Shown here piece after piece: positions 1 through 33,619 of a stretch of 33,619 bases of DNA. Below the pieces are notes generated by a model that saw only the letters and a program-made list of their open reading frames with translations, was not told where the DNA came from and searched no databases. Origin of the DNA: a virus (lineage: Duplodnaviria > Caudoviricetes); IMG/VR virus record IMGVR_UViG_3300043103_000123, positions 1-33,619 of that record; one strand, written 5' to 3'. The translations under genes and the position numbers were made by a program. Numbering within the stretch: position 1 is the first letter of the stretch; each line of letters starts with the position of its first letter.

Positions 1-323
1 CATAACGACAAAATAAAACCATACACTTTTAAACCTTACAAGAAAAAAATCGAAAATCTTTTAAGCTAACCTAAAAATAAACCCGTTTCCCTCCATCCGT
101 ATTTAAAAGGTTTTAGTCAAGACTGACAAGAAAAACTTTCAAATGATTTTATTTCACAAACCTTAAATAAAAATCGTTCATTTTTCTCACTTTTAGCTTG
201 CTAACAGATTTTTGCTCTATTTGGGCCGGAAATGGCCCTAGAATCGCTCCTAATCGTTCTTGGCTATGGCTACCCTCGAAATGATTTTAAACGTCTTAGC
301 GTTGAAATCCCTTATTTTATCAG

Positions 324-347
324 TGTTCCACGGCCTAGCGTGGAACA
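324..347. promoter_or_regulatory. Palindrome TGTTCCAC-GGCCTAGC-GTGGAACA (parS-like half-sites split by 8 bp; candidate protein-binding site)
   Basis: Perfect inverted repeat read directly. The arms equal the halves of the parS variant TGTTCCACGTGGAACA. Confidence 0.5.
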
Positions 348-407
348 TTTAAGAGAATATGCGCAGTAATTCTTTGAAAATAAGCTTGACTGTTAAAAGT
401 GCGTTCA

Positions 408-420
408 TAAGTCGTTGATT
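408..420 (-). promoter_or_regulatory. IHF consensus site
   Basis: Minus strand AATCAACGACTTA matches WATCAANNNNTTR exactly, in the non-coding control region. Confidence 0.45.
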
Positions 421-462
421 TTCAATGGTGAAAATTTATTTTCGTAAAAAGTGCGAATTTTC

Positions 463-491
463 TTGTGGGTCTAAAAGAAATAAACTAATTT
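463..491 (+). promoter_or_regulatory. Putative sigma70-like early promoter (leaderless)
   Basis: TTGTGG-17 nt-TAATTT, ending 6 nt before ATG 498. Confidence 0.35.
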
Positions 492-497
492 ACTTTC

Positions 498-698
498 ATG
501 ACTGCAACGCAACCAATTGAAACAGTAGAGTTTAACCCTAGTGAAGATTCCCCTATTAGATTACCTAAAGGCGGAAATCCACAAGAAAACGCAAGACATT
601 ATGAAGCTTGTGGATTATTTGCTTTTGAAAACGATAAGTTTCATAAAAGCGATGTTTATTATGAATGGGCAAGGCTTGAACGTCTTAAAATAATTTAA
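498..698 (+). CDS. Hypothetical early protein (66 aa)
   Basis: ATG-started ORF, first gene of the + strand cluster. No recognised motif. Confidence 0.65.
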   Translation: MTATQPIETVEFNPSEDSPIRLPKGGNPQENARHYEACGLFAFENDKFHKSDVYYEWARLERLKII

Positions 699-773
699 CT
701 TTTTTCTCGACTCTCTTTAAATAAGCATTTATTACTTTCCTTGTCAGACGAAACCACTAGAAAAATTAAAACG

Positions 774-1037
774 ATGAAAACACACAAGGAAATGACAAAG
801 CACGTTCGCAACCGTTTAAAAGTTGCTGGTATTAAAGCAAGTGTAACAATGTCTAAATCATGCGGAGTTCAATGGATAAAAGTTGACCCTATCTCCTACG
901 GTATCGAATTTACTAAAGAGGAACAAAGTAAGATCGTTTTAATTGCTAAGGTGAACGGTTTAACTCTTTCTCGTGGGATGGAAATTATTGATAACGGAAC
1001 CGGGGCAAACGGTTTTAATTTCGTTTTACCTGCTTAA
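774..1037 (+). CDS. Hypothetical early protein (87 aa from ATG 774; the ORF track starts at TTG 741)
   Basis: ATG 774 follows an A-rich leader and begins MKT like neighbouring early genes. Confidence 0.7.
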   Translation: MKTHKEMTKHVRNRLKVAGIKASVTMSKSCGVQWIKVDPISYGIEFTKEEQSKIVLIAKVNGLTLSRGMEIIDNGTGANGFNFVLPA

Positions 1038-1068
1038 AACTTTTTAATCCCCTAACTAATCCAATTAT

Positions 1069-1962
1069 ATGAAAAACAAAACATTCGACATTTACGAGAC
1101 TCTTACAAATGAACTTGTCACGCTTTTAGAGAAAGGCGTTTGCCCATGGCGTAAACCATGGCAAGCCATTGGAGGTATCCCGCGCAACTATCGCGGGTCT
1201 GCTTATCGCGGGGCTAATTCCGTCATGTTAGCTCTGACTTGCATGGTTGAAAATTGGGATCATTCAATCTTTCTAACTTACAAGCAGGTTACAGAATGCG
1301 GCGGAACGGTTCTAAAAGGTAGCAAGTCAACCATGGTAACTTTTGCGACTAAGATTGTTCCTGCTAAGTATAAGGGACGAGAAAGCGAGTGTCCCGCTAG
1401 TGAAAAAAAGTTCATGCTTCGCTATTACAGAGTTTTCAACATCGCACAAACTGAAGGTGTGAATCTTCCCGAATGGGAAATCGAAATTGATAACGAAAAT
1501 GACGTTATTGACACCTGCGAACAAATTGTGAATAACATGTCACAAGCTCCAAAAATTATCCACAAGGGAGGCAAAGCGTATTATTCACCGATCAAAGATA
1601 TTGTGGGAATGCCTAGCCTTAAAACCTTTGAAAGCTCACAAGCCTATTATTGCACCTTGTTTCATGAACTTTCCCATAGCACGGGACATTCAAGCAGGCT
1701 AGCCCGTAAAGACTTTGATAATGGAGCTTCGTTCGGTTCTGATCCTTATGCCTTTGAAGAGTTAGTAGCAGAACTTTCCGCATGTTTCATTTGTGGACAA
1801 GCGGGTATTTCAGAAACTATCAAAGAAAACTCCGCTGCTTATCTCGCTACTTGGCTTAAAGTCTTTAAAGGTGATAACAAGTTTTTCTTTCGTGCCGCTG
1901 CTCTTGCTCAAAAGAGCGCGGATTTCATCCTTGCTAAAACCTTTGAACCTGTAGAAGATTAA
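1069..1962 (+). CDS. ardC: ArdC-like antirestriction protein (N-terminal ssDNA-binding DUF1738 domain plus zincin-like metallopeptidase)
   Basis: Motifs PWRKPW, YRGxN, TYKQ..GG.V.KG.K, YRVFNIAQTEG, zinc-binding HELSH, and YAFEELVAE. Confidence 0.92.
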   Translation: MKNKTFDIYETLTNELVTLLEKGVCPWRKPWQAIGGIPRNYRGSAYRGANSVMLALTCMVENWDHSIFLTYKQVTECGGTVLKGSKSTMVTFATKIVPAKYKGRESECPASEKKFMLRYYRVFNIAQTEGVNLPEWEIEIDNENDVIDTCEQIVNNMSQAPKIIHKGGKAYYSPIKDIVGMPSLKTFESSQAYYCTLFHELSHSTGHSSRLARKDFDNGASFGSDPYAFEELVAELSACFICGQAGISETIKENSAAYLATWLKVFKGDNKFFFRAAALAQKSADFILAKTFEPVED

Positions 1963-1975
1963 ACCATAACTAAAT

Positions 1976-1996
1976 GGCTAGGTTCAATCCCTAGCC
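1976..1996 (+). other. Perfect hairpin with a tRNA T-loop-like loop
   Basis: GGCTAGG-TTCAATC-CCTAGCC: 7-bp stem with a TTCRANY loop and no U-tract. Confidence 0.6.
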
Positions 1997-1997
1997 C

Positions 1998-2033
<36 letters not shown>

Positions 2034-2034
2034 A

Positions 2035-2277
2035 ATGAAAACTTTTTATTTCAATACCGGAGTTTTATCACATAATAAACCATTAGGACTAATGAAAGGA
2101 CAAATGTGGAAAGGTGGAACTATGCAAATTCCTTTCGATTGTAAAGACGTGCCTGAAAATGCAATTTTTAAACATGCCAGCGATGAATCAGAAAAAGATC
2201 TACCTGATAACTGGATTAGAAGGGAAATGTTTAACACAACTATGGTTTCTAAATATGCTTTCTTTTTAATCCCCTAA
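2035..2277 (+). CDS. Hypothetical early protein (80 aa)
   Basis: ATG ORF in the co-directional cluster with an MKT start. Confidence 0.75.
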   Translation: MKTFYFNTGVLSHNKPLGLMKGQMWKGGTMQIPFDCKDVPENAIFKHASDESEKDLPDNWIRREMFNTTMVSKYAFFLIP

Positions 2278-2289
2278 CCTATACACAAT

Positions 2290-2448
2290 ATGAAAACCAA
2301 AAAAGTAAATCAATATTACGGAAACAATCTTGCAAAGATCAAAGCAGAAAAACCTAAATCTGTATTAGCTAAAGAATCTAATAAATTCGACAAGTCTAGT
2401 AAACCTGAAGCAATCGTAACCCCTAACGGATTAATATTTACATTATGA
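2290..2448 (+). CDS. Small basic hypothetical protein (52 aa, MKTKKVNQYY...GLIFTL), not in the ORF track
   Basis: Translated by hand. G-free leader, and the stop overlaps the next start (ATGA). Confidence 0.7.
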   Translation: MKTKKVNQYYGNNLAKIKAEKPKSVLAKESNKFDKSSKPEAIVTPNGLIFTL

Positions 2449-2591
2449 ACGCACTACAAATAGCAAACCTAATATTCCTCTTAATACAAGAGGCAAGACT
2501 AGATCCCGATGCAACTATTGTTTTTGTTAGAAATGATACTAGCAATTTCTGGATTTCATCTAACAAAAAACTAATCACCATAAGTCAATGA
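2445..2591 (+). CDS. Small hypothetical protein (48 aa, MNALQIANLIF...ITISQ), not in the ORF track
   Basis: ATGA overlaps at both ends (2445-2448 and 2588-2591). Confidence 0.7.
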   Translation: MNALQIANLIFLLIQEARLDPDATIVFVRNDTSNFWISSNKKLITISQ

Positions 2592-2755
2592 AAACTAAAT
2601 ATACAATCGCAACCGATAAGAACGGTGAAACCTACTACTCCACCACCGATGAGAAAGGTCAGACGATCTGCTCGTTCACCGAGGATTTCGAGGACATCTG
2701 GACACAAGACGATCAGGACGCCATTGCGGAAGGTTCCAGCCCGTCGAAACTGTGA
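2588..2755 (+). CDS. Small acidic hypothetical protein (55 aa, MKTKYTIATDKNGETYY...SPSKL), not in the ORF track
   Basis: ATGA coupling, MKT start and C-ending codon bias. Confidence 0.72.
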   Translation: MKTKYTIATDKNGETYYSTTDEKGQTICSFTEDFEDIWTQDDQDAIAEGSSPSKL

Positions 2756-2796
2756 TGAACCCGAACACAATATCAAATTGACGCAATTTTATTTAT

Positions 2797-2886
2797 ATGA
2801 AACTAACCATATCAATAATACTAGGAGCTTTAGCGATGTTAGCTTTAGTTATCTTTTCAATGTATCAACAACTAAACAATATATAA
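2797..2886 (+). CDS. Small single-TM membrane peptide (29 aa, MKLTISIILGALAMLALVIFSMYQQLNNI)
   Basis: Translated by hand. One hydrophobic helix, and the stop lies 1 nt before ATG 2888. Confidence 0.6.
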   Translation: MKLTISIILGALAMLALVIFSMYQQLNNI

Positions 2887-2887
2887 A

Positions 2888-3559
2888 ATGAAAACTACAG
2901 AATTTATAAATAAATATAGTCCTTGTAAAGACGGCAGAGAATATGCAGAAAAGTTTGAAACCATGGAGGAAGTCTGGAATAATTGTAAACGTCCCGATTG
3001 GTTATTTTGGATCTTAGAAAAACATAAACCCTTGGAAAAAGAACAATCTGTTAGATTAGCTATTGCATTTGCAGAATTAGCTTTAGTTAATTGGAAAGAT
3101 GAAAATGATAAAAGACCTTTTGAAGCAATCCAAGCGGCAAAGAATTGGTTAGAAAATCCATGTTCTGCTGCTGAGTCTGCTGCTGAGGCTGCTGCTGAGG
3201 CTGCTGCTAGGTCTGCTGCTAGGTCTGCTGCTGAGGCTGCTAGGTCTGCTGCTAGGTCTGCTGCTGAGGCTGCTGCTGCTAGGTCTGCTAGGTCTGCTGC
3301 TTGGGCTGCTGCTGAGGCTGCTAGGTCTGCTGCTAGGTCTGCTGCTGAGGCTGCTGAGGCTGCTGCTGCTAGGTCTGCTGCTGAGGCTGCTGAGGCTGCT
3401 GCTGCTAGGTCTGCTGCTGAGTCTGCTGCTTGGGCTGCTGCTGAGGTTGCTTGGTCTGCTGCTTGGGCTGCTGCTTGGGCTGCTGCTGAGGTTGCTTGGT
3501 CTGCTGCTTGGGCTGCTCAATGTGATTTAATTCGTCAATATATACCTAACCCTTTTTAA
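2888..3559 (+). CDS. Ala-rich repeat protein, Imm5-like family
   Basis: N-terminal ...RPDWLFW...DKRPFEAIQAAKNW motif, a long (E/R/W)(S/A/V)AA repeat tract, and a C-terminal QCDLIR..NPF. Confidence 0.7.
   Translation: MKTTEFINKYSPCKDGREYAEKFETMEEVWNNCKRPDWLFWILEKHKPLEKEQSVRLAIAFAELALVNWKDENDKRPFEAIQAAKNWLENPCSAAESAAEAAAEAAARSAARSAAEAARSAARSAAEAAAARSARSAAWAAAEAARSAARSAAEAAEAAAARSAAEAAEAAAARSAAESAAWAAAEVAWSAAWAAAWAAAEVAWSAAWAAQCDLIRQYIPNPF
3164..3517 (+). repeat. Coding minisatellite built from GCT runs
   Basis: Units are (GAG/AGG/TGG)(TCT/GCT/GTT)(GCT)n. Only six codons are used over about 118 codons. Confidence 0.95.
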
Positions 3560-3562
3560 ATA

Positions 3563-4309
3563 ATGAAAACAGAACTACAAGATATAAAAACTAAGTTAGT
3601 TAAACTAATTAACTTGTCAGAGAATGGAGCGGCTAGCCAAGGCGAGATTGATAATGCTTTAAATATGGCTGCTAGGATTATGGCAAAGCATAATCTAACA
3701 AGAGACGATATTGATTTAACATCTAGTCAACCTACAAAAAATGTTAGAATGTCGCGCGCTTATGTTTCATGCCTTAATTCAAACTCTACGACATGGGAAG
3801 GGAACCTAGCAAGTTTTTGTGTAGAGTTTATAGGTAATATTGATTACTATAAGACAAACGGTTTTTATAGTTTAGACAAAAGCAAGAAAATTACAGTTTA
3901 CTTTTTTTATGGTTCTTTAGACGAAGTAGAAATAGCAATTGAATTATTTACTGAGTTACAAGAAGCAATCTATATGATGGCAATGATAAGGTTTCAAAAC
4001 TTTTATTCTAAAAAGGGAGGTTCTTACTGTGAAGGTTTTATTGAAGGATTAGAACAATCATATCACACAGAGAAACTAAAACTTAGAGGAGATGAAATGA
4101 CCAATGCTCTAATGATTAAATCTAACAATACTTCTCTTATGATTAAGGAAAGCGCAAAAGATTGGTTATACCTTACACACAAAATAAAATTAAGAATGGG
4201 ACAAGGAACATCGGGAGCTAGCGGCGGAACCGATGCTCGCACAATAGGCAAAAAAGACGGTTCTAATTATTCTATCGGAAAAAGATCAAATACGAAAAAA
4301 ATTGGTTGA
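3563..4309 (+). CDS. DUF2786-domain protein
   Basis: N-terminal K.KL..L.E....S..E...A...A..IM.KHNL pattern and a central ..SY.EGF..G motif. Confidence 0.75.
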   Translation: MKTELQDIKTKLVKLINLSENGAASQGEIDNALNMAARIMAKHNLTRDDIDLTSSQPTKNVRMSRAYVSCLNSNSTTWEGNLASFCVEFIGNIDYYKTNGFYSLDKSKKITVYFFYGSLDEVEIAIELFTELQEAIYMMAMIRFQNFYSKKGGSYCEGFIEGLEQSYHTEKLKLRGDEMTNALMIKSNNTSLMIKESAKDWLYLTHKIKLRMGQGTSGASGGTDARTIGKKDGSNYSIGKRSNTKKIG

Positions 4310-4333
4310 CTCGTTTTATACATATCATAAATT
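4306..4333 (+). promoter_or_regulatory. Putative sigma70-like promoter
   Basis: TTGACT-16 nt-TAAATT upstream of gene 4384. Confidence 0.5.
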
Positions 4334-4383
4334 TCTTTATCGCCTCACGGCATCTAACAAAAACAACATAACACAAACAAAAA

Positions 4384-5106
4384 ATGAAAATCGCACTCGT
4401 CACAATCGCAGGTATCTCGGCAATCTCTTATGAAGTCCCATCTTCATTGGAGGAACTTAAAAACATTCTTACCCCAGATCAAAAGAAAGCTGAAGAAATC
4501 GCCTGTAATGCTGCTGTTCAATATTATCTACAAACTAACCTAATCAATGTTCGCAATAAGATTGCAGAATACCTTAGCAAAAAGTTTGAAATCAATCTAA
4601 AGTCTTTTGTCGGAAATGTAGAAGTGATTTGCACAGTTGATAATGATGGCAAGATTAACGGATATAAAGCCGTAGAAGGTAAAAAAACTTTTAAAGCTAC
4701 TGAGAAAGTTAAACAAGAATCTGCAAAGGATTTTATCGACCGTGTAATCTCTGAGAAAGCTCTTACACAAGATGAAGTTAAAAAGATTGTTCAAAAGATT
4801 GCAAATGCTAACCCGTTTAAAGCAGAACAAAAACGTGTTAGAGGTTCTGTAGCTTCAAAGCCCGTTGGCAAGAAATGGCTAACCCTAGCGGAAAAGATCA
4901 TTGCCAATGGTAATGGGGACAAAGCAGCGGAGCGCGTCAAGCTCGCCATCGGTCGCAAGCCTGATATTACAGGTGACGACGGCGTGAAGCGTCTCGCTAT
5001 AGGACTTGCCGAGGAAGCAAGGCTTGCCTTGGCCAAGCTTGAAGCGGAAAGCGACACCATGGCAGGGACGGAAGAGACTCCCCTTGTAGTGGCCGGAACG
5101 AAGTAA
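4384..5106 (+). CDS. Hypothetical Lys/Ala-rich protein (240 aa), probably highly expressed
   Basis: Long ORF with a G-free A/C leader, its own promoter candidate and a downstream terminator. Confidence 0.85.
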   Translation: MKIALVTIAGISAISYEVPSSLEELKNILTPDQKKAEEIACNAAVQYYLQTNLINVRNKIAEYLSKKFEINLKSFVGNVEVICTVDNDGKINGYKAVEGKKTFKATEKVKQESAKDFIDRVISEKALTQDEVKKIVQKIANANPFKAEQKRVRGSVASKPVGKKWLTLAEKIIANGNGDKAAERVKLAIGRKPDITGDDGVKRLAIGLAEEARLALAKLEAESDTMAGTEETPLVVAGTK

Positions 5107-5123
5107 AAAGAGGGAATTGGATC

Positions 5124-5160
5124 AAAAGCCCCGTAAGGTTTAGCCTTACGGGGCTTTTTT
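5124..5160 (+). terminator. Intrinsic terminator (possibly bidirectional)
   Basis: AAAA-GCCCCGTAAGG-TTTAG-CCTTACGGGGC-TTTTTT. Confidence 0.92.
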
Positions 5161-5163
5161 GTT

Positions 5164-5251
5164 CCATAAATAGCCCTTAAAGCTCTTTAAAATGTTTTTC
5201 GGGTAGAAAGTAGCCAAAAAGATTTAGAGCGGCTTTAAGAGCTATTTATGG
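5164..5251. repeat. Long imperfect inverted repeat (88 bp)
   Basis: CCATAAATAGCCCTTAAAGC...GCTTTAAGAGCTATTTATGG around a GGGTAGAAAGTAGCC core. Confidence 0.8.
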
Positions 5252-5340
5252 CTTAAACAGGGGGATAAAAATATTTTGAAAATAAAATTGACAGGTCATT
5301 TCGAGTCTGCTTATCGCAAATAAATAATGACACTAGAGAC

Positions 5341-5369
5341 TTGACAAATTCAACCTGTTAGAATAACCT
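5341..5369 (+). promoter_or_regulatory. Sigma70-like promoter of the replication operon (near-leaderless)
   Basis: TTGACA-17 nt-TAACCT, 8 nt before ATG 5378. Confidence 0.65.
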
Positions 5370-5377
5370 AACGGCGT

Positions 5378-5641
5378 ATGGATCACTTACAATTTTTAAA
5401 TCAATTAATGGATAATAATCTAGCTGTAAATCCGACTAGGGTTTTGTTATACATACAAAAAAATCCTGCTTGTATGCAGAAAGATATGTTAAAACCTTTA
5501 AAGATCAGTAGAGGATTATTATCGCAATGCTGTATGCAATTAATAAATAAAGGTTATTGTTATCAAGAAGGGTCTTACGTTTCTAAATATCATAACCTGA
5601 CAAATAAAGGTAGAGAATTATTAGAATCAATTAAATCATGA
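5378..5641 (+). CDS. MarR-like winged-helix DNA-binding protein
   Basis: RVLLYI...QKDM...L.ISRG.LS....L..KGY....LT.KG.E pattern. Confidence 0.8.
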   Translation: MDHLQFLNQLMDNNLAVNPTRVLLYIQKNPACMQKDMLKPLKISRGLLSQCCMQLINKGYCYQEGSYVSKYHNLTNKGRELLESIKS

Positions 5642-6600
5642 AAATAATAGACTCTCTAAAATTTGTTAAAAACGGATATGCTAAAAAAGATTTAGTTCCT
5701 AAGTTATGTCATTATCTTATAAAAGATAAAAGAGTTACTGCATATAATGGACTAATCGCTTTATCTAGTCCCATTAACCTTGATATAGATATAGCACCTT
5801 CTGCTATTCATTTTCATAAATGTATAGAAGCTTGCGAAGATACTATTTCAATTACAGTTGAAAAAGATAAAATAAGAGTTAAATCAGGTAAATTTAAAAG
5901 CCTAGTTAAATGTATTTCGACTGAAGAAGTTCCAAGTATAATTCCTGTAGGTGTTCGTTATAATATACCTAGTGACTTTGTAGATAGTGTAAAAAAGTTA
6001 TTACCTATAATAGAAAATGAAAGTGATAGATCATATTCTACTTGTTTATCGTTTGTAGGTCAATCGGCTATTGCCACAAATAACATTGTATTTGTTGAAC
6101 ATTGGATAGGTGGCGAATTACCTCCGATAAGCATACCTAAAAAATGTATAGAAGAAATTTGTCGTTACGGTAAACCTATCGAATATATTTTAGTTAGTCA
6201 TGATATGATATTTTTCTTTTATGAAGATGAAAGATGGATTGCCTCAAAACTAATGATTTGCCAGCTACCGGACTTTTCCAAGGTCTTGAATCAGGAGAGT
6301 AACCCTAGGAGCTTTCCAGATTCATTCTGGCAGGGTTTAGAGCGTCTTTCGCGCTTTACAGACGAAGCAGGTAAGCTAGCCTTGAGCAAGGGGATACTGG
6401 CGACAGGAGACGGATCAAATGAAGATCCTGAAGCGAGTATAGAGATACCTGATTTAGATATAGAAGAGAATATTTATTTTAACATATATCAACTTTTAAA
6501 ACTAAAACCTTTAGCAAACAGTATAGATTTTAAATATGGTAAAGCTAACTTGTTTTTTGGCGATAAGCTAAGAGGCGCAATTGTAGGATATAGGAAATGA
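5638..6600 (+). CDS. DNA polymerase sliding clamp (DnaN/beta-clamp-like)
   Basis: 320 aa with alternating beta/alpha repeats (AYNG, ATNN, KSGKFK, FPDF-like LPDF). It lies near the polymerase, as in KL1/PA73-like phages. Confidence 0.72.
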   Translation: MKIIDSLKFVKNGYAKKDLVPKLCHYLIKDKRVTAYNGLIALSSPINLDIDIAPSAIHFHKCIEACEDTISITVEKDKIRVKSGKFKSLVKCISTEEVPSIIPVGVRYNIPSDFVDSVKKLLPIIENESDRSYSTCLSFVGQSAIATNNIVFVEHWIGGELPPISIPKKCIEEICRYGKPIEYILVSHDMIFFFYEDERWIASKLMICQLPDFSKVLNQESNPRSFPDSFWQGLERLSRFTDEAGKLALSKGILATGDGSNEDPEASIEIPDLDIEENIYFNIYQLLKLKPLANSIDFKYGKANLFFGDKLRGAIVGYRK

Positions 6601-6779
6601 AAAGACTTTGTATAATTTGCGGAGCTAAAGTTTTTAATCTTAACCCTAAAGTTAATACATGCGATAAGTATTGTCAGCTTGCAAAAACTTCTAAAATTAC
6701 CAGACAAAGAGCTTTAAGATTATTAGATTCAGGAGATGATTTTTGTCGTGCGGATTATCTTAATAAAATTGACAAATGA
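6597..6779 (+). CDS. Small putative zinc-finger protein (60 aa)
   Basis: CIIC...CDKYC, with ATGA coupling on both sides. Confidence 0.7.
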   Translation: MKRLCIICGAKVFNLNPKVNTCDKYCQLAKTSKITRQRALRLLDSGDDFCRADYLNKIDK

Positions 6780-8713
6780 AAAGATTCCAAGAAGGTCTAT
6801 TTGACGAATATAAAATAAAATCTACTCATAAAAAAGTTATACCTAAAAAAACATATCTACCTAACTATGATAAAGCTATAGCTTTTAATCCACCTGTATT
6901 TGAAGGTTCTGAATTGTGGCAATCTACTTATGAAACACTTGTTTTTGATATTGAAATATATCCTAATTATTTCTTGGTTGCTTTTAAATCTATTGACTCT
7001 GGCAAGTGCATATATTTTGAAAAGACTGAGAAACAAGAGTTAGATTGTGCTACTATAAAATGGATAATAGAAAACTATTTGATAGTAGGTTTCAATAGTT
7101 ATTCTTTCGATGTTCCTATATTATCTTTAGCTTTATCAGGTGCATCTTTAAAAATCTTAAATGACGCTACTAGAAAAATAATCGTATATCAGGAAAGAGC
7201 GTATAATGTATTAAAAGAATATAAATGCAAAATGCTCAAACCTAACCATATTGATTTGATAGAAGTTTGCCCGTTATCAGGTAGCTTGAAAATATACGGT
7301 GCGAGATTACATACAAAACAGTTAGCGGATTTACCTTTTAATGTAGATGCTAAACTAACATCTGAGCAAATAACAATTGTTAGATGGTATTGCTTTAATG
7401 ACTTGCAATGCACAGAAGATATATTTAAATTCTTAAAGAAGGATATAGAGCTAAGAGAATCTTTAGGTGAGCAATACGGTATTGATCTTAGGTCTAAATC
7501 AGATGCCCAAATTGCTGAAACTGTTATAGGTAAAGAGCTATATAAATTAAGCGGAAAGAAACCTCAAAAAGAAGAGTTTCCTAGTTTCTATGCTTGTAGT
7601 TATGATCCTCCTAATTATCTTAATTTTAAAACAAGTATTTTGCAAAATGTAAAGTCTATAATAGAAAAATCTAAATTTAATTTAGACTTTCAAGGATCTG
7701 TTATTATACCGGATGAAGTTAAAGAATTAAAATTTACTATAGGTCAAACAACTTATCAAATCGGTGGAGGTGGATTACATAGCACAGAATCTAACAAAGC
7801 TTGGTTCTGCGATGAAAATCATAGACTGATAGATAGAGACGTAGCTAGTTATTATCCTTTTATTGTTTTAAATAATGAGTTATATCCTGAGCATTTAGGT
7901 AAAGACTTTCTTGATGTTTACAGAACTCTTGTTGATAGACGATTAAAAGCTAAAAGATCTAAAGATAAAAGAACGGCAGACAGTTTAAAGATTACTATTA
8001 ACGGAACATTTGGTAAACTAGGTAGCTCTTTTTCTATATTGTATTCTCCTAAGTTATTAATTCAAGTTACTATAACAGGTCAATTAAGCCTTTTATATCT
8101 AATTGAAAAAATAGAGCTTAAAGGTATATCTGTAATTTCGGCAAATACCGATGGTGTAGTTATAAAATGTCCTAAAAATAGAAAAGATGAACTTGATTCT
8201 ATAATTAAAGAATGGGAATTAGAAACAAATTTTGAAACTGAAGAAACGGAATATTTTTGTTTAGCTAGTGTTTCTGTCAATGACTATATGGCAGTTAAGA
8301 CAGACTTAGAATGTAAGTCTAAAGGGCAAAAGCTAGGATGGGGTATAACTAAACTTTTCAAAAATCCGACTAACGGTATTTGTATAACCGCAATTGAAAA
8401 CCTTTTAAGCAAGAGTATTCCAATTGATATAACAATTAGAGAATGTAAGGATATAACTCAGTTTATAAGTGTTAGAAAAGTAACAGGAGGAGGTATAAAA
8501 GACGAAGAATATCTAGGCAAAGTTGTTAGGTTTTATTATTCAACTGAAACAGATACTCCTATTGTATATGCTAAATCAGGTAACAAAGTAAACCTTAGTG
8601 AAGGTGCGAGACCTTGTATGACTCTACCTGATAGATTTCCAGACGATGTTGATATTGAACATTATATCAGATTGACAAAACAAATGTTAGGAGAAATGGG
8701 ACTTAAGCTGTAA
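6776..8713 (+). CDS. Family B DNA polymerase with 3'-5' exonuclease
   Basis: ExoI FDIE, ExoII GFNSYSFD, ExoIII YCFND; motif A DVASYYP, motif B KITINGTFGK, motif C SANTDG. Confidence 0.95.
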   Translation: MKRFQEGLFDEYKIKSTHKKVIPKKTYLPNYDKAIAFNPPVFEGSELWQSTYETLVFDIEIYPNYFLVAFKSIDSGKCIYFEKTEKQELDCATIKWIIENYLIVGFNSYSFDVPILSLALSGASLKILNDATRKIIVYQERAYNVLKEYKCKMLKPNHIDLIEVCPLSGSLKIYGARLHTKQLADLPFNVDAKLTSEQITIVRWYCFNDLQCTEDIFKFLKKDIELRESLGEQYGIDLRSKSDAQIAETVIGKELYKLSGKKPQKEEFPSFYACSYDPPNYLNFKTSILQNVKSIIEKSKFNLDFQGSVIIPDEVKELKFTIGQTTYQIGGGGLHSTESNKAWFCDENHRLIDRDVASYYPFIVLNNELYPEHLGKDFLDVYRTLVDRRLKAKRSKDKRTADSLKITINGTFGKLGSSFSILYSPKLLIQVTITGQLSLLYLIEKIELKGISVISANTDGVVIKCPKNRKDELDSIIKEWELETNFETEETEYFCLASVSVNDYMAVKTDLECKSKGQKLGWGITKLFKNPTNGICITAIENLLSKSIPIDITIRECKDITQFISVRKVTGGGIKDEEYLGKVVRFYYSTETDTPIVYAKSGNKVNLSEGARPCMTLPDRFPDDVDIEHYIRLTKQMLGEMGLKL

Positions 8714-11700
8714 ATGTTTGTTCCCCTGTTAATACAATTTCATTACCCCATCTATCTTTTACACCTATAACCCAAAAGTAAGTTGTTCCCACAGTTAGTA
8801 TTGACTCGGCAGAATTTGCATTTGTGGAAATTATTAGATTTGTTAAATCAGGTGTAAATCCAGTAACAGTATCAACATATAATTTATAAGATTCTATATC
8901 TGTTTCAAATGCACTATCCCATTGAAATAAATACCTTTTAGTAGTTGTTAAATCTTGAATTTCTGTTACTGACAAACCTGTTATAACAGAAGGTAAATTA
9001 TTAGTTACTTCTATAATCTCAGATTCTTCTGACAAACCTAACGAGTTTTCAGCAAAAACTGTAGCTGTTATATCTCTTTTTAAAGATACAGAAGCTAACA
9101 AAGCATCTGCTTTAGCTAAACCTGAAGAATAAACTAAAAACGGTGTATCTGTATCAATAGAAGATATTTCAACAAGATCTGTCAAAGCATCATCTAAAAT
9201 TGAAATTTTCCAAGTATAAGAAGTAGCTAGAGAATGCTCGTTTGTTGTTAGATACAAATTAGATCCTTCAAACGGTTCTGATAACTCGGGTTTGTCAGGC
9301 TGGAAAGGCACTGTAGCCGGGATACCTACCTCACCCGTCCATACAGTCCAAGGGCCGACAGAAAGCCCGTTAGCGGCTACCCTGATCCATATCTCACCGG
9401 GATCTATATCCACAATGGCATTGTTTAGCGGAGTTTGTAAAACTCTTGTATAATCATTACCATCATAACTTATTTCTAGAAAATAACTAGAAGCACCTAT
9501 AGCAGATTCCCATGTAACTTGGACTTGTAATATAGTATATGCTAAAGCTGTTACTTGTAAATTATTTACTATAGAATGCGAAGGTGTAACGGGTATTTGA
9601 AAATCGTTATTTATTACAGGTGCATTATCATCTAAATATTCAAAAACTCTATCATCATAAGGTGATAAGGTTAGATTAACTTCACCATATTTTGATCCCG
9701 GTGTTATACCTATTATATTAAATAAACTTACTTCTTTTCCTGTTATTCCGAAAAAATAACTAGGTAACTCTTCACTAGAGTTCATTTCAAAATAACTTAA
9801 ATCTAACTGACCTTCTACAATAACAGTATTGTCTAAACCTTGTGAACATATATAAGGTCCGCGCATAAAACCTTGCGTATCACTTAAAGCTATTCTATAA
9901 GTTTCATCTTCTTCAAATACAGGCGCAAAAGGTAATGTTATAACTGTATTATCATCATCGTTCCAATATATATTTTCAGCTATTTTACCAGTATGCTCGG
10001 GAATAGTATCAAAATCGTTAGGTAACAAATCATATTGAACCGCTACTAAATCGCCAAAAGTAACAGTTGATCCTTCAAGACCTGTAGTAAAAGATACGTT
10101 AGTTTTTTTATAGATTTGAGATGCTCTTTGATACATTCCCCATTGATAGGCTTTGTTTCGATCTTTGCATCCAATAAGTCTAACTTTTTCTAAGTTTATA
10201 CCTCTATCGTTACCAATTAAACATATAACAGTTTCTCTTTTCCAACTATCAGCATTTACATATTCTACTTCTAAACCATCTTTATCACTAACTCTAACAA
10301 AATTATGTGTTACTTTAAAACTCTCAGGTGATATATTACTTGGATTAAAGCAAGAAGTAGGTATAGTTAAAACAACATCTCTAACTATAGATATTAATGT
10401 TCCCGGTAAATTAGGTCTGCTTCTTGATCCCATTAAACAATCTATCAAAGCTTGCCATATATTACCTCTTGAATCAAAAGTTGCGTCAAAATATAGTTCC
10501 TCTTCTTCTATATCATTTGCTAATTGAACTATCGTATCTAAATCTAAAAATTTAGGTGCAAGATTTCTACCATAATCTGATAGTAATATATCACAAAAAG
10601 CCCATATAGGGTTTCTAGTAACTTCTATATTCCAAGACGTTCCGTTATACTTATAAGATTTTGATTGAACTCTAACATTAAATTTTGAATTAGAGTTATC
10701 GTTAAGACTATTACTTGCTTGCAATTTAAAAGCAATTAGTGTAACATTTCCAAAATTCTGATTTGTATTTATAAACGCTCTAGCACTTTCCCATGTTAGA
10801 GTGTCTCTTATTTTAAAATCATCTGATTTGTTAGTAGTTCTTTTACCCCTTATTTCATATCTACCTGAATCCACATTTACACCGATAGTATATCTTTTAG
10901 AATTAACTGTTTTTAAGGTTTTTGAAAATTCAGTTAGAGTTATCCAATCTCCTATCGGATCACCGCTATTATTTATTTTACGATATTCAAATGTAGCGTT
11001 TACGGTCCTATTAGACAATTTACCGTCATTTTTTGTTCTATATAAACCTGCTCTAAAAGATAAATCTATTTCTAACCTATATGCAGTTTTTAAAGTATTA
11101 ACTACTATAAACGGTCCACTCCAATCATGTCCCGCTTCATTAGGTCCGATTAATTCTATACCTCCTATTTCGGAAGATGTTTGAACATGAGTAGGAAATA
11201 AAGTTACATTTTCACCGGGTTGATATACTTCATACTCGGCATTTTCAAAGTTACCTATAGGGGTATCGTCAATTCTAACATCTGAAACATTATAGGAACC
11301 TATACCTACACAAAGCAAAGCAAAAAGCCATTGTTCGTCATCTACAAATTGATTATAAGGTCTTGAAGCATAACTAGGCCAGTGTCTAACTTCCCCATAA
11401 TGTCTTTCTATAGGTTCACCCAATTTAAGTTGATTTTGTTGACCTTTTAAAGTATATACTGGATCTGATTCAGGTAAACCATTTAAAGCAGGTATGGTTA
11501 TATCCATGAAAAAATAAATAGCTGCCGCAATTACTACAGCAACTATAAGACCTATAACTAAAGAACCTTTTACTTTTGGAATAAATAAAGCTATATCTTT
11601 TTCATGAAGCTTTGTTTCATGCTCTATTAATCTGTTATTTACATAAAGATAGTAACTAGCATTTTCATCTAACAAATAATCTTTTGTATTAAAACCTATT

Positions 11701-11768
11701 TCAACTTCGGTTTTTTTTAATTCTTTTTTAGGATTAAAAACATCAGTAACTTCATATACGAGAGGCAT
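8703..11768 (-). CDS. Tail tip / central fibre hub protein (lambda gpJ-like, with a gpI-like N-terminus and C-terminal FN3-like domains)
   Basis: N..KLGEPI...YG motif, TRNPIWA..D.L....YG, GD.V.V OB region, FN3-like segments; 1021 aa after an NlpC gene. Confidence 0.9.
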   Translation of the reverse strand: MPLVYEVTDVFNPKKELKKTEVEIGFNTKDYLLDENASYYLYVNNRLIEHETKLHEKDIALFIPKVKGSLVIGLIVAVVIAAAIYFFMDITIPALNGLPESDPVYTLKGQQNQLKLGEPIERHYGEVRHWPSYASRPYNQFVDDEQWLFALLCVGIGSYNVSDVRIDDTPIGNFENAEYEVYQPGENVTLFPTHVQTSSEIGGIELIGPNEAGHDWSGPFIVVNTLKTAYRLEIDLSFRAGLYRTKNDGKLSNRTVNATFEYRKINNSGDPIGDWITLTEFSKTLKTVNSKRYTIGVNVDSGRYEIRGKRTTNKSDDFKIRDTLTWESARAFINTNQNFGNVTLIAFKLQASNSLNDNSNSKFNVRVQSKSYKYNGTSWNIEVTRNPIWAFCDILLSDYGRNLAPKFLDLDTIVQLANDIEEEELYFDATFDSRGNIWQALIDCLMGSRSRPNLPGTLISIVRDVVLTIPTSCFNPSNISPESFKVTHNFVRVSDKDGLEVEYVNADSWKRETVICLIGNDRGINLEKVRLIGCKDRNKAYQWGMYQRASQIYKKTNVSFTTGLEGSTVTFGDLVAVQYDLLPNDFDTIPEHTGKIAENIYWNDDDNTVITLPFAPVFEEDETYRIALSDTQGFMRGPYICSQGLDNTVIVEGQLDLSYFEMNSSEELPSYFFGITGKEVSLFNIIGITPGSKYGEVNLTLSPYDDRVFEYLDDNAPVINNDFQIPVTPSHSIVNNLQVTALAYTILQVQVTWESAIGASSYFLEISYDGNDYTRVLQTPLNNAIVDIDPGEIWIRVAANGLSVGPWTVWTGEVGIPATVPFQPDKPELSEPFEGSNLYLTTNEHSLATSYTWKISILDDALTDLVEISSIDTDTPFLVYSSGLAKADALLASVSLKRDITATVFAENSLGLSEESEIIEVTNNLPSVITGLSVTEIQDLTTTKRYLFQWDSAFETDIESYKLYVDTVTGFTPDLTNLIISTNANSAESILTVGTTYFWVIGVKDRWGNEIVLTGEQTFTA

Positions 11769-12132
11769 GGCGATAAAATTTTATTGTTTTAAATTCAGAA
11801 GATAGACTTTTTATAAGTTGACAGCAAGCAGGTCTGTTTTTAGTTATATGAAATATAGCAGAATGTTCTATATACAAACCGACATGATGAATGATCTTGT
11901 TTTTACCCATTGCGCATAAATCAAACTCTTTAGGTTCATTTACTTCAATCCAATTTTTAAGACCGTTTTTAAAATTAGTTTCGTTAGAGATTATATCTAA
12001 CGGGTTTTCTACTGAATCAAATTCTGTTTTAGCGTCTATTGACAATATATCTAAATAGATTTTTTTAACAAGATCCCAACAATTGAAATCCTCTTTCCAT
12101 TTTAAACCTATATAATCTTTATACCAAGTCAT
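11752..12132 (-). CDS. NlpC/P60 tail assembly protein (gpK C-terminal-like)
   Basis: YIGL.W...FNCWDLV and HHVGLY....FH. Confidence 0.85.
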   Translation of the reverse strand: MTWYKDYIGLKWKEDFNCWDLVKKIYLDILSIDAKTEFDSVENPLDIISNETNFKNGLKNWIEVNEPKEFDLCAMGKNKIIHHVGLYIEHSAIFHITKNRPACCQLIKSLSSEFKTIKFYRHASRI

Positions 12133-13199
12133 AAACCGGGAAATCTATCTTCTGTATAGTATGCGTTAGGGAAAGCTGAGTTTGTTAAATCTATCCAGTT
12201 TAATTCACCTGCCACAATGTTACCTGAGATTTCCACATTTGTCAAAAATACCCTTAAAGGTGGGTCATTTTGTGGATATTCAGGATCGTTAGATAAATAT
12301 GATCTATATACAACTTCTATAGGTAAGTTATTTTTTATAGCACTTGCCAAGTATTTAGATACTTGTAAATCTGTGTTATCTATAGTAATGTTTATACTTC
12401 TAACACCTGTAGTTCCTTCACCTGATATTTTTATATCAAATGCTCTAGGTAAATATGTAACTTCTAATTCTGTTTCTGTTTTAGCTTCAAATTCATAACC
12501 GTCATTTACTAAATATATAGGATCTTTTCCGGTATATGTTTCTATTCTTAAAAGAGCTTCTACTAGACTAACTGAAAATTCTTCAGAGTCATAAGAATAG
12601 GGTATTTGTTCTCCTCCACTATCTAAAGCTAAATTATCATAAGTTGTATCGCTTGATATAGTCGTAAAATAGAATTTTACTTTTTTGTTTAATAAAGCTG
12701 ATATAGCTTCTTCTTCAGTAGATCCTCTTTCATGACTAGGTGCATCTGTTACTAACAGAATACATCTATATACAGAAGATTGTTGTCTCCATAGTATTTC
12801 GTTACAAGCTCTAACTGTAGCATGATAACCCGCTTCTTCTGTATCGTCACCACCGGATGAAACAATAGCATTTAGAAAAGATTCAATTTCTTCTTTCGAT
12901 CTTAGAGATGAATTAGGAACTAAATATATTTCATCTTGATCCTTAAAAGTTACTAAACCAAATCTAACAGAACTAAACCTAACTGATAATTGTTCAACAG
13001 CACTGGTTAAAGAATTAACTACAGATTCTATGACAGAACTCATAGAACCTGTATCATCTACTACAAATACAATATCTAACTGTTCGTTCTGATAACTAAC
13101 AGAAGGTTGTATTATTTCTATAGTTTCAATCTCTCTAACGTCTTTAGGATTTGTTATCCTACTTCTGATCAAAGCTGTAGATTGTGAAGGATCAGGCAT
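12129..13199 (-). CDS. DUF1833-like tail tip protein with an inserted vWA domain
   Basis: Flanks ETIEI.QP and PIYLVN...ITIDN...YRSYLS.D...P...FP...Y....FPGL; central DIVFVVDDTGSM...GLVTF.D...GGDD..E...LVTDAP.H. Confidence 0.82.
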   Translation of the reverse strand: MPDPSQSTALIRSRITNPKDVREIETIEIIQPSVSYQNEQLDIVFVVDDTGSMSSVIESVVNSLTSAVEQLSVRFSSVRFGLVTFKDQDEIYLVPNSSLRSKEEIESFLNAIVSSGGDDTEEAGYHATVRACNEILWRQQSSVYRCILLVTDAPSHERGSTEEEAISALLNKKVKFYFTTISSDTTYDNLALDSGGEQIPYSYDSEEFSVSLVEALLRIETYTGKDPIYLVNDGYEFEAKTETELEVTYLPRAFDIKISGEGTTGVRSINITIDNTDLQVSKYLASAIKNNLPIEVVYRSYLSNDPEYPQNDPPLRVFLTNVEISGNIVAGELNWIDLTNSAFPNAYYTEDRFPGL

Positions 13200-13201
13200 T
13201 G

Positions 13202-13753
13202 TTAGGCTTCATTTTTAGATATAGATCCACTAGCAGAAACTAAATAAGGTTTTACTGAATTAGGTTTATTATTATATATCGGTGATCTTGCTTCTAACAA
13301 TCTTGATTTTTCAATCCTTGTAATCGAAACTCTGTTACCCTGATTACCTCCGATAACATGATAATAAAAAGAATCTTCAGCTATATAAAAACCAACATGT
13401 CCGCCTCCATTACGTTTAAAAACTAAAACGTCACCTAGAGATGGTTTTTTACTTTTTATACCATAATTAACCCAATTTCTTGCCCATAGTGGATCTTTTA
13501 CAACATCTTTAGATTCACCTCTACGCATGAATGTTATAAAAGCAACAAATAGTCCGCACCATGCTATATCATCATCCGAAAATCCTTTTATACTAACACC
13601 TTCTTGATTTAGATCATCTCTCCAAGATATAATTGTTTTATTAGAACCTTTGCCTACAACTTCTTGAACTCCTAGCAATTCAATAGATAATTCAATAGTT
13701 CTAGGTAGAATACCTATATTTAATAACCATTTATACTTAGAGGGAAGTTTCAT
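13202..13753 (-). CDS. Endolysin candidate, TIGR02594 family (NlpC/CHAP-like Cys-His peptidase)
   Basis: DDIAWCGLFV, ARNW..YG, GDVLVF.R.GGGHVGFY, GGNQGN.V. Confidence 0.88.
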   Translation of the reverse strand: MKLPSKYKWLLNIGILPRTIELSIELLGVQEVVGKGSNKTIISWRDDLNQEGVSIKGFSDDDIAWCGLFVAFITFMRRGESKDVVKDPLWARNWVNYGIKSKKPSLGDVLVFKRNGGGHVGFYIAEDSFYYHVIGGNQGNRVSITRIEKSRLLEARSPIYNNKPNSVKPYLVSASGSISKNEA

Positions 13754-14323
13754 TTATTTAGAAGGTGTAGTTTCAATAGGAACTTGTAATTCTGTATAAC
13801 CTGTTAGATTTCCTGTTTCAGGATCATAAATAGGAACTTTTAAAAATCCAGAAGGTTTTTTATCAGGTGTAAAGACAATACCTCCCTTTGCTCCAGTTGT
13901 CGAATCAATATAGGATAATTTACCAGTTATAGGATAATTTTGGCAAGAAGGTAATACTAAAAAAGACATAGCAAAAAACAATATCCACAATCCAAGATTG
14001 TTAGGTTTGAATTTGTTATCTCCATTAATAAAGTAACTCCATACCATTGAAAACAAAGGTAAAAGTAGAGCTATCAGACTTGTAGCTTTTTCTGTAGATA
14101 ATAATCCTAACTCTACCGCAACGGCAGGAGCTACAGATAACAACTTTCTAATACCTGTTCCGATTGTTTCAAGTCCCTCATGATAATAAAAAGACCATGC
14201 TATACTAAATATTAAAATGATTAATCCTGCGATTGATTCCCATCCAGTGAAGCTTGCAAATGCTAAAGCTCCAATTGCTGTTAGAATTTCTCTAACTAAT
14301 CCTAATGTCTGTTCTTTGTTCAT
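13754..14323 (-). CDS. Holin-like membrane protein (tandem duplicated domain) with a C-terminal lipoprotein module
   Basis: Two repeats of R.(I/L)L(T/S)...WS(F/Y), then KFK-hydrophobic-LPSC127; adjacent to the endolysin. Confidence 0.7.
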   Translation of the reverse strand: MNKEQTLGLVREILTAIGALAFASFTGWESIAGLIILIFSIAWSFYYHEGLETIGTGIRKLLSVAPAVAVELGLLSTEKATSLIALLLPLFSMVWSYFINGDNKFKPNNLGLWILFFAMSFLVLPSCQNYPITGKLSYIDSTTGAKGGIVFTPDKKPSGFLKVPIYDPETGNLTGYTELQVPIETTPSK

Positions 14324-14329
14324 GTATAT

Positions 14330-14587
14330 TTATTCCTTACTTTGTTCTTGTTGTTTGTTATATTTACCTACATACCAGATGATTGCTACACGGTCCCTTG
14401 TTTCCCTGTGTTCGGTTGAAAGTTGTTTGACTTGCTCTTTTAAGTTTCCAAGCTCAAAGTGATTTGTTACTAACATACCTATACAAATCAAAAGTATAGG
14501 AACAAGAGTTGTTAGAATTGTCTTAACTGCTCCAGTTATTAGAGAGTTAATGTTTTCTTGAAAAGTATTTTCTTCTTCGTGCGACAT
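14330..14587 (-). CDS. Single-TM plus coiled-coil lysis-cassette protein (holin- or i-spanin-like)
   Basis: TM segment ILTTLVPILLICIGMLV followed by heptad-like LGNLKEQVKQLSTEH. Confidence 0.6.
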   Translation of the reverse strand: MSHEEENTFQENINSLITGAVKTILTTLVPILLICIGMLVTNHFELGNLKEQVKQLSTEHRETRDRVAIIWYVGKYNKQQEQSKE

Positions 14588-14603
14588 ATAATTAAAATTA
14601 TAT

Positions 14604-16679
14604 TTATCTACTTTTAACAGGGTGTAATGTTGCTTTTATTGTTTCCAAGACTAGCCCACGAGCATCAGCGGTATTCATTACAACTTCCATATAGTGGTAG
14701 TCAACAGTAGCCATGTTGACAACAGTTCTTTGTGGACCTATGACAATTCCGTTATATATCATTGTTGCATACATTATATGAGAATTTGCAGATGTTGATT
14801 TTCGGAGGATTTTGACGGTCCAAGGCACCGTTAGACCGTTTAAGGCAATACCAGAATCAAAGATCGTAGTAAGCACTGTGTTATTGTTGAGTCGGATTAA
14901 AAGTTGCTTTGTTCCTACCCCTTCCCCGTATCCACACAAATCAAATTCCTGCATACTACCTATTGTTAGACCGTTAATACAAAGTATGTTATGTCTCGAA
15001 GAAGTTGAATTTCCTGATAATGATGCTACTTCAGTATCTATAATTGCATCCCATGTTCCAGATGCAAATGCTTTTTGATTAGCAGAATTAAATTCAGTAA
15101 AACCCGGATTAAAAGTTAAATATCCATCTGAAAAAATATCACCGCCTACATTTGCATTAACATTACCAATCGAAACAATTGATGAAGCACCTGCACCTAA
15201 ACTAACCTTACTTTTAATGTTAGGCCACATTAGCGAATAAGGTCCCGATGCTTTCGAATCCACAACTGTCAAAGGCCGGTTTGTTCGATTGTCAGTATCA
15301 CCTACCATTGTTACAAGATAACCGGGTAAACGTCTAACATGCTCTTCTTCAATTTTAGGAGCATCTACCCAAATAGCAGTCGGTGAATAAGTTGATGAGA
15401 ATGTTCCACCTGAACTACTTGAGGGAGGACTTTGCCAATAAAACGACATATTTGCCGGGATTTTTGAGGCTAGATTTCGGTAGTAATATTCTACGGTCCC
15501 CACACCCTCTAGGCTGATTTGAAAGAAATCACCCCGAACTCTGAAAGTTATGATTGATCGTCTGCCGTATGGAATGGAACTCAACGCATCTCTTTTTACG
15601 GTGCGAATCAACTGGTTTGCAGAGCCTGCGGTCGTAAGCGTGATTGCTGATCCTCCGGGAGTTGCTGCAACTTGTATGCTGTTCGCGCTGTTGTAGAGCG
15701 CATAGTAAACCGTGCGCTCTTGCAACGGAGCCGGAAGCCCTGAGCCTTCAAGCGTGAACGCATCACCCGACACGATGTTGTGTGCGTAAGTGGTTACAAG
15801 GTTATTGCCGCTGCGCGAGCAAAGGTAAGAAATGGTTTGAGCTGGCAGCCATGAATGATATCCGTTGTGGTATGGTCGGTTGAGACATTCAGCTTGTCTG
15901 GCGACATTTATGCTACCTCCATCCGTAGTCAGATCAACAGAGGTGTTGGATAAAACATTTGCCCTTGATAATGCCAGCTTAAATGTAGTAGATGAAAGTT
16001 TAATAACGTAGTAACCCAATGAAGCTGAAGAACCTGTCGGTAATGTTCCACTGAGTTGAATATAATCATAATTTTCTAAACTATTAGAAGTAGAAGAGGT
16101 GAAAATATCAGTGGAAGAAGAGCATGTAACTACTGCATCAGCAACATTAAACGACATAGTTGTAGTAGCTATTCCATTTTGATCAAAATTCAAATGGGGA
16201 TTACCAGCTATCTGAATCCCGCTACCATCAGCTAAAACTAAATCAGGTTGACCGATGGCTAGGGTAAAATGATTGTTAGACGATGCAGTTAGAAATGTTG
16301 CTTCTCTAACAAATTCAATTCCCATTGAAAAATCTAAATGATTTTCAGGGGTAACATTTGCAGATAAATAGTAACCACCACCACGGGAGACTTGCAACCT
16401 ACCGTTTACGACCCGAGCAGCTCCGCTGGTAACGTCGCTGTTATAGCGGATTCTCCAAGCATTACCAAATTTTGGCAAAGAAACATTAGTTGTAAGTAGC
16501 GTATTATCTGGATACCTAGAAATATCCTCAAACCTATCATAAAAACTAATTTGGTTTCCAGCAGCTTTTAAAGCATTTTTAAAAGCAGAAGGATTAGATA
16601 TACCTCCACCGTCACCATTAACAAGTGAAGGTTGACCAAATGCCGTTAGAGTAGTAAGTAATAGTATAATATATTTCAT
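14604..16679 (-). CDS. Putative tail fibre / receptor-binding-like protein with a signal-peptide-like N-terminus
   Basis: Ser/Thr/Gly/Asn-rich beta protein with two copies of the LP......YY.......(F/I).(L/V)A.......I.LT..G fibre repeat; starts MKYIILLLTTLTAFGQ. Confidence 0.65.
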   Translation of the reverse strand: MKYIILLLTTLTAFGQPSLVNGDGGGISNPSAFKNALKAAGNQISFYDRFEDISRYPDNTLLTTNVSLPKFGNAWRIRYNSDVTSGAARVVNGRLQVSRGGGYYLSANVTPENHLDFSMGIEFVREATFLTASSNNHFTLAIGQPDLVLADGSGIQIAGNPHLNFDQNGIATTTMSFNVADAVVTCSSSTDIFTSSTSNSLENYDYIQLSGTLPTGSSASLGYYVIKLSSTTFKLALSRANVLSNTSVDLTTDGGSINVARQAECLNRPYHNGYHSWLPAQTISYLCSRSGNNLVTTYAHNIVSGDAFTLEGSGLPAPLQERTVYYALYNSANSIQVAATPGGSAITLTTAGSANQLIRTVKRDALSSIPYGRRSIITFRVRGDFFQISLEGVGTVEYYYRNLASKIPANMSFYWQSPPSSSSGGTFSSTYSPTAIWVDAPKIEEEHVRRLPGYLVTMVGDTDNRTNRPLTVVDSKASGPYSLMWPNIKSKVSLGAGASSIVSIGNVNANVGGDIFSDGYLTFNPGFTEFNSANQKAFASGTWDAIIDTEVASLSGNSTSSRHNILCINGLTIGSMQEFDLCGYGEGVGTKQLLIRLNNNTVLTTIFDSGIALNGLTVPWTVKILRKSTSANSHIMYATMIYNGIVIGPQRTVVNMATVDYHYMEVVMNTADARGLVLETIKATLHPVKSR

Positions 16680-17326
16680 GCAGTAGTTACGTTTAATGTT
16701 TCAAGAGTTGTATCATAATAAATTTTACCGATAGCTAAAGATGTATTTGCTTCCGTTAGATCTGTATATGAACTTATTCCTAACACAAGCAATAATTGTG
16801 TTAGATCAGGTCTTGTCAATTGAAGTTTATCTAAAGTGTAATCGTAATAAGGTTGATTGCCTCCTATTGTATCAAAAGCAATTGATTCTGAAGATGCACC
16901 ATATATAGAAAATACATTTATAGCAGCAGAAAGTTGAATCCTAGATCCTTCCGGTATCCAAGAAAGACCGTTAAATCTATATCTAAAGTTATTACTATCG
17001 GAAGTATCCATGAACTCGTCGTGAATATTCGCACCTTCTACGGGAGTTTCTCTAGGATCGAATGCACCTTCCCATGGAGTTCTAGCAGCTTTACAGTTAG
17101 TTCTAGCCTGCAACTTTAACTCTTCGCTTAAATCAGTTTGATCTAAATCAAATCTAACTGATTTATCTTCAAAGTCTTTTAAAGCCTTTGCCATAGTAGG
17201 TAAATCACCTGCTTCAGTCTCTACAGTTTCATTATCAGCGCCATTTATTATAGCATGAGACTTATCACTAGCAGTAAAGAATTGCGCTAGTTTAGCTGCT
17301 AAAGTTGTATATGTAGGTAATGGCAT
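16676..17326 (-). CDS. Tail fibre adaptor / short fibre protein
   Basis: H.IING....TV.TE.G..PT.AKA N-terminal virion-attachment motif and VRFD..Q..L......QAR.N motif. Confidence 0.65.
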   Translation of the reverse strand: MPLPTYTTLAAKLAQFFTASDKSHAIINGADNETVETEAGDLPTMAKALKDFEDKSVRFDLDQTDLSEELKLQARTNCKAARTPWEGAFDPRETPVEGANIHDEFMDTSDSNNFRYRFNGLSWIPEGSRIQLSAAINVFSIYGASSESIAFDTIGGNQPYYDYTLDKLQLTRPDLTQLLLVLGISSYTDLTEANTSLAIGKIYYDTTLETLNVTTA

Positions 17327-17830
17327 TTAATTACAATTTGTTAGTAAGTTTGAAAAACCATAATGATTTTCTATATAGTCGTTTAGACTTTCTAATGAGC
17401 AAATAATCTGTGATTCGGTCCCACCTGTCAACTCGTAAAGTATTCTTGTTAGATCTTTTTCCGCTAGTGTTTCGTTTTCGATTACTAAGACAGCTCTAAC
17501 TCTCCAATAAAAGAAACTTTCATTCGTAACTGTATATTTGCCGTTTAGTAAAGAAACTTCAGATATAGGAAAACCATCTAATCCCGGTAAAGATATATTA
17601 AATTTTTCTGTTCCTTGTAATAATATATGAGATACAAAAGATTTAAAAAAGTCAAATTCAAATCTATTAAATCTCCAGCTAACACTAACATTATTCCTAG
17701 AATAGTTATATCTAGGTCTTTGTCTTAAATTAGTTTCAAACTGAGTAGATGTTATAAAAAACTCATTATCCTCAGAATATTCTATTTGTGGATACGGTAA
17801 TATGTGATTAGGAAATTGTATATCTGACAT
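17327..17830 (-). CDS. Distal tail (gpM/Dit-like) protein; likely start ATG 17830 (MSDIQFP)
   Basis: Directly after the tape measure gene; FP...LPYP...RQRPR......V.W......F..F....L..G...F...L pattern. Confidence 0.75.
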   Translation of the reverse strand: MSDIQFPNHILPYPQIEYSEDNEFFITSTQFETNLRQRPRYNYSRNNVSVSWRFNRFEFDFFKSFVSHILLQGTEKFNISLPGLDGFPISEVSLLNGKYTVTNESFFYWRVRAVLVIENETLAEKDLTRILYELTGGTESQIICSLESLNDYIENHYGFSNLLTNCN

Positions 17831-17834
17831 AAAA

Positions 17835-20800
17835 TTAAACTCTACGTTTTTGACCTCCTGCTTTAAGTATAGCTGGAACAACTACACCGCCCCCATAATT
17901 TGCCTCATGTGCAATCTCTTTTTTAGCGGTATCCACAGCTATTCGAATTATAGTTGCGTTATCTTTATCTTTACTAACAGTAGCAGTTTGACCGGGAAGA
18001 TTTTGTATTATTATATTATTAATAACTTCACCGCTACCACCTTTAGAGTTAAACAATTCTTTTGTATTTTGTGTAGATAGAACATTAGCCGGACCTGATA
18101 TAAGTTCCGCACCTTTTTCACCTACCATACCGACTTGACCAGTTGCTAGATAACCTCCGTTATTAAATGCACCTATAGATTGTATATTTGCCATTATACC
18201 AGCACCTTGTGCAACGGCACCCGCAATAAAAGGTATGTTATAAGGAAAACCCACAGCAGAAGCTTTAGCTATATTTTGAGCAATAGCTATACCTGCTTCA
18301 GCTATAGCAAATGCTTTACTAACTGCAAATATAGCTTTATATATCTTGCTTTGCTTACCTCCATATTGTTCTAAAGCTGCTAGAGTTTGATCTAAAGCAT
18401 TTCTAGTGCTGGAAAAAACTTCTTTATTGATAGACATTATATTAGCCGCATGTCGAGTTTCGATTTGTTCTCTTATAGCAGCATATCCAGATATAGATTC
18501 TATTTTTAAAGCTTGTGCTTCTTCTAACATTTGCAAGCTCTTTGTATAGTAAGCTTGCTCTTTTTGAATTTCTAATTCATAATTAGTTCCACCGTCGCTT
18601 AAACTAGAATCTAACATTATGTTAGATTCAAAAGATTTAAAGTTGTTAGCGATTTGTTCTGTAGAAAGTTTTTCTTTAGCAGCACCTATCAAACTGTTAG
18701 CACTAGCTACCATTTGAGCAACAGCTTGATCTGTATTTCTATTTATACCTATACCTAATCCATCCATTAGATCGGCACCTATAGCTTCAAAAACTTTACT
18801 AGGAGAATGAGTATCAAAAGCTTCTCTAACACCTTCTGTTATAGATCCAGCAGCAGCTTTAGCAGCACCTACAACATTTTTAGCACCGCTCATAATTCCA
18901 TTCTTCAAACCTGTCATTAAATCAGAACCTAATTGACTCCAATTTATAGATTTAAGATATGTAACAACTTCGTTAAATATAATACGAAAAGCTTCTGGAA
19001 CTTGTTTTAAACCTGCTATAATTTTTAAAACAAAGTCACCTGTATCTAAAATTAATTCTGTATAATAAGCAGCTAAAGATTTAAGAGCAGATAAAGCTAA
19101 TTCTTTAAAACTATCCCAACTTATATTTTTTAACAAATCGTTTACTTGAGTTAATACGTTTGTAGAAGTTGAAAGGAATGAATTTAATAATTCACCTATA
19201 TAAGTTAAAGCAATACCTACACCTGTTTTAAACAAATCCCATGCGCCTTGCAAACCACCTATAGGAGCTAACATAGAATTTAAAGAAGTAATTATACTAG
19301 TTATAGTATTACCTATTAAATTATAAAGAGTATCCCATAACTCGCCAGCAGCAGAAATAAAAGAGTTCCAGTTAGAAGAAATATCAGCTAAAAGTTGCGA
19401 ATTATTATCTTTCCAAGTATTAAAATAAGATACTATTTTATCTATAATTCCTTTTATAAATACACTAACAGTTTCCCAATTCTCATAAAGCAGATAAGCA
19501 GCACCCGCAATCCCTGCGATGACAAGACCGATTGGACCTGCTATAGCCCCTAATCCTGCTAAAGCTGCTGTTAAGCCTCCTGCCGCTGTTATGGCAGGTA
19601 AAACCGCTCCAAGGAAAGAACCGATACCTAACAAAATCGGTCCAATTGCAGCAGCTACTACCCCCATAACAAGACCTAACTTAACTAGACCGGGATCAAG
19701 GTTTCCTATAGATGTTAGCCATACAGAAAACTTACTTGCTAAATCAGCTACTATGGGAACTATAACTTTTCCGATATTAATAAATGCTACGTTTAAAGCA
19801 CTTAATGCTAACATCATTTTATTGTTATCGGTGTTCATAGCTCTTTCCCATTCTTTTTTCAAAGAACCTAAAAACTTTGAACTATCTGCCGCATTTTGCA
19901 TGTTAGTTTCTAGTAACTTTACGTTACCTATCATTGCACTAATCGGACCTATAGATTCTTCACCGAAAAGAGTTTTTATTATACCGGATTGCTCGTAATC
20001 TTTTACTTTACCTATAGCTTTTAAAACTTCATTGATACCACCCACGGCATCTTTTTTCATCATCTTAGACATTTCCACAGCATCTAATCCGATTGCTCTA
20101 AATGCCTCTTGTCCTAACTTTGTTGTAGCTGTTCCTTGTGTTAGAGACAAGGTAAAGTTTTTCATAGCTGTAGCAGCTATTTCGGGGCTAGATGAAAGTT
20201 GCTCGAAAGTTGTAGCTAAAGCAACAATTTGACCATTTGTTAGATTAGTTACTGATTTTATAGTAGCACCTTGTCTAACCATAATATCTAAAATACCTTG
20301 AACGCTACCTGTAGTAGTATCGGCATAATAGTTTATAGCATCTCCCATTTCTATAACTTCGGCAGTAGTTAGTTTAAATTGACTTTTCAATTTACCTATA
20401 ACTTCACCCGCTTTTGTAGCACCTTCTTTTGTATTACCAAATTCAAAAGCTACTGCCATTTGTTCAGCCGCTTTAGCAAACTCTAACGCATCTTTAGATA
20501 GATCCCCCATTCTACCACCTTCAGTAACTAAAGCGGCTATACCTTTAGCACCTATAAGAGAGTTTCTACCTACATCTAAAATTTGTTTTTCAAAATCACC
20601 TATATTGGTATCATTTAAATCACTAACTTGTTTTTTAACATCTGCGAAAGCTACAGAAAACTCTCTAGCAGCATTAAAAGATAAAGCTGTAACAGCAGAT
20701 AAAGAAGTTGTTACTGTAGCTGTTAGAGCTTTACCAGTGTTCTTAAATCCATCTGATAGTTTAGCGACATGCGCATTAGTTTTAGAAGTGAAAGCTATAG

Positions 20801-20882
20801 CTTCTTTTTCAGCTTTTGCTAAGTCACTATAATCTACAAATAGTTTTGAATATAGTGTTCCTAAATCTAATGCGCCTGCCAT
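17835..20882 (-). CDS. Tape measure protein (TP901-type core), 1015 aa
   Basis: Ala/Gly-rich helical protein with a TP901-like core (LFGEE), hydrophobic middle, Trp-spaced repeats and a GG......VGEKG.E motif. Confidence 0.95.
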   Translation of the reverse strand: MAGALDLGTLYSKLFVDYSDLAKAEKEAIAFTSKTNAHVAKLSDGFKNTGKALTATVTTSLSAVTALSFNAAREFSVAFADVKKQVSDLNDTNIGDFEKQILDVGRNSLIGAKGIAALVTEGGRMGDLSKDALEFAKAAEQMAVAFEFGNTKEGATKAGEVIGKLKSQFKLTTAEVIEMGDAINYYADTTTGSVQGILDIMVRQGATIKSVTNLTNGQIVALATTFEQLSSSPEIAATAMKNFTLSLTQGTATTKLGQEAFRAIGLDAVEMSKMMKKDAVGGINEVLKAIGKVKDYEQSGIIKTLFGEESIGPISAMIGNVKLLETNMQNAADSSKFLGSLKKEWERAMNTDNNKMMLALSALNVAFINIGKVIVPIVADLASKFSVWLTSIGNLDPGLVKLGLVMGVVAAAIGPILLGIGSFLGAVLPAITAAGGLTAALAGLGAIAGPIGLVIAGIAGAAYLLYENWETVSVFIKGIIDKIVSYFNTWKDNNSQLLADISSNWNSFISAAGELWDTLYNLIGNTITSIITSLNSMLAPIGGLQGAWDLFKTGVGIALTYIGELLNSFLSTSTNVLTQVNDLLKNISWDSFKELALSALKSLAAYYTELILDTGDFVLKIIAGLKQVPEAFRIIFNEVVTYLKSINWSQLGSDLMTGLKNGIMSGAKNVVGAAKAAAGSITEGVREAFDTHSPSKVFEAIGADLMDGLGIGINRNTDQAVAQMVASANSLIGAAKEKLSTEQIANNFKSFESNIMLDSSLSDGGTNYELEIQKEQAYYTKSLQMLEEAQALKIESISGYAAIREQIETRHAANIMSINKEVFSSTRNALDQTLAALEQYGGKQSKIYKAIFAVSKAFAIAEAGIAIAQNIAKASAVGFPYNIPFIAGAVAQGAGIMANIQSIGAFNNGGYLATGQVGMVGEKGAELISGPANVLSTQNTKELFNSKGGSGEVINNIIIQNLPGQTATVSKDKDNATIIRIAVDTAKKEIAHEANYGGGVVVPAILKAGGQKRRV

Positions 20883-20886
20883 ACTA

Positions 20887-21042
20887 TTATTTTTTCTTCT
20901 TTTGAGCTTTTAATTGCATTTCAAAATATGCCTGCCATTCAATAAACTCATTGTATGGCATATCTTCTATCTCCCATGCAAATTTACCTAATTTTTCAGC
21001 GAGAAAGAAAACCGCTTGTCTTACTTTGTCGCCGTTCCATCC
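20887..21042 (-). CDS. -1 frameshift extension of the tail assembly chaperone (gpGT-like), 51 aa
   Basis: The -1 frame after the slippery site reads GWNGDKVRQAVFFLAEKLGKFAWEIEDMPYNEFIEWQAYFEMQLKAQKKKK and stops just before the tape measure start. Confidence 0.88.
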   Translation of the reverse strand, partial: GWNGDKVRQAVFFLAEKLGKFAWEIEDMPYNEFIEWQAYFEMQLKAQKKKK

Positions 21043-21404
21043 TTTTTTATATCAGCGTCTTTAACATTGCATAACTCGCTAGCTATAGCTGCTAAAGTAT
21101 CAAACCAACCACCACAAGGGCATTGTTCTAACGCTTCTCTATCAGATTCTTCAAATACCCTTTCATCAGTGCCGGGAACAACAGTTAATGTGGATACAGC
21201 TTCTATCTGAAAAGCAAATATATCAAAATCTGTAGTAGCTTCTCCTTTATCATTTTGCCCTATAGTCATGGCTTTTTTACGAAACATACCTCGTTCTTTT
21301 AAAGTAGGTTGTCGTATTTCAAAAATAGAACCTTCAATTTCAACTGATTTACGTTCAAATTTTTTACTTGCTCCTAACGTCAATGCCCTTAGTTTATCTT
21401 TCAT
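21021..21404 (-). CDS. Tail assembly chaperone (gpG-like)
   Basis: Between the tube genes and the tape measure gene; ends with an in-frame slippery heptamer. Confidence 0.88.
   Translation of the reverse strand: MKDKLRALTLGASKKFERKSVEIEGSIFEIRQPTLKERGMFRKKAMTIGQNDKGEATTDFDIFAFQIEAVSTLTVVPGTDERVFEESDREALEQCPCGGWFDTLAAIASELCNVKDADIKKDGTATK
21042..21048 (-). other. Programmed -1 frameshift slippery site A AAA AAG
   Basis: In-frame ATA AAA AAG fits X XXY YYZ. Confidence 0.88.
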
Positions 21405-21437
21405 TTTTCGAGTTGTTTATTGTTTTGTTTTTATGTA

Positions 21438-22154
21438 TTAGCTAACATAATATTCAGGAAACCAATTATTTTTTAAATCGTTTTCTGTTAAAGCTTGTGC
21501 TTCAATATCAGTATAATTAAAACTATAACTAAAATAAGTTTTTGTATTATTTCCACATAATACAAGGCTTAAATCTTCTTGCTCTAATGATCCAATATCA
21601 CCGCTTAAAGAATCAGTTTCTATTTGAAACCAACCTTTGATAAATGTTTTAGATGCACCGGGATTTATACTAACAAAGATAGGAGTTTTAGATAACTTGG
21701 CTTCTTTTAGTTTGTTATTACTAAGATCATTCCATCTAACAAAACTACAGCTAACATCATGAATACCTTGAACCTTGCTCCTATAACCGGAACTTATTTC
21801 TGTATCTGAGTGAAATGCACTATCATCTAGTATTTCACCTGCTATTTCTAAAGTATATTCTTTAGATCCACCTACAAAAGATAAAGGTATGTATCTACCT
21901 GAAATTCTTATAGGTAAAACAAAACCGGGATCTGCTAGTAAAATTACACCTTCTAAATAATTTATAGCTAAAGGAGTTATAATATCGTTATTGTCGTCTT
22001 CAATTACAACTTCATGATTAGCAGATAGAACTCTTTTTATAGGGTTTGTTATTCTATAAACAAATTCACTTAGTTCTAATAAAGGTTCATCTGTAAAAAC
22101 AGTAGGTGTTCCGCCTATTTTTAATTGTGCTTTATATCCTGCTACTCCACTCAT
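21438..22154 (-). CDS. Second tail-tube-like protein with an inserted domain
   Basis: MSGVAGY...LEIAGEILDD...GYRSKVQGI.D.S aligns by eye to the upstream tube protein. Confidence 0.75.
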   Translation of the reverse strand: MSGVAGYKAQLKIGGTPTVFTDEPLLELSEFVYRITNPIKRVLSANHEVVIEDDNNDIITPLAINYLEGVILLADPGFVLPIRISGRYIPLSFVGGSKEYTLEIAGEILDDSAFHSDTEISSGYRSKVQGIHDVSCSFVRWNDLSNNKLKEAKLSKTPIFVSINPGASKTFIKGWFQIETDSLSGDIGSLEQEDLSLVLCGNNTKTYFSYSFNYTDIEAQALTENDLKNNWFPEYYVS

Positions 22155-22159
22155 ATAGA

Positions 22160-22606
22160 TTAATCCGTTGAAGTTAATTCGCCATTACCTACAAGACTGA
22201 TAGAAACAGTTTCTAAACCTCCGACATCTCCAGCATGTCCAAAAGTTTCTACTACTACATTACCTTGTAATCCGTTAGCGTCTGCATTTCCTGTAGGTAG
22301 GTAACGCATTTTAATTGTAGCACGGGTAAGCTTTGCAGTTTTAACAATATCAAAACCTTTAGCACCGCTAGCCGCGTCTGTTAGAGCTGTTCCTGTTAAT
22401 GGTTTAAAGATTGAATCAGCACTAACACTAAAATCAGATAGACCATGAACACGAGAACGATAACCCGCGTTTGTAGCCATTTCTGTATCGTCTAACACGT
22501 CACCGCCAATTTCTAGGCTAGGTGAAGTCGCTGGCAATTTATACCAATTAGCACCATTATCGGCACTAACTTCTAACTTTTTTACATACGCTGCTTGTCC
22601 GCTCAT
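22160..22606 (-). CDS. Major tail tube protein
   Basis: 148 aa; LEIGGDVLDDT...GYRSRVHGLSDFSVS...S.SL.G.GEL pattern; after the tail terminator gene. Confidence 0.85.
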   Translation of the reverse strand: MSGQAAYVKKLEVSADNGANWYKLPATSPSLEIGGDVLDDTEMATNAGYRSRVHGLSDFSVSADSIFKPLTGTALTDAASGAKGFDIVKTAKLTRATIKMRYLPTGNADANGLQGNVVVETFGHAGDVGGLETVSISLVGNGELTSTD

Positions 22607-22610
22607 TTTA

Positions 22611-23039
22611 TTAGTTTCTATTTATGTTTTTGTTTGTATTTATTATAGTTCTGTAATTAGAACTAAATAGAGAATTATTTTGGCTATCGGTTCCTAAAAA
22701 AGCAATGTTAGATTTTACCCATATACCCAATACAGTTTCAGAATCTATTGTAGTTTCTTCTATACTTTGAAGTTCTGATTTTATAAGATTTTGTAAGTTA
22801 TAACCTAACTGATAAAGTTTATTTCTACTATATATTTGAAAACTTATTTCGTCTAAAGAATTTATAGGATCTTGATCCCCTCCACCTGTATCTATAATAC
22901 TAACAGAATCATAAGGTTTATCCGGTAACATTCCCACAAATAAATTAACACCTAACTGAAAAGTAGCAGGTAATTTATTTGCTATAATATTAGCTATAAT
23001 ATTAGCAGGTGTTTTCCAGTTTGTAATGTCTAACGGCAT
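22611..23039 (-). CDS. Tail terminator-like protein
   Basis: NLFVG.LPD.P...V.I.DTGG...FQI..R...Y..G...LG.D...R/S..FS.N pattern, plus synteny. Confidence 0.75.
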   Translation of the reverse strand: MPLDITNWKTPANIIANIIANKLPATFQLGVNLFVGMLPDKPYDSVSIIDTGGGDQDPINSLDEISFQIYSRNKLYQLGYNLQNLIKSELQSIEETTIDSETVLGIWVKSNIAFLGTDSQNNSLFSSNYRTIINTNKNINRN

Positions 23040-23434
23040 TATAGTTTAGCAGCTTTATGTATGATTTGTAAAATCTCCGATTGATTTTCGTCTATAGCTT
23101 TTTCAAGAAATTTGTTAGTAGCTTGCCCTTGTTTATCCCAATATTTACCTTTAGATCCTTTTCTATCTTGACCTTTTAAAGTCATTGGTTTTTCATGCAC
23201 AGCGGCAGCATAGTTAGCAGTAAATCCAACAGTTCCTCCACAACCATCTTTATTTACTTTAACATCTGTATAAGCACTAGCTTTTAAATTACCTTCGTCA
23301 ACAGGAACTCTTTGTTGCGCTTCAACTTTAACATGGGCACAAGCTAATCTAACACCTTTAACAGCACCTTGTTTCATTTGCTTCATTGCTCTAGCAAGGT
23401 TATTCAGAAAAGCTGTGTTATTTGGATTTCTCAT
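23039..23434 (-). CDS. HK97 gp10-like tail completion protein
   Basis: AQ..VPVD.GNL.AS...YA..VHE...KFLE.A motif. Confidence 0.85.
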   Translation of the reverse strand: MRNPNNTAFLNNLARAMKQMKQGAVKGVRLACAHVKVEAQQRVPVDEGNLKASAYTDVKVNKDGCGGTVGFTANYAAAVHEKPMTLKGQDRKGSKGKYWDKQGQATNKFLEKAIDENQSEILQIIHKAAKL

Positions 23435-23744
23435 TTAGATAAGCTACGTTTAAAAACTTTGTGCCTGATCCGTTTCTATAGTTAGATATTGCTTTTATAG
23501 GTCTAAAATCATCTGAAGTATCTTTAACTTTAACTAAATCACCTATATTTAAAACGATATTTTGATCGTAATAAATTGTGGCCATTGATAAAAATTCGAT
23601 ACCTTTTTCATCTTTTACAATTTGAGTTTCATTGTTAAATCTTGCATCTAATTCTAACTCTTCATCATCATGAGTATCTTTTGAAAAACTATCAATTCCA
23701 GTTTTTCTTTTAACTAATAAAGTATCTATACGTTTTAGAGCCAT
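23418..23744 (-). CDS. Head closure / head-tail adaptor
   Basis: Synteny, size and beta-rich composition. Confidence 0.7.
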   Translation of the reverse strand: MALKRIDTLLVKRKTGIDSFSKDTHDDEELELDARFNNETQIVKDEKGIEFLSMATIYYDQNIVLNIGDLVKVKDTSDDFRPIKAISNYRNGSGTKFLNVAYLNEKSK

Positions 23745-24118
23745 TACAGAACTTCAAAAGTCGGTTTATTTATTTTTCGGTTAGGATCATCTAACTTAGC
23801 TAGTGTTTTTGAACTATCTAAAAACATAGCTTGTTGGCCAAAAGTAGTTGATTTAAGACCTAATCCAGTTGTTATATTGAAAGTAGTTGAAGTAGGTCCG
23901 ATAGTTTCAGATTTAATTTGACCTTCTTTTAATAAAGCAAAATGAGCAGATAAGTTTTTAGCTATTAGTCTAAGTATGGTATTACTTAAAGATTTATCTA
24001 ACAAGTATTCATCTACTAATATAACAGCGTTTTCTATAAAAACAGATAAGTCATTACCTGATAAATCAGCTATTGCTTTTATATCATCTGTTACTAATGC
24101 TGGTATATTATAAGACAT
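23744..24118 (-). CDS. Head-tail connector
   Basis: L.AHF......SE.IG..S......GL.ST.FGQQA..LD pattern. Confidence 0.78.
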   Translation of the reverse strand: MSYNIPALVTDDIKAIADLSGNDLSVFIENAVILVDEYLLDKSLSNTILRLIAKNLSAHFALLKEGQIKSETIGPTSTTFNITTGLGLKSTTFGQQAMFLDSSKTLAKLDDPNRKINKPTFEVL

Positions 24119-24124
24119 ATATTT

Positions 24125-24171
24125 AAAAGAATGAGCGGGATAATTAGGAGGATTAGCTAACTATCCCGCTC
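24125..24171 (-). terminator. Probable terminator after the capsid genes
   Basis: Minus strand GAGCGGGATAGTTAG-ctaatcctc-CTAATTATCCCGCTC-ATTCTTTT. Confidence 0.7.
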
Positions 24172-24194
24172 TTTGCCATCACAATCCAACTCGT

Positions 24195-24458
24195 TTAATC
24201 CTCAGAGTCTTCGTCTATAGCTTCCCGCAACTGTTCGTTTTCAGCTTCAAGACTAGCTATACGTGCTTTAAGCGATTCGTTTTCAGCTTCAAGACTAGAG
24301 TTAGTTTCAGCACTCAAACCAAGACTAGAAGGGTCTATCAGTTTGTTAGCTAAAGCTTTTGCTTCTTCGTCTGTTAGTTCAATCTTATCGCCTGTTACAT
24401 AGATTCGCTCAGGTGTATGATGCTTACCTGATTTAATAACATAAGTTCTTTTTGACAT
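24195..24458 (-). CDS. Small capsid-linked protein with a coiled-coil tail
   Basis: Y..GD.IELT.EEA..L motif; SLEAENE duplicated (23-bp direct repeat at 24234-24256 and 24276-24298). Confidence 0.75.
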   Translation of the reverse strand: MSKRTYVIKSGKHHTPERIYVTGDKIELTDEEAKALANKLIDPSSLGLSAETNSSLEAENESLKARIASLEAENEQLREAIDEDSED

Positions 24459-24483
24459 TTTTTAATTTAGTTAGATTTTATTA

Positions 24484-25434
24484 TTAGCTCCAGTGAGCAA
24501 CTCCACATTTACCATCTTTATCGGATTTAATGCGAGGAGCGCCTGCCATGAAAACCTTATATTCAGTTTCCATAACAGAAGTTTGCCAAGGAATATTACT
24601 AATATCTTGACCCATTGCAATATCAATAGTTTCGCTAGTAGCTTGGAACATTACGACGTTAGAGTTAGCCAAGTAATCTCCACAAACAACATCCTCGATA
24701 TCGGGAAGTTGTTTAATACGATCTAAGATAGTGTTATCGCCTTTGTTAGCTGAATAATCATCAGATAGATTAATCCAATAATTTTTCGGCACTGTTAGGA
24801 TATAAGGACCATACATATTATCGTTAAACAATGCCGCTAACATAGCTTTAACATCGGTATAGACGTTAGCAGGTGTAGCCCATGCGCTAGTGATAGATCC
24901 TGTGTTACGATTAGGAGCTGTAGTTAGACCATATACGGTATTACCTGCTACATTGATAGAAGGGGCACCGTTATAAATCATTGTTTCAAATTCATCTGCA
25001 ACAATACGTGTAGAGATTTCAATTTTAGTTGTATCTAACGGAGTTCCACCACGACGACTAGATGCAAGTTGACGAGCACCTTGCGCAAACTCTTTATGAA
25101 CGATTGGGATAGGTACTCCTACTTCTGCAAAAGTTAGACTATCTTGATTAGCACTTGTGCGACCGTCCATAGAGATATTAGCTCCAGCCATATCGCCACT
25201 TTGTTCATACATGCTAAGAACTACACCTAACCCACCTAAATTCTTAACTAGACCTTTACTTTTTAAAAGCTGAGTCATTTTAAGACGTTTACGGGCGATA
25301 GTTACTAAAGCAGTATCGTATAACATTTGATCGTCATGGCGCAACGAAGTAGCATTCGCTACAAGTAAACCATGTTCGTTTAAATGGGCGCAATTACCAC
25401 CACTGGCAAAAGCATTTTTTGCGTTACTTATCAT
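24484..25434 (-). CDS. Major capsid protein (HK97 fold, linocin/encapsulin-like branch)
   Basis: P.PI.HK.F....RQL..SR..G..LD......A...E.....G......YGL...P.R and GPY.L motifs; located in the head module. Confidence 0.92.
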   Translation of the reverse strand: MISNAKNAFASGGNCAHLNEHGLLVANATSLRHDDQMLYDTALVTIARKRLKMTQLLKSKGLVKNLGGLGVVLSMYEQSGDMAGANISMDGRTSANQDSLTFAEVGVPIPIVHKEFAQGARQLASSRRGGTPLDTTKIEISTRIVADEFETMIYNGAPSINVAGNTVYGLTTAPNRNTGSITSAWATPANVYTDVKAMLAALFNDNMYGPYILTVPKNYWINLSDDYSANKGDNTILDRIKQLPDIEDVVCGDYLANSNVVMFQATSETIDIAMGQDISNIPWQTSVMETEYKVFMAGAPRIKSDKDGKCGVAHWS

Positions 25435-25457
25435 TTTCTTATTTAGTTATATTTATA

Positions 25458-25898
25458 TTAGATTACACGCGCCATGATAAACACAGGGGAAGCACCCGCT
25501 GAGTTATCGACAGCTTCTAAAGCACGAAGTTTAGCAACTCCTATATTACGTTTAATAACATGCCCGTCACCATTGATTTCAAGCATATCATTAAATACAA
25601 TAGCACTAGCAGAAGCAGGTAATTTACATTGAACTTCCATACCTGTAACTAATGCGCGGGCGTAAACAGTTTCGCCGTTAGCATAAACAGTATCTTTATC
25701 TTTACCATTGATAGAATTTTCAATAGCAATAATCAAGGGACCATCTACACCCGCACCTGTTACGTTAGAACGAAGAAAAGTGTTAGCAGCGGATTGTTCA
25801 ACAAACAAACCGGGGAAAATGTTAGTTTCTCCTGCTTTGCTTTCAAACTGCAAAGCACGACCAGCACCTAAAATAATAATAGAATTATGAGCACTCAT
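25458..25898 (-). CDS. Head decoration / cement protein
   Basis: Small Ala/Gly-rich beta protein between protease and capsid genes; I.PG..V...A.E...A.EA motif. Confidence 0.75.
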   Translation of the reverse strand: MSAHNSIIILGAGRALQFESKAGETNIFPGLFVEQSAANTFLRSNVTGAGVDGPLIIAIENSINGKDKDTVYANGETVYARALVTGMEVQCKLPASASAIVFNDMLEINGDGHVIKRNIGVAKLRALEAVDNSAGASPVFIMARVI

Positions 25899-25922
25899 TA
25901 TATGTTATATTTATATGTTATA

Positions 25923-27254
25923 TTAGTCCCCAAGGATAACCGATGGGGCTTTGTATTCATTGTTTACAGGTTGCGCACCTGCAATACTATAGTCAACAGA
26001 CTTATCAACATTAACAAGTAGAGCGTCTAACGCATCTTCATTAAATGTAGCAACAATTTCTTTTGTAAGATTTTTGTTAGTAGCAAGAACCGTTTCGCGC
26101 TTCTTATCTAACCGTTTTTCTTCATTAGCTTGCAAACGTGCTAGTGTAGCAGCTTGCTCGTTACTGAGTCCGTTATAGATAGGAACGACAGTGTTAGTAA
26201 CTGTTTCTTTTGGTTTATTACAACCGCAATTAGTTTTAACTTCGTTTCCATCATCGTCAAAGTTAAATCCGTGCTTAGTAGCAGCTTCTTCTAACTTGGT
26301 ATCTTCACTATTTGCAAAAACTGTAGCGGCTACACCTAGGGCAACTGCTAAAGCATTAATGATAGCTTCTTTCTTTTTTGGTTTCATTGTATGTTTATTT
26401 ATTATTGTTTCAGCACTTACCGGAACATACTTTCGTTCTAACCGAACTTCGATATTTTCCCCGACAAGAATGATTGTTTCTGTTTCGTCAACTGTATAGT
26501 TACGACGAAAATATTTGTTAGAAAATTCGTAAACAAAATACTGGTCGAATATATCTAAAATATATGGCCAGTTATCATCGCCTAATTCAACTTTTAAAGA
26601 TTTATATATACCTTCTCTGATTTGATCGAATGATTTTTCGTTTACAAATAGACCTTTGATCCAATTGAAAAATCCTTTTTTAGTTTTATCTTCATTTGTT
26701 CTCATAGCACCGCAACCCTGTTTTATAGAACATGCACCTATAGAATCAGGTAATAATGCAATGTGATCGGGTCTAATGTTAGATATAACATAATCGTAAG
26801 ACTCTTCTTTATAAGTTCCTTTACTTTCTACAGTATCTCCAAAAAGACCTGTCGAAACTTCCATTAACTCATTACCTTCAAGCTTTTCAATTATATGTAT
26901 ATAACCAAGCTTCTTGGCTTTAGGTATATTTAACCATAACTCTCCTTTAAGAGATAAAGAATCAGAATCCCAAAAAGCATTATAAAATCTACCTATATTT
27001 ACATTATTCTCAGATATAACTGAATTAGCTGTTACATTCAAACCCTTTTCATCTGAAGGGTGATTAACAGGCACAGGAACACCGTTCCATGTATTAGCAA
27101 AAGTTTCTAACTCATTAGCTGAATAAAATATGTTATTTAAAACACCTTCTTTTATAGCTATACAAGGTATAACTAAGTGTTCAATTCCATCTAAATCTTT
27201 TCTGCTAGAAGTAGAAGCTAGAGCTATGTTAGCAAGTAGTAATAAAGGATTCAT
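25923..27254 (-). CDS. Prohead protease/scaffold (DUF2213-like)
   Basis: WNG.PV...HP, EVSTG, DHIALLP...GACS...GCG; C-terminal helical scaffold region. Confidence 0.85.
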   Translation of the reverse strand: MNPLLLLANIALASTSSRKDLDGIEHLVIPCIAIKEGVLNNIFYSANELETFANTWNGVPVPVNHPSDEKGLNVTANSVISENNVNIGRFYNAFWDSDSLSLKGELWLNIPKAKKLGYIHIIEKLEGNELMEVSTGLFGDTVESKGTYKEESYDYVISNIRPDHIALLPDSIGACSIKQGCGAMRTNEDKTKKGFFNWIKGLFVNEKSFDQIREGIYKSLKVELGDDNWPYILDIFDQYFVYEFSNKYFRRNYTVDETETIILVGENIEVRLERKYVPVSAETIINKHTMKPKKKEAIINALAVALGVAATVFANSEDTKLEEAATKHGFNFDDDGNEVKTNCGCNKPKETVTNTVVPIYNGLSNEQAATLARLQANEEKRLDKKRETVLATNKNLTKEIVATFNEDALDALLVNVDKSVDYSIAGAQPVNNEYKAPSVILGD

Positions 27255-27283
27255 TCGATCTCTCGTAATGTTTCCTGATTTAT

Positions 27284-27311
27284 ATTATACTATTGATAGA
27301 AACACAAGCAA
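27284..27311 (-). promoter_or_regulatory. Sigma70-like promoter for the head genes
   Basis: Minus strand TTGCTT-16 nt-TATAAT in the intergenic gap. Confidence 0.65.
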
Positions 27312-27315
27312 AAAA

Positions 27316-28128
27316 TCAAAGTTTTTCAATGTCAATGTATGCAGATACCGAACACCTACAATTTGGCTCACCTAACTTACTTAAAGCTTCATCTCTACTA
27401 TATATAACTAAATGTCTTGATCTATGACTAGCTCTTTCTCTACCGTCTATAGATGTTAGCCATTGCATTTTGATTTCCACACCTGTTTCATTTTCGAGTA
27501 GTTCCGCCTCTTTAATACTAGCTTGATTATGACTTTCAACTATCTCAGTTCTAGCTATAAGCTTTGCTCTAGTTATACCTATCGCATCGACTCTATTAAT
27601 CATAGCTTTAGCAACCTTCTTAGGGTTTTCACCTCTTAGCATACCTTCAGCTAACACTCTTGACATTTGACCCCTCATTACATCTGTAACATTTTTCATG
27701 TCATTGAAAACGCGCGTATAGATAAGCTCCGCTCTTTCGACATGCGCGGGATTTATGAAGGGTGAGTAGAAAGGGAGCTTTGCGAGGTTCACAATAGCCC
27801 TTTCCGCCGCAATACGGACCTTTCTAGCCCCCTTGTCATAAGCCTGACCGATGTGGACATTTAACCAATAGTTTTCGTTATTTATAGTTCCATCAGTTAG
27901 ACCTAAAATCTCTTGATCTATAAGTTTTTGCAATTCTCTGTTAAATTCAGGAATCTTATCTTGATCCCTCATATAAACATATTTATCAGGATCAACTATA
28001 CTAACATTAACAACTAGCTTACCTATATTTATAGAGTCTCTAACGAATTTTCTGATCTTAGAAAATCGCCTATCTATTTCTTTTGACGCTCTATTACGAA
28101 TCATCAAAGTTTTAGTAGGATCGTTCAT
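27316..28128 (-). CDS. Head morphogenesis protein (SPP1 gp7 / Mu gpF family)
   Basis: RAKLIARTE...W....DGR.R.SH...NCRC. Confidence 0.92.
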   Translation of the reverse strand: MNDPTKTLMIRNRASKEIDRRFSKIRKFVRDSINIGKLVVNVSIVDPDKYVYMRDQDKIPEFNRELQKLIDQEILGLTDGTINNENYWLNVHIGQAYDKGARKVRIAAERAIVNLAKLPFYSPFINPAHVERAELIYTRVFNDMKNVTDVMRGQMSRVLAEGMLRGENPKKVAKAMINRVDAIGITRAKLIARTEIVESHNQASIKEAELLENETGVEIKMQWLTSIDGRERASHRSRHLVIYSRDEALSKLGEPNCRCSVSAYIDIEKL

Positions 28129-29471
28129 TTTGCAACATGTAATTTGACTATTGGATTTTCTTTTAACGATCTATCAATTTCTTCGTTTTCTCTTTTAATA
28201 ATATCATCTATTTCATCTTCTCTGTATTCCATTTCTAAAACTTCTTCCACGAATTGTTTAGGTGGAATTATAGTTTCAGCAGTCATTGAATTAGCATAGG
28301 TAGCTATAGCAGAAGATTTTTTAGATGCAATTTCAGCTTTATCTTTATCACTAACATTTGTTAGAGATGGCCATTCACAACTATATTTAGTAGAAGAATG
28401 CTTTTTTAAAACACCCATTTCTATCATATAGTCAATAAACTTATTAATTATAAAAGGTTCGCAAAAATTCTTTTGTCTATTCTTAATTTGTTTACTCCAA
28501 TTAGTTTCATCTTGTGAGCTTCCCAATTCCCCTGCTTCGTTACCTAATAAAATACGTTTTGGGATAGCTGTAGTCCCTGCAATAATACTTATACATATAT
28601 CAAATTGATCTTTTGGACTATCTATTTTTTGAGTTATTGCCTGTATTTTAATACCTTTAGTTCTAACAACTCTTGTTAGATTATGTTGGTAGTTTTCAAT
28701 TTCCTCTTTTAAAGCTTTCTTATCTTCTGGATTTCCTAAATCAGCATCTGCATCGGCTTCTAACGACATACCTCCTCTTGCGTTAAGCCAAAAAATTTCA
28801 GCACTTCCACCGCTAACTTTTTCAAGGTCTATCAGTTTATTCCATATAGGTTCTAACACGCTTTGACCTATATATTCTTTATCAAGAGTTCTTTCTGCTA
28901 TATGAATAACTCTTGAATGATGAACTTCCCTTTTTACTTCAGTTGTTAGTTCCGTTCCATCTAATAAAGTTAGTTCATACATTTCAGGTAAACCAAATCG
29001 TTTATCTTGTGGATCTGTAACGTAACTTTTAATATGCGCAACATCTTCAGCTAAAGGTTTTAAAAATATAGCTTCTGTATTTTTATTAGCAGGTTCTTTT
29101 AAATCTTTACCGTCTTTAAAACCTATATACAAAACGGCATATCTTCCAAGATTAACAAGAGTATCTAACTTTTTAATCTTTTGCCAAAAATCAAGACTAT
29201 CTAACAAAATATCAACTTCATTTTCCCATGGAGTTCTATCTTGCTCTTTCTTGTTTTCTATAATTAAAGGAGGATTAGCCCAGCATTCACTAGGATAAGC
29301 GTCAACTATACGTGTAGCAATATCACCTCTTTTATACTTATCTCTAAAGTCTTTAATTGCTAAAGTATCAGGATAACCGAAAATAGTCCAAGTATCTCGT
29401 TTACCGTTATGAGTCATACCCATACCTAAGCTAGATCTTGCTAAATCATATAAATTTGTTAGAATGTTCAT
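28125..29471 (-). CDS. Portal protein (DUF1073 family)
   Basis: Y.R..IA.RIVD..P..CW, RFG.P..Y, H.SRVIH, IP.RIL.G...G...S..D...W; follows the terminase. Confidence 0.92.
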   Translation of the reverse strand: MNILTNLYDLARSSLGMGMTHNGKRDTWTIFGYPDTLAIKDFRDKYKRGDIATRIVDAYPSECWANPPLIIENKKEQDRTPWENEVDILLDSLDFWQKIKKLDTLVNLGRYAVLYIGFKDGKDLKEPANKNTEAIFLKPLAEDVAHIKSYVTDPQDKRFGLPEMYELTLLDGTELTTEVKREVHHSRVIHIAERTLDKEYIGQSVLEPIWNKLIDLEKVSGGSAEIFWLNARGGMSLEADADADLGNPEDKKALKEEIENYQHNLTRVVRTKGIKIQAITQKIDSPKDQFDICISIIAGTTAIPKRILLGNEAGELGSSQDETNWSKQIKNRQKNFCEPFIINKFIDYMIEMGVLKKHSSTKYSCEWPSLTNVSDKDKAEIASKKSSAIATYANSMTAETIIPPKQFVEEVLEMEYREDEIDDIIKRENEEIDRSLKENPIVKLHVAK

Positions 29472-29572
29472 TTGTGTGTATCTATTAAAATTCTATCTGT
29501 AAAACATATAAACGCTATTAAAATAAATAAAGTTATTGGTATCGAAAGTAATAATAGTATTGAGATTTTCAT
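29468..29572 (-). CDS. Small single-TM peptide (34 aa, MKISILLLLSIPITLFILIAFICFTDRILIDTHK), not in the ORF track
   Basis: Fills the terL-portal gap, with ATGA overlap on the portal start. Confidence 0.6.
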   Translation of the reverse strand: MKISILLLLSIPITLFILIAFICFTDRILIDTHK

Positions 29573-29577
29573 AAATT

Positions 29578-31062
29578 TTACCAAGTTCCTGCTTCTTTTT
29601 TATTAGGCATGAATACGACATCTATTGCATCTAACATAGTATCTACCTGATCGTCGTTAGAATGAGTCATGTCACCGGAGAACTCTAATAATTCTGTCTT
29701 GAAGTCAAGAGTAAAATTTGACGATTCTGGTATGAATACCTTACCGCTTGCAACGTATGGGACACAATCCATCGCACGAGTTAACTTATCAATATTTCTT
29801 TGTATAGCTTTAATAGGTATAGCAGGTAAAGATTGCTTTCTTATATATTGAATCAATCCAGTTCCGCTTGCTTTATCTTCTACATAAGCACACCTTAATC
29901 TTCCCATTGTAGAAGTAGGGTTATAATGTTTAGACCAGAAAGCGTTAAAATTAGCATTAAGTTCTGGAGCTTCCCATTTACCTCTTAATTGATCCATTAG
30001 ATATATGTTACCTTCTAACACCCCCCATAATTGTAAAACAGAATAGTCATTAACTTGTTTCGTCTTTTGAGCTGTATCGGCTGTTATAAATCTATATTCA
30101 GGTATAATTGAACCTAATTTATAGTATCGTAACCATGACTCTTTAAATATACCACCTCCTAACGGTGCGGGATCTTGATCGTATTGTGCAGAGTATGTAT
30201 AAACATCGGCTTGTTTTAAATTTTCTAACTCGTCTAAGTTATGCTTGTATATCCACAATGGGCCATCTGGTAAGTTATGGGGAATAGGTATAGCGTGGCT
30301 ATATTCTTTTCTTTTCTTTTTAGAGTCTATTAATGCAGGTAAATTAAGATGGTGAAACTTGCAATTCATTCCACCATTTAAAAGAAATGCACTTGGATCT
30401 TTTACACTAATCCTTTGCATAATAACAATTAAAGGTGTTTCGCTTTCTTTCATTAGACGAGAACGAAAAACACTGTTAAATCTGTTATTAATCTTTTCTA
30501 CCATAATATCCCGATTACCGTCATCAGGTTTAATCGGATCATCTACTATAAAAGCACCGCTAAAACCTTCTTCTGGTTGTCCCGCTCTAAAACCTGTAAT
30601 CGGTCCCCCTGCCGCTCTAGCTTGTAAACCTCCACCCTTTTTATTCTTCCAAGCACCTTTAGCTTTAGTGTCAGTTCTAAGTTTAGTGGGCCATAGAGCT
30701 TGATATTGCGGAGAAACTATTATATCTCTAACTTTAGTAGAATTTTCTAACGCTAAATTGTTAGAATAGGTAGGATGAATAAACCTACATCTAGGATTTT
30801 TAGCTAAACACCATGCAATGAAATGAACTACAGCTAACTCTGTTTTAGTATATCCCGGCGGCATGTTTATAACAAGCCTTTTTATCTTTCCATTATATAC
30901 ATCTTCTAAGGTTCTTGCTAACAGTTTGTGATGTTCTGATATAATCATTTTATCACCCATTACCTCTTTAAAAAAGTAACGGCAAAAACTTAAAAAGTCT
31001 TGCTCTAACTGGTAGCGCAAGACTTTTAAAGCTTTCTTTGATTCTGTTATATTTTCTAACAT
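29578..31062 (-). CDS. terL: Terminase large subunit
   Basis: Walker A-like INMPPGYTKT, Walker B IVDDP, IMQR, RNase H-like ADTA, EDKASG, DDQVD. Confidence 0.97.
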   Translation of the reverse strand: MLENITESKKALKVLRYQLEQDFLSFCRYFFKEVMGDKMIISEHHKLLARTLEDVYNGKIKRLVINMPPGYTKTELAVVHFIAWCLAKNPRCRFIHPTYSNNLALENSTKVRDIIVSPQYQALWPTKLRTDTKAKGAWKNKKGGGLQARAAGGPITGFRAGQPEEGFSGAFIVDDPIKPDDGNRDIMVEKINNRFNSVFRSRLMKESETPLIVIMQRISVKDPSAFLLNGGMNCKFHHLNLPALIDSKKKRKEYSHAIPIPHNLPDGPLWIYKHNLDELENLKQADVYTYSAQYDQDPAPLGGGIFKESWLRYYKLGSIIPEYRFITADTAQKTKQVNDYSVLQLWGVLEGNIYLMDQLRGKWEAPELNANFNAFWSKHYNPTSTMGRLRCAYVEDKASGTGLIQYIRKQSLPAIPIKAIQRNIDKLTRAMDCVPYVASGKVFIPESSNFTLDFKTELLEFSGDMTHSNDDQVDTMLDAIDVVFMPNKKEAGTW

Positions 31063-31263
31063 TTACACAGCACTTACTTCAGGTTGTTCTGATAATTCTT
31101 TTATTATAGCTCGCCCGTCTTTACAATAACATTTAAAATCTAACTGATTCATTTCTGCCATGGTGCAAAATATACATTCATCTTTATGTTCCTTGTATGC
31201 TACTAAAAGATCAAAACATTTTTCTGGTATAGTTCCGTTTTCGATTTTAATTTTTATAGCCAT
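31063..31263 (-). CDS. Small Cys-containing hypothetical protein
   Basis: H...C..C...C.C..G; tightly packed in the operon. Confidence 0.65.
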   Translation of the reverse strand: MAIKIKIENGTIPEKCFDLLVAYKEHKDECIFCTMAEMNQLDFKCYCKDGRAIIKELSEQPEVSAV

Positions 31264-31264
31264 G

Positions 31265-31594
31265 TTAGTATGTAGTATTAAATTCTTTTGCTATACTTGC
31301 TATTTCTTCATGAGTTAGATTATCTTCTTCAATTAGATCATCTTCTTCATTATCTTTCCAACCTTTTAACTCTGCTATTAATTCCCATGCTCTAACTCTA
31401 GCAGCTTGGTTCCTAGAAGTTCTATCAACAGCTTCTATATATAATTGACTAATAACTGTATCTTTAGTTATTTCAGGAATATAAATATCGTCAAAAGCAT
31501 TTATAGCTTTTGAGACTGTAGGTGGACCTTTCGCCCATTTAGGGTTAGGTGCAAAATCAGGTATTCCTGAAGTATCTATATCGTCGTCATCCAT
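31265..31594 (-). CDS. Putative terminase small subunit
   Basis: IT...V...L..EA......ARV.A.E..A...G motif upstream of terL. Confidence 0.65.
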   Translation of the reverse strand: MDDDDIDTSGIPDFAPNPKWAKGPPTVSKAINAFDDIYIPEITKDTVISQLYIEAVDRTSRNQAARVRAWELIAELKGWKDNEEDDLIEEDNLTHEEIASIAKEFNTTY

Positions 31595-32081
31595 TTATAT
31601 AATTATCAAAAACATTCAAAGAATCTTCTAACGTATTAACACAAACAACCTTGTAACCTTGTGAATCTAACATAAGCATCATGATTCTTTGATCGTCACT
31701 AGGTTTATTTCTTTTAGTTTTAAATTCTATGTATAAACCATTATAACCCTTTTTAGGTATAGGTAAAAATGTATCTGGTATTCCACTTGTAACACCTTCT
31801 GCTTTTAATCTACCTGCTTCTATCTTGTTTCTAGTTCCACCGTTAGGAATAGCATGAAATAAGTATAAATAAGGATTTTGTAAGTAGTAAGTTGAAAGGT
31901 ATTTAAAAAAGTTTTTTTGTAGATCATGCTCGTCTCCCTTATAAGCTTCGTCATAAGGTCTAAGCAAATTAATGTTAGAAGGTAAATCAAAAGACTCACC
32001 GTATTTTTCTGCTAGTTTTGCTTTAACCAAAAAGGGTATCATATTCAGCGGCGATTTTATTTTTAATTGTGGATTTTGCAA
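31587..32081 (-). CDS. VRR-NUC domain nuclease (start may be ATG 32042)
   Basis: E...Q, AIPNGG.R...EA..LK.EGV..G.PD...LYIE.K......S..Q...GY. Confidence 0.9.
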   Translation of the reverse strand: MQNPQLKIKSPLNMIPFLVKAKLAEKYGESFDLPSNINLLRPYDEAYKGDEHDLQKNFFKYLSTYYLQNPYLYLFHAIPNGGTRNKIEAGRLKAEGVTSGIPDTFLPIPKKGYNGLYIEFKTKRNKPSDDQRIMMLMLDSQGYKVVCVNTLEDSLNVFDNYING

Positions 32082-32409
32082 CTTTTTTAATCGGACTTGA
32101 AACTTTATTTTCTTCGATGTTTCTTAATATACGATTAGCGCAAGATTGAACCATTAACGGATAACTTATAGCATATCCGCTACCAGCATTTAAATCATCT
32201 ATAGTTACAAGATGTTTGTGTATATGATCTATTTGATCCCATGACATTTTTAACCAACTTGTCAGAGTATCAAAGTCCTTATCACTTATAACAGGAGAAG
32301 CTAATCTATAGTAAAGATATGAATGTATTAACCACCATGACAAGCATTGATTAGCAGACTTTATATTTTGAATTATAGAATCAGGGTGTTTAGTTTTAAT
32401 ATGTTTCAT
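32023..32409 (-). CDS. Stand-alone NAD-dependent DNA ligase domain Ia-like protein
   Basis: HSYLYY....PVISD..FD.L resembles the LigA N-terminus; no KxDG catalytic motif. Confidence 0.75.
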   Translation of the reverse strand: MKHIKTKHPDSIIQNIKSANQCLSWWLIHSYLYYRLASPVISDKDFDTLTSWLKMSWDQIDHIHKHLVTIDDLNAGSGYAISYPLMVQSCANRILRNIEENKVSSPIKKVAKSTIKNKIAAEYDTLFG

Positions 32410-32418
32410 GGCGGGAAA

Positions 32419-32446
32419 AGTTTACTATTATGCAGAATCAAGTCAA
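32419..32446 (-). promoter_or_regulatory. Sigma70-like promoter (near-leaderless)
   Basis: Minus strand TTGACT-16 nt-TAAACT, 9 nt before ATG 32409. Confidence 0.65.
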
Positions 32447-32528
32447 GAGGGATTTCCACATTTTGCGCTCTGATAAAGTATCTTTAGTTTCAAATTTTGC
32501 AATCTATAGTTAAATTATTACCATTACA

Positions 32529-32860
32529 CCTTGTATCCTCTTTTCCTAGTATCCTTTATCCTATTATCCCCTTATCCCCTATCCTTATCCCTGTCTTTTA
32601 CCCCTTTATTTATCCCCTCTATAACCTATATAAAATATAAGAATTGTATTAAAATTGAATGAGAATTAATAAGAAATTAGATTTTCAGAAAGCCTAGGAA
32701 AGTCAAAAGTTGTATCCTTGTATCCTCTATCTTATATAAAGAAAAAAGGGGATAGAAGGTCGGCAAAAGACAGACTAAAACGGCACTCTGTCAGAAAAAC
32801 CTATTAATTTAGCCCATGAGAAAAGATACCGCTTGACTGTATCCTCCTATCCTTTATCCT
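32529..32860. repeat. TATCC repeat cluster with an AT-rich core; candidate replication origin
   Basis: 13 direct TATCC copies plus 1 inverted; CCTTGTATCCTCT at 32529 and 32716; AT-rich stretch at about 32620-32685. Confidence 0.6.
32833..32860 (+). promoter_or_regulatory. Sigma70-like promoter (near-leaderless)
   Basis: TTGACT-16 nt-TATCCT, 9 nt before ATG 32870. Confidence 0.6.
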
Positions 32861-32869
32861 CCCTCCGTC

Positions 32870-33406
32870 ATGAGCAGCACAATCGAAAACATCAAAATAA
32901 TAAAAGAACATATTGTATATAATTCTATCACTCAAGAATTTTTAGATATAAACGGAAAGGATAGAAAACACTTTAAAAAACTACAAAACAGATGGTATAT
33001 TTCTATAAAGATAAATTTAAAACAATATGTCGTATCATGTCATCAGTTTATATATTATTTGTATCATCCTTATATCACAGATAAATTACCTAATCTAACA
33101 TTTATAGGATCTTATAATAATCTAACAATTGAAAACATTTGTAAGAAAGACGATAAAGTTTACAATAGATCTGAAAACAGTCTAACAATAACACCTAAAT
33201 CAAAAATATATTTTAACAATTCTAAAGACAGAGATACAGTTATATCTATTATAAAAGAAATGGGTTTTATGTATGCAACATCGGCAAAGGATTTAAAAAG
33301 AAAACAAAATATAATTGATATAAAAGAAATAAAAAAAGCATCGAATGGACTTTACCCCATTCGATGCGAAACTGAGAAATGGATATGTGGAAATCCTACT
33401 TTTTAA
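32870..33406 (+). CDS. Degenerate HNH-endonuclease-like protein
   Basis: Y.SI.I....Y....HQFIY...H......NNL.IEN. resembles phage HNH proteins, but the DH catalytic site is absent. Confidence 0.5.
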   Translation: MSSTIENIKIIKEHIVYNSITQEFLDINGKDRKHFKKLQNRWYISIKINLKQYVVSCHQFIYYLYHPYITDKLPNLTFIGSYNNLTIENICKKDDKVYNRSENSLTITPKSKIYFNNSKDRDTVISIIKEMGFMYATSAKDLKRKQNIIDIKEIKKASNGLYPIRCETEKWICGNPTF

Positions 33407-33619
33407 TTAATGCCACTCAGGACCAAAAGTATAAACTGTGCTTTTAGTCATACAATAGGTAAACGCTTGATCGGCTGGAATTTCTATTAAAGTTCCATCT
33501 TTAATATTTCTAGAAATAACAGCATCTAAGGCTTGTGTTGATCCTCTTCTATCATTCTTATAAGAAGATCTAAGCCTTAGATGCTTTTTAAGATATGTAT
33601 AAGGAATAACACCTTCTAC
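33407..33619 (-). CDS. 3' end (70 aa) of a gene running off the window; probable primase/helicase
   Basis: Hand translation VEGVIPYTYLKKHLRLRSSYKNDRRGSTQAL...GPEWH*; from memory it resembles KL1/PA73-type primase-helicase C-termini. Confidence 0.55.
   Translation of the reverse strand, partial: VEGVIPYTYLKKHLRLRSSYKNDRRGSTQALDAVISRNIKDGTLIEIPADQAFTYCMTKSTVYTFGPEWH

Follow-up and report, generated by a model that had tools for sequence, protein, structure and literature searches.

Our preferred reading of the 189-aa phage protein described here, to which we give slightly better than even chances, is that a single chain combines a duplicated module of the PF23987 holin family with a small lipoprotein, and that the host cuts this chain at Cys127, releasing a lipoprotein with a role at the outer envelope during lysis. 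Sequence comparison establishes which modules are present, that they are conserved and exchanged, and that they lie at the endolysin gene; lipidation of Cys127 and cleavage by signal peptidase II appear likely. The architecture with an internal lipobox is a real, widespread, and apparently undescribed lysis-gene layout.

Organization of the lysis region

The window (the whole stretch of DNA analyzed, 33.6 kb) corresponds to positions 6455-40073, reverse strand, of record G001, a sequence of 46,121 bp with direct terminal repeats, and it is part of a long-tailed phage. The sole run listed for it, possibly the source, is labeled as a shale gas metagenome. Three lysis-region genes lie on the minus strand at the end of the tail block. 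The first (14330..14587) encodes an 85-aa protein with a transmembrane (TM) segment at aa 23-41 and a 44-aa helical tail, whose role is uncertain and which may be a membrane-tethered lysis accessory. The second is the holin-lipoprotein fusion gene (13754..14323), recognized from its ORF, its PF23987 match, and its relatives; a Shine-Dalgarno-like AAGGA (14334..14338, same strand) stands 10 nt before its ATG, within the last codons of the 85-aa gene. The third (13202..13753), whose ATG comes immediately after the fusion gene's stop codon, encodes a 183-aa TIGR02594/CHAP-type cell-wall hydrolase that is likely the endolysin. An earlier note on this DNA had called it a TIGR02594-type peptidase, and its score for that family is indeed 83.3 against a cut-off of 70.55; its best cultured-phage match is a Rhodobacter phage "cell wall hydrolase" (49.7% identity), whose gene is followed by a small holin-like gene.

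We considered an assembly slip or a very recent stop loss as the origin of the fusion and rejected both, given an identical second assembly and more than 100 divergent fusions. The second assembly is a separately assembled 44.5-kb contig of run X1 (depth 37.6), possibly from the same sample, which shows no difference over 13000-14800. The junction between holin and lipoprotein carries a GGAG and resembles a relic start.

Elsewhere in the window, the gene at 12129-13199 (minus strand) encodes a minor tail protein (DUF1833, phrog_396) preceded by a VWA domain, an unusual fusion at that gene position. On the plus strand, a 223-aa ORF (2888-3559) contains a long Ala-rich repeat of short AAE/SAA/WAA units, and a 297-aa ORF (1069-1962) has motifs that we take to resemble those of an ArdC-type anti-restriction protein.

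A duplicated holin followed by an internal lipobox

The two tandem holin-like repeats claimed in the earlier note are borne out by profile comparison. Both aa 1-48 (14180..14323) and aa 49-101 (14021..14179), on the minus strand like all features of the fusion gene, are PF23987-like with two predicted helices each, and PF23987 matches the protein in two stretches (25757-25888 and 25907-26044 of G001) with 36.3 bits for the whole protein against a cut-off of 27, the single stretches alone scoring 26.2 and 17.3 bits. The repeats share 26% identity (E 2e-4) and the motifs REILT..WSF and RKLLS..WSY. An AlphaFold2 model built from a 27-row alignment (pLDDT 84, pTM 0.57) predicts five helices (3-24, 28-47, 51-71, 77-100, and 109-122) and four strands (134-139, 146-151, 158-166, and 173-182). 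A fold search of BFVD gave no match at E <= 0.001, and the VIA fold search with aa 1-105 gave generic four-helix-bundle matches only (best Z 9.2, rmsd 2.7, 99 aligned). Be it one crossing per repeat or two, a pair of repeats would traverse the membrane an even number of times, so that helix 5 would point outward if the N-terminus lies inside. Counting against our preferred reading, helices 1 and 3 are weakly hydrophobic, and a crude TM counter finds four TM segments in only two of five close forms. Experimental proof of holin activity for the PF23987 family was not found in the literature listings.

In E. coli, Lgt lipidates the lipobox Cys of a prolipoprotein, LspA (signal peptidase II) cuts before that Cys, and a product without Asp at +2 is sorted outward. 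The segment of the 189-aa protein that resembles such a signal, aa 102-126 (13946..14020), comprises a linker, a hydrophobic helix, and Leu-Pro-Ser, and leads to Cys127 (13943..13945), the predicted lipidation and cleavage site. What the earlier note had read from the sequence is present: K104-F-K106, a hydrophobic stretch at aa 109-127, L124-P-S-C127, Gln at 128 (+2), and a 62-residue domain beyond the Cys. The predicted mature lipoprotein, aa 127-189 (13757..13945), forms a four-strand beta meander in the model and belongs to no Pfam family; it ends in Lys189 (13757..13759), a residue that is kept across unrelated mature domains and that the earlier note had overlooked.

Not all of these elements are equally conserved. 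The hydrophobic helix followed by the lipobox Cys recurs in the relatives, and Cys127 is invariant in alignments A2 and A4 and in 24/24 extended rows of A3. Given the same beta domain and the invariant Cys in A2 and A4, Cys127 is the counterpart of the Cys in ordinary lipoproteins with an N-terminal signal. The KFK patch, by contrast, is present but poorly kept (K104 in 3/27 and K106 in 4/27 alignment rows), and, among the matches listed, a linker with net positive charge occurs in just 48/72 double-holin fusions and 15/42 of the others, which counts against our preferred reading. The box itself deviates from the published consensus [LVI][ASTVI][GAS]C of the spanin survey, which also acknowledges deviations (PMC6139136), in having Pro at -2. 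Among the matches listed, the consensus holds for 21/114 fused and 9/14 free boxes, and Pro at -2 occurs in 66/114 fused and 3/14 free boxes. Processing may thus differ in fused forms, through the presentation of an internal box or through poorer cleavage.

C127 is the only lipobox-like Cys on the coding strand of G001 in two six-frame scans (ORFs of at least 30 aa). The looser scan, which covered 261 ORFs with overlaps counted twice, gave two more hits, both in antisense frames; the strict filter had missed 3/5 known family members, and the looser rule found 5/5. The earlier note had found no separate Rz/Rz1 pair in the window, and the scans yielded no separate lipoprotein gene in G001 as a whole, a record estimated by CheckV to be 78% complete despite its end repeats, so that a gene missing from it is possible.

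A modular and freely exchanged family

A HMMER search of 1.84 billion representatives returned 169 matches at E <= 0.001, of which 150 were listed; we dropped two very long repeat proteins and classified the remaining 148, which are representatives of clusters at <50%. Among these 148 listed matches, five (the 189-aa protein included) join the double holin to the same beta domain, 70 join it to another tail, 42 have another N-terminal module before the beta domain, 14 are free beta-domain lipoproteins, and 17 are short forms (16 holin-only proteins and one N-truncated fusion). A lipobox with a hydrophobic helix is found in 5/5, 67/70, 42/42, and 14/14 of the first four of these classes among the matches listed. 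Thus, the conservation of Cys127 and of the fusion in homologs, on which the earlier note had made its reading depend, is seen in 72/75 extended double holins among the matches listed, whereas the holin-only forms of about 100-125 aa there lack a lipobox.

The same beta domain also occurs with a textbook lipoprotein signal. Among the matches listed, only the 14 free relatives have their signal, a short one, at the N-terminus, whereas the Cys of the 189-aa protein is at 127. For two of the free forms (L019 and L023), the gene structure was confirmed in the DNA; some other "free" representatives are possibly truncated gene calls. The N-terminal modules before the beta domain fall, among the matches listed, into three mutually unlinked multi-member clusters (25, 10, and 5) plus seven singletons. 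Only the five-member cluster is the PF23987 double; the other modules tested have no Pfam name and are holin-like as judged by size, hydrophobicity, and position. On the beta-domain tree, the labels of these modules are as scattered as shuffled ones (34 changes against a shuffled mean of 32.6, with few columns and an unsettled bootstrap), which points to repeated exchange.

Exchange is seen on the other side of the junction as well. The 72 double holins with a lipobox carry, among the matches listed, 38 clusters of mature domains of 23-131 aa that are unrelated across clusters, and short mature forms of 23-30 aa exist (in L160, for instance, the mature part has about 24 residues). A C-terminal TM segment is absent from 127/128 mature parts among the matches listed, and the 189-aa protein has no 17-residue window with KD >= 1.8 after Cys127. 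One cluster of double-holin fusions, formed by P0003, P0035, P0036, P0040, P0041, P0079, P0089, P0108, P0123, P0128, P0135, and P0136, has a mature domain of 96-131 aa, in most cases with two additional Cys and no Lys at the end; this long-domain cluster may stand nearer to o-spanins as a functional type of its own.

Other searches found few relatives. Word-index searches returned only the fusion protein itself for the full chain, nothing for its C-terminal part, and 13 proteins for alignment A4. Cultured phages gave no match for the fusion or for P0162 and two weak hits for P0042, and single-protein scans of viral, metagenome, and genome contigs returned only the source record or single holins. 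A degenerate pattern scan of genomes gave 120 loci, none with the beta domain. Single copies of PF23987, of 53-57 aa, are present in other phages.

Genomic context of the relatives

The beta domain was found in nine viral loci (the source record, two that are near-identical to it, and six others), which makes seven distinct loci, five with fusions and two with free lipoproteins. The beta lipoprotein lies between holin and endolysin in 7/7 of these; the following gene encodes a Peptidase M15 or Amidase_3 endolysin in 6/7, and in L020 the endolysin stands one gene further on. L023 has separate genes for a 57-aa two-helix membrane protein and for the lipoprotein, which overlap at ATGA, a layout from which a fusion could arise easily. 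A fuller scan of five records gave no lipobox candidate in the lysis cassette besides the family member, and two of these records have another lipoprotein-like gene elsewhere. The fusion of L160 counts against our preferred reading, since its surroundings are tail genes and a 208-aa protein without a Pfam hit is encoded about 2 kb away.

Several neighboring observations deserve mention in their own right. The 208-aa protein of L160 (5895-6521) occupies the endolysin position and is followed by a 65-aa TM protein resembling that of L023. In L003, a 187-kb phage, a free 54-aa PF23987-like holin has directly behind it a separate 114-aa lipoprotein whose last residue is not Lys (4001-4573). In the Mu-like loci L018, L021, L024, and L025, downstream of the endolysin, a small conserved gene (about 70-110 aa) separates the endolysin gene from that of the TM protein.

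A conserved C-terminal lysine

Lys is the last residue in 114/129 lipobox proteins and in 4/16 holin-only proteins among the matches listed, a difference for which the Fisher p of 2e-7 is overstated because relatives are not independent; for comparison, 7/37 coding-strand ORFs of the window end in Lys. Among the matches listed, 77/128 end in an aliphatic residue, one to three further residues, a small residue, a small or acidic one, and Lys. The main exception is one long-domain cluster, with Lys in 2/12.

This residue recalls the wall-anchoring Lys of Braun's lipoprotein, an analogy that provides a new and testable clue. A preprint (10.1101/2024.09.03.610988) describes Lpp as linked to the wall via its terminal Lys and reports that, in Dickeya, a terminal Lys is both required and enough for the wall attachment of OutB and of a reporter. 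The same source puts the share of E. coli periplasmic proteins with a final Lys at more than 20%, which counts against our preferred reading.

Proposed mechanism and alternatives

We propose the following sequence of events. With the N-terminus inside and an even number of crossings, helix 5 would run outward and present Cys127 to Lgt and LspA. After the cut, the holin with its fifth helix would remain in place, and a 63-residue lipoprotein would go outward; lacking Asp at +2, as do all lipobox proteins among the matches listed (Asp in 0/128), it would be sorted to the outer membrane by the E. coli rule, which may not hold in the actual host. Its lipidated Cys and C-terminal Lys could then form a link between outer membrane and wall, made by a host L,D-transpeptidase as for Lpp, without a sequence-specific i-spanin partner. 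In the weakest step of the proposal, such links would load or weaken the outer membrane, which would give way when, with the holin open, the endolysin has removed the wall. As only the two ends of the lipoprotein are conserved, host machinery (lipid anchor and wall linkage) is favored over a phage partner.

The earlier note had instead taken the released lipoprotein as an o-spanin and the 85-aa protein as its i-spanin, the pair fusing both membranes and the cut coupling holin and spanin 1:1. Part of this holds, namely the lipoprotein domain, the textbook signal in relatives, the lysis cassette, and the absence of Asp at +2, and the pairing can also draw on a TM plus helical protein that adjoins in the window and in eight related loci examined, as well as on the survey, in which separated o-spanins are richer in beta sheet (PMC6139136). 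In our own reading, moreover, the PF23987-like holins of Pan4 and RcSimone-Hastad are followed by short i-spanin-like genes (73 and 82 aa) and overlapped lipoprotein-like genes. However, the analysis does not support the 85-aa protein as the i-spanin: an IMG/VR search returned only the protein itself, no Pfam or NCBIfam hit exceeded the cut-off, one basic residue stands on each side of the TM segment with no clear charge asymmetry, and the tail, of just 44 aa, has no Cys. None of 61 beta-domain proteins among the matches listed has an extra Cys either, against a periplasmic Cys in 507/528 two-component spanins in the survey (PMC6139136). The TM proteins of five Mu-like relatives carry basic residues behind the TM segment, the charge distribution of the N-out/C-in type of Mu gp25 (PMC9239132), though two i-spanin-like controls show the same pattern, so that charge does not discriminate between the topologies; in two of the five, this protein precedes a small winged-helix-like gene. 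Finally, mutually unrelated mature domains of 23 to 131 aa, exchanged freely behind the double holin (38 clusters among the 72 listed), fit poorly with a co-evolving partner. We therefore consider the spanin pairing unlikely.

We judge it similarly unlikely, if not a shade more so, that the chain stays uncut, lipidated or not, as a five-helix holin whose periplasmic domain anchors to the wall via Lys189 or regulates timing. The enrichment of Pro at -2 in fused forms would suit this, as would OutB, an inner-membrane protein tethered to peptidoglycan by its terminal Lys (10.1101/2024.09.03.610988), and the existence of holin-only forms, which makes the tail optional. Against it, relatives retain the hydrophobic helix and the whole Leu-x-Ser-Cys, the features recognized by the peptidase, and identical domains occur as ordinary lipoproteins, some of which (P0081 and P0150) share the LPSC box.

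That the lipoprotein arises mainly from an internal start at Met93, in a dual-start gene that needs no polyprotein processing, seems improbable to us. Met93 lies 34 residues before Cys127 and its column has Met in 10/27 rows, and 49/114 fusions among the matches listed have a Met 15-32 residues before the Cys; a Shine-Dalgarno-like site is clear in just one of the five genes inspected here, so its absence at Met93 means little. Nevertheless, 65/114 listed fusions have no Met in that interval, its position is not conserved, and, with no stop after the holin, the full-length chain would be made regardless. Llp, Cor, and Bor are examples of phage lipoproteins for receptor blocking or envelope modification, and the idea that ours is a late passenger of that sort, riding the holin for expression and without a role in breaking the outer membrane, would accord with the unrelated, exchangeable mature domains, with the L160 fusion among tail genes, and with the lipoproteins without a linked i-spanin in 31 genomes found by Kongari et al., but is the most doubtful of these alternatives given the location between holin and endolysin in all seven beta-domain loci and the lack of any other lipoprotein candidate in G001.

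Relation to known lysis systems

The fusion occupies the position of an o-spanin and fails the two-component and unimolecular definitions on the features tested. With two-component spanins such as lambda Rz/Rz1 and T4 PseT.3/PseT.2 (PMC6139136), it shares a small lipoprotein in the lysis cassette without Asp at +2, but here the signal is internal and behind a holin, a periplasmic Cys is lacking, the mature domain is exchangeable, and the terminal Lys is conserved. With the unimolecular spanin T1 gp11 (PMC6139136), it shares a single gene with a lipobox, membrane helices, and a beta-rich periplasmic domain, but the order is reversed, with the helices standing before the lipobox, where cleavage would remove them, and a C-terminal TM segment is missing, as in 127/128 listed mature parts.

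The likeness to PF23987 Phage_holin_10 (the Pam3 gp28 family) lies in two copies that bring the whole protein above the Pfam cut-off, and the difference in their tandem duplication and the lipoprotein extension. Lpp and OutB (10.1101/2024.09.03.610988) resemble the family in an N-terminal lipid-Cys (predicted here), a C-terminal Lys, and short mature forms; Lpp is a trimeric helix, however, whereas the domain here is a phage-encoded beta domain, and the likeness is claimed from the ends and not from sequence similarity. The 85-aa protein, like the TM proteins of the Mu-like relatives, resembles Mu gp25 releasin/DUF2730 (PMC9239132) in being a small single-TM protein near the endolysin gene, but none of these proteins has a PF10805 hit, and the endolysin here has no visible N-terminal anchor.

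We found no description of holin/lipoprotein fusions, internal lipoboxes, or internally signaled bacterial polyproteins in the full-text literature, a search outside of which lay the SpaninDB supplements and most subscription papers. Bradyrhizobium FbcH is a bacterial polyprotein that is cut internally, by signal peptidase I.

Host

As to the host, Atlas hits scoring 0.79-0.81 provide a weak lead to Verrucomicrobiota. Phylum samples of 401 genomes each, centered on G002 and on a Planctomycetota genome, gave only weak, unrelated hits (one and two, respectively), and no true match came from 301 genomes near a Bacteroidota genome or from 401 near a Pseudomonadota genome; these searches had no positive control and, as they included no Verrucomicrobiota sample, show little on the host. 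Verrucomicrobia phage P8625 has no such gene within 19.5-20.9 kb, the sole part translated. G002 (locus L117) is titled a Verrucomicrobiia bacterium; an acidobacterial VWFA family matches it 34 times and a verrucomicrobial marker not at all. These markers suggest that its group is Acidobacteriota and not Verrucomicrobiota, and the title may mislead.

Significance

About 13% of the surveyed phages of Gram-negative hosts have no recognizable spanin, and the spanin survey sought N-terminal lipoprotein signals (PMC6139136), so lipoproteins located behind a holin would have been missed and annotated as plain holins or hypothetical proteins. More tentatively, the family may represent a third route to outer-membrane failure, widespread within one host group, in which signal peptidase II splits a polyprotein at a lipobox within the chain and host enzymes fasten the freed lipoprotein to peptidoglycan by its last Lys, with no i-spanin; we see this as possible rather than probable. 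If true, lipoprotein maturation would work routinely behind two to four membrane helices. The family offers directly testable cases of internal processing by signal peptidase II, a candidate partner-free mechanism for the last lysis step, and a possible Lpp-like terminal-lysine anchor outside gamma-proteobacteria.
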